Assembly (NCBI GenBank): GCA_003056265.1 | Contig: NBVN01000004.1 | Span: 150,001 to 182,000 of the forward strand | Length of the DNA stretch: 32,000 nucleotides | Direction: 5' to 3' | Source: Zestosphaera tikiterensis | GTDB lineage: Archaea > Thermoproteota > Thermoprotei_A > Sulfolobales > NBVN01 | Shown: positions 1-32,000 of the stretch, one piece after another | Layout: the number at the start of each line of letters is the position of its first letter | Position numbering within the stretch: position 1 is the first letter of the stretch | Notes under the pieces: model-generated | Seen by the model: the letters and a program-made list of their open reading frames with translations, nothing else | Databases searched by the model: none | What the model was told of the DNA's origin: nothing | Translations under genes and position numbers: made by a program

Positions 1-305
1 ATATTTATGTTTAGGGAGTTCGCCAACTGTTTAATTACTTGATAATCTCTGCTAGCGTCTAAACTTATTAAAGACTCAACAAACCTCCTTAAGAACCTAA
101 CCCCAGGTGATCTCCTACCCTTCTCATAATCGCTGATTACTGAAGCGCTAACACCCATTAAAACACCTATCTCCTGCTGAGTTAGCTTGAAGGTTTCACG
201 CCACCGCCTAAGTGCGGCACCGCAATCCCTACTCATAGCGATGTCTCCAGCTATGCGTTGAGCTATTAACTCAATCACATACTTACTAATAGGCAGAGCG
301 TTCAC
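1..305 (-). CDS. HTH_3/XRE-type transcriptional regulator, N-terminal part (3' end outside window)
   Basis: My own minus-strand translation from GTG at 305 gives VNALPISKYVIELIAQRIAGDIAMSRDCGAALRRWRETFKLTQQEIGVLMGVSASVISDYEKGRRSPGVRFLRRFVESL... The LTQQEIG..VS.SVISDYEKGRR segment is a classic HTH_3 signature (archaeal COG1395-like). An in-frame stop lies upstream at 324-326. It is absent from the ORF track because it runs off the window edge. Confidence 0.6.
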   Translation of the reverse strand, partial: MNALPISKYVIELIAQRIAGDIAMSRDCGAALRRWRETFKLTQQEIGVLMGVSASVISDYEKGRRSPGVRFLRRFVESLISLDASRDYQVIKQLANSLNIN

Positions 306-391
306 ACCATTTAAATAGGGTAGTTAAAACTAAAAACTTTAACTTAGGTGGTTAACCCAAAATAGTTAATTGGATGCGTTAACAGCGGTAG

Positions 392-1792
392 CTACTTAAT
401 AGGCCATTTAACTTCAGGATCTACACAGATCCCAACCCTATTAAACAGTTCTCGCGCTCTTACATCAACTTCCTTAAGTACTTCCTCCTCATCAAGTGTT
501 AAGACTTTCCTATCTCTCATAACGACTCTACCGTCTATTATCACGTCGTTTACGTCGTCCCCATGAGCTGCGAATACGATGTGGGAGATTGGGTCGTTCA
601 TAGGCATTAGCCTAGGGTTCCAATAATCTACGGTTATCATATCTGCTTTCTTACCTACCTCTATAGAGCCTATTAAGTCTTCCAACCCTAAAGCTTTAGC
701 ACCTCTTAAAGTAGCCATCTCAAGAACTTCCTCAGCTCTTAAAGCTTCAGGATCTTCTTTAAAACCGTTTTGAAGTATGGTAGCTATCTTCATCTCCTCA
801 ATTAAGTCGTAGTTGTCGTTGCTGGGCCCGCCATCCGTACCTAAAGCTACGTTAACGCCTGCTTTAAGCATGTCTGAAACTCTAGCTATGCCTGAGCCTA
901 ACTTACCGTTGCTTGATGGGTTATGGCTTACGTTGGTTTTCGTTTTGGAGAGTATCCCTATCTCCTCGTCAGTTACCCAAACAACATGTACTAAAACTAC
1001 GTTAGAACCGACTAAACCCAACCATTTAACGAACTCAACAGGTTTCATACCGAATTTCTTAAGGGTGTATTCAACGTCTTCCTTAACTTCAGCTAAGTGC
1101 ATAGTTATGCCTGTGTTTAACTCCTTAGCTTTAGCTACTATCTCCCTATAAAGTTCTACACTCGCAGCCCCTGGAGTTCTAGGGCCGAACCAAACGTATA
1201 TCCTCCCTTCCTTACCGTGGTATTTATTATACAGTCTTAAAACATCACTCATGCTGTACTCACCACTTTCAATAAGTCCTTTATGTAAAGCCCCCTCCTC
1301 TAAAGCATAGCCTGTTAAATCCATTACATGCCTAGCGACCGCAGCCCTTAAACCTGAGTTAAGTATTGCTTCAATTATCCTGTCGGGGCCATACCTACCC
1401 ACGAGTCCGGTCTCTAAGAACGTTGTCGTGCCTGATTTAATCATCTCAAGCATTGTTAGCTTAGCTGCGGCTAAAGCCTCGTCTTCAGTCATGTTGCCTT
1501 GAAGAGGCCATACCCTATCCTTAAGCCATGGTATTAACCTTCTGTAGTTAGCGCAGGCTTTAAGCATTCCTTGAACTAAGTGGACGTGTGTGTTGATTAA
1601 TCCAGGCATTACTATATGTTTTGAGGCGTTTATCTCCTCCTTAGCTTTACCGCGGTAGTCTTTATCCAGTTCAGAACACTTACCTACGGCTACGATAACC
1701 CCTGAATCAACTGCTACGCAACCGTCTTTTAAAACAAGCCTTTCTTTATTCATAGTTATGACAAACTTACCTCTAACGTATATATCTACCAA
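392..1792 (-). CDS. Metal-dependent amidohydrolase, nucleoside/nucleobase deaminase family (MTA/SAH- or guanine-deaminase-like, COG0402 type)
   Basis: 466-aa ORF. It has the N-terminal beta-sandwich, then the PGLINTHVHLVQ metal-binding HxH motif, and later GTDG and HG..D-type motifs typical of this superfamily. Confidence 0.85.
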   Translation of the reverse strand: MVDIYVRGKFVITMNKERLVLKDGCVAVDSGVIVAVGKCSELDKDYRGKAKEEINASKHIVMPGLINTHVHLVQGMLKACANYRRLIPWLKDRVWPLQGNMTEDEALAAAKLTMLEMIKSGTTTFLETGLVGRYGPDRIIEAILNSGLRAAVARHVMDLTGYALEEGALHKGLIESGEYSMSDVLRLYNKYHGKEGRIYVWFGPRTPGAASVELYREIVAKAKELNTGITMHLAEVKEDVEYTLKKFGMKPVEFVKWLGLVGSNVVLVHVVWVTDEEIGILSKTKTNVSHNPSSNGKLGSGIARVSDMLKAGVNVALGTDGGPSNDNYDLIEEMKIATILQNGFKEDPEALRAEEVLEMATLRGAKALGLEDLIGSIEVGKKADMITVDYWNPRLMPMNDPISHIVFAAHGDDVNDVIIDGRVVMRDRKVLTLDEEEVLKEVDVRARELFNRVGICVDPEVKWPIK

Positions 1793-1867
1793 ACAACCAC
1801 CTAGTTAATATCGCTGAAATTCAATAATATTTATTTATTCACTTAAGCAAGTTAAGTTAAGAGTGGT

Positions 1868-3697
1868 ATGTTTATGAAACCACGTAAGTTATTAAGAAGA
1901 AGCTTCACGATTGAAACACTTAAGAATTTAGTTAAAGCTGCTAAGGGAGAATTGAAATCAACTTTAATCTTAAGGAACGCCAACTTAGTTGACGTTGTTT
2001 TAGGGGATATTAGAGAGAAGGTCAACATAGCTGTTTGGAACGGCTACGTAGTTCGAGTGGGTTATTTCGACGTGGATAGGTATAGAGGTGATGAAACGTT
2101 GGTTATGGACGTAAGCGACGCTGAAGCCGTGGTTCCGGGGTTTATAGACCCGCATGTGCATATAGAGTCTTCACTACTTAAGGTTAGTGAGTTTTCAAAG
2201 CTGGCTTTAATTAACGGAACCACTACGGTTGTTGCCGACCCGCATGAGATAGCGAATGTATTAGGTGTTGAAGGGGTTAAGGCTTTCATCGAGGAGTCTA
2301 GGCAAACGCCTTTAAGGCTGTTTTTCTACGTGCCTTCATGCGTGCCTCCAACAAAGCTTGAGTTCGGTAAAGCAGCTACGTTAACCGTGGATGACGTGAG
2401 GGAGTTGATGAAGTATGAGGAGGTCATAGGGTTGGGGGAGGTCATGGATTTCATCTCCGTGATTAACGCCGACGACGAAATACTTGAGAAGATCTCCATA
2501 GCTAAAGCAGCCGGTAAAGTAGTTGATGGGCACGCCCCTCAACTACCGGAGGAGATGCTTATCCCGTATATAGTGGCTGGTGTGGAGGCAGATCACGAGT
2601 CCGTGTATTTAGAGGAAGCACTTAATAAGTTGAGGAACGGCATGCGTGTTTTAATGAGGGAGGGGAGTGCGTGGAGGGATGTGGAGGAGCTTTCTAAGAT
2701 ATTGACTTACATGCGTATAAACACTAGATACTTAAGTTTCGCAAGCGATGATTTGGAAGTTACTGACATGGTTGAGAACGGGCATATGAATAGGATTTTA
2801 AGGAGGGCTGTGTCCTTAGGTGTGGATCCAATAACGGCTGTTCAGATGGCGACGTTAAACACGGCTGAGTACTTAGGGCTTAAGGAGTTGGGTGCTGTGA
2901 CGCCCGGTAGGTTAGCTGATTTAGTTGTTCTTAAGTCTTTCAGGATGTTTCACGTTAAGGATGTTGTGGTTAGTGGGGAGTTGGTGGTTAAGGACGGTTC
3001 CTACGTTTTTAAGGATGGTGTTAAGTATGAATACCCTGAGAAATTCTTCAAGTCTTTAAAGGTTGGTAAGGTGTTAAGCGTTAACGACTTTAAAGTTAAA
3101 GCCCCTATTAAGGAAGGTTACGTTAATTACCTAGTTATTAAGGCGGTACCGGGTAAAGCAGTAACTAAGTCTGAAGTTGTTAAACTCCCCGTTAGGGATG
3201 GGTGGGTTTCCCTACCTACTGAAGGGGATTATGCTTACGTAGCGGTTATTGAAAGACATAAAGGTAGTGGTGAGGTCGGCGTTACTGTAGTTAAGGGGTT
3301 GGGTCTTTTAAGGGGTGCTTTAGCTCAAACCATAGCTCACGACGTACATAACATAGTAGTCGTTGGTAAGACAGCTGAGGAGATGCTCTTAGCGGTTAAC
3401 GAATTGATTAGGGTTGGTGGGGGTATGGTGGCGGTTTTAAACGGTGTTTCAATAGCCTCGGTGGAACTCCCTATAGCTGGTTTAATCTCAAACGAGCCTT
3501 ACGATCAGGTCTACGCCAAAGTTAAGAAGTTTAGCGAGTCGGTTAAGGCTTTAGGGACTTCCTTCCACTCAATATTTATGACGATATCCCTACTTTCACT
3601 TCCGGTGATTCCGGAATTAAGGATTACTGAGAAGGGGGTTGTTGACGTGTTAAGCGGTAAAGTCATCAACCCTATATTAAGCTTCGAGGGTAGTTAA
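1868..3697 (+). CDS. ade: Adenine deaminase
   Basis: 609-aa ORF with the PGFIDPHVHIESS signature characteristic of adenine deaminases (compare GxIDxHxHIESS). Its length fits the family. It is divergent from the 392-1792 gene across an A/T-rich promoter region. The start could be ATG 1868 or ATG 1874. Confidence 0.85.
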   Translation: MFMKPRKLLRRSFTIETLKNLVKAAKGELKSTLILRNANLVDVVLGDIREKVNIAVWNGYVVRVGYFDVDRYRGDETLVMDVSDAEAVVPGFIDPHVHIESSLLKVSEFSKLALINGTTTVVADPHEIANVLGVEGVKAFIEESRQTPLRLFFYVPSCVPPTKLEFGKAATLTVDDVRELMKYEEVIGLGEVMDFISVINADDEILEKISIAKAAGKVVDGHAPQLPEEMLIPYIVAGVEADHESVYLEEALNKLRNGMRVLMREGSAWRDVEELSKILTYMRINTRYLSFASDDLEVTDMVENGHMNRILRRAVSLGVDPITAVQMATLNTAEYLGLKELGAVTPGRLADLVVLKSFRMFHVKDVVVSGELVVKDGSYVFKDGVKYEYPEKFFKSLKVGKVLSVNDFKVKAPIKEGYVNYLVIKAVPGKAVTKSEVVKLPVRDGWVSLPTEGDYAYVAVIERHKGSGEVGVTVVKGLGLLRGALAQTIAHDVHNIVVVGKTAEEMLLAVNELIRVGGGMVAVLNGVSIASVELPIAGLISNEPYDQVYAKVKKFSESVKALGTSFHSIFMTISLLSLPVIPELRITEKGVVDVLSGKVINPILSFEGS

Positions 3698-3698
3698 C

Positions 3699-5045
3699 TT
3701 GCTTACGTTGATTAAAAACGTTAAGTTAGTGCTTCACGGAAATGAAGTTACTGAAGCTTCTATAGTGGTTGAAGACGGTAAAGTAGGTGCTGTAGTTAAA
3801 ACCTACGACTACTTAAGTAAGTACGATACTGTTGTAGACGGTTCAGGGCTTTTAGCGATCCCCGGAGGTATAGACATCCACGCCCATATTCACGACCCTC
3901 AGTACCTACATCATGAAGACTTCGAAAGCGGTAGCGTAGCCGCTCTATATGGAGGTATAACGACGTTTTTCGACATGCCTTTACGTACTTACGTTGAGGA
4001 TAGGCAGTCCCTAGAGGTTAAGGTAGATGCCGGTCTTAAAATGTCTTACGTAAACTTCAGCGTTATTGCTGGGATGATGAATGAGAGGAACGTTTCTAAA
4101 GTCCCCGTACTTAGGGATTTAGGTGTTAAAGCCTTCAAAACTTTTACGTGTAGGCCCTTCAAACCTGAAAGCGATGGAGGTCTAGCTTTAGTTTTAAGTG
4201 AGGTTAGTAGGTACGGAGGGGTTAACGTAATACATGCTGAGGACGACTCCATACCTGAGTACTTAATGAGTAAGTTTAGAGGTGAGGGTAGGAACGACCC
4301 CCTAGCCTACCATGAATCAAGACCCGACGTTGTTGAGGGGATAGCACTTAATAAAGTTTTAAGCTTGACTTCCTTCTTAAACGTTAAGGAGGGGGTGCAC
4401 ATAGCTCATTTATCCTCCGCTTTAGGACTTAAGGAAATAGTTAAAGCTAAATCCGAAGGAATCAACGTAACTTCCGAAGTAACGCCGCATCATCTATTCT
4501 TCACTAAAGAAGACGTTAAGAAGTTAGGTAACTACCTTAAATTAGCTCCAACGCTAAAAACGAGGGATGACGTCATGGCTTTATGGCAAGGCTTAGCCAG
4601 GGGTTTCATAGAGTCCGTGGCTTCAGATCACGCCCCAGCCACTAAAGAAGAGAAGGAGGTAGATACGTGGAGTGCGTGGGGCGGCATACCGAATTTGGAG
4701 ACTATGCTACCTTTAGTTTTTACGTTAGGTTTTAAGAAGTTAAGCTTACTAACTTTAAAGAGGTTTATAGAGGTAACTTCAGAAAACCCAGCTAAGATTA
4801 TGGGTTTATACCCTGCTAAAGGGTCTTTAAGTGTGGGTTCCGACGCGGATATAACGCTTCTTGACGTAAATAAATGCTTTAAAGTTAAAGCGGATGCTCT
4901 CCATCATAAAGTCGATTGGACGCCATACGAAGGTGTTGAGATGTGTGGATGGCCTAGGAAAGTCTTCGTGAATGGTTTACTAGTTTTAGATGAGGGTAAC
5001 GTAATAACGGAGAATAGAAAACCTAAATATTTAAGGATAGTTTAA
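3699..5045 (+). CDS. Cyclic amidohydrolase (dihydropyrimidinase/allantoinase/dihydroorotase family)
   Basis: 448-aa ORF with the motifs PGGIDIHAHI, GGITTFFDMP, AFKTF (candidate carboxylated Lys), HAED and SDHAP. The TTG start lies 1 nt after the ade stop, which suggests translational coupling. Confidence 0.8.
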   Translation: MLTLIKNVKLVLHGNEVTEASIVVEDGKVGAVVKTYDYLSKYDTVVDGSGLLAIPGGIDIHAHIHDPQYLHHEDFESGSVAALYGGITTFFDMPLRTYVEDRQSLEVKVDAGLKMSYVNFSVIAGMMNERNVSKVPVLRDLGVKAFKTFTCRPFKPESDGGLALVLSEVSRYGGVNVIHAEDDSIPEYLMSKFRGEGRNDPLAYHESRPDVVEGIALNKVLSLTSFLNVKEGVHIAHLSSALGLKEIVKAKSEGINVTSEVTPHHLFFTKEDVKKLGNYLKLAPTLKTRDDVMALWQGLARGFIESVASDHAPATKEEKEVDTWSAWGGIPNLETMLPLVFTLGFKKLSLLTLKRFIEVTSENPAKIMGLYPAKGSLSVGSDADITLLDVNKCFKVKADALHHKVDWTPYEGVEMCGWPRKVFVNGLLVLDEGNVITENRKPKYLRIV

Positions 5046-5052
5046 AACCTTC

Positions 5053-5295
5053 TTAAACAACTACAGGTATCTTCGCCTTCCTCAACAACTCCCTAAAGTC
5101 TTCTAAATCAAGTCCGGAGAAGTACGCTGCCCTCCTGATGTCTCCCGTCTCTATATAGTATTTTAAAGCCGCTTTAATTTTAGGGGGTTGCTTCTCTATG
5201 AAATCCCAATCAGCATGCTCCTTTCTAATTCTTCTAGCCTCCTCCTCTAACTCAACCCACTTTTTCTTTTTCATTGTTACCTCATCTTCACCCAC
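5053..5295 (-). CDS. UPF0175-like small antitoxin-type protein (copy 1)
   Basis: The C-terminal segment ALKYYIETGDIRRAAYFSGLDLEDFRELLRKAKIPV matches the UPF0175 pattern (...G.is.g.AA.laG.s...F..ll...gIp). The start overlaps the PIN-like stop by 8 nt (GTGGGTGA). An alternative ATG lies at 5274. Confidence 0.6.
   Translation of the reverse strand: MGEDEVTMKKKKWVELEEEARRIRKEHADWDFIEKQPPKIKAALKYYIETGDIRRAAYFSGLDLEDFRELLRKAKIPVVV
5147..5215. repeat. 69-bp perfect direct repeat, copy 1 (inside UPF0175-like gene 1)
   Basis: gtctctatatagtattttaaagccgctttaattttagggggttgcttctctatgaaatcccaatcagca is identical to 5929-5997. The flanking bases differ on both sides. Confidence 0.95.
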
Positions 5296-5845
5296 AGATC
5301 CTCCCCTTAATTAATTCTAATGCGTTTGTTAAATCTCTCCTAGGGAAGAAATGCCGAGTATCTTCTTCGTAGGCTTTAAATAATGTGTTTAACTCATTAC
5401 AACTTACTTTAAACATACCTTCGATGACGGCAGCCGTCAAGATCTCAAGAGCTCTCCAAACTACGACGTCTTTATAAGGAGTTATGAAGTCTACAGCCAT
5501 TATAGCCCCTCTATTTTCCGTTAAGACGACATACCCTCTCCTCCTACCTATGACTAAGCATAAAGCTTCAGGAAGGTCCACAGGGATTAAACTTCTAAGC
5601 TTTCTTGACTCTTCAGTAAGTTTCCTAGCTTCCTCAAGCTCTTCTGAAGTTTCCGTGTAGATGGACATATTACCTGAAGCTAGAGCTGAAGCAACCCACT
5701 CTACGGTTCTTTCAGATTTAATCTCTTTTAAAACTGATTCACTCACATATACAATATTAAATAACTTAAACATTAAGTCTCTATATCTGAAGCGAGCCCA
5801 ATCAATTATAAAGCAGGTGTCGGCTATAGCGAACCTAACAGACAT
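5288..5845 (-). CDS. PIN-like (DUF3368/COG2405-type) predicted nuclease/toxin
   Basis: 185-aa ORF. It has an N-terminal acidic-residue strand (IADTCFIID), a central PEALCLV segment, and LTENRGA in the position of the family DDxxAR motif. It is flanked on both sides by UPF0175-like ORFs with overlapping start and stop codons. Confidence 0.55.
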   Translation of the reverse strand: MSVRFAIADTCFIIDWARFRYRDLMFKLFNIVYVSESVLKEIKSERTVEWVASALASGNMSIYTETSEELEEARKLTEESRKLRSLIPVDLPEALCLVIGRRRGYVVLTENRGAIMAVDFITPYKDVVVWRALEILTAAVIEGMFKVSCNELNTLFKAYEEDTRHFFPRRDLTNALELIKGRICG

Positions 5846-6065
5846 TAGGTATCTTAGCCCTCACTCTAAGCTCGTTAAACTCATCAACAGTTAAACCAGC
5901 TATTCTTGAAGCCACGTACATATCGCCAGTCTCTATATAGTATTTTAAAGCCGCTTTAATTTTAGGGGGTTGCTTCTCTATGAAATCCCAATCAGCACAC
6001 TCCCTTCTAACCCTCTTAGCTTCATCGACATCCTCACGAGAAACCTTAGCCCTAAGGATCAACAC
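5835..6065 (-). CDS. UPF0175-like small antitoxin-type protein (copy 2)
   Basis: 76 aa. It shares the identical block ADWDFIEKQPPKIKAALKYYIETGD with copy 1. Its stop overlaps the PIN-like ATG by 11 nt. Confidence 0.6.
   Translation of the reverse strand: MLILRAKVSREDVDEAKRVRRECADWDFIEKQPPKIKAALKYYIETGDMYVASRIAGLTVDEFNELRVRAKIPNVC
5929..5997. repeat. 69-bp perfect direct repeat, copy 2 (inside UPF0175-like gene 2)
   Basis: Base-for-base identical to 5147-5215, offset 782 bp. Confidence 0.95.
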
Positions 6066-6239
6066 TCACCACAATAAAATTCCTACACTAACTATTAAAC
6101 TTTTTAAATATCTTCAAACTGTAGCTAAAACCCTGCGTCTTCTTTAAAGTAGAGTAAATTCACTTCCAATAATAATATAGTTAATAGCTAACGATTATAA
6201 CTTAAGAGGAGGTTAGGAGGTTGTTATGTAGGGTGTGGC

Positions 6240-6433
6240 TTGGGTTACGTTAAGGTTAAAGCTAGGGTGTGGTGTTTAGAAAGCGGTGTTTCTAAGGAGG
6301 TATCCTTGCTTGCTGATATTGGAGCTATATATACTACCCTCCCAAGTAGTTTCCTAAAAGAGCTTGGTGTTAAACCAATGGACGTTAGGAAGTTTAAGTT
6401 AGCGAATAGCAGGATTGTTGAGAAGGAAGTAGG
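6240..6433 (+). pseudogene. Retropepsin-like (clan AA) small aspartyl protease, 5' fragment of an insertion-disrupted gene
   Basis: MGYVKVKARVW...VSLLADIGAIYTTLPSSFLKELGVKP...ANSRIVEKEVG matches the archaeal small aspartyl protease pattern (vDTGA..t.lP). After about 6433 the reading frame runs into unrelated element sequence and stops at 6479. Confidence 0.7.
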
Positions 6434-6464
6434 GTACGGGAGTAGTTTCTTGTTTGTAGGTTTT

Positions 6465-7481
6465 TCAAGGTCTCTGTAGGCTCCTTAATGCTCTTAGTGC
6501 CACTATGTATGCTGATGCTGTGTGAATATCTAGTCCTAGGTCTTCAGCTACTATTCGAGCAGATATTGAACTATAAAAGCTGGGTTTATTTTAATTAGTT
6601 TTTCATGAACCTTAGGAACTAACACCTCCATTTGCTGAATAAACTCTCTTAAAGCCATTTTAGTTTGCTTCCTCTTAGCAGTCTTGATTCCCTTTGGCTC
6701 CGGCCTAGAGAGCTTTTCAATAGCGTAATATCCTACTCCATGCTCTCTAGCATACTTTACTAGCCTGGCAATAGCTTCCTGCCTAATAGCTTTAGCGTTC
6801 TCTTTGAGGAAACCATGAGATGTAACCTCAGGAAAGTGTTCATTTTTAATATCCCTAATGATGCCTTTCCTATCTATTATGACCATACATACCCTACCAG
6901 GGTTAAAATCAAAACCCGCTATGTGTCCTACTATTTTAGCTTTTGTCTTCTTTCCTATGTATTTGGTGTAAAGTTCGAGAGGAACACTTACATGTATTTC
7001 AAAGCATTTGCTCTTTAAATAGATTCCTGCTCCATACGTGATGTTGGAGGCTATTAGCTCCTGTATTATGGGTATGTATTTCCTACCGAATTTAGCCTTG
7101 GCGATTATCCATCTATGCCTGCCGGATGCCGATGGAATCTTAATCTTAACAATATCTGATGAAACGAATTTTATATTCCTATTTACTTTTTTCGTCTTTG
7201 CTTCCTACCGAGAATAACTGTGGCTTTTTAAGCTTAAGATATGGTTGCTCTCTATATAGTCTAGCTCTTTTATATGCTGAGTAGGAGTACCATTTGTTAT
7301 TCAATATCCTCGATGTAAGTAGCTTGACAATTTCATTTTCTTTTACTCCTTTCCTCATTAATGAGTGAGCATACTCTACTGCATCTTTAAAATTCCTCAT
7401 AACGTATAGGAGAAGACCTCTATCTTCAGGTGAAGAAACTATGAGCCTACCTTTAATTGTTGGCTTTATTTCTTTCTCCAT
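6465..7481 (-). pseudogene. TnpB/IS605-OrfB-like RuvC-fold protein lacking the zinc-ribbon, broken by two 1-nt homopolymer frameshifts
   Basis: Three minus-strand frame segments join into a ~340-aa protein. Segment 1 is 7481-7179 (MEKEIKPTIKGRLIVSSPEDRGLLLYVMRNFKDAVEYA...). Segment 2 is ~7190-6551 (...IKIPSASGRHRWIIAKAKFG...VGHIAGFDFNPGRVCMVIIDRKG...YYAIEKL...KINPAF). Segment 3 is ~6575-6465 (YSSISARIVAEDLGLDIHTASAYIVALRALRSLQRP*). Candidate RuvC acidic residues sit in GFDFN, AIEKL and GLDIH. There are no Cys pairs between NPAF and LDIH, where TnpB normally has CxxC...CxxC. The shifts occur at an A6 run (~7185-7190) and a T4 run (~6580). Confidence 0.6.
6468..6480. repeat. Left subterminal inverted-repeat core of the element
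   Basis: AGGTCTCTGTAGG. Its reverse complement matches 7807-7819 at 12/13 positions. TGTAGG also occurs at 6454-6459. Confidence 0.7.
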
Positions 7482-7624
7482 TTCTCAACTACCATCCTAT
7501 CATTCTCCTCATCATAATAAACAATTAGCTTATCACCTTCTTTCAATCCCATCCTTTCAGCAACCTCTCTCGGTATAGTCATTCTCAGCTTAGGAAGTAC
7601 CCTATAGACACCCACTAATTCCAT
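7466..7624 (-). CDS. AbrB/SpoVT-type (looped-hinge helix) small DNA-binding protein
   Basis: My own translation gives MELVGVYRVLPKLRMTIPREVAERMGLKEGDKLIVYYDEENDRMVVEKWRKK* (52 aa). The ...MTIPREVAERMGLKEGDKL.V segment is the SpoVT/AbrB signature. It overlaps the TnpB-like ATG (7481) by 16 nt. A TATATAAA box lies ~20 nt upstream, so the transcript may be leaderless; an alternative GTG start lies at 7615. Not in the ORF track because it is under 60 aa. Confidence 0.6.
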   Translation of the reverse strand: MELVGVYRVLPKLRMTIPREVAERMGLKEGDKLIVYYDEENDRMVVEKWRKK

Positions 7625-7640
7625 AGTATCCCCAGAAACA

Positions 7641-7664
7641 TTTATATACCTCTAGATATATAAA
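7641..7664. promoter_or_regulatory. Palindromic bidirectional TATA element inside the insertion element
   Basis: The sequence is TTTATATA-CCTCTAGA-TATATAAA. The 8-bp arms are perfect inverted repeats, so a TATATAAA box faces each direction. One faces the AbrB/TnpB-like operon on the minus strand. The other faces the GC-rich segment 7687-7845 on the plus strand. Confidence 0.55.
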
Positions 7665-7686
7665 TTTAGTGGTACTCTCAACCCTG

Positions 7687-7845
7687 ATGATGAGGGCGAG
7701 GGGGATGAGCACCAAGTGAACTATGCTTCGCCAATGGCTCTGGAGAACATAGCGACCCTCTGGAGCCGTAGGCGGGGCATAGGGATGCTTAGCCGTGATG
7801 AACCGTCCTACGGAGACCTAAAAAGACCGTAGGCGAAGAACGGTT
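7687..7845 (+). ncRNA. Candidate structured RNA (R1) at the element end, reading outward toward the flank
   Basis: GC content rises sharply against the AT-rich surroundings, starting ~25 nt downstream of TATATAAA (7657-7664). Stems seen by eye are CCCT/AGGG (7682-85/7693-96), GGCGAG/UUCGCC (7695-7700/7727-7732), GGCTC/GAGCC (7737-41/7763-67) and CCGTAGG/CCTACGG (7766-72/7807-13). There is also a terminal hairpin AACCGTCCTACGG-loop-CCGTAGG(CGAAGA)ACGGTT (7801-7845) that ends exactly at the inferred element boundary. No ORF is present. Strand and ends are inferred, not shown. Confidence 0.35.
7801..7845. repeat. Right-end subterminal hairpin of the element
   Basis: AACCGT (7801-06) pairs with ACGGTT (7840-45). 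CCTACGG (7807-13) pairs with CCGTAGG (7827-33). The loop is 13 nt and there is a 6-nt bulge. CCTACGG can alternatively pair with the upstream CCGTAGG at 7766-72. Confidence 0.6.
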
Positions 7846-8008
7846 AGTAGGTATTGAAGTTATGGGGTTAAGAACACATACTGTGGTAATTTTCGGTGAT
7901 GAAGGCGTATACCTCTTGGGTGTTGTTACGTTAGAGGAGTTAGGGCTTGAAATAGATCCTATTAAAGGTGAGCTTAAGCCAGCTGAGTTATTGTTAATGA
8001 AGCTTTAA
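7846..8008 (+). pseudogene. Retropepsin-like aspartyl protease, 3' fragment
   Basis: Translation from ~7852 gives (G)IEVMGLRTHTVVIFGDEGVYLLGVVTLEELGLEIDPIKGELKPAELLLMKL*. This matches the conserved C-terminal half of the small archaeal aspartyl protease family (..viFG.eg...LLGv.tLE.LGL.vDP..g.L.p). Confidence 0.7.
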
Positions 8009-8517
8009 ATAAGTGCTTAACTACAGCAAAATTTAGCAATTTAAAGCGCTTCATAACTATCTAAACAGCTTTCCTACTCTTCAAGTTACGTGAAACGTTA
8101 AAACATACTGTAAGAACGTTAGGTTTAAAACACGTGGTGAAATTGCTACTATCTTAATCACACCGTAACATTACTTAAATGGAGGGTGTGACATCAATCT
8201 TAACACATCCGCTATATGAACGAAGCCTGTGATTCCATAGTAAGGTTTTCAGATTATGACTTCCTCACTCAACATCCTAGTGACTTAAATCATCTATTTG
8301 TTTTCGTTAAATCTAAACTCTATTCCTAATGCGTCATTCCTTAGTCTTGGGAGGTCTTAAAGACTTTATGCGAGGAAAGCGTGAGCGTAAATCTAGTACA
8401 TTGAGCATAAATTATAAACCTCTGCCTCATCCTTACGAATTAACCCCCTGAAGATTTAGTGGGTGCCGTAATTTTAAGGTTAATAAGGTGTGAACGTTAT
8501 TATTTTTGGTGCTTTAG

Positions 8518-9270
8518 TTGGCTGAGAGTTTAGCAGTGAGTTTGGTTGAGCCTATAATTCAAGAGTATGTTAGGAGGGTTATTGAGAAAGCTAGGGCTGG
8601 TAAGAAGCTTAGCGATTGGGAGATAGGTATGTTGATGATGGATTATATGAGGATATCGTTATCGAATAGGATTAGCTCTGTTGAAAAGACTTTGTCTGTA
8701 AGGATTGACTTAATGGAGAGTAGACTTAATGGTGTTGAGGGTAGGCTTGATCGTGTTGAGTCTTCCGTTAATGACTTTAGAGAGAAGCTCACAACCTTCG
8801 ATAAGAAGTTTGGGATGATTGAATCTAGGCTTGAATCTCTTGAAGGTAGGCTTAACAGCGTTGAAGGCAGACTTAACGGTGTTGAAAACAGGCTTGATCA
8901 TGTTGAAGGCAGGCTTGACCGCATCGAGGGTAGGCTTGATCGTGTTGAGTCTTCCGTTAATGACTTTAGAGAGAAGCTCACAACCTTCGATAAGAAGTTT
9001 GGGATGATTGAATCTAGGCTTGAATCTCTTGAAGGTAGGCTTAACAGCGTTGAAGGCAGACTTAACGGTGTTGAAGGCGGCCTCAACGACTTAAGGAGTA
9101 AGTTCGACGCTTTCGATAAAAGATTTACGATTGCGGAGAGTAAACTCGTAAACGTTGAGAAAGGCGTTGAATACTTGAAAGGAAGCCTAGACTCACTAAG
9201 AGATAACGTAATAAACGTTTTAGTTGCTGAACTTAAGAGAAGAGCAGGTATAGAGTCAAAACAGCCGTAG
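8518..9270 (+). CDS. Heptad-repeat coiled-coil protein of unknown function
   Basis: 250-aa ORF. Its central part is made of xxRLxxVE heptads (ESRLNGVEGRLDRVESSVNDFREKL...). It has a non-repetitive N-terminal ~60 aa and no catalytic motif I recognise. Confidence 0.7.
   Translation: MAESLAVSLVEPIIQEYVRRVIEKARAGKKLSDWEIGMLMMDYMRISLSNRISSVEKTLSVRIDLMESRLNGVEGRLDRVESSVNDFREKLTTFDKKFGMIESRLESLEGRLNSVEGRLNGVENRLDHVEGRLDRIEGRLDRVESSVNDFREKLTTFDKKFGMIESRLESLEGRLNSVEGRLNGVEGGLNDLRSKFDAFDKRFTIAESKLVNVEKGVEYLKGSLDSLRDNVINVLVAELKRRAGIESKQP
8737..9075 (+). repeat. Perfect 150-bp duplication with a 189-bp (63-codon) period inside the coiled-coil gene
   Basis: 8737-8886 is identical to 8926-9075, checked line by line. 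The duplication is in frame and duplicates GRLDRVESSVNDFREKLTTFDKKFGMIESRLESLEGRLNSVEGRLNGVE. Confidence 0.95.
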
Positions 9271-9501
9271 GATCCTTAGATTTAGCTACTTAACTAATTC
9301 TATCCATCAGTTATTAAAAACGAAATACGTTTAACCATAGATTTAAAGCTATCTTAAGACTGTTTGTACTTCACCTTCCGTTGACGGAACCGCAGAACTT
9401 AAACTCCGAATCACGAACTCCCGTATGTAGAGAAAAGATGAAAACTCCAAAAAAGCAGGTTGTTAAATGTTTCAACTGTGACTCAACTCTAAGTAGACAG
9501 C

Positions 9502-9509
9502 TATATAAA
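9502..9509 (+). promoter_or_regulatory. TATA box (TATATAAA) upstream of GC-rich segment R2
   Basis: This is the same octamer as in the element promoter. The GC-rich structured segment begins ~35 nt downstream (9543), and the expected transcription start is near 9532. Confidence 0.4.
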
Positions 9510-9542
9510 GCAATAGATATCCACTTCAAGATGTGTAGTTTT

Positions 9543-9716
9543 CCCTAAAGCCTGAGCGTCTCCCATCACGTGGTGATTAAGGAGGTGATCCCTCGGTGGG
9601 GGACGCGGGTGAAGGCTTTAGGTGGGGTTGCCACGAATGGGGGTGAGGGCGATGACAAGCCACCGATGAACTCAAGAGACGACTAAACCTAATGAACCCC
9701 AAGGTCTACATAGGCA
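9543..9716 (+). ncRNA. Candidate structured RNA (R2) with a K-turn-like junction and an internal 12-13 nt complement of the 16S rRNA 3' end
   Basis: This is a GC-rich island in an ORF-free region. The outer 10-bp stem is CCTAAAGCCT (9544-53) with AGGCTTTAGG (9613-22). The inner 9-bp stem is GCGTCTCCC (9556-64) with GGGGGACGC (9598-9606). The two stems are joined by GA on one strand and GGGUGA on the other, which is K-turn-like. The enclosed loop contains AAGGAGGTGATCC (9579-9591). The block TGAGGGCGA..GATGA..TGAACT (9644-9675) is collinear with 7691-7722 of R1. Confidence 0.35.
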
Positions 9717-10218
9717 TACAAACACCTATATAAGCAGAATCCCAGAATATTTCATAGCATAGCAGTAGTATTGGGTTCGGGTTTGAACGTCATTTCTGGT
9801 TACTCTCTTCATCCCCTCATTTTTTGTTCCTCCGTTCCGTCTGGTTTCATCCTTCACAGCGGAGGCTCTTAGGGGCGACCCAAACACCCCCGCACACGCT
9901 TAACCACTTTTCCCTTCTATTCCTTAATACTACCTCAGGGATCCACCTACCCTATAGGTGGATAAACCCCTCATCAACCCAAAAAACAATACTCACTTCT
10001 AACATATATAAACCTTTAAAATAGAAAGAAATTAAAAACATTTAAGAATATCAAGGAATTACATAAAGGGCGATACGGCTATGTTAAGCTCTACCTTAGT
10101 TTGAAACATATGTTGCTCTGAAGGATTTCGCTTAAGCATGGATACAATCATTTAATATGCTATGCGAATATGTTCAGGTAGTTCAAGGACTGTGAAAATG
10201 TATGAATGGTTAATGTTC

Positions 10219-10740
10219 TTAAGACTTATTTCTACCACTTAGTTCCTTTAAGATTTCTTCTTCACTTATCGCTTTCACTAATATAGTCTCTACATTGAGA
10301 TTTCTCGCATGAATAGCCATAGACTCATCATCTGTTAATAATAGGGCTTTAACGTTAAACGCTAAAGCTATGAAGTAAGTATCAAATCCTGACGGAGCTT
10401 CCAACAACGCTACTTCCACTGCCTTGTTAAATAGCAAATCTTCGTTGACTACAATGAAGGTTCTCTCAATAGTACTCACTATATCACTCACCATATCCCG
10501 GCTCAAGCTATTCCTTCTTAATACCGCAACTACCTCAACAAGCCCAGCTCTAGGGAAGTATATAAAGTACCTATTTTTCTTAAGCAGTCTCGTGATAGTC
10601 CTACATTTTTTATGAGTAGACAATTCCCTATCATAAACATTACGTGGTAGATGTTTAGCTGGCTTCAATAAGCTCTTTACGATGACTGTCGTATCTAAGA
10701 CTATGTTAGCTACTTCCTCTCGCACGTCCACGTACCTCAT
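10219..10740 (-). CDS. PIN-domain protein (VapC-like toxin)
   Basis: 173-aa ORF. It has the N-terminal [10 protein letters not shown] acidic strand, an internal E (GLVEVVAVL) and the LTDDESMA motif. It lies directly downstream of, and overlaps, a DUF104-type antitoxin gene. The true start is probably a little downstream of 10740. Confidence 0.7.
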
Positions 10741-10918
10741 CTATAACTTTGTCTATATCCTCTTTAGCCTCCAGCTCAAGCCTCTCAACAAGATCGTAAA
10801 AATCCCCTCCAGCAAGTATAACTATCTTTACCTTCTCCCCTTCCTTTAACTCAACTTTCTCTAATGGTCTAAACACACCTCCCTCGTATATCGCCTCCAC
10901 AACCTTCGACATAAGCAC
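10706..10918 (-). CDS. DUF104 (AF2212-like) antitoxin-type protein
   Basis: [31 protein letters not shown] is the canonical DUF104 N-terminal signature. The protein is 70 aa and sits upstream of the PIN gene. Confidence 0.75.
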
Positions 10919-11142
10919 GCACCCCTATAATGATATGTCACATTGCTTTTAATAAATAGCTCAGCTGTAAGCTAATTCAACAGACACTCAATAGTACTAA
11001 GTATGAGTTCCTACCGCTACAGCTTACTTATAGTTGATGAGCATAATTAATGATCACTTAGCCGTCGTAGTTGGTAATGAAGATGACAATACGCTAGGCC
11101 TTACTGGTTTAAACTGCTACGGAGAACTTATATCGGTTTATT

Positions 11143-11219
11143 TGGTGGGGCCGCGGGGATTTGAACCCCGGACCACGGGGACCCGAACCCCGCATTCTAC
11201 CAAGCTAAACTACGGCCCC
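11143..11219 (-). tRNA. tRNA-Pro (anticodon CGG), CCA encoded
   Basis: The minus strand reads GGGGCCG-UA-GUUUAGCUUGGUAGAAU-G-CGGGG-UUCGGGU-CCCCG-UGGUC-CGGGG-UUCAAAU-CCCCG-CGGCCCC-ACCA. It has a 7-bp acceptor stem, a 5-bp anticodon stem and a U33-CGG-G37 loop. The T arm is GGGG/UUCAAAU/CCCC. A CTTTTAA TATA-like box (rc of 11244-11250) is centred ~27 nt upstream. Confidence 0.95.
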
Positions 11220-11293
11220 TTCTAAAACAAATTACATCGGGAGTTAAAAGGGTTTAGTTTTTAATTTGCGTAGGGATTCATCTTTGGGTTTAG

Positions 11294-12448
11294 GTGTTGA
11301 GTGAGTTAAGTGTTTTGAAGGAGTTTGTTCGTGAGTTAAGCGCTCCTTTCGTAGGTCGTGAGGAGGAAGCTGAAGTTGTTGTTCTATCTATTTTATCTAA
11401 AGAGCATGGGATTTTAATTGGCGAGCCTGGCACAGCTAAGTCCGCGATTGTTAGGAGGGCTGCGGAGCTTCTTAACGCTAAGTTCTTTAAGTACTTACTG
11501 ACTAGGTTTACGGAGCCTTCCGAGATATTCGGTCCTTTAGATATTAAGGCTTTAGAGGAGGGTAGGTATGTAAGGCTTTCCACGGGTAAGTTACCGGATG
11601 CTGAGATAGCTTTCTTAGATGAGGTTTTTAAAGCTAATTCAGCTATTTTAAACGCTTTAAACACTCTACTTCAGGAGAGGGTTTTATACGACGGCTTCAC
11701 TGAGTTAAGCGTTAACCTCTGGTCTTTATTCGGCGCTAGTAATGAAGTACCGGACGACCCTGAGGTTGAGTCCGTCTACGATAGGTTTTTAGTTAGGCAT
11801 TTCGTCAGGCCTGTATCGGAGGATTTATGGAGTGAGTTACTTAAGCGTTCTTGGGCTATCGAGAAGGAGATCTTCTTCAACGGCTCCCTCCACGCTAGGA
11901 AGTTACTCGATATGAACGATTTAAGAAAACTTCACGCGATACTTTATGAAGTTGATTTAAGCGGTGTTGAAGGTAGGTTGATGAGGTTATTCGCCGTTTT
12001 CGAGAGTAGGGGGATTCACTTAACCGATAGGCGGAAGGGCAAGTCTTTAAAACTCGTAGCAGCTAAAGCCTTACTTAACGGAAGGAGGGTTGCTTTAGAG
12101 GAGGATTTAATGGCTGTTAAGTACGTAGCCGTTAGGGATTGGGAGGACGTGGAGAAAGTCAACACGGTATTAGCTGAGGAGTTAAAAACACCTTATAAAT
12201 ACTTAAGAGATTTAAACGAGATTAAATCAAACCTAAAGGAACTTCATAACTACGTCCTCTCACTTAAAAACATAGAGAGTAGCTTCGTAGACACTAAATT
12301 TAAATCCATAGCTAGGGAGTTAGAGATAACTAGAGGTAAGGTCGTAAGCATAATGAGGGAATCTCAAGACCCTCAAGTAATTAAAGCCGGTGAGGACGTC
12401 ATAAACCTAATAAACAATATAATGGAGTTAATAACGAAGAGAAGGTGA
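11294..12448 (+). CDS. MoxR/RavA-like AAA+ ATPase
   Basis: 384-aa ORF. Walker A is GEPGTAKS and Walker B is AFLDEVFKA. It has the sensor/arginine region NALNTLLQERV and a C-terminal LTDRRKGKSLKLVAAKALLNGRRVALEEDL lid typical of the MoxR family (COG0714). Confidence 0.85.
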   Translation: MLSELSVLKEFVRELSAPFVGREEEAEVVVLSILSKEHGILIGEPGTAKSAIVRRAAELLNAKFFKYLLTRFTEPSEIFGPLDIKALEEGRYVRLSTGKLPDAEIAFLDEVFKANSAILNALNTLLQERVLYDGFTELSVNLWSLFGASNEVPDDPEVESVYDRFLVRHFVRPVSEDLWSELLKRSWAIEKEIFFNGSLHARKLLDMNDLRKLHAILYEVDLSGVEGRLMRLFAVFESRGIHLTDRRKGKSLKLVAAKALLNGRRVALEEDLMAVKYVAVRDWEDVEKVNTVLAEELKTPYKYLRDLNEIKSNLKELHNYVLSLKNIESSFVDTKFKSIARELEITRGKVVSIMRESQDPQVIKAGEDVINLINNIMELITKRR

Positions 12449-12452
12449 TTAA

Positions 12453-12968
12453 TTGAAGTTAGGACTTAACCACATACCAGAGCCGTATAAGTCAATCGTT
12501 GAGTTAGTGTTTAAAAACCTACTTAACGTTTTTAAAGATGATCTAATATCCTTCGTTATCTACGGCTCCGTAGCTAGAGGTCAGGCGAAGCCTGAAAGCG
12601 ATATAGATATGTTAATCGTAGTTAAAAACCTACCTAAGAACAGGTTTGAAAGAACTGCGTTATTTATAGAGTTAATTGAGAGGAAGGTTGAACCACTACT
12701 TCAGGAGTTGATGGACAGAGGGTATTACATAAACTTAAGCCCTATACTTAAAGAACCTGAGGAAGCTTCTAAAATAACGCCGCTCTACTTAGATATGGTT
12801 GAAGATGCTGTGATTATATACGATAAAAACAACTTCATAACTAACGTCTTACTAAGGCTTAAGAAAAGGTTAAGTGAGTTAGGAGCTGAGAGGGTTTGGA
12901 TGGGCAGGAAGTGGTTTTGGATTCTTAAGAAAGACTACAGGTTTGGTGAGGTTATAGAGATTGAATAA
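12453..12968 (+). CDS. Minimal nucleotidyltransferase (MNT/Pol-beta superfamily)
   Basis: The YGSVARGQAKPESDIDMLIV motif is the GS-x9-DxD signature. The protein is 171 aa. Its start lies 4 nt after the MoxR stop. Confidence 0.8.
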   Translation: MKLGLNHIPEPYKSIVELVFKNLLNVFKDDLISFVIYGSVARGQAKPESDIDMLIVVKNLPKNRFERTALFIELIERKVEPLLQELMDRGYYINLSPILKEPEEASKITPLYLDMVEDAVIIYDKNNFITNVLLRLKKRLSELGAERVWMGRKWFWILKKDYRFGEVIEIE

Positions 12969-13212
12969 CGTAGAGTTAGCGAAGTCAAACATTAAGCAAG
13001 CTGAGGAAGCGCTAGAATCAGGTAATTACCGTTTCTCCCTAGATAAGACCACGAAACGCTATAGTTTAAATAAAATGAAGCGGTAGGGACAAACGGTGCC
13101 TCATGAAGAACTCTACACAAGGTTGGATGCGGAGCAAGCGTTAAGTCAAGCTTTGAAGGTTTATGAGATCGTGATTAAGCTTTTTACTGGTGTAGTGAGT
13201 AATAACTCATGA
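12961..13212 (+). pseudogene. Decayed HEPN-like partner of the MNT gene
   Basis: My own translation from TTG 12961, overlapping the MNT stop, gives NNVELAKSNIKQAEEALESGNYRFSLDKTTKRYSLNKMKR*GQTVPHEELYTRLDAEQALSQALKVYEIVIKLFTGVVSNNS*. The N-terminal (..A...l..A...l..g.y) and C-terminal helices resemble HEPN. There is an in-frame TAG at 13084-13086, and the total length (~81 codons) is far short of the usual ~120-135 aa, so the central part appears deleted. Confidence 0.4.
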
Positions 13213-13238
13213 GTTGGGTTGCTTAAGGTGCGGTTTCC

Positions 13239-14525
13239 TTGAGTGTTAAGGGGGTTTTAAAAGGTGTTAATTACGGCGATCCGGTTGTTTTGTTTAGGGG
13301 TGAGAAGGTTGTTAAGCTTGCTAAGCGTTTCGGGCTTGAGGGGGATTTCCTAACTTTAGGTTTGGGTGTGGATCTTTTCTATACTTTATACCTTCCACAC
13401 CCGGTTGTGGTTGGTTTGGCTGGGGTTGATGAGGGGTTAAGCACGCATTACAGTATAGTTAAGGCTTTAGTTGATTTGGAGGAGTTGGTTGAGGTTAAGA
13501 AGCATACGATACTTGATTCTTCTTTAAGTACTTTAGCTTCAGTTTCTTTAATTCAGCACTTGATTGAGGAGCTTGAAGGTCTTAACGAGTCAGTTGATTT
13601 TAAAGATTTGGAGGGTAGGTCCGGTAAGGGTAAGTTAACTTCAGCTTTGAAGGAAGCTTTAAAGAGGGTTGGTGAGGAAGCTGAAAACATGAGGAAGTTG
13701 AAGGAGTTGATGGCTGTAGGTACGGCCCCAGGTAAGGGCAGTCACTTCGACTTAGATGAGTCTGGCGAGGATGTGATTAAGTTAGCTAGGAATGCTGACG
13801 TTAGTAAGTTGCTTGAGGTTCTTCAGATAGTTCCGGAGCTTTTTAGAAGGAGTAGGAGGAGGTTTGAAAGGTTTAGCCGTGGTGAGTTAGCTGGTTATGA
13901 CTTAGGAAGTGATTTAGAGAGGGTCGTTCCGGAGGAGCTGGTACTCCCTAGGAAGTACTTCCTCATGAAGTTTTCTGAGTCTAAACTACTCCTATATGAG
14001 AAGAGGTTGCCGAAGGCTTTAGGATCTATATACCTGCTGGTCGATAAGTCGGGGAGTATGGAGGGTGATAAGATAAGTTGGGCTAAAGCAACAGCTATAG
14101 CGTTGTTAATTAAAGCTAGGAGGGAGAGGAGGGAATTCAACATGAGGTTTTTCGATGGGTTACCGCATGATAGAGTTAAAGTATCTAAAAACGTTAAACC
14201 TACTGAATTGCTTAACCTCATTAAATACTTAGCTAGGGTGAGGAGCGGTGGGGGTACGGACATAACTAGAGCTATAGCGACCGCATGCGATGACATAACG
14301 TTAGGTGTGACGAAAAACACTTCAGACATCATAGTAGTTACGGACGGTGAAGACACACTATCTGTAAACCTACTTAAGAGGAAGTTAAGGCAGGCTAACG
14401 CAAAACTAACCTCAGTTATGATTTTAGGAGATAATAAAGACTTGAAGACGTTAAGCGAGCATTACCTCACAGTTAAAGTACTTGATGAAAACGCAATACT
14501 TAAGATAGTTGAAACACCCGATTAA
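13239..14525 (+). CDS. von Willebrand factor A (VWA) domain protein, MoxR partner
   Basis: 428-aa ORF. The C-terminal VWA domain has the MIDAS motif LLVDKSGSMEG and a downstream VVTDGED. The N-terminal ~250 aa has no motif I recognise. The classical MoxR-VWA pairing applies (COG0714 + COG2425 type). Confidence 0.8.
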   Translation: MSVKGVLKGVNYGDPVVLFRGEKVVKLAKRFGLEGDFLTLGLGVDLFYTLYLPHPVVVGLAGVDEGLSTHYSIVKALVDLEELVEVKKHTILDSSLSTLASVSLIQHLIEELEGLNESVDFKDLEGRSGKGKLTSALKEALKRVGEEAENMRKLKELMAVGTAPGKGSHFDLDESGEDVIKLARNADVSKLLEVLQIVPELFRRSRRRFERFSRGELAGYDLGSDLERVVPEELVLPRKYFLMKFSESKLLLYEKRLPKALGSIYLLVDKSGSMEGDKISWAKATAIALLIKARRERREFNMRFFDGLPHDRVKVSKNVKPTELLNLIKYLARVRSGGGTDITRAIATACDDITLGVTKNTSDIIVVTDGEDTLSVNLLKRKLRQANAKLTSVMILGDNKDLKTLSEHYLTVKVLDENAILKIVETPD

Positions 14526-14527
14526 AA

Positions 14528-15283
14528 CTACTCAACAACAGCTCCGTAGATTACGTCCACACCCAACTCCTTAGCTCTTTCAACAGCGTCTTTAGCTATG
14601 TTAACCGCCACTACAACCCTCCTCTTAACCCTACCTAAGATTTTCTCAGCCTTCACAACCTTCTCATAAAACCACTCAACATCATCTAACTCCACAAGAC
14701 TTTTAACTTCTAAAACCACTATACCGTCTTCTTGAATTACTACGTTGAATTCATATACAGCACCTTTAACACCTAACAAACCCTCCCTATCCCTATACGT
14801 GAATCTACTTACTTTCTCAGGATCTATACCTAACTTACTTGCTTGATCTCTATATATGTTTAAGACGGTTTCCTCAAGATCTCTCCCAAGTCTCCTACCG
14901 AAAGAACCTAAGGCGATCTTCAACTCAGCAACACCAGCTTCAAGCTTCACAACCCTCTCCTCAAGCTTAACTACCCTTTCCTCTAACTTAGCAAATCTTT
15001 CCTCAAGCTTCGCAAACCTCTCTTCAAGTTCTGCGAACTGCTTCTCAAGCTCGGCAAATCTATTCTCGAGTTCCGCAAACCTCTCCTCTAATTTTTGCTG
15101 TCTCTCAGCTAATTCTGAGAACCTCTCCTCTAGTTTCTGCTGTCTCTCCTCCAACCTAGCAAACCTCTCTAAAAGTTCTTTAAACCCTATAGCACCAGCT
15201 AAAGCTAACCTAAACTCCCTATCCTCCTCAACAGCTTTTAAAATCCTCTCCTTCTCCTCCTTAGAAAGTGCCTGCACACCCAC
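14528..15283 (-). CDS. Coiled-coil protein with C-terminal PD-(D/E)xK-like domain (DUF3782-like)
   Basis: 251-aa ORF. It has a long ERFAELE/ERFAKLE/ERVVKLE heptad array. The C-terminal segment is ...GAVYEFNVVIQEDGIVVLEVKSLVELDDV..., resembling the restriction-endonuclease-like E..D...ExK core. It is convergent with the VWA gene, with only 2 nt between the stops. Confidence 0.6.
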   Translation of the reverse strand: MGVQALSKEEKERILKAVEEDREFRLALAGAIGFKELLERFARLEERQQKLEERFSELAERQQKLEERFAELENRFAELEKQFAELEERFAKLEERFAKLEERVVKLEERVVKLEAGVAELKIALGSFGRRLGRDLEETVLNIYRDQASKLGIDPEKVSRFTYRDREGLLGVKGAVYEFNVVIQEDGIVVLEVKSLVELDDVEWFYEKVVKAEKILGRVKRRVVVAVNIAKDAVERAKELGVDVIYGAVVE

Positions 15284-15337
15284 TACTCAACACTACCTAA
15301 TAACTACCTACTCTCAAACAATAAAAAGCTACTAAAG

Positions 15338-15499
15338 CTAACTTTCAAACTCCTCCTCAAGACTTACTCCCGCTAACTCACCAAGCCTAGCTTTTTTAGC
15401 TTTCAAGCGTTTACGTCTCCTACGAATCCATTGAAGTACGTCTTCAGGTGTGGGTGTTTCACCTACTTTAGCTTTATTATTTTTATTGATTTTTAACAC
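15338..15499 (-). CDS. Possible small basic protein (53 aa)
   Basis: My own translation from GTG 15499 gives LKINKNNKAKVGETPTPEDVLQWIRRRRKRLKAKKARLGELAGVSLEEEFES*. A GAAGGG Shine-Dalgarno-like motif lies just upstream. No recognisable family, and the ORF is short, so it is weakly supported. Confidence 0.25.
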   Translation of the reverse strand: MLKINKNNKAKVGETPTPEDVLQWIRRRRKRLKAKKARLGELAGVSLEEEFES

Positions 15500-15533
15500 C
15501 CTTCAATTATTTGATGTATTGCTTATAAGTTCC

Positions 15534-16382
15534 TTAGGGGTGTTGAGTTTTAGGTTGTTTCGGTGGTTTTACGTAGTATTTTATCTCGCCGTCTAGGTAG
15601 TCTTTAATTATTTTCTTAGCTGCTTCATGTAGTATTGGCTCGCGGTCTTTCTTATGTATCCAACCTCTTTTGATGGCTAGCTCCTTAAGTATTTCGGGTG
15701 GGTTTTGAGTTTCTATTCCGTATGTTGTTTGGAATGCTTTAGGGTTGTGTTGAAGTACTTTCTTAATTAACTCTACAGCTGTTTGAACGGGGTTCGGTAT
15801 CTTATCTATTGGGTTCATCCTAATGATTGACTCAACCCCTTCCTCAACAGGTATTATGCCTGGAGTGTCTAGAACGTAGAAACCGCCCCTAACTTTAAAT
15901 AGCTGTGCTCTCCTCGTATATCCTGGAGTGCCTGGGTATGGGGAGGTAGTTGCTGAATGCCTACCCTTAAGAACGTTAATCAAGGTTGACTTACCAACCT
16001 TAGGAACGCCGAAAACACCTACAACACCTACGCCGCCACCACCTAAAGCCTCCCTAACCTTCTCCTTAACCAACCCTCTAAACCTTAAAGTACCTAACCT
16101 CTCCCGAGCGGAAACAAGAACAGCATCTAAACCCTCATAAACCTTAAAATACCTAACCCAACCCAAACCAACACCCTTAGGTATTAAATCAGCCTTATTC
16201 AAAACAACAACTAAAGAAACACCTAACTCACCACACATCCTCTCAAACCTAACACTCCTAGTTGAGATAGGGTCCCTAACATCAACAACCTCAACAGCTA
16301 CGTCAACACCACCCAACAACTCACGAACAAGCCTCCAACTAGCCAACAACAACCTCAAAACCCACAAACGAAGAAACATCAA
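15534..16382 (-). CDS. Circularly permuted GTPase (YlqF/RbgA/YawG family, ribosome-biogenesis type)
   Basis: The G4 motif (VLNKADL) precedes G1 (GVPKVGKSTLIN) and G3 (DTPGI), which is the hallmark permuted order. The protein is 282 aa. Confidence 0.85.
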   Translation of the reverse strand: MMFLRLWVLRLLLASWRLVRELLGGVDVAVEVVDVRDPISTRSVRFERMCGELGVSLVVVLNKADLIPKGVGLGWVRYFKVYEGLDAVLVSARERLGTLRFRGLVKEKVREALGGGGVGVVGVFGVPKVGKSTLINVLKGRHSATTSPYPGTPGYTRRAQLFKVRGGFYVLDTPGIIPVEEGVESIIRMNPIDKIPNPVQTAVELIKKVLQHNPKAFQTTYGIETQNPPEILKELAIKRGWIHKKDREPILHEAAKKIIKDYLDGEIKYYVKPPKQPKTQHP

Positions 16383-16805
16383 AACTTAAATACGTAACAT
16401 AAAGAACAGCTACTAAAACAATAAAGGAAATTAAGGAGGATGCTCAGCTAGTTAGGGAGGATAGGGGGGATGGCAGAGGATGATATAGAGATGTTGTTTA
16501 GAGAGGGTGTAACATTTATAAAATGTGAAAACCCAAACTGTAAGGACTTCCTAGGAGGTAGGCACTCAATACGTATTTCCCTTAAAGACTTAATACGTAA
16601 TTACATAACGATGAAGTAGCTTTTACCCCCACCCTCAATTTACAGCTAAGCTGGGTTATGTTTACTAACACAAACTTGTTTAATATTGTTTATGTGTAGA
16701 GAATGTTATATAACACGTGTTGCAGTAGCTTAAGTATTAAGGGATTGCTTAATGATACCGTAAGGCGTGGGTTTTAGTATTATTTAACTTGATGTAGTTA
16801 GTTAG

Positions 16806-16891
16806 GGTTTATAAGCTTTTCGTGTGTTAAAAAACACACAAAAACACACAAACCTTTTAAAGGATTTCACATAAGAATATACATGAGGTGA
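16806..16891 (+). promoter_or_regulatory. Upstream control region of the S-layer-like gene
   Basis: TTTATAA is at 16808-16814 and CTTTTAAAGG at 16853-16862; both are TATA-like. An inverted GTGTGTT (16822-28) is followed by tandem AAAACACACA x2 (16831-50). The GAGGTGA Shine-Dalgarno motif at 16885-16891 lies 9 nt before ATG 16901. Confidence 0.45.
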
Positions 16892-16900
16892 CTTCAAGTA

Positions 16901-19900
16901 ATGAATAGTAAGTACGCAGATATAAGATCGTATGTATCGATAGCAATGGCAATACTATTCATACTACCAATACTAGCTACAATACCTGTACAATCACAGA
17001 TAACAGCAGTTAAAATAACATCAGTATCAACACCTGCATACCCAGGGAGACCTGTAAACATAACATTGGATGTAGGTCTAACTACAACAGTAACAGTAAG
17101 TCTATGTAATGATAATGCATGTACAAATGTATGGGCCCAACAATCATTTGTACCACCACAGCCAGGAACATATACAGTATCACTTGTATTACCAAAGCTT
17201 CTACCAGGAGCAACAGATGCCGATACTAATGGTATGGTTGATCTATATGTTAAGGTATCAACAGTCTTTGGCGCAGAACCGCAGAAAATAGATGTAGCTC
17301 CAGTAATAGAGGTTACCCCAATACAAACAGCAAATGTAAACCCCGATGGAACGTCAAAGAACATTGAAGTTAACTTCTATGGATTTAAACCTAGTGACAG
17401 CATAACAAGTGTGACTTTCACAGGACCGACAACAGAAAGCTTTAGTGTAACGGTAAATGTAGGTTCAGATGGAAGTGCCTCTACCACTATACCACTTAAA
17501 GACATAACAGGCTATGGTCTTCCCAGAGGGACATACACCGTTAGCTGTACTCCAGGAACTACTGATATGGCCTCTGCAAAACCAGGAAGCTTAACGATAG
17601 TTCCACAAGCAATTATAATTCCAGCAGAGGGTAATGGAAGATGTGATGGTGTTGTATGTGAATCCTACCAAATCATGATTACAGGCTACGGGTTTGATCC
17701 AAAGGTTTCCGTGACAAGAATAGATCTGCTCAATCTGAACTTCACAAAGGTTGTATACTCCAATACCAGTGTCAATGTTGCAACCAATGATTATGGGTAT
17801 TTCATAGCTGCAAAACTGTTTAAGACTAATATGAGTGCTGGTCTATATATACCGATAGTCTATACAGCACCTACATCTAAAACAGTGTCAAACACTAGCG
17901 ATAATATAGGTGTGGCTACAAAGAGTAGTGTAGTTATATCACAGAGCGCCATATATAACACTCTAGGCACTAAAGCATCTGTAACAGCTACATCTTTTGT
18001 AAATGGTACATGGCAATATGTAGAGAAATACTCAACAATGTCCTATACATTATCAGAGGTACTAAGAATAGACTTTACAGAATCCGGTAAGAACTATAGA
18101 CTTGCAGCAAATCTTGAACCAGCTGGTATAAGGTTTACACTATATAACATAACCCCTGCTGTACCTGTAACCCTTAACACCACATTGGTACTAACTACAT
18201 GGAATGATACAATCAAAGCTTATATAGCTAACTATTCATTCAGTATAACACCAACACCTGCATATGGACCAGGAGTAGCAGGTGGTGGGTATAAGTATTG
18301 GGCAACATTCTACAACTATTCAAATATGATACTGCTTAGGCTGAAGGTAAATGACTTTGTTGTTACATATGCTAATCTATCTATAGTGTATAGCAATGTT
18401 GATACAGGTGTAACCAAGAGTTTCTACTATGAATATCCAGCAAATCTATCTATAGTAGCTGGTGCCGCTAGTGTAACTGTTCCAAAGTTTACAGATGCGG
18501 ATATTAAGTGGAAGATAACATGGTCTATGAATCTACCTTCTGGTGGGACTACATATACAGCAACTCTAACTGTTACTGGACAGCCGCTTAAGGGACCTGT
18601 AGATGAGTTTAGAAATGTTGGATATATTGTTAGACCAATATTGGTTGTTATTGCATCCACCGGAGTGTTGTTGCCAGAACAGAAGGTTACTATTGCTGCC
18701 TATGGATATGGTCCTGGAGCATCTTACTATCCAGGCTATAACACTTTGTATGTGTATTGGGAGAAGGTAAGGCTATTAACAACTGTACCTCTTGGCAATG
18801 ATGGTAATGCAACGTTTGTTATAACAATACCTGGTGATGCTAGCTTCGGTATACACTATATCTATGGTGTTGACTCTTGGAAGCCCCTACCATATGAGTA
18901 TACATTATCTATAGTTGTTGGAGCAAAAGCCTACTGGGCAATACCACCAGCGTTACCTGAGAAACCCGAGGTCTCAGCTGGATATAATAACACACGTTTA
19001 GAGGTATGTCCATGTCCAGGTGTCTATAGCGGTGTTGGGTATTGTGATAAATGTGTTACTTATATAGCTGAATGTGACTATCTTGGTGACTATATAGATG
19101 TGACAGTATCCGGTTTATCGCCGGGAGAGACCTTGACTGTAAGGTTTGGCGACATTGTTGTAAAGACCGTTAAAGCTAATAGCTCTGTAGAGACAATAAG
19201 ATTTGTTGTTCCAACCGTTCCAGCAGGTAGCTATCCAATAAGTGTTATCGGAAGTGTTAGTGGTACCATAGATGTAACAGACTTTATGTTCATCAACAAG
19301 ACTACCAACACCAAGCAGATAAAGCATGGTATCCTGCTCGAGGTAGTGCCGAAGATATTGTTGCTGGATCTAGAGAAAGACGTGTTGCCAATACTTGTTG
19401 GGCCAGGGTTTGTAAGGGTTATAGGTACAGGTTTCAAGCCTGGCATAGCTGTAAGGGCAGTATTGTTCAATGATACTGACGCTGCATATATGCTCAATAT
19501 GCAGGTACAGAGCTGGTCTGCTGACGCTAGAGGTGTGCTGAAGAGTCCATTTACGGAAAAGGCAGGTATATACGTACCTGCTCTAGAGCCTGGTGCATAT
19601 GAGGTATCTCTGGCATACGTTGAGGGTACCAAGACTAAGGTATCGAAAGCAGGTCTTGTATATGTTATTAACAATGTTAGTATAGTGACAACAAAGTATG
19701 ATCTCAATAACGCTGAATCTAGAATTTCAAACAAGGTAGATTCAGCTATTGCGAACATTTCTAGTAAGATAGATTCAGCCACGACAACTATTTCCAGTGC
19801 AGTAACATCGCTTCAAGATCTCATAAGCAGTAAGCTTGACTCTATAGCAAGCGATCTAAAGACGACATTGAATCTTGTTAGTGATAAGATTACTGGCATT

Positions 19901-20431
19901 AGTGATAAAGTTGATACTGTACTAAAACAGCTTGACAGTACCTCTAAGACTCTTAGTGGAGTTGCGAATGATGTATCATCGATAAAGAGTGATGTGAGTA
20001 GCATAAGAAGTGATGTCAGTAAGGTCTCAGGAGCTTTATCTGATCTAAAAAGCTCTATAGATGCTATAAAGAGTGCTACGGATAACATACCAGGGATTAA
20101 GAATTCGATAGCAACACTCTCAGACACGGTCAATAAGTTAACACCAACTATAGAGCAACTTAGGGCGGATATCACAGGACTTAAGACAGACGTAGCATCA
20201 GTGAAGAACGACGTAGCATCAGTGAAGACAGACGTAAGCTCAGTTAAGAACGTTGTTAGCGGGTTAGAAGGCTCTATTAAGTCAGCGATCGATGCCTCTA
20301 AAGCTGAGGTAGGCGGTAAGGTAGACTCCCTCTCAATAGCTGTATACATAGCAGTGATATTCGCCTTACTGTCCTTCATAATGTCCCTACTGGTATACTT
20401 CAGCATGAGGAAAGCCGTAGCGACTAAGTAA
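16901..20431 (+). CDS. Large surface (S-layer-like) glycoprotein with signal peptide, C-terminal coiled-coil stalk and transmembrane anchor
   Basis: 1176-aa ORF. It has an N-terminal hydrophobic signal (VSIAMAILFILPILATIPVQSQ). The body is Thr/Ser/Val/Asn/Tyr-rich and Lys/Glu-poor, with at least ~20 N-x-S/T sequons by eye. The last ~260 aa are Ser/Asp/Lys heptad-type repeats (DVASVKN DVASVKT DVSSVKN...). It ends in a hydrophobic helix (LSIAVYIAVIFALLSFIMSLLVYF) plus a basic tail. A strong Shine-Dalgarno motif and a T-rich terminator flank it. Confidence 0.75.
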   Translation: MNSKYADIRSYVSIAMAILFILPILATIPVQSQITAVKITSVSTPAYPGRPVNITLDVGLTTTVTVSLCNDNACTNVWAQQSFVPPQPGTYTVSLVLPKLLPGATDADTNGMVDLYVKVSTVFGAEPQKIDVAPVIEVTPIQTANVNPDGTSKNIEVNFYGFKPSDSITSVTFTGPTTESFSVTVNVGSDGSASTTIPLKDITGYGLPRGTYTVSCTPGTTDMASAKPGSLTIVPQAIIIPAEGNGRCDGVVCESYQIMITGYGFDPKVSVTRIDLLNLNFTKVVYSNTSVNVATNDYGYFIAAKLFKTNMSAGLYIPIVYTAPTSKTVSNTSDNIGVATKSSVVISQSAIYNTLGTKASVTATSFVNGTWQYVEKYSTMSYTLSEVLRIDFTESGKNYRLAANLEPAGIRFTLYNITPAVPVTLNTTLVLTTWNDTIKAYIANYSFSITPTPAYGPGVAGGGYKYWATFYNYSNMILLRLKVNDFVVTYANLSIVYSNVDTGVTKSFYYEYPANLSIVAGAASVTVPKFTDADIKWKITWSMNLPSGGTTYTATLTVTGQPLKGPVDEFRNVGYIVRPILVVIASTGVLLPEQKVTIAAYGYGPGASYYPGYNTLYVYWEKVRLLTTVPLGNDGNATFVITIPGDASFGIHYIYGVDSWKPLPYEYTLSIVVGAKAYWAIPPALPEKPEVSAGYNNTRLEVCPCPGVYSGVGYCDKCVTYIAECDYLGDYIDVTVSGLSPGETLTVRFGDIVVKTVKANSSVETIRFVVPTVPAGSYPISVIGSVSGTIDVTDFMFINKTTNTKQIKHGILLEVVPKILLLDLEKDVLPILVGPGFVRVIGTGFKPGIAVRAVLFNDTDAAYMLNMQVQSWSADARGVLKSPFTEKAGIYVPALEPGAYEVSLAYVEGTKTKVSKAGLVYVINNVSIVTTKYDLNNAESRISNKVDSAIANISSKIDSATTTISSAVTSLQDLISSKLDSIASDLKTTLNLVSDKITGISDKVDTVLKQLDSTSKTLSGVANDVSSIKSDVSSIRSDVSKVSGALSDLKSSIDAIKSATDNIPGIKNSIATLSDTVNKLTPTIEQLRADITGLKTDVASVKNDVASVKTDVSSVKNVVSGLEGSIKSAIDASKAEVGGKVDSLSIAVYIAVIFALLSFIMSLLVYFSMRKAVATK
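20189..20251 (+). repeat. 21-bp tandem repeat x3 (heptad-coding) in the stalk region
   Basis: gacgtagcatcagtgaagaac / gacgtagcatcagtgaagaca / gacgtaagctcagttaagaac encode DVASVKN, DVASVKT and DVSSVKN. Confidence 0.85.
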
Positions 20432-20446
20432 AAACTTAAAACTAAA

Positions 20447-20457
20447 CTTTCTTTTTT
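20447..20457 (+). terminator. T-rich archaeal terminator after the S-layer-like gene
   Basis: TTTCTTTTTT lies 16 nt after the TAA stop. Confidence 0.5.
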
Positions 20458-20481
20458 AAACGTTCAGATCTTCAACTCCTT

Positions 20482-21189
20482 CTAAACTTCCTTTAGTTTA
20501 GATTTGATTAACTCCTCCCCAGCTTCTTCAACGTCTTTAAGCGTGTCTATAGATCTCCAGTAACTGTTTAGGAAGACCTTACCTAATAACCTACCTTGAC
20601 TAGCTAGCTTAGGGAATGTGTCCTTCTCTAAATCTCCTTTCTTAGGTAGGTGTTTAAACACCTCAGGTTTTAAAGCGTAGACGCCGGCGTTTATCAGGTA
20701 GTTAGGTATTATGGGTTTCTCCCTGAAGGACACAACCCTATTATTACTTCCTAACTCAACGATTCCGTAGGGGGATTTTAAAGGAACTAAAGCTAAAACA
20801 CCTAAAGCTTCATCAACTCCTTCAAGCTCCTCCACAAGCTCGTTAATAGGTATGTCAGTTATTATGTCCCCGTTAACGGCTATGAAGACCTCATCGTTCT
20901 TCAATATGTTTTCAGCGTTTTTTAAAGCTCCTCCAGTACCTAAAGGCTCCTCCTCAACAACGTATACGGCCGTAACCCCGAATCTACCGCCGGAACCTAG
21001 AAAATCAACTAACTTCTCCCTATGGTAACCAGCTAAAACAACAACTGTGTCAACCCCGTAACTCCTTAACCACTCAATCTGCCATTGAATTATAGGCTTA
21101 CCGCCAACCTCAACTAAGGGCTTAGGCCTGTCAGAAGTTAAAGGCCTTAACCTCCTACCCAAACCACCAGCTATGATAGCGGCCTTCAA
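20482..21189 (-). CDS. Sugar-1-phosphate nucleotidylyltransferase (NDP-sugar pyrophosphorylase)
   Basis: The N-terminal AIIAGGLGRRLRPLTSDRPKPLV segment is the GGxGxRLxPLT signature. The protein is 235 aa. Confidence 0.85.
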   Translation of the reverse strand: MKAAIIAGGLGRRLRPLTSDRPKPLVEVGGKPIIQWQIEWLRSYGVDTVVVLAGYHREKLVDFLGSGGRFGVTAVYVVEEEPLGTGGALKNAENILKNDEVFIAVNGDIITDIPINELVEELEGVDEALGVLALVPLKSPYGIVELGSNNRVVSFREKPIIPNYLINAGVYALKPEVFKHLPKKGDLEKDTFPKLASQGRLLGKVFLNSYWRSIDTLKDVEEAGEELIKSKLKEV

Positions 21190-21226
21190 TTAAAACCCCC
21201 TAAGATATGTGTGGGTTAAACATTTA

Positions 21227-21286
21227 AAAGTCAGCTACCCCTAAAGATCATCACCACTCAGTGGGCATGACTCACATCATTACTTT
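21227..21286 (-). ncRNA. C/D box sRNA (dual-guide 2'-O-methylation guide)
   Basis: The minus strand reads AAAGUA-AUGAUGU(C)-GAGUCAUGCCCA(12 nt)-CUGA(D')-GUG-GUGAUGA(C')-UCUUUAGGGGUAG(13 nt)-CUGA(D)-CUUU. Box order and the 12/13-nt spacers are canonical for archaeal sRNAs. A short AAAG/CUUU terminal stem is present. It is intergenic and on the same strand as the flanking genes. Confidence 0.75.
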
Positions 21287-21306
21287 AAAGATTATTAACT
21301 AAGGGC

Positions 21307-21912
21307 TTAACCCAGCTTAGCCTCTCTCTTAATGTTGGGTTTCTCCGTAGTTACTGCGTATACATTCATAGACTCAACCTTTAAGTAAACCTCAGGTGAG
21401 TTAACACCTACGGCAACGACCTTAACGCCTTTAGCCACAGCCTCCTTAACAGTCCTACTCCTTAAAACTGCGTGGGGTTGTATCAAGCAAGTCACGCCGC
21501 TCTTAATCAACTCACTAACGTTTAAGTAGGGATTCGCCGTATTAAAACATACGTCACTATAAACTCCTTTAAGCTCTTCAACAACGCTTAAATCCTTAAC
21601 TACAGGCACTACCTTAACCTTATTAATTAAGTCTGAAGTGAAATCCTTAAACAGCTTGAGAGAATCCCTACTTAAAGGAATTAACGCTATAGAACCTTCC
21701 TTAAGGCCGTTAAGGAAATCCTTCAAAGCCTTCAAACCCACCTCACTTAAATCACTTAATGAATTAACTACGTAAACACCTTCAACGTCTGAATGCCTTC
21801 TAACAACGTTTAAAACCTCACTTAAATCAACGCCTACGTTAACTTCAAGCAGTACTTTAGGCTCCGTTAAACACCACCAACAATAAAATACTTCAACAGG
21901 GTTAATAGGCAC
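21307..21912 (-). CDS. Hypothetical protein
   Basis: 201-aa ORF starting 2 nt after the upstream SpoIIM-like gene, so likely in an operon with it. I recognise no motif. The true start is uncertain. Confidence 0.5.
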   Translation of the reverse strand: MPINPVEVFYCWWCLTEPKVLLEVNVGVDLSEVLNVVRRHSDVEGVYVVNSLSDLSEVGLKALKDFLNGLKEGSIALIPLSRDSLKLFKDFTSDLINKVKVVPVVKDLSVVEELKGVYSDVCFNTANPYLNVSELIKSGVTCLIQPHAVLRSRTVKEAVAKGVKVVAVGVNSPEVYLKVESMNVYAVTTEKPNIKREAKLG

Positions 21913-21914
21913 AA

Positions 21915-22469
21915 CTACTTCATGATGTAGTATAGGGTTGGGGTGATGAAGACCTCGATGAACGCCGCAATAGCTAGCAAAACAACAACTAAAACTAACT
22001 TCCTCAGGACGTATTTAAAGTCTTTAGTTAGGGATACATCCCTACCCATTAAATACTTGCGGATTACCTCAACACCTAAGTAAGTTCCTAAAACAGCTGA
22101 GTAGATGACCGTCGGGATCTCCACAACACCATGCGGTATTATAAGGGCTACATTCCTCCACACATCACCCTCACTAACCACTAAACCTATTACGTAACCG
22201 TTAGCTAACACTATAAGAGGCGGTAAAACCAACGTAAACCCTAAGAAAACATTCAGTAAAGCCACCCTTAAATTATTTAAGAATATCAAAACAGCCAGCA
22301 ATATAAACGAAGCTAAAGACCCCTCAGCAACCACCTCCCTTAAAGGACTTAACTCATTAATTAACGTGTTAAGGAAGAACTTCCTAAACTCAGGCGGTGT
22401 GTTAAACCCTGCGTAAAGCCCTCCAACAAACAGCAAAGTAAGCATTAAAGCGAGGGCTAACCTAACCAC
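21915..22469 (-). CDS. SpoIIM/DUF95-family integral membrane protein
   Basis: 184 aa with several hydrophobic helices and the family-typical IPHGVVEIP motif. Confidence 0.6.
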   Translation of the reverse strand: MVRLALALMLTLLFVGGLYAGFNTPPEFRKFFLNTLINELSPLREVVAEGSLASFILLAVLIFLNNLRVALLNVFLGFTLVLPPLIVLANGYVIGLVVSEGDVWRNVALIIPHGVVEIPTVIYSAVLGTYLGVEVIRKYLMGRDVSLTKDFKYVLRKLVLVVVLLAIAAFIEVFITPTLYYIMK

Positions 22470-22564
22470 TTAAGTAACACCTCAAATATGCAGTTGCTTA
22501 TGAAGTTAATTAACTGAGGTTTTAAAGGTATTTCCTAAACTAAAGATTAGGTATGGATTAAACG

Positions 22565-25189
22565 ATGTGCTGCGGTGGTGAAGGCTTAAACGACGTGCGT
22601 AAGTGCTTACGTCCCTACACCTTAGGCTGGTTTATAAGTAAGTTTAAAGAGTTCACACCGCCTCAGGAAGCGGCCATACCTAAGATTAAATGCGGGGATA
22701 ACGTACTGATTTCCTCACCCACCGGCACCGGTAAGACGTTAGCTGCTTTCCTAGCGATTATAGACGAGCTTTACGGGTTGGGTGAGTCTAAAGCTTTAGG
22801 GGATAGGGTATACGCTGTTTACATCTCCCCGCTGAGGGCTTTAAACAACGACATGGTTAAAAACTTAATGACCCCTCTTAAAGAGATTAGGGAGTACGCC
22901 AAGTCCTTAGGTGTTGAGTTGCCTGAGGTTAGGGTTGCTGTTAGAACTAGCGATACATCACCTTACGAAAAATCTAAGATGGTTAAGGAACCACCGCATA
23001 TATTGATAACCACCCCGGAGTCTTTAACTATTTCGATAACAGCCCCTAAGTTTAGGGAGAAGTTAAGAAGTGTTAAGTGGGTTATAGTTGATGAAATCCA
23101 CGAGATAGCCTCAAGTAAGAGGGGTGCTTTACTTAGCTTAACTTTAGAAAGGCTTGAGGAGTTAAGCGAGAATGAAATTCAGAGAGTGGGTTTAAGCGCT
23201 ACTATATCCCCTCTAGAGGACATAGCTCAATTCCTCGTAGGTTTCGATAACGACGGAAGGCCTAGGAAATGCTCTATCGTTGACGCACGATTCGTTAAAC
23301 CTATGGAGTTAACGGTAGTTGCGCCGCGCGTTGATATGGTTGAAGCAAGCGCTGAAAAACTTAACGCAGCGATTTACGAAACCCTTAAGGAAGTTGTTGA
23401 AAAACATAGAACCACTTTAATCTTTACAAACACTAGAAGCTCTACTGAGAGGGTAGCGTTTAAACTGAAGAGGATGTTTAAAGAAAACGGTATTGAGTCT
23501 TTAGACTCTATAGAAGCTCATCACAGCTCGTTAAGTAGGGATGTCAGGCTTGAGGTGGAGAATAAGCTTAAGGAAGGAAAGCTTAAAGCAGTCATAAGCT
23601 CTACATCCCTAGAGTTAGGTATTGACGTAGGCTATATAGACGCTGTAGTCCTACTCAGCTCCCCTAAAAGCGTTACAAGACTTATTCAGAGAGTGGGTAG
23701 GTCAGGACATAACGTACGTGACGTAAGTAAAGGCTACTTAATAGCCGTCGATAGGGATGACTTAATAGAAGTTGCCGTGTTAACGAACTTAGCCAAAGCT
23801 AGAAAACTAGATAGGACTTCAATACCTGAGAAACCTCTAGACATACTTGCCCAACACTTAGTCGGCATGTCTTTAGAGAGGAAGTGGAGGGTTGAGGAAG
23901 CTTATAAAGTCGTTAAAAGATCCTACAACTACAGAAACTTAAGTTTTGAGGAATTCCTAAACGTATTGAAATATCTGGCGGGGAAGTTTGAAGAAGGCTT
24001 GAACAGCTTACCAGTATATTCTAAGATATGGTTCGATGAAGTCGAAGGTGTTTTCGGGAGGAAGAAATCCGTTAGGATGATTTACTACTTAAACTCTGGA
24101 GCCATACCGGATGAAGCTAAGGTGAGGGTATTCCTCGACGGGAGGAGGTACATAGGGGATTTAGAGGAGGAGTTCGTGGAGTATTTAGATCCTGGGGATA
24201 TATTCGTTTTAGGGGGTAAGACATACCAGTTCGTAAAGTCTGAAGGTATGAAAGTCATCGTGAGGAGTGCTGAAGGTCAAAGACCTACCGTGCCGGCGTG
24301 GTTTTCAGAGATGCTACCCTTAACTTACGACTCAGCTTTGGAGGTGGGTAGGTTTAGAGAGTATGTAGCTGAATTAATTAAGTATGTTGGGCGTGAGAAA
24401 GCTGTTGAGGAGTTAGTTAATAGTTATGGGTTGGGTTTAAACGAAGCTAAGCATATCGTTCAATACGTTTCAGACCAGCTGAAGTACGGAGGATTCATAC
24501 CCTCCGATAAGAGGGTGGTTATTGAGGTTTGGGAGGACCTCAACGAAGGAGTTACGAACGTAGTTTTTCACTACCTCTTCGGTAGGAGGGTTAATCAAGC
24601 GCTCTCAAGAGCTTACGCCCTAGCGTTGAGTGAGTTTTTAGGTGTTGCTGTTAGAGTTACCGTTTCAGACAACGGCTTCATGCTTTCAATACCTAACTAC
24701 GTAGTTTTAGACGTTAACACACTTAAGAAGGTTGTTAAGGAGGTAAGTCATGAAAACCTTAAGGACTTACTAAGGAAATCTTTAAGGAGAAGCGAGCTTG
24801 TGAAGAGGAAGTTTAGACATGTGGCTGAGAGGTCTTTAGCACTTCTTAAAAACTATAGAGGTGTTGAGACAAGCATATATAGGAGGCAGTTAAACTCAGA
24901 AACCCTACTTAAAGTTGCTGAGAAAATCCCAGGGTTCCCGTTAGTTGAGGAAACCTACAGGGAGGTTATGGAGGACGTTATGGACGTTAAAAACGCTGAA
25001 GACGTGCTTAAGAAAATACGTGAGGGTAGGGTTGAGGTGCTTATCGTTAAGTCTTACGAAGCTCCATCACCGTTCAGCCATAACATAATCGCTCAAGGAT
25101 ATAGCGACATCGTCTTAATGGAGGATAGGAGGAAGTTAATACAGAAGCTCTACGAGAAACTCCTAAAGATTGAAGGAACCCACCATTAA
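22565..25189 (+). CDS. lhr: Lhr-type superfamily-2 (DEAD/DEAH) helicase with Lhr-associated C-terminal domains
   Basis: 874 aa. Motif I is SSPTGTGKTLAA and motif II is VDEIHE. It has TATISP and motif VI QRVGRSGH. The long C-terminal extension resembles the DEAD/H-associated (Lhr core) region. Confidence 0.8.
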   Translation: MCCGGEGLNDVRKCLRPYTLGWFISKFKEFTPPQEAAIPKIKCGDNVLISSPTGTGKTLAAFLAIIDELYGLGESKALGDRVYAVYISPLRALNNDMVKNLMTPLKEIREYAKSLGVELPEVRVAVRTSDTSPYEKSKMVKEPPHILITTPESLTISITAPKFREKLRSVKWVIVDEIHEIASSKRGALLSLTLERLEELSENEIQRVGLSATISPLEDIAQFLVGFDNDGRPRKCSIVDARFVKPMELTVVAPRVDMVEASAEKLNAAIYETLKEVVEKHRTTLIFTNTRSSTERVAFKLKRMFKENGIESLDSIEAHHSSLSRDVRLEVENKLKEGKLKAVISSTSLELGIDVGYIDAVVLLSSPKSVTRLIQRVGRSGHNVRDVSKGYLIAVDRDDLIEVAVLTNLAKARKLDRTSIPEKPLDILAQHLVGMSLERKWRVEEAYKVVKRSYNYRNLSFEEFLNVLKYLAGKFEEGLNSLPVYSKIWFDEVEGVFGRKKSVRMIYYLNSGAIPDEAKVRVFLDGRRYIGDLEEEFVEYLDPGDIFVLGGKTYQFVKSEGMKVIVRSAEGQRPTVPAWFSEMLPLTYDSALEVGRFREYVAELIKYVGREKAVEELVNSYGLGLNEAKHIVQYVSDQLKYGGFIPSDKRVVIEVWEDLNEGVTNVVFHYLFGRRVNQALSRAYALALSEFLGVAVRVTVSDNGFMLSIPNYVVLDVNTLKKVVKEVSHENLKDLLRKSLRRSELVKRKFRHVAERSLALLKNYRGVETSIYRRQLNSETLLKVAEKIPGFPLVEETYREVMEDVMDVKNAEDVLKKIREGRVEVLIVKSYEAPSPFSHNIIAQGYSDIVLMEDRRKLIQKLYEKLLKIEGTHH

Positions 25190-25285
25190 AAATATTAACC
25201 CACCACATCCCTTGTAGGTATGGGTAGCGGTGTTTGAACTTAAGACCTCGTTCAACGTCCGAGATCTACCGGCAGGTGTTTTAAA

Positions 25286-26356
25286 TTGGTAAAGCCTGAA
25301 GTAACTGTCATAACCCCAACATATAACGAAAGGGAGAACGTCGTTAAGCTTATTGAAGAGTTGGATAGATGCTTTAAGGAAGCCGGCATAACATACGAAG
25401 TGGTTGTAGTCGACGATAACTCACCGGACGGAACGGCGGAGGCTGTGGAGGGGTTAATGAGTAAATACCCCGTTAAGCTGGTTAGGAGGCCTTCAAAGCT
25501 TGGTTTAACTTCAGCTGTTTTCGACGGTTTAAAATACGCTGAAGGTACTTACGTAGTTGTTATGGATGCGGATCTTCAACACCCCCCTGAGGTGGTTCCT
25601 AAGCTATACGTTAAGGCTTTAGAAGGATATGATTTAGTAATCGCTTCTAGATACGTGTCGGGAGGTTCCGCTAAATTCCCCCTTCATAGGTTGATAGTTT
25701 CGTTAGGCGCTACCTTAATAGCTCGTGTCTTAATACCTAAAGCTAGGAAAGTTAAAGACCCTATGTCCGGGTTCTTCCTCGTTAAGAAGGACGTAATCTC
25801 GAAGATTACCCCTACATCACCTAAGAGTTATAAAGTATTGCTTGAAGTTCTAGCTTTAGGTAGTTATAGAAACGTTTATGAAGTACCTTACGAGTTTAGG
25901 GAGAGGGTTGTAGGTAAGTCTAAGTTAGGCTTTAAAACAATGCTTAACTACGTTAAGCAAGTGCTTAACTTAACGCCTGACTACGTAAGGTTTGCTTTAG
26001 TAGGTGCTTCAGGAACCGTAGTTAATTTAGGTGTTTTAGCCGTTCTTAGATACGTAGCTAACTTAACGCATGAAATAGCTTCAGCGTTAGCTATAGAAGC
26101 TTCAATAATCAATAACTTCGTTTGGAACGACTTATGGACTTTTAAAGGGGGTAGGTCTGGAAGCGTTGCTTCAAGACTTATTAAATTCCACTTCTCAAGC
26201 GCCGTAGGTGTAATAACTCAATACGTGATTTCCTTAACTACGTACTACTACATAGTTAGGAACTCCATAATAGCTCAGTCAATCGGGATTTTAACTGGGT
26301 TCATAATTAACTACGTCTTAAGCAAGAAATTCGTTTGGTCTCCTAGACGGTTCTAG
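25286..26356 (+). CDS. Family-2 glycosyltransferase (dolichyl-phosphate mannose/glucose synthase-like) fused to a GtrA-like membrane domain
   Basis: It has the VITPTYNEREN, VVDDNSPDGT and MDADLQHPP motifs (Dpm1 type). The C-terminal ~120 aa contains four hydrophobic helices with the GtrA-like NNFVWNDLWTF motif. Confidence 0.85.
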   Translation: MVKPEVTVITPTYNERENVVKLIEELDRCFKEAGITYEVVVVDDNSPDGTAEAVEGLMSKYPVKLVRRPSKLGLTSAVFDGLKYAEGTYVVVMDADLQHPPEVVPKLYVKALEGYDLVIASRYVSGGSAKFPLHRLIVSLGATLIARVLIPKARKVKDPMSGFFLVKKDVISKITPTSPKSYKVLLEVLALGSYRNVYEVPYEFRERVVGKSKLGFKTMLNYVKQVLNLTPDYVRFALVGASGTVVNLGVLAVLRYVANLTHEIASALAIEASIINNFVWNDLWTFKGGRSGSVASRLIKFHFSSAVGVITQYVISLTTYYYIVRNSIIAQSIGILTGFIINYVLSKKFVWSPRRF

Positions 26357-27149
26357 TAACTTCCACTTCAGGGTTGTACCCGTTTAACGCTTTATAAACA
26401 GCTTCAACGAGTTTGTAAATATCTCCAACCTTCACAGGGGGTTTAACCGGAACTATATTTAAGATTAGCTCAACGCTGTCTTCCCTTATAGATTTAATCA
26501 TCACACCATCGCTTTCAACCCTAAATAACACGTCAGCAGCTGCTTTCTTTACTTCATCGGTTATTTTCTTAAGGTCTAAACGTTCGTTAGGGTTTGAGGA
26601 GCTTGTGATTTTAACTCTAAGGACTACGTGTGGTTGCCTTTCTCTAAACACTGAGTTAACAAGTACTGAGTTAGCTATGTGGACTTTATTGCCTAGGATG
26701 TCTTCAAGCACTGCGTTGAAAGGCGTTATGTCTAAGATCCTACCGATTAACGGCCTATCTATCCCTGGTAGGTAGATCTCAACCCATAAGTTTTTCTTTA
26801 GCTTAAGGAGCTGTATGTTTATGAATGCGGAGAACTCACGGATTTCATGATAGAATATTACGAAGGTTAAAACACCTATTATTAAGACGACCATGTATGG
26901 CGTGAGTGATGCTGTGATAATGCTTACAAACCCTAAAACAATAACTACTAACGTAGCTATGTCTATAACCCTACTTACGAAGCTTTTCGTGCCTAAGGAG
27001 ATAACTCCTCTGCTAGCTATACCTGAGAGAAGCCAGTTTAAAAAGAACCTTATCGAGAGAGCTATAACGACTGTAACGATTAAGTAGAGGATCTCCATTA
27101 AAGTTATGGTTAATCCAGGTATTTGAAAAGCGGTTATGTTGATCTCCAT
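26343..27149 (-). CDS. MscS-family mechanosensitive channel
   Basis: 268 aa with N-terminal TM helices. It then has WVEIYLPGIDRPLIGRILDITPFNAVLEDILGNKVHIANSVLVNSVF, matching the MscS beta-domain pattern (GD.v...g..G.V..i....t.l...dg..v.iPN..l). Its 3' end overlaps the convergent GT2 gene by 14 nt. Confidence 0.7.
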   Translation of the reverse strand: MEINITAFQIPGLTITLMEILYLIVTVVIALSIRFFLNWLLSGIASRGVISLGTKSFVSRVIDIATLVVIVLGFVSIITASLTPYMVVLIIGVLTFVIFYHEIREFSAFINIQLLKLKKNLWVEIYLPGIDRPLIGRILDITPFNAVLEDILGNKVHIANSVLVNSVFRERQPHVVLRVKITSSSNPNERLDLKKITDEVKKAAADVLFRVESDGVMIKSIREDSVELILNIVPVKPPVKVGDIYKLVEAVYKALNGYNPEVEVTRTV

Positions 27150-27155
27150 AAATCA

Positions 27156-27833
27156 CTACCCTTTGAATATCTTCGTTATGTCTTCAACGCTTGCTTCCTT
27201 AGCTAACACGTATAGTAAAGTACCTTCTTTAAGGACGTCCTCCTTAGACGGGATTGTAAACTCCACGCCGTTAAACATGAACATGATCTTAACGTCTTCA
27301 GGTAGTTGAAGTTCTTCAACTTTCTTATTTGTGGCTTTATCGGTGCTGGTTAAAACGATGCCGTAGATCTTGTACTCCCCCACCTCCCCAAGTATCTTAG
27401 GCTCCGTTAAAGTATCTAAGTACGTCCTGAATATATTCCCTATCACTGAAGGGACTATCACAGGTATGCCTAAATCCAGCTTAACAAGCATATCAGCTAT
27501 CTTGCTTGACTTAACCCTAGCCATCCTTAAGTTAACGCCGTAATGCTTCGCTAAAGTTAAGACGAAAACATTAACTTCATCCCTATCAGTTAAAGCTATC
27601 ACCACGTCGAAATCGCTTAAGTTTATTGAGGATGTGGCTTGAGATTCAAACAATGAAATATCCGTTGCGTCACCGTTAACAACCGTTACGTCGAAAGCCT
27701 TACTTATTTCTTCAGCTCTCCTAGGGTTGATCTCAACAACGGCTATATCATGTTTTTTAAGTTCTTTATGCTTTGATATCGTTGAGAGCAACTCATAAGT
27801 TACGGAACCACCGCCGATTATGAGTATCCTCAC
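27156..27833 (-). CDS. trkA: TrkA-type K+ transport regulatory protein (TrkA-N + TrkA-C)
   Basis: The GTG start gives RILIIGGGSVTYEL, a Rossmann GxGxxG motif. At 225 aa it fits the RCK N+C domain architecture. It is followed 6 nt later by the MscS gene. Confidence 0.8.
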   Translation of the reverse strand: MRILIIGGGSVTYELLSTISKHKELKKHDIAVVEINPRRAEEISKAFDVTVVNGDATDISLFESQATSSINLSDFDVVIALTDRDEVNVFVLTLAKHYGVNLRMARVKSSKIADMLVKLDLGIPVIVPSVIGNIFRTYLDTLTEPKILGEVGEYKIYGIVLTSTDKATNKKVEELQLPEDVKIMFMFNGVEFTIPSKEDVLKEGTLLYVLAKEASVEDITKIFKG

Positions 27834-27880
27834 CTACTCACCACCTGTTTGAGGCTCCGCCTTTTAAGGTGGGGTGAATG

Positions 27881-27909
27881 TTTATAAGCTTTCTCTAGCT
27901 TAATATATT
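27881..27909. promoter_or_regulatory. Divergent promoter region between trkA and ncRNA candidate R3
   Basis: The sequence is TTTATAAG-CTTTCTCTAGC-TTAATATATT. A/T boxes are usable on either strand, and an AAGCT/AGCTT inverted repeat lies between them. Confidence 0.4.
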
Positions 27910-27911
27910 GA

Positions 27912-28085
27912 GTTGGGTGTGGGCAACCGTGGCTTGGGATGAGTCCCACACCTTCCCGGTGTTGGCGGCGGGAGCTGATAGATGATGCGCCCTCTGTGAG
28001 GGGTTTCAGAGAGGTGATGGAAGCCCTAGGGGGAGAACCTCCGCCATGAATGGCGGAGAGCCGTCAGCTACTCACTACCCCTAAA
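27912..28085 (+). ncRNA. Candidate structured RNA (R3), GC-rich, rich in K-turn-like GAUGA motifs
   Basis: This is a GC island in a 330-bp intergenic region with no ORF. Stems seen by eye are GGTGTGGG/CCCACACC (27915-22/27944-51), AGCTGA/TCAGCT (27973-78/28064-69), CTCCGCCA-TGAA-TGGCGGAG (28040-59) and CCCTC-TGT-GAGGG. The motifs GGATGAGT, CTGA-TAG-ATGATG and GGTGATGG are present. The strand is chosen from promoter position and motif orientation only. Confidence 0.4.
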
Positions 28086-28163
28086 TTAAATGTTTCATCA
28101 CTTAAATAATGTTACATACTTTACTATGTAGAGACTTGAAGAACCTTCACCCAGTTTAAAACA

Positions 28164-28514
28164 TTACTTTCGTTGTTCGTGAGGGCATTCCAACTCCTCT
28201 TCTTTAAGGAGCTTCCGGCAGAAGTAACATATTACGTCTCCGGCCTGCGCCTCTTCCTTAAGAAGCTTCTCAGTAAATTCCCTTAAGTCTTTAGAGTATT
28301 TTTCATCTTTAAGGAGTTTCTCAACGTATTCCTCTCTAGATCTTCGAGCAGATAAATAGTTGGAGACCGCTGCTGGAGCTACGTCAAGTATTTTAGCCGC
28401 TTTATAAACGCTTAACCCACGCTCCCTAACCAACATTATAGATAAAGCAGCCCTAACCGCCGGCACAACCTCCCTAACACTTACTTCACACGGTGTTCTC
28501 CTCATCGTTCCCAC
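28164..28514 (-). CDS. Small HTH transcriptional regulator (COG2522-like) with C-terminal Cys/His cluster
   Basis: It has PCEVSVREVVPAVRAALSIMLVRERGLSVYKAAKILDVAPAAVSNYLSARR (HTH with the AAVSNYL recognition helix) and a C-terminal CYFC...ECPH cluster. Confidence 0.65.
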   Translation of the reverse strand: MGTMRRTPCEVSVREVVPAVRAALSIMLVRERGLSVYKAAKILDVAPAAVSNYLSARRSREEYVEKLLKDEKYSKDLREFTEKLLKEEAQAGDVICYFCRKLLKEEELECPHEQRK

Positions 28515-28545
28515 AAGTTATTGAGTTATTCAAACCTATTAAACA

Positions 28546-28698
28546 TTAACGGTGTGAAAGTTCCCCTCTATGCCTTTCAACACATAAGTTAACGCATTCA
28601 CTAAACGCAGGTCCTGAATACCCTAACTCCATACATTCCTCCCTACAAACCTTAACGACATGCTCTCTTTCATATGAGTTTAAAAGCTCCTTACTCAA
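28546..28698 (-). CDS. Possible 50-aa twin-CX3C protein
   Basis: My own translation from TTG 28698 gives SKELLNSYEREHVVKVCREECMELGYSGPAFSECVNLCVERHRGELSHR*. It has two CX3C pairs. It ends 31 nt upstream of the regulator gene on the same strand. It is short with a non-ATG start, so support is weak. Confidence 0.3.
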   Translation of the reverse strand: MSKELLNSYEREHVVKVCREECMELGYSGPAFSECVNLCVERHRGELSHR

Positions 28699-28846
28699 GC
28701 TAACACCAACCTTAACTACGTTAAAACCTATAAAAATTCACACCCACGTAGAGTATGTTAACGCTTCCAGCTTAAGATGTATTGCGTGAGAGCTTATTAC
28801 ATGTGAGAGTAGATATTCTAGGATACTTACCCTTGAGGTGATGTTG

Positions 28847-30088
28847 ATGAAGTACGCGATACGTGCTAAGGTGGAGGTCGACGGCATAGTTGAGAAACCG
28901 GATATCATAGGAGCTATCTTCGGTCAAACCGAGGGTTTGTTCGGGCCTGAATACGATTTAAGGGAGTTGCAGGATAAAGGTAGGATAGGGAGGATTTTAG
29001 TTGAGGTTAAGCAAGGCGGTAATAAAACTGTTGGTGAGATATTAATACCTTCAAACCTAGATAGGGTTGAAACAGCTTTAATAGCTGCTATGATTGAAAA
29101 CGTCGATAGGGTAGGTCCATACCAAACCAGGATTAGAGTCGTTGAGATAGTTGATTTAAGGCAGGAAAAGATAAAGAAGATTGCCGAAAGAGCTAAAGAA
29201 ATACTTGAGAAGTGGTTACGTGAGAAACCCGTTGACGTTAAAGAAATACTTGCTGAGATTGAATCAAGCGTTAAAGTAGCTGAGGTGATAGAGTACGGCC
29301 CTGAGAAGCTACCCGCAGGGCCTGAGGTTGAGTCGTCAGACACTTTAATAATAGTTGAGGGTAGGGCCGACGTCCTCAACCTACTTAAGTACGGCTATAA
29401 AAACGCCATAGCTATAGAAGGAGCTAAAGGTGAGGTACCGCAGACTGTAATTGAACTCTCTAAAAAGAAGAAGAAAGTAATAGCTTTCGTAGACGGCGAT
29501 AGGATGGGTTTAATGATCCTTAAAAACCTGGCTAAAGCAGCTAAGGTCGATTACGTAGCTAGAGCCCCGCCGGGGAGGGAGGTTGAGGAGTTAACTGGGA
29601 AGGAAATAGCTAAAGCTTTAAAGAATGCCGTACCGTTACAGACCTTCCTACAGCAGTTAGCTGAAGCCCCTCAAGCCGAGGGAGTTAAAGTAGAGGAAGC
29701 GAAGGTTGAGGAGGTTAGTGTTGAGGAGGTTAAGCCGGTTAACGTTCCTGAGGTTGAGGCCGTACCTAAGCCTGAAGTTGTTGAAACATACCAAATACCG
29801 CTTCAAGTAGTTGAAAGCTTAAGCTCCTTGAAAGGTTCTTTAGAGGCAGTTATATACGATGAGAATTGGAACGTCGTAGATAGAGTGCCTGTTAAAGACT
29901 TAGTTGATTACTTACTAAGTACTGATAAGCAAGTGCATGCTGTTTTTATGGATGGCGTAGCTACGCAACGCTTAGTTGACGCCGCCTCAGTTAAGAACGT
30001 TAAACTACTTGTAAGTGCTAGGATATCTTCAATATCTAAGAAGCCTTTAAACCTAACTATATTAACATTCGATGAGCTACTTCAATAA
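28847..30088 (+). CDS. dnaG: Archaeal DnaG (Toprim-domain primase/exosome-associated protein)
   Basis: MKYAIRAKVEVDGIVEKPDIIGAIFGQTEGLFGP is the conserved archaeal DnaG N-terminus. The Toprim region is LIIVEGRADVLNL...FVDGDRMG. Upstream in-frame starts at GTG 28838 and ATG 28841 are possible, with a GAGGTG Shine-Dalgarno motif before them. Confidence 0.9.
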   Translation: MKYAIRAKVEVDGIVEKPDIIGAIFGQTEGLFGPEYDLRELQDKGRIGRILVEVKQGGNKTVGEILIPSNLDRVETALIAAMIENVDRVGPYQTRIRVVEIVDLRQEKIKKIAERAKEILEKWLREKPVDVKEILAEIESSVKVAEVIEYGPEKLPAGPEVESSDTLIIVEGRADVLNLLKYGYKNAIAIEGAKGEVPQTVIELSKKKKKVIAFVDGDRMGLMILKNLAKAAKVDYVARAPPGREVEELTGKEIAKALKNAVPLQTFLQQLAEAPQAEGVKVEEAKVEEVSVEEVKPVNVPEVEAVPKPEVVETYQIPLQVVESLSSLKGSLEAVIYDENWNVVDRVPVKDLVDYLLSTDKQVHAVFMDGVATQRLVDAASVKNVKLLVSARISSISKKPLNLTILTFDELLQ

Positions 30089-30091
30089 ACC

Positions 30092-32000
30092 TTAACCCTT
30101 CCTACTTAGGAAATCCATTAAAGACTTACCCTCTTTTTTAACGGCTTCTAACTGCTTATCCGTAACTCCAAAGTACGAAAGTATTCTTAAAGCGGCTGGG
30201 ATTACTTGATGCTTTACGTAGTACTCGACGTCTATGTCCTTATCCTTAACCATCATGTAGGGGTAAGCTCTAGAGGATATGTTTCCAGTGCCTTTAACTA
30301 TTACATACCCAACCTTACTCCCCACATCTACTTTAATGCCTAGATTCTCAAGTCTTTTAGCGGCTGCTACGTGAGGAGCGTCCACCTCATAATCGTCTAT
30401 TCTCTTAGTTAAAGTCTTCCATATTATCAACTTGTCGATAGGTATCTTACCGCTTCTTAAGTCCTCAATAACTTTCCTCACGTGGTTTATCGCGTCATCA
30501 ACTCTTTTAGTAGTTAAGATGAGCTTAGCTACCTCCTCCTGCACATCCCTAGCTATGTCTGTCCAGTCACCCCTCACAGCTTCAAAACCGACGATGTCTA
30601 TCCTACCGTCCTCCGTTAAGCCTACATACCTCTTCTTAGCTTCAGTGAAGAAAACCCGTTTGTAGATTTTATCTATTTTTATCTCAAGACCTAACGCTGA
30701 GTTAACTTCATCGACGAACTTGCTTATTAAGTCCTTAACGTAGGTAACGAATAGGGAGTCCGTATCCCCGTAAATCACTCTTAACCCTAGCTTACCAGCT
30801 ATTTTAATAGCTTCAGTTATTGTTTTACGTCCTAACGCTGTAACGGCTTCAGCGCCTTCCCTGAAGTACCAACGAGCTCCAACCCAACCCATATATCCGT
30901 AGGAAGCGTTAGCTAATACTTTAAGTGCTCTTTGCCTTTCGTCAAGAACTTTATACTCAGGGGATTCAGGGCTTAAACTCTTCATTTCCTCCCTAACTGC
31001 TTTCCTCATCTTTAATAGAGTTTCTAAAACGTTTTTGTAGAATCCCGGCGGGCTAACTCTAAACTTATACTTCAGCTCTGGTATGATGTAGCATTCGTTA
31101 ACACCGCATTCGCCGTCAACGTATGTGTCAGGACCTATGTTATATTTAATCATGATGTTAGGGTACATTGAGGTGAAGTCCAACACCGCTATATTTTCAT
31201 GAACGCCTTTAGCAGGCTCTAAAACTATAGCTCCTTTGTAGGGTTCGTACTCCCTCTCAACTCTATTAGGTATGAGCTCACCGTATTTAAAGGCTTCACG
31301 CATTAAATACCACTCAAGTCTATAACCGACTGAAGCAGCCCCTACCTGATCTAAAGGCAGTCCTGTAAGGCTTGATAACTGCATAGCGAAGGGTAGGAAC
31401 TTCTCAGCTATGCCTAACGTGGATATCGCGTCTTCCTTAGCATATTTCTCAAGTAAGGGTCTCTTGCTTAAGTCGTCCCAGAACTTATGTATTTCATACC
31501 AAGGTATTAAAGTGCGTTCGTCTTTCTTCATAACCCCTAGATAATCGGCTACCTCATCTAAGGACTTCAGCTTAATCTCAGGTATTTCCTCGGCGAAGTT
31601 GTAGAGGTCTACGTGAAGCCTCCCAGGAACTGATATATGTCCGTAAGCCGACTGTCTTGGGATGCCGCCCTTAGCTCTGCCAACATCTAGCTTAACCTTC
31701 AGGAATTCAGACCTGCTGAGTAGGTATTGCCAGTCAAACATGTTTGAGTTATAGCCTACTATGATGTCTGGGTCGTAAGTTAACACGTAGTTAACGAATT
31801 CCTCAATAAGTTTTCCATCGTTGTTTAAATCCTCAGCGGTAAGTACTTTAACGTCTCCGTCGTTGTTGGCTAACGCCACTATGATTATAGGGTCTTTAGA
31901 AGGCCTTAAAGACCCTGAGGGGCTGTAAACCTCTATGTCAAACGCTAAAACCTTAAGCTTCGGTGGTAGGTTCCTCTCAATCCTTCTTAAACCACTCTTT
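30092..32000 (-). CDS. polB: Family-B DNA polymerase, C-terminal ~635 codons (5' end outside window)
   Basis: It has the motifs LDFTSMYPNIM (motif A), KVLANASYGYMG (motif B) and VIYGDTDSLFV (motif C). The frame stays open upstream of the track's Met through FDIEV (Exo I, ~31930) to the window edge. Confidence 0.9.
   Translation of the reverse strand, partial: KSGLRRIERNLPPKLKVLAFDIEVYSPSGSLRPSKDPIIIVALANNDGDVKVLTAEDLNNDGKLIEEFVNYVLTYDPDIIVGYNSNMFDWQYLLSRSEFLKVKLDVGRAKGGIPRQSAYGHISVPGRLHVDLYNFAEEIPEIKLKSLDEVADYLGVMKKDERTLIPWYEIHKFWDDLSKRPLLEKYAKEDAISTLGIAEKFLPFAMQLSSLTGLPLDQVGAASVGYRLEWYLMREAFKYGELIPNRVEREYEPYKGAIVLEPAKGVHENIAVLDFTSMYPNIMIKYNIGPDTYVDGECGVNECYIIPELKYKFRVSPPGFYKNVLETLLKMRKAVREEMKSLSPESPEYKVLDERQRALKVLANASYGYMGWVGARWYFREGAEAVTALGRKTITEAIKIAGKLGLRVIYGDTDSLFVTYVKDLISKFVDEVNSALGLEIKIDKIYKRVFFTEAKKRYVGLTEDGRIDIVGFEAVRGDWTDIARDVQEEVAKLILTTKRVDDAINHVRKVIEDLRSGKIPIDKLIIWKTLTKRIDDYEVDAPHVAAAKRLENLGIKVDVGSKVGYVIVKGTGNISSRAYPYMMVKDKDIDVEYYVKHQVIPAALRILSYFGVTDKQLEAVKKEGKSLMDFLSRKG

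Follow-up and report, generated by a model that had tools for sequence, protein, structure and literature searches.

TnpB proteins devoid of a zinc finger, and the pairing of AbrB-type proteins with TnpB, were described by Altae-Tran et al. (2023, PNAS, PMC10691335), who assigned them to clade RIIIr-4, one of the five major TnpB clades and one for which no guide RNA was defined. Members of its archaeal branch, termed RHH/MazE-TnpB, lack the C4 zinc finger, harbor a His-containing RuvC-III motif (GLDxH), are preceded by a small AbrB/MazE or RHH gene and are found in crenarchaeal and euryarchaeal hosts; the branch was scored as non-mobile, a toxin–antitoxin role was proposed and a possible guide RNA was placed in a long 3′ UTR. 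Elements of the IS607 family encode a serine-recombinase TnpA in addition to TnpB and insert at GG without duplication (Chen et al. 2018, PMC6188088). L7Ae-binding k-turn RNAs have been linked to archaeal OrfB elements (PMC3124441), and Arc, a regulator of the RHH fold, represses the promoters of IS605 elements (Moon et al. 2026, bioRxiv 10.64898/2026.09.24.754181).

The locus analyzed here is found in a 32,000-nucleotide stretch of the Zestosphaera tikiterensis genome, hereafter the window. We interpret it, with a probability of roughly 0.6, as a decayed, compact, non-autonomous archaeal TnpB element that would be mobilized in trans. Its large protein fits clade RIIIr-4 on the published features, i.e., no zinc finger, a His in RuvC-III, a small upstream gene and an archaeal host. 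In contrast to the clade as published, only 31 nt separate the tnpB stop codon from the element end, the conserved RNA is encoded upstream, on the other strand, rather than in a long 3′ UTR, and the unit behaves as an insertion element rather than a non-mobile one.

Borders and insertion site of the element

The element, the gene that it interrupts (the native form of which was reconstructed from homologues) and the gene-side end are positioned as follows.

6435–7843, no strand assigned: inserted element, 1409 bp, ±1–2 nt
6240–6434, plus strand: 5′ part of a clan-AA (retropepsin-like) aspartic protease gene (ORF; TIGR03698 and Asp_protease_2 matches)
7844–8008, plus strand: 3′ part of the aspartic protease gene (ORF; homologue alignment)
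6455–6480, plus strand: gene-side (left) subterminal region, with a pair of YGTAGG motifs in direct orientation (first bases 6455 and 6475) plus the left inverted-repeat arm (6459–6480)

We gathered 86 homologues of the protease and used 11 intact ones to read the junctions. These conserve the sequence ...E(K/R)EVG-(L/I)(V/I)G-IEV... across the insertion point, and the reconstructed uninterrupted gene reads GAA GTA GGG / TTA GTA GGT. The unit splits this gene at a precise site (native GTAGGG/TTAG), with the element terminating in ...AACGG and the (G)GG at 6432–6434, the last bases of the 5′ part of the protease gene, corresponding to the target or core; the bases GG(T) are common to both junctions and give rise to the border ambiguity of 1–2 nt. 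The sequence-only reading had proposed a 6-bp target duplication, and AGTAGG is found at 6428–6433 and again at 7846–7851. However, since the intact homologues read E-V-G-L-V-G here, both copies are host Val-Gly codons, and this candidate was rejected. Judged from the junction sequences, insertion made no target duplication.

Related units are 1.35–1.52 kb in length and share sharp common ends within unrelated flanks. The left flank ends in GG(G) in 21/21 junctions of the subgroup that includes the window element, and in every subfamily the left flank and the RNA-side end finish with the same two bases, these being GG (as in the window), CC, TC or AC; in the CC, TC and AC subfamilies the gene-side border was set by eye, which partly favors this core rule. 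A TA-dinucleotide duplication considered for the Sulfolobales copies was inconsistent, holding for only three of six, and was superseded by the CC-core reading. On the basis of these alignments, the junctions follow an IS607-type rule, with an identical 2-bp core and no duplication, and the contrast with IS200/IS605 and IS607 elements that had been drawn earlier, together with the hint of a new type of transposon, therefore falls away. As in IS607, no target sequence is duplicated, insertion is into (G)GG with GG terminating the element, TnpB is a passenger and the ends probably carry short subterminal repeats in place of true terminal inverted ones. Unlike IS607, the unit has no tnpA, its tnpB is in inverted orientation with respect to the end bearing the RNA, and the GG is replaced by CC, TC or AC in other subfamilies.

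Inverted ends had also been claimed for this element. The repeat itself is real, with segments 6459–6480 and 7807–7828 matched at 18 of 22 positions and a score of 28 that exceeds all 200 of 200 shuffles (15 ± 2.6), but it is subterminal rather than terminal and in many related elements is not significant in shuffle tests. Family-wide terminal inverted repeats were ruled out by these tests on relatives, making the repeat a lineage-specific feature. Five YGTAGG motifs are clustered at the element ends, and the gene-side end, where a hairpin was sought by reading the sequence and none was seen, carries two direct repeats instead.

The unit is widespread, with several diverged copies per genome, and MITE-like miniature copies that harbor the RNA gene and the far terminus only are also found. 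Gene interruption, sharp ends in unrelated flanks and these miniature derivatives stand against the non-mobile status scored for the branch by Altae-Tran et al. Copies inside one genome are only ≈80–87% identical, a level of divergence that does not support recent mobility.

The TnpB-like protein, its small partner and the putative promoter region

Two protein genes and a probable regulatory region, the latter separating the small gene from the RNA gene, lie within these borders.

6465–7481, minus strand: tnpB-like pseudogene, ≈339 aa after correction, without a zinc finger and with two frameshifts
7466–7624, minus strand: gene for an AbrB/MazE-type small DNA-binding protein, 52 aa, intact
7640–7665, no strand assigned: two TATA-like boxes arranged as a palindrome (TTTATATA N8 TATATAAA), located between abrB and the RNA gene

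By family and predicted fold, the large protein is a TnpB. The best Foldseek matches of its AlphaFold model (pLDDT 88) are Cas12f (8j12_A, E = 1.3e-10, TM 0.61) and ISDra2 TnpB (8exa_A, E = 2.6e-8, TM 0.58/0.57), and the overall WED-REC-RuvC fold is present in the model. A family profile matches Cas12X and Cas12f over the RuvC-II/“nPaYsS” region (E = 6.5e-8), where E256 aligns with the RuvC-II Glu region of these nucleases. Among the candidate RuvC residues in the family alignment, D192, E256 and H321 never vary and the conservation of D319 is 90% or more, with RuvC-III adopting the variant form GLDxH. The model for the TnpB N-terminal domain, TIGR01765, matches with an E-value of 2.8e-8 and 33.6 bits, which is under its cut-off of 47.25; a local copy of Pfam, OrfB_IS605 included, gave no usable match for this protein and four homologues, and the label carried by database homologues, PF27229.1, was not returned by that copy. 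No Cys pairs are found in 41 aligned family members, and there is no match to OrfB_Zn_ribbon. The TnpB-like layout, the retained RuvC residues and the missing zinc ribbon had all been recognized in the sequence-only reading, as had two homopolymer frameshifts, which we place in an A6 run (7187–7192) and a T4 run (6575–6578) of the minus strand. The 99 homologues are 335–350 aa long and uninterrupted, and the copy in the window is probably dead, in agreement with that earlier view. Cultured carriers of intact copies include Staphylothermus hellenicus DSM 12710, Vulcanisaeta souniana, Acidianus hospitalis and Metallosphaera yellowstonensis, and the intact orthologues P0001 and P0002 show 79% identity.

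The position that a TnpA would occupy is taken, again as noted before, by the 52-aa SpoVT/AbrB-type ORF, which matches MazE_antitoxin (Pfam, 1.1e-10) and TIGR01439 (9.8e-10). It overlaps the start of tnpB by 16 nt, so that an antitoxin-family small gene overlaps its downstream gene as in type II toxin–antitoxin operons. The same AbrB/MazE gene is found upstream of tnpB in the related loci L001, L002, L006, L007 and L008, and other relatives harbor at this position an RHH protein or a third class of small protein. The palindrome at 7640–7665 is an inverted repeat with a motif that is kept in the alignment of relatives; from what is known of archaeal promoters, we infer that it houses divergent promoters. 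By analogy to Arc in IS605 elements, it is also the probable operator of the small protein, which would repress this promoter. Like Arc, this is a small element-encoded DNA-binding protein beside a predicted promoter of the element, although the fold here is the AbrB/MazE swapped hairpin and the palindrome is a putative operator.

A conserved structured RNA gene at the element border

The right end of the element, which is GC-rich over 170 nt, corresponds to a conserved structured RNA gene and, like the published AbrB/TnpB pairing and the zinc-finger-less clade, was missed in the sequence-only reading.

7672–7843, plus strand: conserved structured RNA gene, ≈170 nt, candidate omega-like guide scaffold, antisense to and upstream of the protein genes
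7793–7843, plus strand: terminal C/D-like k-turn hairpin (CCGU-GAUGA...hairpin...GA-ACGG), containing the right inverted-repeat arm (7807–7828), with the last GG as the recombination core
7844–7863, plus strand: flank that follows the RNA scaffold (TTAGTAGGTATTGAAGTTAT), a candidate guide in the event of read-through transcription, of assumed length

A covariance model of this RNA matches the window at 7675–7846 with 127.7 bits, and the RNA is found in 51 of 63 eligible loci of relatives, always in antisense orientation and 186–290 nt before the gene. Double (compensatory) changes are observed in 25 of 29 base pairs, and 93.9% of the cells in the alignment are consistent with pairing versus 45–53% in slid controls. 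Two features specify the strand: the conserved U-G pairs are compatible with the plus strand only, and the fold z-score of the block is −5.2 on the plus strand versus −3.0 on the minus strand. The GC content is 48% versus ≈37% nearby. Identity in the non-coding block reaches 92% over 52 nt between loci whose proteins are just 34% identical, and the RNA co-occurs with the gene family across phyla while being more conserved than the protein. The RNA is multi-helical, contains long-range stems that are nested and has a conserved TATA-like box of its own. The closing stem of the k-turn hairpin covaries among relatives (CCGU/ACGG, GGGU/ACCC, GGGG/CCCC, GAGU/ACUC and GGAU/AUCC), and the element border falls directly after this stem, beyond which copies diverge at once. 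In an Rfam search, only a tRNA reached its gathering threshold, and the region 7560–7920 gave nothing meaningful at E ≤ 10 (best E = 1.3). The k-turn probably requires the archaeal protein L7Ae; a published L7Ae RIP-seq study mentions no transposon-linked RNAs.

The omega-RNAs known for TnpB are encoded in sense and overlap the 3′ end of the tnpB gene. No such sense RNA is found here, where the conserved RNA is instead upstream and antisense. By the logic of TnpB omega-RNAs, this plus-strand RNA is nonetheless the likely guide RNA of TnpB. As in ISDra2 (IS200/IS605) and the orphan-OrfB (IS1341-type) elements, a protein of the same nuclease fold is accompanied by a scaffold RNA whose 3′ end abuts the border, such that the flank would be the guide; tnpB-only non-autonomous copies and MITE-like derivatives are common to both groups as well. 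The present element differs in that its RNA is a separate divergent gene at the other end rather than one overlapping the tnpB 3′ end in sense, and in having neither a zinc ribbon nor a gene-side hairpin. To our knowledge, an upstream, divergent RNA is unprecedented among TnpB omega-RNAs, and with such an arrangement the RNA could have a different role. The AbrB/MazE-TnpB pair itself was already described; the outward-pointing RNA appears not to have been, and a report on archaeal circular omega-RNAs contains nothing on antisense or upstream RNAs.

Outward transcription from the palindromic divergent promoter would yield a k-turn RNA of ≈170 nt with its 3′ end at the element border. Because the conserved RNA structure ends exactly at this border, read-through would copy flanking DNA as a guide, and the window sequence contains no oligo-T terminator after the scaffold. 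The zinc-finger-less RIIIr-4 TnpB nuclease, the third part of the unit, may then cut with this RNA an empty site composed of (W)GGG and, directly behind it, the flank sequence, in the manner of TnpB homing. The covariation-supported RNA gives clade RIIIr-4 a scaffold and a guide position that can be tested, along with (W)GGG as the candidate TAM. If confirmed, this would mean that an omega-RNA need not be coupled to the coding sequence of tnpB, that archaeal RNA-guided nucleases may use host L7Ae as a cofactor, and that the TAM co-varies with both the recombination core and the final helix of the RNA.

Mobilization and alternative interpretations

As had been noted from the sequence, the element has no transposase gene, and none is present elsewhere in the 32-kb window. 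Beside the 99 related loci, no TnpA was found either, whatever its type. A search for Y1 or serine TnpA among 262 neighboring ORFs gave no match, although the seed sequences were perhaps inaccurate, making this weak evidence; reading through 75 adjacent ORFs revealed just two canonical zinc-finger TnpB fragments and no TnpA. The unit consists of the RNA gene, abrB and tnpB only. It has neither the serine-recombinase tnpA of IS607 nor the Y1 HUH tnpA and subterminal hairpins at both ends that characterize IS200/IS605, with a hairpin found at the RNA end only. Earlier, mobility had been left between the RuvC-fold protein itself and mobilization in trans, and the latter is the likelier option, supported by the MITE-like copies that retain the RNA gene and far terminus. 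Movement would be catalyzed by a TnpA, for which a serine recombinase of the IS607 type is the likeliest identity, with strand exchange at the 2-bp core (GG here). The present copy split the aspartic protease gene, and its tnpB later acquired the two frameshifts.

Three other interpretations address what the unit is and what its parts do. A fixed toxin–antitoxin module that is not a transposon, in which TnpB is the toxin, AbrB/MazE is an antitoxin that blocks guide-target binding and the RNA only programs the toxin, is a published hypothesis (Altae-Tran et al. 2023, PMC10691335) and accords with the overlapping operon, the antitoxin families of the small protein, the patchy distribution and, in the window copy, a broken “toxin” gene beside an intact small gene. 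We consider it unlikely, given a conserved gene interrupted at a precise site, related units with sharp ends in unrelated flanks, several diverged copies in a genome and miniature derivatives that retain the RNA gene and far end only. Furthermore, unrelated folds (AbrB, RHH and the third class) swap at the same position by a conserved palindromic promoter, and this swapping is better explained by a promoter repressor like Arc than by a specific antitoxin; the toxin–antitoxin and mobile-element roles are, however, not mutually exclusive. It is more doubtful that the GC-rich block does not serve TnpB at all, but acts in cis as a DNA structure used by a single-strand (Y1) transposase, or else is a k-turn sRNA of independent function, either C/D-like or a regulatory antisense RNA. 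IS200/IS605 ends do carry hairpins, the terminal hairpin here is at the border, a C/D-like box arrangement is present and Rfam places no constraint on function. Yet a multi-helical block of 170 nt with one-strand G-U pairs is unlike the 20–30-nt hairpins at IS605 ends, and its own conserved TATA-like box, its co-occurrence with the gene family across phyla and its conservation above that of the protein also count against this view. Only the terminal k-turn resembles a box C/D sRNA: these are 50–70 nt in length, with C/D and C′/D′ boxes and 10–12-nt guides, whereas the RNA here lacks C′/D′ boxes.

The sequence-only reading had envisaged a new kind of transposon with inverted ends, whose RuvC-fold protein, possibly with the RNA, is the transposase or recombinase. 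No other candidate enzyme was found within or near the unit, which is widespread and present in multiple copies. In the window, L089 and L018, complementarity between the far end and the terminal hairpin region of the RNA could in principle bridge the ends, and RNA-guided IS110 recombination likewise involves an identical 2-bp core. We nevertheless regard this as very improbable. Insertion left no target duplication, the inverted repeat fails to reach significance in many relatives, and the full-length predicted fold is that of the TnpB/Cas12f nuclease class, for which we know of no strand-transfer activity; MITE-like derivatives and tnpB-only elements are usual in trans-mobilized IS605/IS607 relatives, and a GG target combined with a GG end is exactly what is described for serine TnpA. 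The most speculative version, to which we give the least credence, is a self-sufficient RNA-guided mobile unit in which the RNA 3′ domain would pair with the far end (18/22) and a read-through tail with the target, followed by exchange at the 2-bp core, i.e., bridge-RNA-like logic executed by a TnpB-fold protein and no separate transposase.

If the trans-mobilized TnpB element that we favor is confirmed, the RHH/MazE-TnpB branch would move from a domesticated toxin–antitoxin pair back to a mobile element. The copy in the window is itself ordinary. The TnpB-like enzymes are hyperthermophilic and only ≈340 aa in length, and may be of interest to tool developers.

A TnpB relative and its AbrB-type partner

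The element (window positions 6435-7843, 1409 bp) carries three genes:

7672-7843, plus strand: structured RNA gene
7466-7624, minus strand: 52-residue AbrB/MazE-type ORF (MazE_antitoxin, 1.1e-10; TIGR01439, an AbrB family model, 9.8e-10)
6465-7481, minus strand: large reading frame, ATG at 7481 to TGA stop at 6465-6467, overlapping the 52-residue ORF by 16 nt

The large protein has no match in a local copy of Pfam, and TIGR01765, which models the TnpB N terminus, gives 2.8e-8, under its cut-off. The family profile matches Cas12X and Cas12f chains from RuvC-II to the "nPaYsS" stretch (E 6.5e-8 to 1e-3), and an AlphaFold model of the protein (pLDDT 88) aligns over its full length with Cas12f (8j12_A; E 1.3e-10, TM 0.61) and ISDra2 TnpB (8exa_A; E 2.6e-8, TM 0.58). 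The large protein is a TnpB. A sequence-only reading had called it TnpB-like, lacking a zinc finger and overlapped by a SpoVT/AbrB-type ORF, and had proposed HMM and structure searches; the fold and the Cas12 profile matches bear out the first point and the two small-protein models the second. The missing ribbon holds family-wide, since no aligned member has a CxxC...CxxC motif. The suggested RuvC acidic residues are conserved: D192 (GFDFN) and E256 (IEKL) are invariant in the family alignment, as is H321, and D319 is conserved in at least 90%.

The frame is broken twice, at the two minus-strand homopolymers suspected earlier, now placed exactly as an A6 run at 7187-7192 and a T4 run at 6575-6578; corrected, it encodes 339 residues. 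Because all 99 database relatives (335-350 residues, identity ≤79%) are uninterrupted, the breaks are either damage to this copy or sequencing errors at the homopolymers. From 1.84 billion cluster representatives, the profile retrieved 450 proteins at E≤1e-10, 59 of them at E≤1e-30.

Altae-Tran et al. 2023 defined a major TnpB clade, RIIIr-4, without the C4 zinc finger and with a His in RuvC-III, and within it an archaeal "RHH/MazE-TnpB" branch with a small upstream AbrB/MazE or RHH gene; this branch was scored as nonmobile, a toxin-antitoxin pair was proposed, and its guide RNA was suggested to lie in a long 3' UTR (PMC10691335). Judged from sequence features, every one of which fits, our family matches this clade, and the window copy is probably a dead member of it. 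The 99 related loci (L001-L099, each with its own coordinates) come from Thermoproteota, Baldrarchaeota, Thermococci, Archaeoglobaceae, Methanosarcinales and Bathyarchaeota, and their small upstream genes fall into three classes: AbrB/MazE, RHH and a third without a Pfam match at E≤0.01. Third-class ORFs (e.g., MPEEYVFHARISKTSHGLLCIYIPKELSEKMRHLHRREVIVRVTVPD) replace AbrB or RHH just upstream of the tnpB-like gene in L021, L023, L024, L031, L036, L041, L043, L045-L048, L054, L058 and L063-L077, and may adopt a divergent AbrB-like fold. Fragments of canonical, zinc finger-bearing TnpB genes lie ≤500 nt from some family elements (neighbor ORFs of related loci), which indicates that different TnpB elements cluster together. 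Many homologues come from contigs 1.2-1.4 kb long (e.g., L081, L096 and L099), close to the element's own size, as would follow if the repeat interrupts metagenome assembly.

Insertion without target duplication

The element interrupts the gene of a clan-AA aspartic protease, of which one fragment is 100% identical to a Z. tikiterensis protein. At the insertion point, 11 intact homologues have E(K/R)EVG-(L/I)(V/I)G-IEV, so the native gene read GAA GTA GGG / TTA GTA GGT. The candidate 6-bp target duplication of the earlier reading, AGTAGG, is therefore rejected, as both copies are the protease gene's own Val-Gly codons. GG(T) is present at both junctions, which leaves the border ambiguous by 1-2 nt. 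In the 5' part of the interrupted protease (6240-6434), the stretch around LADIGA reads DIG in place of the catalytic DTG found in at least 90% of homologues, a change consistent with decay after disruption.

A divergent structured RNA gene

The element's rightmost 170 nt are GC-rich (48% versus ~37% nearby) and conserved beyond the protein: in L029, a 52-nt stretch is 92% identical at a protein identity of 34%. Alignment reveals nested helices with numerous compensatory changes, and a covariance model detects the RNA in 51 of the 63 loci whose upstream DNA is long enough; in every one it runs antisense to the gene and precedes it by 186-290 nt. Across 56 sequences, 93.9% of cells are paired (45-53% with slid partners), 25 of 29 base pairs show changes on both sides, and the covariation score is 0.58 versus at most 0.10. 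The strand is set by near-invariant U-G pairs, which would be A-C mismatches on the opposite strand, and by folding energy (plus, -75.4 kcal/mol, z -5.2; minus, -59.4 kcal/mol, z -3.0). No Rfam family matches. A C/D-like k-turn (CCGU-GAUGA...GA-ACGG) closes the hairpin that forms the 3' domain, and its 4-bp closing stem covaries by subfamily (GGGU/ACCC, GGGG/CCCC, GAGU/ACUC and GGAU/AUCC). Close copies lose similarity directly past this stem, so the scaffold's end coincides with the element border; in the window, it is not followed by an oligo-T run. A conserved pair of TATA-like boxes, palindromically arranged, lies between the RNA gene and abrB. The wider family bears an apparently undescribed guide-RNA candidate.

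Element ends and mobility

The inverted ends noted earlier are real, although subterminal rather than terminal: arms at 6459-6480 and 7807-7828 pair at 18 of 22 positions, outscore 200 of 200 shuffles, and lie 25 and 16 nt inside the ends. They consist of YGTAGG motifs grouped at the ends: the gene side has two in direct orientation, and the other side has one per strand, which together make a hairpin. Repeats of this kind reach significance in L089 and L018 but not in many other relatives.

All 21 junctions in the window's subgroup have a left flank ending in GG or GGG, and every RNA-side end reads ...ACGG; in the window the flanking Gs belong to a host Gly codon and are thus target bases. 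Other subfamilies follow the same flank/end dinucleotide rule with CC, TC or AC, their gene-side border being placed by eye. Serine transposition in the IS607 family is described as duplication-free, with a (G)GG target, a GG end, a core of two identical base pairs and subterminal repeats (PMC6188088). The junctions of the window's subgroup match that description exactly, and the window's YGTAGG motifs may be the counterpart of the repeats. As the sequence-only reading had it, the element holds no recognizable transposase; no TnpA gene was found in the window either, nor, with approximate query seeds, among 262 ORFs neighboring the relatives.

Units of 1.35-1.52 kb have sharp ends in unrelated flanks, and several genomes hold three to four diverged copies. 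The family is, or was, mobile. Three loci contain miniature derivatives of ~300 nt without tnpB or the small gene:

L067, 2873-3161: RNA gene plus far terminus, 89-92% identical to a full copy on its own contig
L046, 1769-2068: RNA gene plus far terminus
L053, 1086-1268: RNA-gene part alone detected

The far-end remnant in L067 and L046 is the last 43-88 nt. These derivatives look like MITEs bearing a stand-alone guide-RNA gene and are reminiscent of MITE-like repeats described from Acidianus hospitalis, which carry an orfB 3' end. The wider family shows clear signs of IS607-like mobility; of the two routes raised earlier, the RuvC-fold protein itself or mobilization in trans, the IS607-type junctions and the miniatures favor the latter as most likely. 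At L026 2600-2665, a truncated RNA-side end stands tail to tail with a second element's terminal k-turn hairpin (...GGAAACGGTTAG), a nested or adjacent insertion.

Proposed mechanism

The element encodes a TnpB-fold protein with AbrB as its partner, plus a structured RNA that is strand-specific and ends at the border; its insertion is core-type and duplication-free. The RNA would act as an omega-like scaffold, to which transcription past the border would add a 3' guide from the flank, here UUAGUAGGUAUUGAAG...; once the element was lost, TnpB-RNA would recognize (W)GGG plus the flank-derived sequence. Like Arc, the RHH repressor of IS605 element promoters (Moon et al. 2026, bioRxiv 10.64898/2026.09.24.754181), AbrB may repress the putative divergent promoter, and L7Ae probably binds the terminal k-turn. 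L7Ae-binding RNAs tied to orphan OrfB elements are known from Pyrococcus and Sulfolobus (PMC3124441); those RNAs are sense and at the gene's 3' end, whereas ours lies upstream on the opposite strand. The unusual feature is this geometry, an RNA gene separate from and divergent to tnpB rather than embedded in its 3' end.

Other genes in the window

A 185-residue ORF with a PIN-like N terminus (5288-5845, minus; no Pfam match at 1e-5) lies just upstream of the protease and overlaps a 76-residue ORF (5835-6065, minus); the two may form a VapBC-like pair. The 250-residue coiled-coil protein at 8518-9270 (plus; DUF7310, 8.9e-21) contains a long, almost exact internal duplication, with …SVNDFREKLTTFDKKFGMIESRLESLEGRLNSVEGRLNGVE… occurring twice. 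A tRNA-Pro(CGG) gene at 11143-11219 (minus) is the sole Rfam gathering-level match across the window. At 11294-14525 (plus), a MoxR AAA+ ATPase (bpMoxR, 3e-62), a nucleotidyltransferase and a VWA-domain protein are encoded consecutively and constitute a MoxR-VWA type module.

Follow-up and report, generated by a model that had tools for sequence, protein, structure and literature searches.

The GC-rich segment that lies upstream of, and divergently to, an AbrB-TnpB-like operon in the window (the whole 32 kb stretch of Zestosphaera tikiterensis DNA analysed here) is a real, conserved and structured small-RNA gene, located in a small archaeal mobile element at the end that faces outward. Our preferred interpretation, which we hold to be probable though far from assured, is that the RNA is an independently transcribed guide of the omegaRNA type, its scaffold encoded within the element and its guide drawn from the flanking DNA. 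The RNA would most likely represent the missing guide RNA of the TnpB-like nuclease. The features of the locus are as follows.

6240..6434, plus strand: N-terminal portion of a gene for a retropepsin-like aspartyl protease (Pfam Asp_protease_2), the left flank, ending ...GAAGTAGGG
6435..7843, no strand: inserted mobile element of ~1409 bp, from empty-site reconstruction with protease homologues
6435..6464, no strand: left end of the element, a short non-coding tail past the tnpB-like stop, from a MAFFT left-end alignment
6465..7481, minus strand: tnpB-like gene (RHH/MazE-TnpB, 'RIIIr-4'-type), from three-frame translation and 65 homologues of 335-350 aa
7466..7624, minus strand: gene for an AbrB/MazE-type DNA-binding protein of 52 aa (Pfam PF04014, 41.8 bits; TIGR01439)
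7635..7670, no strand: putative back-to-back archaeal promoters, a palindrome unique in the window
7671..7843, plus strand: structured RNA scaffold of ~173 nt, candidate omegaRNA-type, from single-sequence and profile nhmmer matches and covariation
7680..7708, plus strand: 5' module with the 4-bp helix P1 (7682-7685 with 7700-7703), a motif parsed in ~15 homologues
7721..7782, plus strand: long central hairpin P2, from RNAalifold, comprising helices 2-4 of the unfitted alignment and equivalent to Rfam Sso133
7793..7843, plus strand: 3' module, with the terminal C-stem CCGU/ACGG (7793-7796 with 7840-7843) and an enclosed hairpin
7844..7863, plus strand: candidate flank-derived guide TTAGTAGGTATTGAAGTTAT, within protease coding sequence
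7844..8008, plus strand: C-terminal part of the protease gene, split by the insertion, the right flank

The product of 6240..6434 is 100% identical to a Z. tikiterensis protein fragment, and alignment with intact protease homologues (118 aa), which read ...EVG[L/I]VGIE..., defines the insertion junction. Excising 6435-7843 restores the protease reading frame and leaves no duplicated bases beyond a sliding ambiguity of 1-3 nt, which places the element start at 6433-6436 and its end at 7841-7844; the absence of a target-site duplication is as expected for an insertion of the IS200/IS605 type. Junction models with a shared GTAGGT or with AGTAG were ruled out by the same sequence of the intact homologues. 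Related elements of 1.38-1.54 kb share both borders (more than 12 pairwise comparisons), several genomes carry multiple copies with differing flanks, and the left end in the window is homologous in a MAFFT alignment to the hairpin-forming left ends of three relatives (L005, L090 and L093). The flanks present no motif common across the subfamilies and are G-rich in the window-like subfamily, the left-flank junction of the window reading GGG. A candidate pair of terminal inverted repeats (6459-6480 against 7807-7828, 82% over 22 nt) proved near chance for 2.4 kb and is absent in L001 and L003; an apparent left end in L005 and L008 was traced to a break of the alignment within the gene. At one further locus (L067) the RNA copy adjoins a mere 20-aa C-terminal remnant of the tnpB-like gene, which looks like an internally deleted derivative retaining both ends and the RNA. 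No tnpA transposase was found in the element or among the scanned ORFs of the window. The best explanation of 6435-7843 is a small archaeal element, IS200/IS605-like and belonging to the RHH/MazE-TnpB clade, of which the copy here is in decay. In this subclade at least, the comparison reveals discrete elements that are present in multiple copies and insert into genes.

The tnpB-like gene of the window is frameshifted relative to L001, with a +1 indel at ~7184 and a +2 indel at ~6577, and ends in a TGA stop codon at 6465-6467 on the minus strand, ~30 nt from the element end. The RuvC motifs of the protein are GFDFN, IExL and LGLDxH. The Asp of the first and the Glu of the second are invariant, the third extends as LGLDxHTASAY with an invariant His at the position of the canonical TnpB Asp, and no CxxC motifs of a C4 zinc finger are found in the TnpB-like proteins. 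The D-E-D triad with a C4 zinc finger is therefore missing, in a pattern that agrees with the published 'RIIIr-4' rearrangement. An AF2 prediction for P0001, the closest of the intact homologues (pLDDT 90.7, pTM 0.81), retrieved from the PDB a Foldseek top 20 consisting almost entirely of Cas12f, TnpB, Cas12k and Cas12g (best E 2.5e-10), with TM values of 0.5-0.6 (TMq up to 0.62) to complexes of Cas12f, ISFba1 TnpB and ISDra2 TnpB, and in this predicted structure the TnpB-like protein has the WED-REC-RuvC fold of RNA-guided nucleases. Scores against the profiles NF040570 (guided_TnpB; 21.8-30.6 bits), TIGR01766 (13.8-28.1 bits) and TIGR01765 (25-32 bits) lie below the respective cut-offs of 100, 32 and 47, and a Pfam scan with a set without PF27229 gave no match. 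The replacement of the RuvC-III Asp by His throughout the clade and the want of a transposase in the element or the window both weigh against a guide function for the RNA.

The abrB gene overlaps the start of the tnpB-like gene by 16 nt, an overlap that fits an operon. In 33 loci the equivalent place is taken by an AbrB-like ORF; most others have there an ORF of ~50 aa with weak likeness to RHH. Upstream of abrB lies the palindrome TTTATATA-CCTCTAGA-TATATAAA (7641-7664), and the identical TATA-type boxes that the sequence-only reading had described as TTTATATA-N8-TATATAAA are indeed present and constitute the sole match in the window; none arose in 100 shuffles even with one mismatch permitted, and the exact N8 palindrome is also found in L002-L004. 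A BRE-like AGAAACA precedes the TATA box at 7641-7648 and a BRE-like sequence at 7665-7670 adjoins that at 7657-7664, and the homologues repeat this layout, with a pair of TATA-like boxes facing opposite ways and upstream sequence of the AGAAA type. Because of this BRE orientation, the box at 7641-7648 is suggested to drive the plus-strand RNA from ~7671-7673 and that at 7657-7664 to drive abrB-tnpB, so that the assignment of boxes to genes proposed earlier, together with a start at 7685-7692, is probably swapped. The AbrB/MazE protein is likely to repress this bidirectional promoter.

All the features claimed for 7641-7845 by the sequence-only reading exist, and their coordinates are right to within 1-2 nt. 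The segment had been called GC-rich, stem-rich and free of ORFs, which is borne out by a GC content of 56% over 7671-7844 (36-40% in the neighbouring sequence), longest ORFs of only 37-38 aa, and a plus-strand fold of -78.3 kcal/mol (z -4.9), as compared with -61.8 kcal/mol (z -3.05) on the minus strand; the scaffold itself, at 7671..7843, folds with a z of -6.4. CCTACGG at 7807-7813 pairs with CCGTAGG at 7827-7833, and a further copy of CCGTAGG is present at 7766-7772. The mutually exclusive folds that had been proposed from these two copies are not supported, as the copy at 7766 is locked in the covarying central helix. No further copy of the RNA was found elsewhere in the window, and a GC-rich stretch at 9535-9715, considered as a second copy, is non-homologous and has a fold without significance.

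Homologues of the RNA, detected with nhmmer first from the single sequence and then with a profile, are present in 49 of the 55 related loci with enough sequence. They lie always upstream of the gene and on the opposite strand, at 183-275 nt from the gene start across linked loci, and the linkage spans proteins down to ~30% identity in Desulfurococcales, Sulfolobales, Thermococcus and Archaeoglobaceae. The arrangement first noticed in this one stretch, an outward-reading structured RNA 5' of a TnpB-like gene on the opposite strand, is thus that of the family. Counts of covariation were taken on the unfitted MAFFT alignment with 500 shuffles and slid controls: paired cells amount to 86.6%, against 68.6% in the shuffles and 41-56% in the slid controls, and double-change cells to 110 against 44.6, a number matched by 0 of 500 shuffles. 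RNAalifold marks 10 of 15 pairs as compensatory (central hairpin). Within 7687-7800, the interval singled out earlier for a check of covariation, the signal is strongest at 7721-7782, so conservation is not confined to the terminal hairpin. G-U pairs account for 128 of the 665 paired cells (19%) and include two invariant U-G pairs, and since the opposite strand would have A-C mismatches in place of the latter, the sense of the RNA is the plus strand of the window; the sense fold is also the stronger of the two. Across the elements the RNA has a mean z of -4.85 and a GC content of 0.53.

A kink-turn consists of a C-stem, a 3-nt bulge, tandem sheared G.A/A.G pairs and an NC stem. The 5' module of the RNA is laid out as (G)A-P1-GAU-GA-loop-GA-P1-GAU-GA, with a kink-turn-like signature on both sides of P1, and the window presents AA at 7680-7681 where homologues have GA. 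P1 covaries (CCCU/GGGG, GCCU/GGGC, GGUC/GGCU, ACCC/GGGU, GACU/GGUC, AGCC/GGCU), with changes on both sides in 3 of its 4 pairs in the unfitted alignment. P2 comprises an outer helix (7721-7732/7771-7782) and an inner helix (7736-7745/7758-7767) about an internal loop AA / GUA. In the 3' module a box-C-like GUGAUGA (7795-7801) stands opposite AAGA (7836-7839), with the hairpin 7804-7835 (CCTACGG...CCGTAGG) inside, giving the pattern CCGU-GAU-GA...(A/U)GA-ACGG. Its GA is invariant and its C-stem covaries (CCGU/ACGG, GGGU/ACCC, GGAU/AUCC); G7800 and A7801 are invariant, A7839 is nearly so, and conservation along the RNA is highest at the kink-turn consensus nucleotides. The hairpin claimed to stand exactly at the boundary 7845 is present and the border lies within 1-2 nt of that position, but the hairpin is enclosed by the 4-bp terminal stem, and the end is a kink-turn-like module of three parts. 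Judged by match to the consensus, then, the RNA carries three kink-turn-like motifs, to which, by analogy, host L7Ae possibly binds. The locus in the window may be inert, given its frameshifted tnpB-like gene and the A-for-G change in the first of these motifs.

Such a segment might instead be no more than the right end of a transposon acting at the level of DNA, offering single-stranded hairpins to a Y1 transposase supplied in trans, with any transcript incidental. Subterminal hairpins are a general feature of IS200/IS605 ends, related copies have a terminal hairpin at their left end as well, and the window insertion, having no target duplication, resembles peel-and-paste transposition. However, 170 nt of GC-rich covarying structure far exceeds the needs of a transposase at its end, the frequent G-U and invariant U-G pairs and the peak of conservation at kink-turn nucleotides are features of an RNA, a dedicated BRE/TATA promoter is conserved, and the homologous segment of Sulfolobus is catalogued as an sRNA. 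A mere transposition-end structure, which the sequence-only reading had allowed for, is therefore unlikely as the sole role, and we consider this explanation highly improbable. Transposition-end and RNA roles can coexist in the terminal hairpin.

The segment had been claimed to end at the element border, and in all subfamilies, as seen in more than 12 element pairs and 11 metagenomic copies, similarity between elements does cease directly past the terminal stem. The elements end in GAACGGT, GGAACCCT or GACCCCT, with unrelated flanks thereafter; flanks of near-identical elements diverge immediately past the scaffold, and the window border is independently confirmed by the empty-site reconstruction. 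A T4 run is absent in 21 of 22 scaffolds, and at least 22 nt of flank precede the first T-run (7890-7893 for the first T4 run of the window), so that transcripts lacking such runs in the scaffold should continue into the flank. Like an omegaRNA, therefore, the scaffold ends at the transposon end and its 3' extension would be flank sequence; the RNA is nevertheless neither at the 3' end of tnpB nor on the same strand, but 5' of abrB-tnpB and opposite to it. Canonical TnpB systems have a sharp TAM. No conserved left-flank TAM was definable across the subfamilies, which we count against the guide reading.

The guide might alternatively be a canonical omegaRNA that overlaps the 3' end of the tnpB-like gene and reads out to the left, leaving the divergent RNA as an accessory or hitch-hiking host sRNA of C/D- or H/ACA-like type. 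This arrangement is universal in characterized TnpB systems and has been the guess for the present clade (Altae-Tran et al., 2023; PMC10691335), and the RNA does hold a perfect box-C-like GUGAUGA. Yet the last 180 nt of 21 elements, taken in the sense of the gene, show neither a fold nor enrichment in GC (mean z -0.15, GC 0.38), and two elements that are 96% identical (L003 and L004) differ in their tnpB 3' tails. The divergent RNA, for its part, accompanies the gene in 49 of 55 loci, matches no C/D or H/ACA family of Rfam, and places a hairpin, not an antisense guide, between its box-C-like and box-D-like motifs. A guide at the canonical site is thus very unlikely.

Within 7600-7860 no Rfam family was found, in either the gathering scan or a scan at E<=10. 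In related elements, however, RF02814 (Sso133) matches the central hairpin in the same orientation, with 92.7 bits in L056 (gathering score 44) and 34.8 bits in L064. The window RNA does not reach the gathering score of 44 bits, and its homology to L056 and L064 follows from profile nhmmer matches and identical synteny. The model covers 73 nt of the ~175-nt scaffold, the central hairpin alone, and the Rfam entry lists Sso133 as Sulfolobus sRNA133 without function and names no link to TnpB. Homology of the Sulfolobales central hairpin to this catalogued sRNA lends support to expression of the RNA, and since Sso133 covers this hairpin only, the stable RNA in Sulfolobus might be a processing product that carries no guide.

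The same truncation is open to another reading, that of a genuine element-encoded sRNA which is not a guide but a regulatory or assembly RNA, for instance one that titrates or inhibits the TnpB 'toxin' of a MazE-TnpB toxin-antitoxin module, acts as an L7Ae decoy or arises from promoter competition by which abrB-tnpB expression is tuned, the true guide, if there is one, being elsewhere. Altae-Tran et al. (2023; PMC10691335) read the clade as a toxin-antitoxin system; in addition the two TATA boxes are 8 nt apart, so that the promoters may exclude each other, and the lack of a clear TAM fits a role other than targeting. Against this, in every subfamily the scaffold runs up to the border, and it lacks a terminator, neither of which an internal regulatory RNA needs, and no other structured RNA candidate exists within the element. 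The RNA neither overlaps nor complements the mRNA (where it resembles the tnpB 3' end, over 22 nt, it does so in the same sense), and the protein is predicted to have the full fold of an RNA-guided nuclease. We regard a non-guide sRNA as unlikely, albeit the most serious of these alternatives.

Under the guide model, the bidirectional BRE/TATA promoter at 7635-7670 would fire to the left into abrB-tnpB and to the right into the RNA, with the AbrB/MazE protein binding the palindrome and probably repressing it. The RNA would fold into a ~173-nt scaffold: first a 5' helix between two kink-turn-like motifs, next the long central hairpin, and at the 3' end a kink-turn-like motif that has the last 4 bp of the element as its C-stem. 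With no oligo-T terminator, transcription would enter the flank and append a 3' guide (here TTAGTAGGTATTG...). The TnpB-like nuclease would then bind the RNA, host L7Ae possibly occupying the kink-turns, and the RNP would direct cleavage of element-free alleles, in which the left-flank motif is joined to the guide match, resulting in the homing and retention described for TnpB. In comparison with canonical TnpB elements, the RNA would have stayed at the outward-reading right end while the protein operon was inverted, and it is because of this inversion that the RNA would need its own promoter. A bolder proposal, which we advance only tentatively and hold to be rather doubtful, is that throughout an archaeal TnpB lineage the guide RNA has become independent of the nuclease ORF, as an antisense-oriented gene with a promoter of its own, co-regulated with the nuclease from a single bidirectional promoter under AbrB/RHH control. 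Its scaffold would be organized around three kink-turns, the RNP would require host L7Ae as a third component, and the system would represent a tracrRNA-like, host-factor-dependent stage of TnpB evolution, providing in addition a hyperthermophilic RNA-guided nuclease of 335 aa that lacks a zinc finger and whose guide is defined.

Compared with the canonical TnpB-omegaRNA of IS200/IS605 elements (ISDra2; PDB 8exa, 8bf8), the system described here is alike in the protein fold (Foldseek TM ~0.5), in a scaffold that abuts the outward-reading end with the guide position 3', and in being a small element without target duplication. It differs in that the RNA lies 5' of tnpB on the opposite strand, with its own promoter and no ORF overlap; the C4 zinc finger is missing from the protein and a His stands at the RuvC-III position; and there is no tnpA, no sharp TAM was found, and the scaffold contains kink-turn-like motifs. 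If the guide model is true, this would be the first TnpB system that we could find with an opposite-strand guide under its own promoter; a thermostable nuclease of ~335 aa with a scaffold of ~173 nt would be a candidate editor.

Among the nearest known systems is the archaeal RHH/MazE-TnpB clade ('RIIIr-4'), described as non-mobile, for which a toxin-antitoxin role rather than homing has been proposed and a possible guide guessed in the long 3' UTR (Altae-Tran et al., 2023; PMC10691335). Shared with that clade are the small AbrB/MazE or RHH gene directly upstream of tnpB, the crenarchaeal and euryarchaeal hosts, the absence of a zinc finger and the RuvC-III Asp to His change (LGLDxHTASAY). In contrast to the published members, the 3' tail here is ~30 nt, the sole structured RNA is upstream and divergent, and the element is discrete, interrupts a gene, and occurs with variable flanks and in multiple copies per genome. 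The RNA would, if the model is correct, supply the missing guide of this clade.

Several small RNAs and regulators invite comparison. The central hairpin of the Sulfolobales members matches Rfam RF02814 Sso133 in the same orientation, and a function would be assigned to this orphan sRNA were the guide model true. Phok et al. (2011; PMC3124441) described sRkB and sRkC of Pyrococcus abyssi and transposase-linked RNAs of S. solfataricus as GC-rich, related to orphan OrfB (TnpB) and bearing two K-turns, and demonstrated binding of L7Ae to OrfB-linked RNAs in vitro by gel shift and footprinting. The likeness to our RNA is one of description, and theirs correspond, in sense orientation, to the 3' ends of OrfB ORFs, the canonical position. 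By analogy, the scaffold kink-turns suggest that host L7Ae may belong to the OMEGA RNP. In the literature on TnpB with K-turns, L7Ae or divergent or upstream guides we found no description of such an arrangement, and an L7Ae RIP-seq paper leaves transposons unmentioned. The Arc repressor of IS605-family elements is likewise a small element-encoded protein beside a promoter, where it represses transposon gene expression (bioRxiv 10.64898/2026.09.24.754181); the window differs in an AbrB/MazE rather than RHH fold, an archaeal host and a bidirectional promoter, at which repression would be expected by inference.

Finally, IscB/IsrB omegaRNA and Cas9 tracrRNA resemble the present RNA in being encoded upstream or separately as a transcription unit of their own, whereas the protein lineages are unrelated (TnpB/Cas12 here) and the IscB omegaRNA lies on the same strand as its gene. 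An opposite-strand guide of a TnpB-like nuclease would in this way bear on the origin of separate tracr/crRNA transcription units in type V systems.

The palindrome at 7641-7664, TTTATATA-CCTCTAGA-TATATAAA, proposed in the sequence-only reading as a bidirectional TATA promoter for an outward-reading guide-type RNA, occurs once in the 32-kb window and has no match in 100 shuffles with one mismatch permitted. The GC-rich, ORF-poor, folding segment described with it is indeed present: 7671-7844 has 56% GC against 36-40% in its surroundings, ORFs of 37-38 aa at most and a + strand fold of -78.3 kcal/mol (z -4.9 against shuffles), compared with -61.8 kcal/mol (z -3.05) for the - strand. CCTACGG (7807-7813) and both copies of CCGTAGG (7766-7772 and 7827-7833) also lie where that reading located them. 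Another GC-rich (~55%), ORF-poor stretch at 9535-9715 contains several GATGA motifs, with TATA-like boxes nearby; it has neither an Rfam match nor homology to the RNA, and its fold gives z of only -1.3 on one strand and -1.2 on the other. The features of the element and of the gene around it are as follows.

6240-6434 and 7844-8008: split aspartyl-protease (retropepsin-like) gene, one half on either side of the element
7481-6465, - strand: TnpB-like gene, overlapping the AbrB/MazE gene by 16 nt
7624-7466, - strand: gene for an AbrB/MazE protein of 52 aa (PF04014, 41.8 bits)
~7671-7673, + strand: putative RNA start
7680-7708, + strand: 5' module, GA-P1-GAU-GA-loop-GA-P1-GAU-GA, with a kink-turn signature on each side of P1
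7682-7685 with 7700-7703, + strand: helix P1, 4 bp, covarying among homologues
7721-7782, + strand: central hairpin P2, from fold and covariation
7793-7843, + strand: 3' module, CCGU-GAU-GA-A-[hairpin 7804-7835]-AAGA-ACGG

As the sole query, the window segment picks up homologous RNA in 23 of 80 related loci, all upstream of the gene and on the opposite strand. In some of these the protein shares only 33-38% identity with that of the window, yet the RNA reaches 80-92% over 50-80 nt. Profile searches place the RNA at the same position, 183-275 nt from the gene start, in 49 of the 55 loci with sufficient upstream sequence, including Sulfolobales, Thermococcus and Archaeoglobaceae. RNAalifold, run on 23 sequences in a plain MAFFT alignment, recovers the central hairpin, with compensatory double changes in 10 of its 15 pairs. 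For a four-helix structure written by hand from the window fold, paired cells reach 86.6% against 68.6% in shuffles and 41-56% in slid-partner controls, while double-change cells number 110 against 44.6, a count equalled in none of 500 shuffles. G-U cells (128 of 665), among them two invariant U-G pairs, establish the window + strand as the RNA sense, antisense to tnpB. We are highly confident that the + strand here carries a conserved gene for a structured RNA; that the segment is a transposon end acting as DNA only is very improbable, even though in one subfamily the left ends also form a terminal hairpin.

By sequence consensus the 5' and 3' modules contain putative kink-turns. P1 reads CCCU/GGGG, GCCU/GGGC, GGUC/GGCU, ACCC/GGGU or GACU/GGUC in homologues, and the window 5' module has AA instead of the first GA. 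In the 3' module xxGA faces a box-C-like GUGAUGA, the terminal 4-bp stem covaries (CCGU/ACGG, GGGU/ACCC, GGAU/AUCC) and the G and A residues of the kink-turn-like motif are among the few invariant alignment columns. OrfB-related ncRNAs bind L7Ae, both sRkB and sRkC of P. abyssi, with two K-turns each, and those of S. solfataricus (PMC3124441). In one Thermococcus locus, L031, the C/D-box sRNA sR38 (3526-3584) and the H/ACA RNA Pab91 (4711-4767) lie within ~1.5 kb downstream of the element, a proximity that is probably coincidental.

The window RNA reaches no family threshold in Rfam; the window's sole Rfam/ARAGORN match is a tRNA-Pro(CGG) at 11143-11219 (- strand). In Sulfolobales copies the central hairpin is hit, with matching orientation, by the 73-nt Rfam family RF02814 (Sso133, 'Sulfolobus sRNA133'), which scores 92.7 bits in locus L056 and 34.8 bits in L064 (gathering score 44); the RNA family has therefore already been catalogued as an sRNA, without a stated function. 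The Sso families reportedly originate in an S. solfataricus transcriptome map. Since Sso133 spans the central hairpin only, the stable species may be processed. Further RNA copies without a detectable adjoining tnpB-like gene (L043 1369-1569, +; L026 4371-4262, -; L067 3025-2904, -) are candidate solo-RNA or MITE-like derivatives; that of L067 stands beside a 20-aa C-terminal gene remnant only and looks like an internally deleted derivative.

Eight intact protease homologues read ...E(R/K)(D/E)VG(I/L)VGIE... across the break, which places the insertion at 6435-7843 (~1409 bp, without target duplication; the border can slide over 6433-6436 at the start and 7841-7844 at the end). The N-terminal part of this conserved 118-aa protease shows 100% identity with a protein fragment from Zestosphaera tikiterensis, which marks the organism as a Desulfurococcales archaeon. 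The gene is cleanly split; as each half is otherwise intact and in frame, the insertion looks recent. Related elements are discrete units of 1.38-1.54 kb, several per genome with differing flanks in Stygiolobus sp. CP850M and Sulfolobaceae RB850M, and the window copy disrupts a gene; neither the element nor any of the window ORFs scanned codes for a transposase. Between loci L003 and L004 identity is 96% across a 1384-bp stretch that takes in the RNA, but their tnpB C-termini (gene 3' ends ~3490-3550) and left-end tails are unrelated, which suggests that left ends were swapped between elements. No conserved left-flank motif (TAM) was definable across subfamilies from the element flanks; the window left flank ends in GGG, and the shared sequence starts with GG or GGG in several subfamilies and differs in others. 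The element ends also show a 22-nt inverted similarity (6459-6480 and 7807-7828, 82%), statistically near chance and absent from L003 and from the closest locus, L001. The motif (C/T)GTAGGC occurs at the left end (6475-6481), in the central helix (7767-7773) and in the terminal hairpin (7828-7834).

In more than 12 element pairs similarity breaks off directly after the terminal stem (...GAACGGT, ...GGAACCCT or ...GACCCCT) and gives way to unrelated flanks, and all 11 further metagenomic copies of one subfamily diverge directly past GGAACCCT. Archaeal RNA polymerase terminates at oligo-T, and although these genomes are AT-rich a T4 run is absent from 21 of 22 scaffolds, the first T-run coming only after 22 nt or more of flank (7890-7893 in the window); transcripts should therefore bear 3' flank sequence, the same geometry as in omegaRNA, where the 3' end of the transcript comes from the flank. 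Altae-Tran et al. (2023) considered that RHH/MazE-TnpB might encode a guide in a long 3' UTR (PMC10691335). A canonical 3' omegaRNA, the divergent RNA being accessory or hitch-hiking, is nevertheless very unlikely: across 21 elements no fold or GC signal of a structured RNA appeared at the tnpB 3' end, where the final 180 nt, read in the sense of the gene (mean z -0.15, GC 0.38), are no different from mid-gene controls, compared with mean z -4.85 and GC 0.53 for the RNA. The tnpB-like stop codon lies ~30 nt from the element end.

The 65 homologues of the TnpB-like protein (335-350 aa) have invariant RuvC-I (GFDFN) and RuvC-II (IExL) motifs, lack the zinc finger and carry, in the C-terminal motif LGLDxHTASAY, an invariant His in place of the third catalytic Asp of canonical TnpB. 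A Pfam scan gave no match and TnpB sequence models matched below cut-off only; the AlphaFold model of P0001, the closest intact homologue (pLDDT 90.7), resembles the Cas12f, ISFba1 TnpB and ISDra2 TnpB ternary complexes. The small upstream ORF is AbrB-like in 33 loci and weakly RHH-like in most others. Relative to L001 the window gene carries a +1 indel at ~7184 and a +2 indel at ~6577, both in A/T runs. The middle 200 codons, between the two, are out of frame, the reading frame being recovered afterwards, and this copy is a pseudogene; genuine decay may account for the indels or, with lower probability, an assembly error. The window copy is degenerate in two respects: its gene is frameshifted, and its first kink-turn-like motif carries the AA substitution.

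Elsewhere in the window, two paralogous ~78-aa genes sharing the motif ADWDFIEKQPPKIKAALKYYIETGD (5053-5295 and 5835-6065, -) flank a 185-aa gene of no clear Pfam family (5288-5845, -), and may form with it a duplicated small-protein/partner module, perhaps antitoxin-like. Two coiled-coil proteins are encoded at 8518-9270 (250 aa, DUF7310, near-perfect internal repeats RLNGVEGRLDRVESSVNDFREKL...) and 16901-20431.

The best-supported reading, which we consider probable, is that the RNA is the element's guide (omegaRNA-type) gene. It would have kept the canonical place of such RNAs at the right end, reading outward, with the abrB-tnpB operon inverted relative to it; given this inversion, we propose that the RNA acquired its own promoter, which would be fused back-to-back with that of the operon. 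The bidirectional promoter would probably be under AbrB/RHH protein control, for which Arc of IS605 elements offers a comparable case (bioRxiv 10.64898/2026.09.24.754181). Already known, though separately, are the protein clade and one fragment of the RNA; full-text literature searches returned no account that links the two, that places the RNA divergently or that has a scaffold rich in kink-turns stop at the border of the element. RHH/MazE-TnpB has been held to be non-mobile, with a toxin-antitoxin function proposed (Altae-Tran et al., 2023; PMC10691335), and a non-guide RNA, regulatory or toxin-antitoxin-related, is a considerably less likely alternative to a guide gene. In the archaeal RHH/MazE-TnpB clade (RIIIr-4) the zinc finger is missing, His takes the place of the RuvC-III Asp, and tnpB is preceded by a small gene of AbrB/MazE or RHH type (PMC10691335); the window element agrees with it in the missing zinc finger, the RuvC-III His and the upstream AbrB/MazE gene.

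Follow-up and report, generated by a model that had tools for sequence, protein, structure and literature searches.

The closest described counterpart of the RNAs considered here is the omega-RNA (reRNA) of TnpB from IS200/IS605 elements, a structured scaffold at one transposon end that goes together with a RuvC-type TnpB. It overlaps or follows tnpB at the 3′ side in the same orientation and extends to the transposon right end, where its own 3′ end crosses the element boundary into the flank; the elements that carry it normally leave orphan or degenerate copies behind. The RHH/MazE-TnpB clade is regarded as non-mobile, and a toxin–antitoxin role has been proposed for it; its guide RNA was suggested to be part of the 3′ UTR (Altae-Tran et al, 2023, PNAS, PMC10691335). 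Short, gene-less copies with an end-proximal palindromic hairpin are familiar as PATE/MITE-like solo ends of IS200/IS605, and K-turns with GAUGA ... (CU)GA and short closing stems are familiar from box C/D sRNAs. A bacterial 5′ mRNA stabilizer, the STAB-SD of Bacillus thuringiensis cryIIIA, consists of a strong Shine–Dalgarno (SD)-like sequence near the 5′ end that serves no substantial ORF; such a stabilizer is not known from archaea.

The stretch from 9271 to 10218 of the window (the entire 32,000 nt of DNA analyzed; Table 1) was compared with these systems. It is probably a relic zone inside a variable island beside a tRNA-Pro gene, the GC-rich plus-strand part of which would consist of an orphan copy of an RNA associated with RHH/MazE-TnpB units and of a hairpin, H, apparently unrelated to that copy. 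The ~950 bp would contain no gene because most of the region is relic, i.e., a broken orphan copy of a transposon-associated RNA; as such, it would be ordinary biology. The RNA family of these units shares with omega-RNA the structured scaffold at one element end, the RuvC-type TnpB and, as far as can be judged, the 3′ end crossing into the flank. In contrast to omega-RNA, it has its own promoter, is divergent from tnpB and carries box C/D-type K-turn motifs, and its guide function is presumed. The orphan copy fits with the degenerate copies left behind by omega-RNA elements; unlike omega-RNA, it has no tnpB upstream on the plus strand, no partner genes, no central hairpin and no fold.

Table 1. 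Features of the ORF-free stretch and of the neighboring RHH/MazE-TnpB unit, in window coordinates.
Feature	Position	Strand	Evidence
MazE/AbrB-like gene (7466–7624) and TnpB-like (PF27229 "SSO2105_N") pseudogene with two frameshifts (7481 to ~6466)	6466–7624	−	Sequence
Intact K-turn RNA of the RHH/MazE-TnpB element, own TATA box at 7657–7664, divergent from the protein genes, ending at the element boundary	7676–7847	+	Model R1
TATA-box-like octamer TATATAAA	9502–9509	+	Sequence
Hairpin H: lower stem, K-turn-like internal loop, upper stem, small apical helix	9542–9624	+	Fold
AAGGAGGTGATCC, 13-nt exact complement of the conserved 16S rRNA 3′ end; maximal SD sequence	9579–9591	+	Sequence
GUG micro-ORF, 16 codons, in the descending strand of H, stopping at the start of the orphan copy	9596–9646	+	Sequence
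GGGUGA side of the K-turn-like internal loop, opposite GA 9554–9555	9607–9612	+	Sequence and fold
Decayed orphan ("mini") copy of the RHH/MazE-TnpB-associated K-turn RNA, without central hairpin P2	9646–9743	+	blastn, alignment, folds
Module A: GGC-GAU-GA ... GAUGAAC ... CUAA-ACC	9648–9689	+	Alignment and folds
Module B: UAAUGAA, palindromic hairpin, then AGAAUCCC; counterpart of P3, the 3′ terminal K-turn hairpin of the family RNA	9690–9743	+	Covariance model R1
T6 run, possible archaeal terminator of a plus-strand transcript of ~290 nt	9820–9825	+	Sequence only
Candidate 5′ end of a convergent RNA: UGAUGA (9976–9971), 9-bp hairpin (9963–9941), CUGA (9938–9935); box C/D-type K-turn hairpin	9933–9979	−	Sequence and fold
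TATA-like TTTATATA, ~25 nt upstream of the minus-strand K-turn hairpin	10005–10012	−	Sequence; near-palindromic

The ORF-free stretch lies in a variable island

In agreement with the initial annotation, which had described ~950 bp free of ORFs, no credible gene was found between 9271 and 10218. The longest ORFs encode 66, 55, 53 and 52 aa; the two of these compared with Pfam (66 and 55 aa, plus strand) gave no match, and tblastn with 66 family proteins detected no TnpB-like remnant. For the 42-codon open frame at 9744–9869, a search of 1.84 billion representatives retrieved no homologous small protein, and no conservation was found for the ORFs downstream of H. The idea that the orphan copy had split a small gene found no support, both for this lack of a homologous small protein and because an in-frame junction would require an uncertain boundary. 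The stretch is not flanked by a mazE/RHH-tnpB gene pair, the nearest copy being a pseudogene 1.8 kb away.

The island extends from 5134 to 11143 (6 kb), has a tRNA-Pro gene at its right edge and is a mosaic of mobile elements and toxin–antitoxin-like genes. In its place, a syntenic relative (L001) has 576 bp, with flanks that are 84–88% identical on both sides. Synteny comparison showed the island to be absent also from the relatives found via the MoxR neighbor; the coiled-coil neighbor protein has no close homologues, the PIN-like neighbor has no recorded entry, and neither att-site nor tRNA fragment duplications were found at the island edges. When Rfam 15 was applied at gathering thresholds, tRNA-Pro alone passed in the whole window, and the E-value mode over 7300–10400 gave no meaningful match (also no C/D family above noise for the region), so that no known RNA family explains the segment. 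Blastn and repeat searches revealed no significant repeats inside the window.

A covarying RNA is divergently associated with the RHH/MazE-TnpB unit

What had been taken for an insertion element upstream of the stretch is an RHH/MazE-TnpB unit consisting of a MazE-like gene and a TnpB-like pseudogene. The conceptual protein (7481–6466) belongs to a family of ~340 aa that is always preceded by a MazE or an RHH gene, which is the same gene pair, with His for the RuvC-III Asp, as in the clade described previously; the archaeal distribution matches as well. It matches the archaeal RHH/MazE-TnpB clade (PMC10691335) with its RuvC-III Asp-to-His exchange (consensus DLGLDxHTASAY). The element interrupts a retropepsin-like gene, which suggests that the unit is, or was, mobile.

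The covariance model R1, despite being built without the window copy, recognized the intact RNA with 59.3 bits (E 1e−16). The family RNA occupies the same divergent position, 200–350 nt upstream of the mazE/RHH-tnpB pair, at at least 50 loci, in contrast to the 3′-UTR guide presumed for the clade. In the alignment, 96.5% of the cells were paired (65% after shuffling and 32–49% with slid partners), and both sides had changed in 27 of the 30 pairs, i.e., the pairs covary. The RNA folds into a P1 hairpin, a long P2 that is interrupted by an internal loop, and a terminal K-turn of the box C/D type around a palindromic hairpin. P1 is formed around GAUGAWGA-GGCGA, followed in the 5′ domain by GAUGAGC ... 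GAUGAAC; the terminal stem alternates between GGGU/ACCC and CCGU/ACGG, and the similarity between copies ends 3 nt beyond it. Presumably, the RNA is transcribed from its own TATA box away from the mazE-tnpB operon, and its 3′ end at the element boundary would read into the flank in the same way as the guide of TnpB omega-RNA. A limited literature search retrieved no published description of it. The family RNA is a concrete candidate for the guide RNA of the clade, and L7Ae may take part in the TnpB ribonucleoprotein. Although a by-product of interpreting the relic, this RNA is the more valuable result.

A probable decayed orphan copy of the family RNA

Blastn aligned 9646–9743 with positions 1454–1551 of L044, a Wolframiiraptor MAG locus in which they directly adjoin an RHH/MazE-TnpB element (77% identity over 99 nt; E 5e−13). 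The similarity stops right after GAAYCCC in both copies, which is at 9743 in the window. Model R1, built only from the copies of other genomes and seeing the 3′ hairpin alone, gave its best non-self match in the window at 9701–9739 (13.8 bits; rough E ~0.004; model positions 118–156). These matches speak for the decayed or miniature relative of the neighboring element that had been suggested, and the order of promoter, scaffold and end motif noticed there is that of the family. What changes is the identity of the parts: the repeat "R1" of the initial annotation is the 5′ domain of the conserved divergent RNA of the unit, and the supposed subterminal core is the palindromic hairpin inside the 3′ terminal K-turn of that RNA. 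The short motifs themselves match weakly (AAGGTCTACATAGGC differs from the element motif at 3 of 15 positions, and approximately one such match is expected per window); despite this, the similarities of 9646–9743 to the element are, judging from the comparative data, real.

Because the family HMM (11 full-length RNAs) is silent on 9640–9750 (no match, E >10) and R1 sees only the 3′ hairpin, the link between the orphan copies and the family rests mainly on L044 and on motif-level similarity. Positions 9644–9672 contain UGAGGGCGA and then GAUGAAC(U), spaced as in the family 5′ domain, with no significant alignment by either the HMM or R1. Conversely, an HMM of the two orphan sequences matches the 3′ domains of canonical RNAs, among them the RNA of L044 itself (E 4e−4). 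The window and L044 copies are the two of the orphan type that are known, too few for covariation, and two orphan-specific patterns found nothing but chance seeds in IMG/VR. The orphan copy was also considered as part of the L044 element, which was rejected: a sister element (L135) with a protein 76% identical to the L044 protein has the same element end followed by unrelated DNA.

The window copy differs from that of L044 by what it has lost. Module A of L044 has an intact box-D-like CUGA-GCC, and the L044 copy, like the family RNA, contains GAUGA ... (CU)GA with short closing stems; in the window, GAUGA is present, but CUAA replaces CUGA, and because of two G-to-A changes, the GA and the closing stem are destroyed. 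In module B, a perfect 8-bp stem of L044 contrasts with two C·A mismatches, and of the closing stem, the 5′ half is missing. Only 14–16 nt lie between GAUGAAC and UAAUGAA, which leaves no P2, and the predicted folding energy is −10.4 kcal/mol (z +0.27) compared with −28.6 for the L044 copy. The copy is called decayed because its central hairpin is missing and it no longer folds. Taken together, it lacks P2, the D-like GA, the closing stems and the partner genes, the only tnpB in the window being a pseudogene; it is most likely inert, while an alternative fold through which it could work is conceivable.

Similar to PATE/MITE-like solo ends, the orphan copy is short and gene-less, and its palindromic hairpin is close to the end; a full element is nearby, and a distant genome has a related copy. 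However, only one end-like module is recognizable, and neither a target duplication nor a second copy was seen. A remnant of the tnpB-distal end at 9625–9652 was rejected since an HMM of 12 such ends of the family gave no match.

Hairpin H carries an exceptionally long anti-16S sequence

The octamer upstream of H is the same as that in the promoter of the intact RNA, as had been noted. With five copies in the window, compared with 3.2 expected, it is not rare, so that the octamer alone is weak evidence of a promoter. Its end is separated from H by 33 nt, and by general archaeal promoter geometry, plus-strand transcription would start at ~9532–9536. The T6 run had likewise been seen. A consensus terminator scan found nothing there, but it models bacterial-type stem-loops and is uninformative for an archaeon; the promoter scan, bacterial-type too, is equally uninformative.

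H is predicted to fold with −44.3 kcal/mol (z −4.74), which none of 200 shuffled sequences reached. The nested stems described earlier exist; their sizes had been underestimated (10 and 9 bp), the lower stem having 10–12 and the upper 11–12 pairs, with 22–24 pairs in total and no mismatch. In the internal loop, G9611·A9555 and A9612·G9554 can form tandem G·A pairs followed by A9613–U9553, which is compatible with the K-turn-like GA/GGGUGA junction proposed previously, except that the bulge has 4 nt (GGGU) instead of the canonical 3. The fact that H is free of mismatches beside a decayed neighbor argues for selection or a recent origin, and against a relic.

H has no convincing homologue in 0.6 Mb of related loci or in plasmids, phages and IMG/VR. 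The 21-mer around its anti-16S motif was absent from IMG/VR and from the GTDB representative genomes; in JGI metagenomes, it occurred twice, by chance, in coding DNA of a bacterium with 55% GC (EVIKEVIPGA). The sole outside match of a covariance model for H was the central hairpin P2 of one family RNA, that of L027 (29 bits). A displaced P2 hairpin was nevertheless rejected as the origin of H, because the other P2 hairpins do not score.

Several known RNA classes were considered for H and rejected. It has no C box, as an archaeal box C/D sRNA would, and the 13-mer is followed by CUCG; since no D or D′ box adjoins, it cannot guide methylation of the 16S 3′ end in the known way. For an H/ACA sRNA, the internal loop (2 vs 6 nt) differs from the required pocket (~5–9 nt on each side), and there is no ACA 3′ of the hairpin. 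A minus-strand remnant of rRNA or of the 16S processing stem disagrees with the DNA upstream of GGAUCACCUCC, which is unlike 16S, with C·A mismatches in the stem and with the lack of an SSU match.

The 13-nt match in H, scored against the canonical 16S 3′ end (the organism's own 16S lies outside the window), is exact, as had been stated, unique, and the longest on both strands of the window, the next one having 8 nt. Within the window, it is a statistical outlier. The simplest reading is that H would be a structured 5′ leader or translation-initiation region, perfectly paired just 3′ of the TATA box, the reading frame of which would now have just 16 codons and end where the orphan copy starts. 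The GUG of this micro-ORF, which had been recognized before, follows GGUGA at a distance of 7 nt, the canonical SD spacing. However, an SD of 13 nt is far longer than real ones here and the 16-codon frame is GC-rich in a manner atypical for the genome, which weakens this reading.

Alternatively, H might be the 5′ domain of a functional noncoding RNA, of which AGGAGG and, once opened, all 13 nt would pair with the 16S tail. It would then titrate 30S subunits as a decoy or sponge or, in the manner of a STAB-SD, be a 5′ stabilizer, a bound 30S protecting the transcript from 5′-to-3′ decay. Considered jointly, these two variants are unlikely. They would account for a complement that exceeds the next longest one in the window by 5 nt, is presented at the tip of a highly stable, mismatch-free hairpin closely behind a TATA box and is followed by no conserved ORF, and the modeled K-turn-like loop could recruit L7Ae. 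On the other hand, only AGGAGG lies in the loop of the minimum-energy fold and 5 of the 13 nt are paired, a 13-nt match would arise by chance in ~1 of 100 windows of this kind (estimated from 4^13 and the window scan), and there are neither conservation nor covariation because no homologue of H exists in the collections searched. The absence of the region from the closest relative argues against a core function. H resembles STAB-SD in having a strong SD-like sequence near a putative 5′ end without a substantial ORF, but differs in that this sequence is partly buried in a hairpin. The titration or mimicry of ribosome contacts envisaged in the initial annotation is neither supported nor refuted by these data; since H has no convincing homologue and the ORFs downstream are not conserved, ribosome titration by H is speculation. 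If the pre-rRNA reads GGAUCACCUCCUUAAUCACC, the complementarity to 9572–9591 would amount to 20 nt and suggest an antisense interaction with the 16S precursor. Should H be found again in the complete genome or in relatives, this would make it a rare candidate for an RNA by which archaea target the anti-SD tail.

H could also act at the level of DNA, as a palindromic site for protein binding or recombination or as a small palindromic mobile insertion, the SD-like 13-mer being a by-product. This, too, is improbable. The minus strand, like the plus strand, folds strongly (−35.9 kcal/mol; z −4.6), the sequence contains ATCAC-GTG-GTGAT and a repeated GGTGAT, i.e., inverted as well as direct internal GTGAT repeats, and the mosaic composition of the island would be a suitable setting. 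In contrast, no second copy was found in the window or in related loci, and the G–U pairs U9561–G9601 and U9566–G9596, possible on the plus strand only, together with the positive GC skew, favor a plus-strand RNA.

H and the orphan copy as a possible single transcript

Instead of a leader abutting a relic, H and modules A and B (~9535–9745) might form one stand-alone, promoter-equipped gene for a guide-type RNA that RHH/MazE-TnpB nucleases encoded elsewhere use in trans, which is rated as quite improbable. The guide would start at 9744, 3′ of GAAUCCC, H would be an extra 5′ module, and the L044 copy would have been truncated at its 5′ side by element insertion, a scenario regarded with the same reserve. 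The order of promoter, scaffold and end motif, already emphasized in the initial annotation, agrees with the layout of the family RNA (TATA box, scaffold, terminal K-turn, flank). Furthermore, the homology to L044 begins ≤3 nt from the end of the L044 element, which hides the true 5′ extent there, the non-canonical stretches are 77% conserved across two archaeal orders, and H is weakly similar to one P2 hairpin. However, this similarity does not generalize, the pairing and the D-like GA are gone from modules A and B in the window, the putative guide (9744–9763) has no second match in the window, and the only visible tnpB is a pseudogene. It is similarly doubtful that the ~9535–9745 transcript is a functional, K-turn-rich guide-type RNA in the broader sense, either coupled to the 30S subunit via the anti-16S hairpin or guiding TnpB nucleases in trans. 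If it were, a transposon-derived RNA would be tied to the small ribosomal subunit, which it might sequester, sense or use for protection.

Minus-strand features

A convergent pair of sense and antisense RNAs controlling a small peptide in the manner of a type I toxin–antitoxin system (plus RNA from ~9533 to the T6 run at 9820, minus RNA from ~9978 toward a T-run at 9441) is very improbable: it would make use of the TATA-like boxes on both sides (9502 and 10005), the opposite GC skew of the two halves, the hydrophobic 42-codon frame and the SD held in a structured leader, but this frame has neither an SD-equipped start codon nor a homologous small protein, none of the minus-strand folds reaches significance (z −1.0 to −1.8), and comparative support is missing. 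The orientation of TTTATATA is ambiguous because the motif is nearly palindromic. The hairpin downstream of it (fold not significant, z −1.8) has no homologue in any related locus compared; it shares GAUGA ... (CU)GA and short closing stems with the K-turns of box C/D sRNAs. Beyond this hairpin, G-rich minus-strand sequence runs on to ~9790, and the GC skew is negative over 9800–9950.

A variable island beside tRNA-Pro

The ORF-free region (9271-10218) sits within a variable island of 6 kb, because window positions 5134-11143 are replaced by just 576 bp (7962-8538) in the syntenic close relative L001, which on both flanks keeps the gene order and has 84-88% nucleotide identity. The island adjoins the 3′ end of tRNA-Pro; no directly repeated copy of this end was found at the island. 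The tRNA-Pro gene is 96% identical in the two genomes, with the anticodon CGG in the window versus UGG in the relative. The window derives from an uncultured archaeon of Desulfurococcales-like affinity; the best named relatives of its MoxR ATPase are in Zestosphaera and Desulfurococcales MAGs. The island contains toxin-antitoxin-like small genes, PIN-like genes, and a mobile element. Two paralogous small ORFs, 5053-5295 (-) and 5835-6065 (-), have ...ADWDFIEKQPPKIKAALKYYIETGD... in common; the former, which overlaps the start of a 185-aa ORF, is probably a component of a toxin-antitoxin-like module of the island.

Between the stops of the two flanking genes no credible gene was found: the longest ORFs comprise 66, 55, 53, and 52 aa, and the two plus-strand ORFs of 66 and 55 aa had no match in Pfam. 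The region contains two GC-rich islands with opposing skew, in a window of ∼41% GC. All motifs listed in the initial annotation were recovered at the coordinates assigned to them. The left neighbor, a DUF7310 coiled-coil gene, carries a 186-nt in-frame tandem duplication (8701-8886 and 8890-9075 [+], 91% identical) and had no close homologues in a collection of 5.8 billion proteins.

Features of the variable island, the ORF-free region, and the family RNA
Feature	Position	Strand	Remarks
MazE/AbrB gene, 52 aa	within element	-	
TnpB-like gene with two frameshifts	7481-6466	-	pseudogene
Intact family RNA	7676-7847	+	R1 59.3 bits, E 1e-16; TATA 7657-7664
P1 of family RNA	5′ part		short hairpin around GAUGAWGA-GGCGA
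GAUGAGC ... GAUGAAC of family RNA	after P1
P2 of family RNA	after GAUGAAC		long hairpin with internal loop
3′ box C/D-type K-turn of family RNA			GGGU/RAU/GA ... GA/ACCC or CCGU ... ACGG
Coiled-coil gene	8518-9270	+	left neighbor; its stop is the left limit
GC-rich island 1	9550-9700	G over C on +	63% GC
GC-rich island 2	9800-9950	C over G on +	skew scan
Candidate box C/D-type K-turn hairpin	9979-9933	-	UGAUGA, 9-bp hairpin, CUGA
TATA-like box	10005-10012	-	∼25 nt upstream of UGAUGA
PIN-like gene	10219-10740	-	right neighbor; its stop is the right limit
tRNA-Pro	11143-11219	-	right edge of island

A conserved K-turn RNA accompanies RHH/MazE-TnpB elements

The mobile element (∼6460-7848) splits a gene for a retropepsin-like aspartyl protease (assigned by a weak Pfam match, Asp_protease_2) into halves at 6240-6479 and 7862-8008 (+), and GTAGGT is present at both junctions (6455-6460, 7843-7848). 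Its tnpB-distal end may be truncated, as 6485 is the point at which it departs from L015, the closest relative of the element. One frameshift of the TnpB-like pseudogene lies at an A-run near 7180, the other near the C-terminus, where the frame changes ahead of ...DLGLDIHTASAYIVALRAL. Conceptual translation places the protein in a ∼340-aa family (Pfam PF27229, "SSO2105_N") with the C-terminal consensus DLGLDxHTASAY; IS605 OrfB is the annotation of some of its members, and a MazE or RHH gene always precedes the TnpB-like gene. The element belongs to the archaeal RHH/MazE-TnpB clade, which was called non-mobile, with a suggested toxin-antitoxin role and a guide RNA presumed to lie within the 3′-UTR (Altae-Tran et al, 2023; PMC10691335). 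In contrast to this published view of an immobilized clade, interruption of the retropepsin-like gene suggests past or present mobility of the unit.

A conserved RNA-like segment, equipped with a separate TATA box, is located upstream of mazE in divergent orientation. A protein-alignment scan of GTDB representative genomes yielded 80 loci (Thermoproteota, Baldrarchaeota, Thermococci, Archaeoglobi, Methanomethylicia, and others), and in 50 or more of these an RNA of ∼165 nt occupied the equivalent place, with ∼200-350 nt between it and the tnpB-like gene downstream (L012-L099, L135). The covariance model of this RNA, R1, was built without the intact copy in the window. When 47 copies were aligned to R1, 96.5% of cells were paired, compared with 65% in shuffles and 32-49% for slid partners, and changes on both sides occurred in 27 of 30 pairs; this alignment was fitted to R1 and, hence, is biased toward its structure. 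Independent MAFFT/RNAalifold runs gave compensatory pairs in 19 of 27 and 14 of 30 cases. The 3′ K-turn encloses a palindromic hairpin (P3; consensus CCUACGUAGG). Similarity between copies ends 3 nt past the terminal stem; the RNA therefore ends at the element boundary and reads into the flank, as omega-RNA likewise does. By analogy, the family RNA may act as a guide and is a candidate for the guide RNA that had been presumed to lie in the 3′-UTR of this TnpB clade. A description of this divergent RNA was not found in a search of a limited paper library. The family RNA outweighs in importance the ORF-free region itself, which is of modest interest.

One locus, L083, contains two copies of the family RNA, 1561-1727 (+) and 3072-3233 (-), the second adjoining a minus-strand ORF of 189 aa, possibly a shortened tnpB; clustered or degenerate elements, thus, occur elsewhere as well.

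A probable decaying orphan copy of the family RNA

When 9271-10218 was compared with all fetched loci by blastn, a single significant match was obtained: window 9648-9743 to 1454-1551 (+) of L044, a Wolframiiraptor contig (77% over 99 nt, E 5e-13). The two copies are alignable up to GAAYCCC (window 9743) and divergent beyond. In L044, the segment is found directly behind an RHH-TnpB element, at its tnpB-distal end (...ACAUAAGGC/GAUGAUAAGCC, the slash marking the junction). That it is part of this element was rejected, as the same end (...ACAAGGC) abuts unrelated DNA in L135, whose protein is 76% identical to that of L044.

An HMM of the two copies matched the 3′ domains of canonical family RNAs (E 4e-4 for L044's own RNA, 0.2-7 for others). 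With filters off, R1 ranked 9701-9739 second in the whole window (13.8 bits, rough E 0.004), aligning it to the terminal palindromic hairpin. The 5′ part (UGAGGGCGA ... GAUGAACU, 9644-9672) is similar to the most conserved 5′ motifs of the family; none of the models aligned it significantly. The orphan copy lacks P2. For the L044 copy, the fold consists of two K-turn modules (-28.6 kcal/mol), module A being GGC/GAU/GA ... CU/GA/GCC and module B resembling P3. The copy in the window reaches only -10.4 kcal/mol (z +0.27), with CUAA/ACC where L044 has CUGA/GCC and with two C·A mismatches in the terminal hairpin. From these comparisons we conclude that the 3′ half of the feature (9646-9743) is most readily read as a decaying orphan of the family RNA. 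The initial annotation had proposed a decayed or miniature relative of the neighboring element; its motif-level similarities were unconvincing alone, but the L044 homology, R1, and the two-copy HMM bear the proposal out.

In two unrelated genomes (L062 5027-5086 [+] and L044 1454-1551 [+]), the tnpB-distal end of an RHH/MazE-TnpB element (...AGGC) directly abuts a sequence starting with GAUGAU, so there could be an insertion preference beside C-box-like motifs; most other element copies are without such abutment. The abutting sequence in a Thermococcus MAG resembles a gene for a box C/D sRNA (GGC-GAUGAUU ... CUGA ... GUGAUGA ... AUGA-GCC).

Hairpin H and its anti-16S sequence

The hairpin in the GC-rich segment (H, 9542-9624 [+]) proved to be real and strong (-44.3 kcal/mol, z -4.74; none of 200 shuffles was as stable). 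It has two G-U pairs on the plus strand only, and the minus-strand fold is 8 kcal/mol worse. Its internal loop, GA opposite GGGUGA, can be drawn as a K-turn, though with a bulge of 4 nt. AAGGAGGTGATCC (9579-9591) is a clear outlier: when both strands of the whole window were scanned for sequence complementary to the canonical 16S 3′ end, the runner-up measured 8 nt. In the minimum-energy fold, AGGAGG alone is unpaired. H is without counterpart in L044, where homology begins no more than ∼3 nt from the insertion point of the element. Among 0.6 Mb of related loci, the sole outside match of a single-sequence covariance model of H was P2 of the GC-rich L027 RNA (29 bits), a weak lead; other P2 hairpins did not score. 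H is mismatch-free while its neighbor has decayed, which argues for selection or youth; on the other hand, the nearest relative does without the island.

A GUG at 9596, 7 nt past GGUGA (canonical spacing), opens a frame of 16 GC-rich codons that stops at the start of the orphan copy; for an open frame of 42 codons that follows this copy, no homologous small protein was found among 1.84 billion representatives. A 13-nt anti-16S match is estimated to arise by chance in ∼1 in 100 windows. Copies of H were not found in plasmids, phages, or IMG/VR, and a 21-mer of H was absent from GTDB representative genomes and, except for two chance coding matches, from JGI metagenomes. On balance, two candidate readings, namely a structured leader or initiation region whose frame has since become defunct and a one-off palindrome, would together rank above a ribosome decoy. 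The earlier suggestion that the RNA could titrate ribosome contacts is not supported.

Other structured segments

In the 3′ third (9760-10000), the minus strand is the G-rich one. The candidate K-turn hairpin there (9933-9979) is possibly the start of a minus-strand RNA convergent with the plus-strand segment; minus-strand folds were not significant, and blastn found no homologues of the hairpin segment in any fetched locus. Any plus-strand transcript that stopped at the T6 run (9820-9825) would overlap with a minus-strand one from ∼9978.

Elsewhere in the window, an intergenic segment of 65% GC (27905-28080 [+]), preceded by a TATA-like TTTATAA, contains GAUGA and CUGA-like motifs and gave only weak sub-threshold matches in Rfam (HgcC, 22 bits, E 0.005); the segment probably represents a structured RNA that lacks annotation, for example, an H/ACA- or C/D-type sRNA.

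Follow-up and report, generated by a model that had tools for sequence, protein, structure and literature searches.

The closest described relatives of the element reported here are the PATEs of the IS200/IS605 / IS1341 group, known from Haloquadratum walsbyi (PMC3119063) and, as PATE-like elements, from Geobacillus stearothermophilus (PMC10055086). PATEs are short, encode no protein and occur as many dispersed copies. Their ends are common to TnpB-bearing elements of the same genome, both ends carry subterminal hairpins, and insertion occurs beside a fixed short motif that is not duplicated. In IS200/IS605 elements the left end lies directly beside the target motif, and the right end closes with a similar motif encoded by the transposon (PMC10055086). 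A second related system is the omega RNA (reRNA) that partners proteins of the TnpB/Cas12f fold (ISDra2, PDB 8exa and 8h1j; ISFba1, PDB 8iaz). Its scaffold ends at the right end of the element and is followed by a variable 3' segment derived from the flank. In characterised TnpB systems tnpB and the omega RNA are read from the same strand, the RNA overlapping the gene at its 3' end (PMC10691335). Archaeal ncRNAs at the ends of TnpB elements also include the sotRNAs of IS1341-type tnpB genes in Halobacterium salinarum (PMC4615843), which are sense-overlapping and lie within the tnpB 3' end. Two further RNA classes bear on the locus. In HgcC (Rfam RF00062), a GC-rich RNA about 130 nt long that comes from a hyperthermophile with an AT-rich genome, a terminal hairpin is followed by a GA-rich stretch and the sequence GUCAG; all of these have counterparts here. 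Archaeal C/D box guide RNAs engage their targets by contiguous Watson-Crick pairs that adjoin the D box and include the N+5 position.

The window, a 32,000-nt stretch of the Zestosphaera tikiterensis genome, contains a GC-rich island beside trkA that had been predicted to encode an ncRNA. The island is not a unique ncRNA but the RNA module of a 226-bp protein-less mini-transposon of the IS200/IS605 type (Table 1). The genome of this organism (1.8 Mb in 19 contigs, 42% GC) contains about 19 copies of the repeat at 83-90% identity by blastn, and a covariance model built from these copies finds 19 full copies and one fragment. When the copies are aligned together with their flanks, conservation sets in directly after TCACC and stops exactly at GTCAGC, in all copies and in relatives as well, and beyond GTCAGC the tail is different in every copy. 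An unaltered TCACC borders the left edge in 18 of the 19 copies, and in relatives too. The TCAGC of the terminus is its transposon-encoded counterpart and differs from it at a single position, in agreement with the published logic of IS605 elements (PMC10055086) and as in TnpB systems. The span of the window copy was set by homology to a 227-bp filled/empty pair of sites (see below), and no ORF of 50 aa or more is found within it. Imperfect subterminal hairpins are present at both ends. The right one shows compensatory changes, and the left end with its hairpin is similar to that of the IS of this genome that bears tnpA. The RNA family was found in five of 40 relatives, with one to three copies in each, beside unrelated genes and never at trkA.

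Table 1. Features of the window copy and of related sites in the same genome. Positions without a contig prefix are those of the window; C2 and C14 refer to the genome assembly.
Feature	Position	Strand	Basis
Protein-less mini-transposon (PATE), entire, 226 bp	27843-28068	+	blastn, covariance model, alignment, filled/empty pair
TCACC, target or transposon-adjacent motif (TAM) in host DNA	27838-27842	+	Left edge of copies
Left-end subterminal imperfect hairpin, 7-bp stem, 6-nt loop	27855-27874	+	Conserved in copies and relatives
Near-palindromic TATA box, core inside 27880-27889	27881-27887		Conserved in all short copies
Structured RNA scaffold, omega-RNA-like, 157 nt	27912-28068	+	Covariance model, covariation
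RNA hairpin	27915-27953	+	Part of the 157-nt scaffold
RNA closing helix	27961-27969 with 28060-28068	+	Part of the 157-nt scaffold
RNA central hairpin	27990-28033	+	Part of the 157-nt scaffold
RNA right-end hairpin	28039-28059	+	Part of the 157-nt scaffold
K-loop-like CUGA...UGAUG motif, D'-then-C' order	27975-27988	+	Conserved in relatives
Further K-loop-like motifs	27936-27943, 28007-28020	+	Similar to the motif at 27975-27988
GTCAGC, invariant transposon terminus	28063-28068	+	Conservation stops here in all copies and relatives
Unique host flank; guide segment if the RNA reads through	28069-28092	+	Tails unique to each copy
Displaced trkA TATA box	28082-28090	-	Aligns with relatives
trkA, host gene split from its promoter	27156-27833	-	Pfam TrkA_N and TrkA_C; orthologues in relatives
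Canonical C/D box sRNA, D guide complementary to the 11-mer	21227-21286	-	Boxes readable; orthologues
HgcC-like matches 3' of canonical TnpB ORFs	C2:408296-408418, C2:135587-135708, C14:550754-550875		Same genome

Two properties set the element apart from the PATEs described previously. It carries a complete, promoter-driven gene for a structured RNA, which takes up 70% of its length, and its TATA box is near-palindromic and probably serves a neighbouring host gene as well. The box lies about 25 nt upstream of the conserved 5' end of the RNA at 27912, and as an archaeal promoter it would drive the RNA rightward and trkA leftward. Several minor observations concern individual copies and their edges. 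A 72-nt decayed fragment of the RNA (model positions 77-147) is present at C2:417152-417223. The first seven or so nucleotides of the element vary far more between copies than the remainder does (for example 27843-27849 in the window, or the copy at C14:411411-411566). In one copy this variable start is identical to the 8 nt with which its own right flank begins, and the left flank of the window copy contains an 8-mer that is found again at the right junction, 28068-28075.

The mode of insertion can be read from a filled and an empty site that coexist in the assembly. The copy on contig C13 has an 18-nt tail that recurs without mismatch at C2:183970-183987, immediately after a TCACC. Comparison of the filled site (C13:2451-2677) with the empty one (C2:183965-183987) reveals 227 bp inserted exactly between TCACC and the tail, no target-site duplication, and flanks identical at 90 of 95 and 101 of 104 positions (about 96%). 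Exact insertion after TCACC without duplication is the signature of 'peel-and-paste' elements of the IS200/IS605 type. A target-site duplication had been considered on account of the similarity of left and right junctions in two copies (permutation P = 0.03), and it is contradicted by this pair. The coexistence of the two sites reflects either a recent segmental duplication that predated the insertion or the status of contig C13 as a strain variant. The empty site on C2 is a perfect TCACC-plus-tail match for the RNA of the C13 copy; apart from this paralogous site, a search of the genome for trans targets of the 19 tails, within three mismatches and beside TCACC, found none. At the window locus, the site before insertion would have had TCACC joined directly to position 28069.

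The RNA encoded by the element is predicted to fold with -69 kcal/mol (z = -2.1). Its structure is conserved. In an alignment of 18 sequences drawn from this genome, five relatives and three named assemblies, 92.8% of the alignment cells are paired, compared with about 45% when the partners are slid. Compensatory changes occur in 23 of the 42 pairs, and none of 500 shuffles reaches the observed values. G-U pairs outnumber A-C pairs by 121 to 29, which favours selection on a plus-strand RNA over selection on duplex DNA or on the opposite strand. The last nine bases of the RNA pair with its closing-helix partner at 27961-27969, so that the variable tail emerges directly from the closing helix. 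The TATA box, the fold and strong covariation across at least six genomes thus bear out the original prediction of a GC-rich, promoter-equipped, structured RNA on the plus strand, divergent from trkA. That prediction had also held the island to be distinct from SRP RNA, RNase P RNA, 5S rRNA and the C/D and H/ACA classes, and Rfam agrees. At gathering thresholds the window yields a single tRNA and nothing else. In a permissive scan HgcC is the best match, over 27952-28080, at 22.4 bits (E = 0.004) against a threshold of 50, and the 5' half of the RNA is unrelated to it; matches of the island to C/D families, on both strands, are very weak. The K-loop-like motifs of the RNA (Table 1) explain both these weak C/D matches (sR58, sR41) and the GAUGA-type motifs that had been noted in the island, and they may be bound by L7Ae. 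Characterised omega RNAs share no sequence similarity with the RNA, whose K-loop-like motifs further distinguish it from them.

Better HgcC-like matches than that of the island are found elsewhere in the same genome. These matches, also below threshold, lie 40-50 nt downstream of the zinc-ribbon motifs of canonical TnpB proteins, just 3' of the ORFs, and end in a hairpin and GGTCAG or GGTCAT, after which the DNA is variable. Their position and ending indicate that the HgcC-type RNAs of this genome are the right-end (omega) RNAs of canonical TnpB elements. The right end of the PATE RNA is of the same type. Relative to the transposon, the RNA occupies the place of an omega RNA, with its 3' end at the right end of the element and reading outward; only the nuclease gene is flipped.

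This nuclease gene is retained in one full-length copy of the element, the RNA of which lies at L039:3417-3572. It is a 373-aa ORF (C14:377105-378223), and its start and that of the RNA, which is read from the other strand, are 192 nt apart. Just past the 3' end of the ORF, adjoining the start of rpL2, are a hairpin like that of the left end and a TATA box, which places the length of the full element at about 1.5 kb. Left-end hairpin, TATA box and RNA are common to the full-length and the short copies, and the 18 short copies appear from their sequence to be internal deletions in which the left-end TATA region was fused to the RNA promoter. The 373-aa ORF matches Pfam PF07282 (26.1 bits), and its structure model (pLDDT 84) has Cas12f (6e-12), ISFba1 TnpB (2e-9) and ISDra2 TnpB (8e-6) as its top Foldseek matches. 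Three aspartates (D179, D280 and D355) do not vary across 16 homologues, and neither do two CxxC pairs. The modelled protein accordingly has a predicted TnpB/Cas12f RuvC fold with an intact triad, the middle acidic residue of which is a putative assignment. Homologues with about 60% identity are present in Vulcanisaeta, Ignisphaera and Desulfurococcaceae assemblies. For three of these homologues upstream DNA is available (a Desulfurococcaceae MAG, an Ignisphaera MAG and Vulcanisaeta sp. JCM 14467), and in each of them a divergent RNA of this family lies at a distance of 189-197 nt from the start of the gene. The RNA and the TnpB-fold gene have been inherited together in four genomes from two orders. 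Near more distant homologues of the Thermofilales (36% identity) a search for RNAs of this family gave nothing above noise. The genome encodes one Y1 TnpA (Y1_Tnp, C2:108751-109107) and about 13 canonical TnpB proteins, and this single TnpA would mobilise the copies in trans.

In known TnpB systems gene and RNA share a strand, whereas here they are encoded on opposite strands, and the RNA is served by a separate promoter situated about 190 nt from the start of the nuclease gene. The RNA differs likewise from the sotRNAs in being divergent from the gene and not overlapping it. No such divergent arrangement of RNA and nuclease gene was found in the TnpB classification paper (PMC10691335), in which omega RNAs lie downstream of tnpB, or in a search of the full-text literature. 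The family is best described as a TnpB-type system in which nuclease gene and guide-like RNA are no longer coupled and form divergent units that share a promoter region.

Taken together, it is likely that 27843-28068 is a non-autonomous PATE of the IS200/IS605 type that carries a probable TnpB-type guide RNA, and that its resemblance to a host sRNA, discussed below, is coincidental. A family of short elements would have arisen by internal deletion from the 1.5-kb element, which has the same ends and bears the nuclease gene on the opposite strand. One such PATE would then have inserted 3' of TCACC, between trkA and the promoter of that gene, moved, as the other copies may be, by the single Y1 TnpA. 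Its proposed layout comprises a left end with a subterminal hairpin, the near-palindromic TATA box and the RNA gene stopping at GTCAGC, with the last helix and hairpin of the RNA forming the right end of the element. Transcribed from its own promoter, the RNA would act as the omega-type guide of the 373-aa nuclease and would continue past the right end into the flank, whose first 16-20 nt (28069 onward) would be the guide itself. The nuclease would recognise TCACC together with the guide, a combination that amounts to the empty donor site.

For the function of the RNA itself the balance is closer, and we lean modestly towards its being the guide RNA of a nuclease of the TnpB type with a flipped gene. 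Two findings count against this role: the arrangement of RNA and gene is unlike that of every characterised TnpB, and a perfect site of TAM plus guide for the C13 copy coexists with it in the assembly, which is not expected if the nuclease is active, unless C13 represents a strain variant. The latter finding would be accommodated if the RNA were instead a transposon-control or host-regulatory RNA, comparable to the sotRNAs and to sRNAs derived from IS200, or if the pairing represented mainly ssDNA structures read by TnpA, a protein that recognises subterminal hairpins (PMC10055086). A role of this kind would also suit the 18 of 19 copies that lack a nuclease gene and lie at gene starts with a bidirectional TATA box. 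We regard it as unlikely, since covariation extends over the full 157 nt and beyond the two end hairpins, the G-U excess argues for a plus-strand RNA, and the RNA keeps both the position of an omega RNA and its linkage to the TnpB-fold gene. If the RNA is indeed a guide with a flipped nuclease gene, it is one with a bidirectional promoter of its own, and the PATEs scatter 18 extra guide genes and portable promoters before housekeeping genes. With a small hyperthermophile nuclease of 373 aa, TCACC as the candidate TAM and a 157-nt scaffold, the system is directly testable.

The insertion beside trkA has a further consequence for the host gene. The complement of TCACC, GGTGA, resembles a Shine-Dalgarno motif and lies 4 nt before the GTG start codon of trkA. 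In nine relatives the intergenic region upstream of trkA is short, with a GGTGA-like motif 4-10 nt and an A/T-rich, TATA-like box about 30 nt upstream of the gene, and the reverse complement of 28069-28092 aligns with the trkA TATA region of these nine. The presence of GGTGA beside trkA, and of sequence related to the TATA region of the relatives on the far side of the element, indicates that the insertion split trkA from its own promoter. Most likely trkA is now driven by the near-palindromic TATA box of the element. The same geometry before other genes is seen for 7 of the 18 short copies, compared with 17.6% of all GGTGA sites (P = 0.027), and fits the survival of insertions at intergenic Shine-Dalgarno sites. 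Genes directly downstream of protein-less copies include rpS12 and that of the proteasome beta subunit in addition to trkA. By placing a bidirectional promoter and a structured RNA upstream of genes, such derivatives provide a concrete route by which a transposon may rewire host promoters.

The 3' part of the island had also been linked to the C/D box sRNA of the window by three collinear blocks, and all three are present at both loci: GTCAGCTAC at 28063-71 and 21230-38, the 11-mer CTACCCCTAAA at 28075-85 and 21235-45, and TCATCAC at 28095-101 and 21248-54. Six of the nine bases of GTCAGCTAC are the invariant last six bases of the repeat, and two copies of it were reached in 3 of 100 shuffles. 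TCATCAC occurs eight times in the window. The 11-mer lies in the host flank, outside the repeat and the conserved RNA, and overlaps the displaced trkA promoter. A match of this length had been considered improbable by chance, which holds within the window (2 occurrences against 0.04 expected) but not for the genome as a whole, where two more perfect copies (C2:47835 and C14:96626) compare with about one expected.

According to one reading of these blocks, a plus-strand transcript extends into the flank and the D guide of the sRNA directs 2'-O-methylation of C28079. A host C/D box sRNP would then modify the guide segment of a transposon-borne TnpB guide RNA, which, if true, would constitute cross-talk between the archaeal RNA-modification machinery and the RNA-guided nuclease of a mobile element. 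The pairing itself resembles that of archaeal guides and their targets, as 11 contiguous Watson-Crick pairs abut the D box and cover N+5 at C28079, where at least 9-10 bp are expected of a methylation target. A search of the rRNA operon and of 39 tRNAs for an alternative target of the D guide gave no match of 10 nt or more. The 19 tails were compared with 34 guides from 17 candidate sRNAs, collected with a regular expression that surely misses many; against these guides only 5 of 4000 random 40-mers gave a match of 11 nt (P about 0.001 for a single 40-nt segment). With 19 tails to consider, one 11-nt match is expected by chance with a probability of about 0.024 for this incomplete list of guides, and none of the other 18 tails exceeds 8 nt. 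Established archaeal targets are conserved rRNA or tRNA sites, whereas this candidate is a strain-specific flank of a mobile element that overlaps sequence aligning with the ancestral trkA TATA region. Orthologues of the sRNA with both guide cores conserved are present in more than 20 relatives from several families, most of which lack the element family, so that the guide is conserved where the candidate target does not exist. Methylation of C28079 is for these reasons very improbable, and a TnpB guide with a flipped gene is far more probable. The pairing is nominally rare for one pair of loci, which counts against coincidence; we nevertheless infer that the match is coincidental. The apparent guide and target, a tempting false lead, are explained by a transposon terminus and host promoter DNA.

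Several observations on the sRNA guides and on the rRNA genes may be added. The D' guide is matched over 9 nt by the 23S region (C14:122281), and the best 9-mer of the D guide falls within the 16S span, in a stretch of low GC that resembles an intron (C14:117177). The 16S rRNA gene (C14:115846-118146) measures 2301 nt compared with 1478 nt for the model, an excess that implies about 800 nt of insertions (introns); a block of 39% GC lies at about 116500-117000. A different 11-mer, CCTAAAGATCA, is common to the same sRNA locus and the tail, C16:1277-1316, of the minus-strand copy C16:1317-1473. The two 11-mer matches to the sRNA locus are jointly not significant over the 19 tails (P about 0.09).

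The other reading proposed for the blocks was that the minus strand of 28063-28140 carries a diverged, insertion-bearing paralog of the sRNA. GUGAUGA (28101-28095) and CUGA (28067-28064) do occur there in the correct minus-strand order, with a faint additional likeness (AAAGTA) upstream and an Rfam match to sR18. The latter, at 14.7 bits, is far under the threshold of 45. The CUGA that would serve as D box is part of the transposon terminus that is invariant in all 19 copies, the spacer is 27 nt and not about 12, and C and D' boxes are absent. The local alignment of the tail with the sRNA ranks about 865th genome-wide (E = 218), and Smith-Waterman scores of all tails against the sRNA locus show no enrichment (P about 0.09). 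A paralog was rejected on this alignment rank and this null result, and it is the least probable of the explanations considered here. In three relatives (G003:C1, G006:C12 and G008:C87) the orthologue of the C/D sRNA lies 7-14 kb from trkA on one contig, as it does in the window; this retained spacing indicates that the neighbourhood is syntenic across genera.
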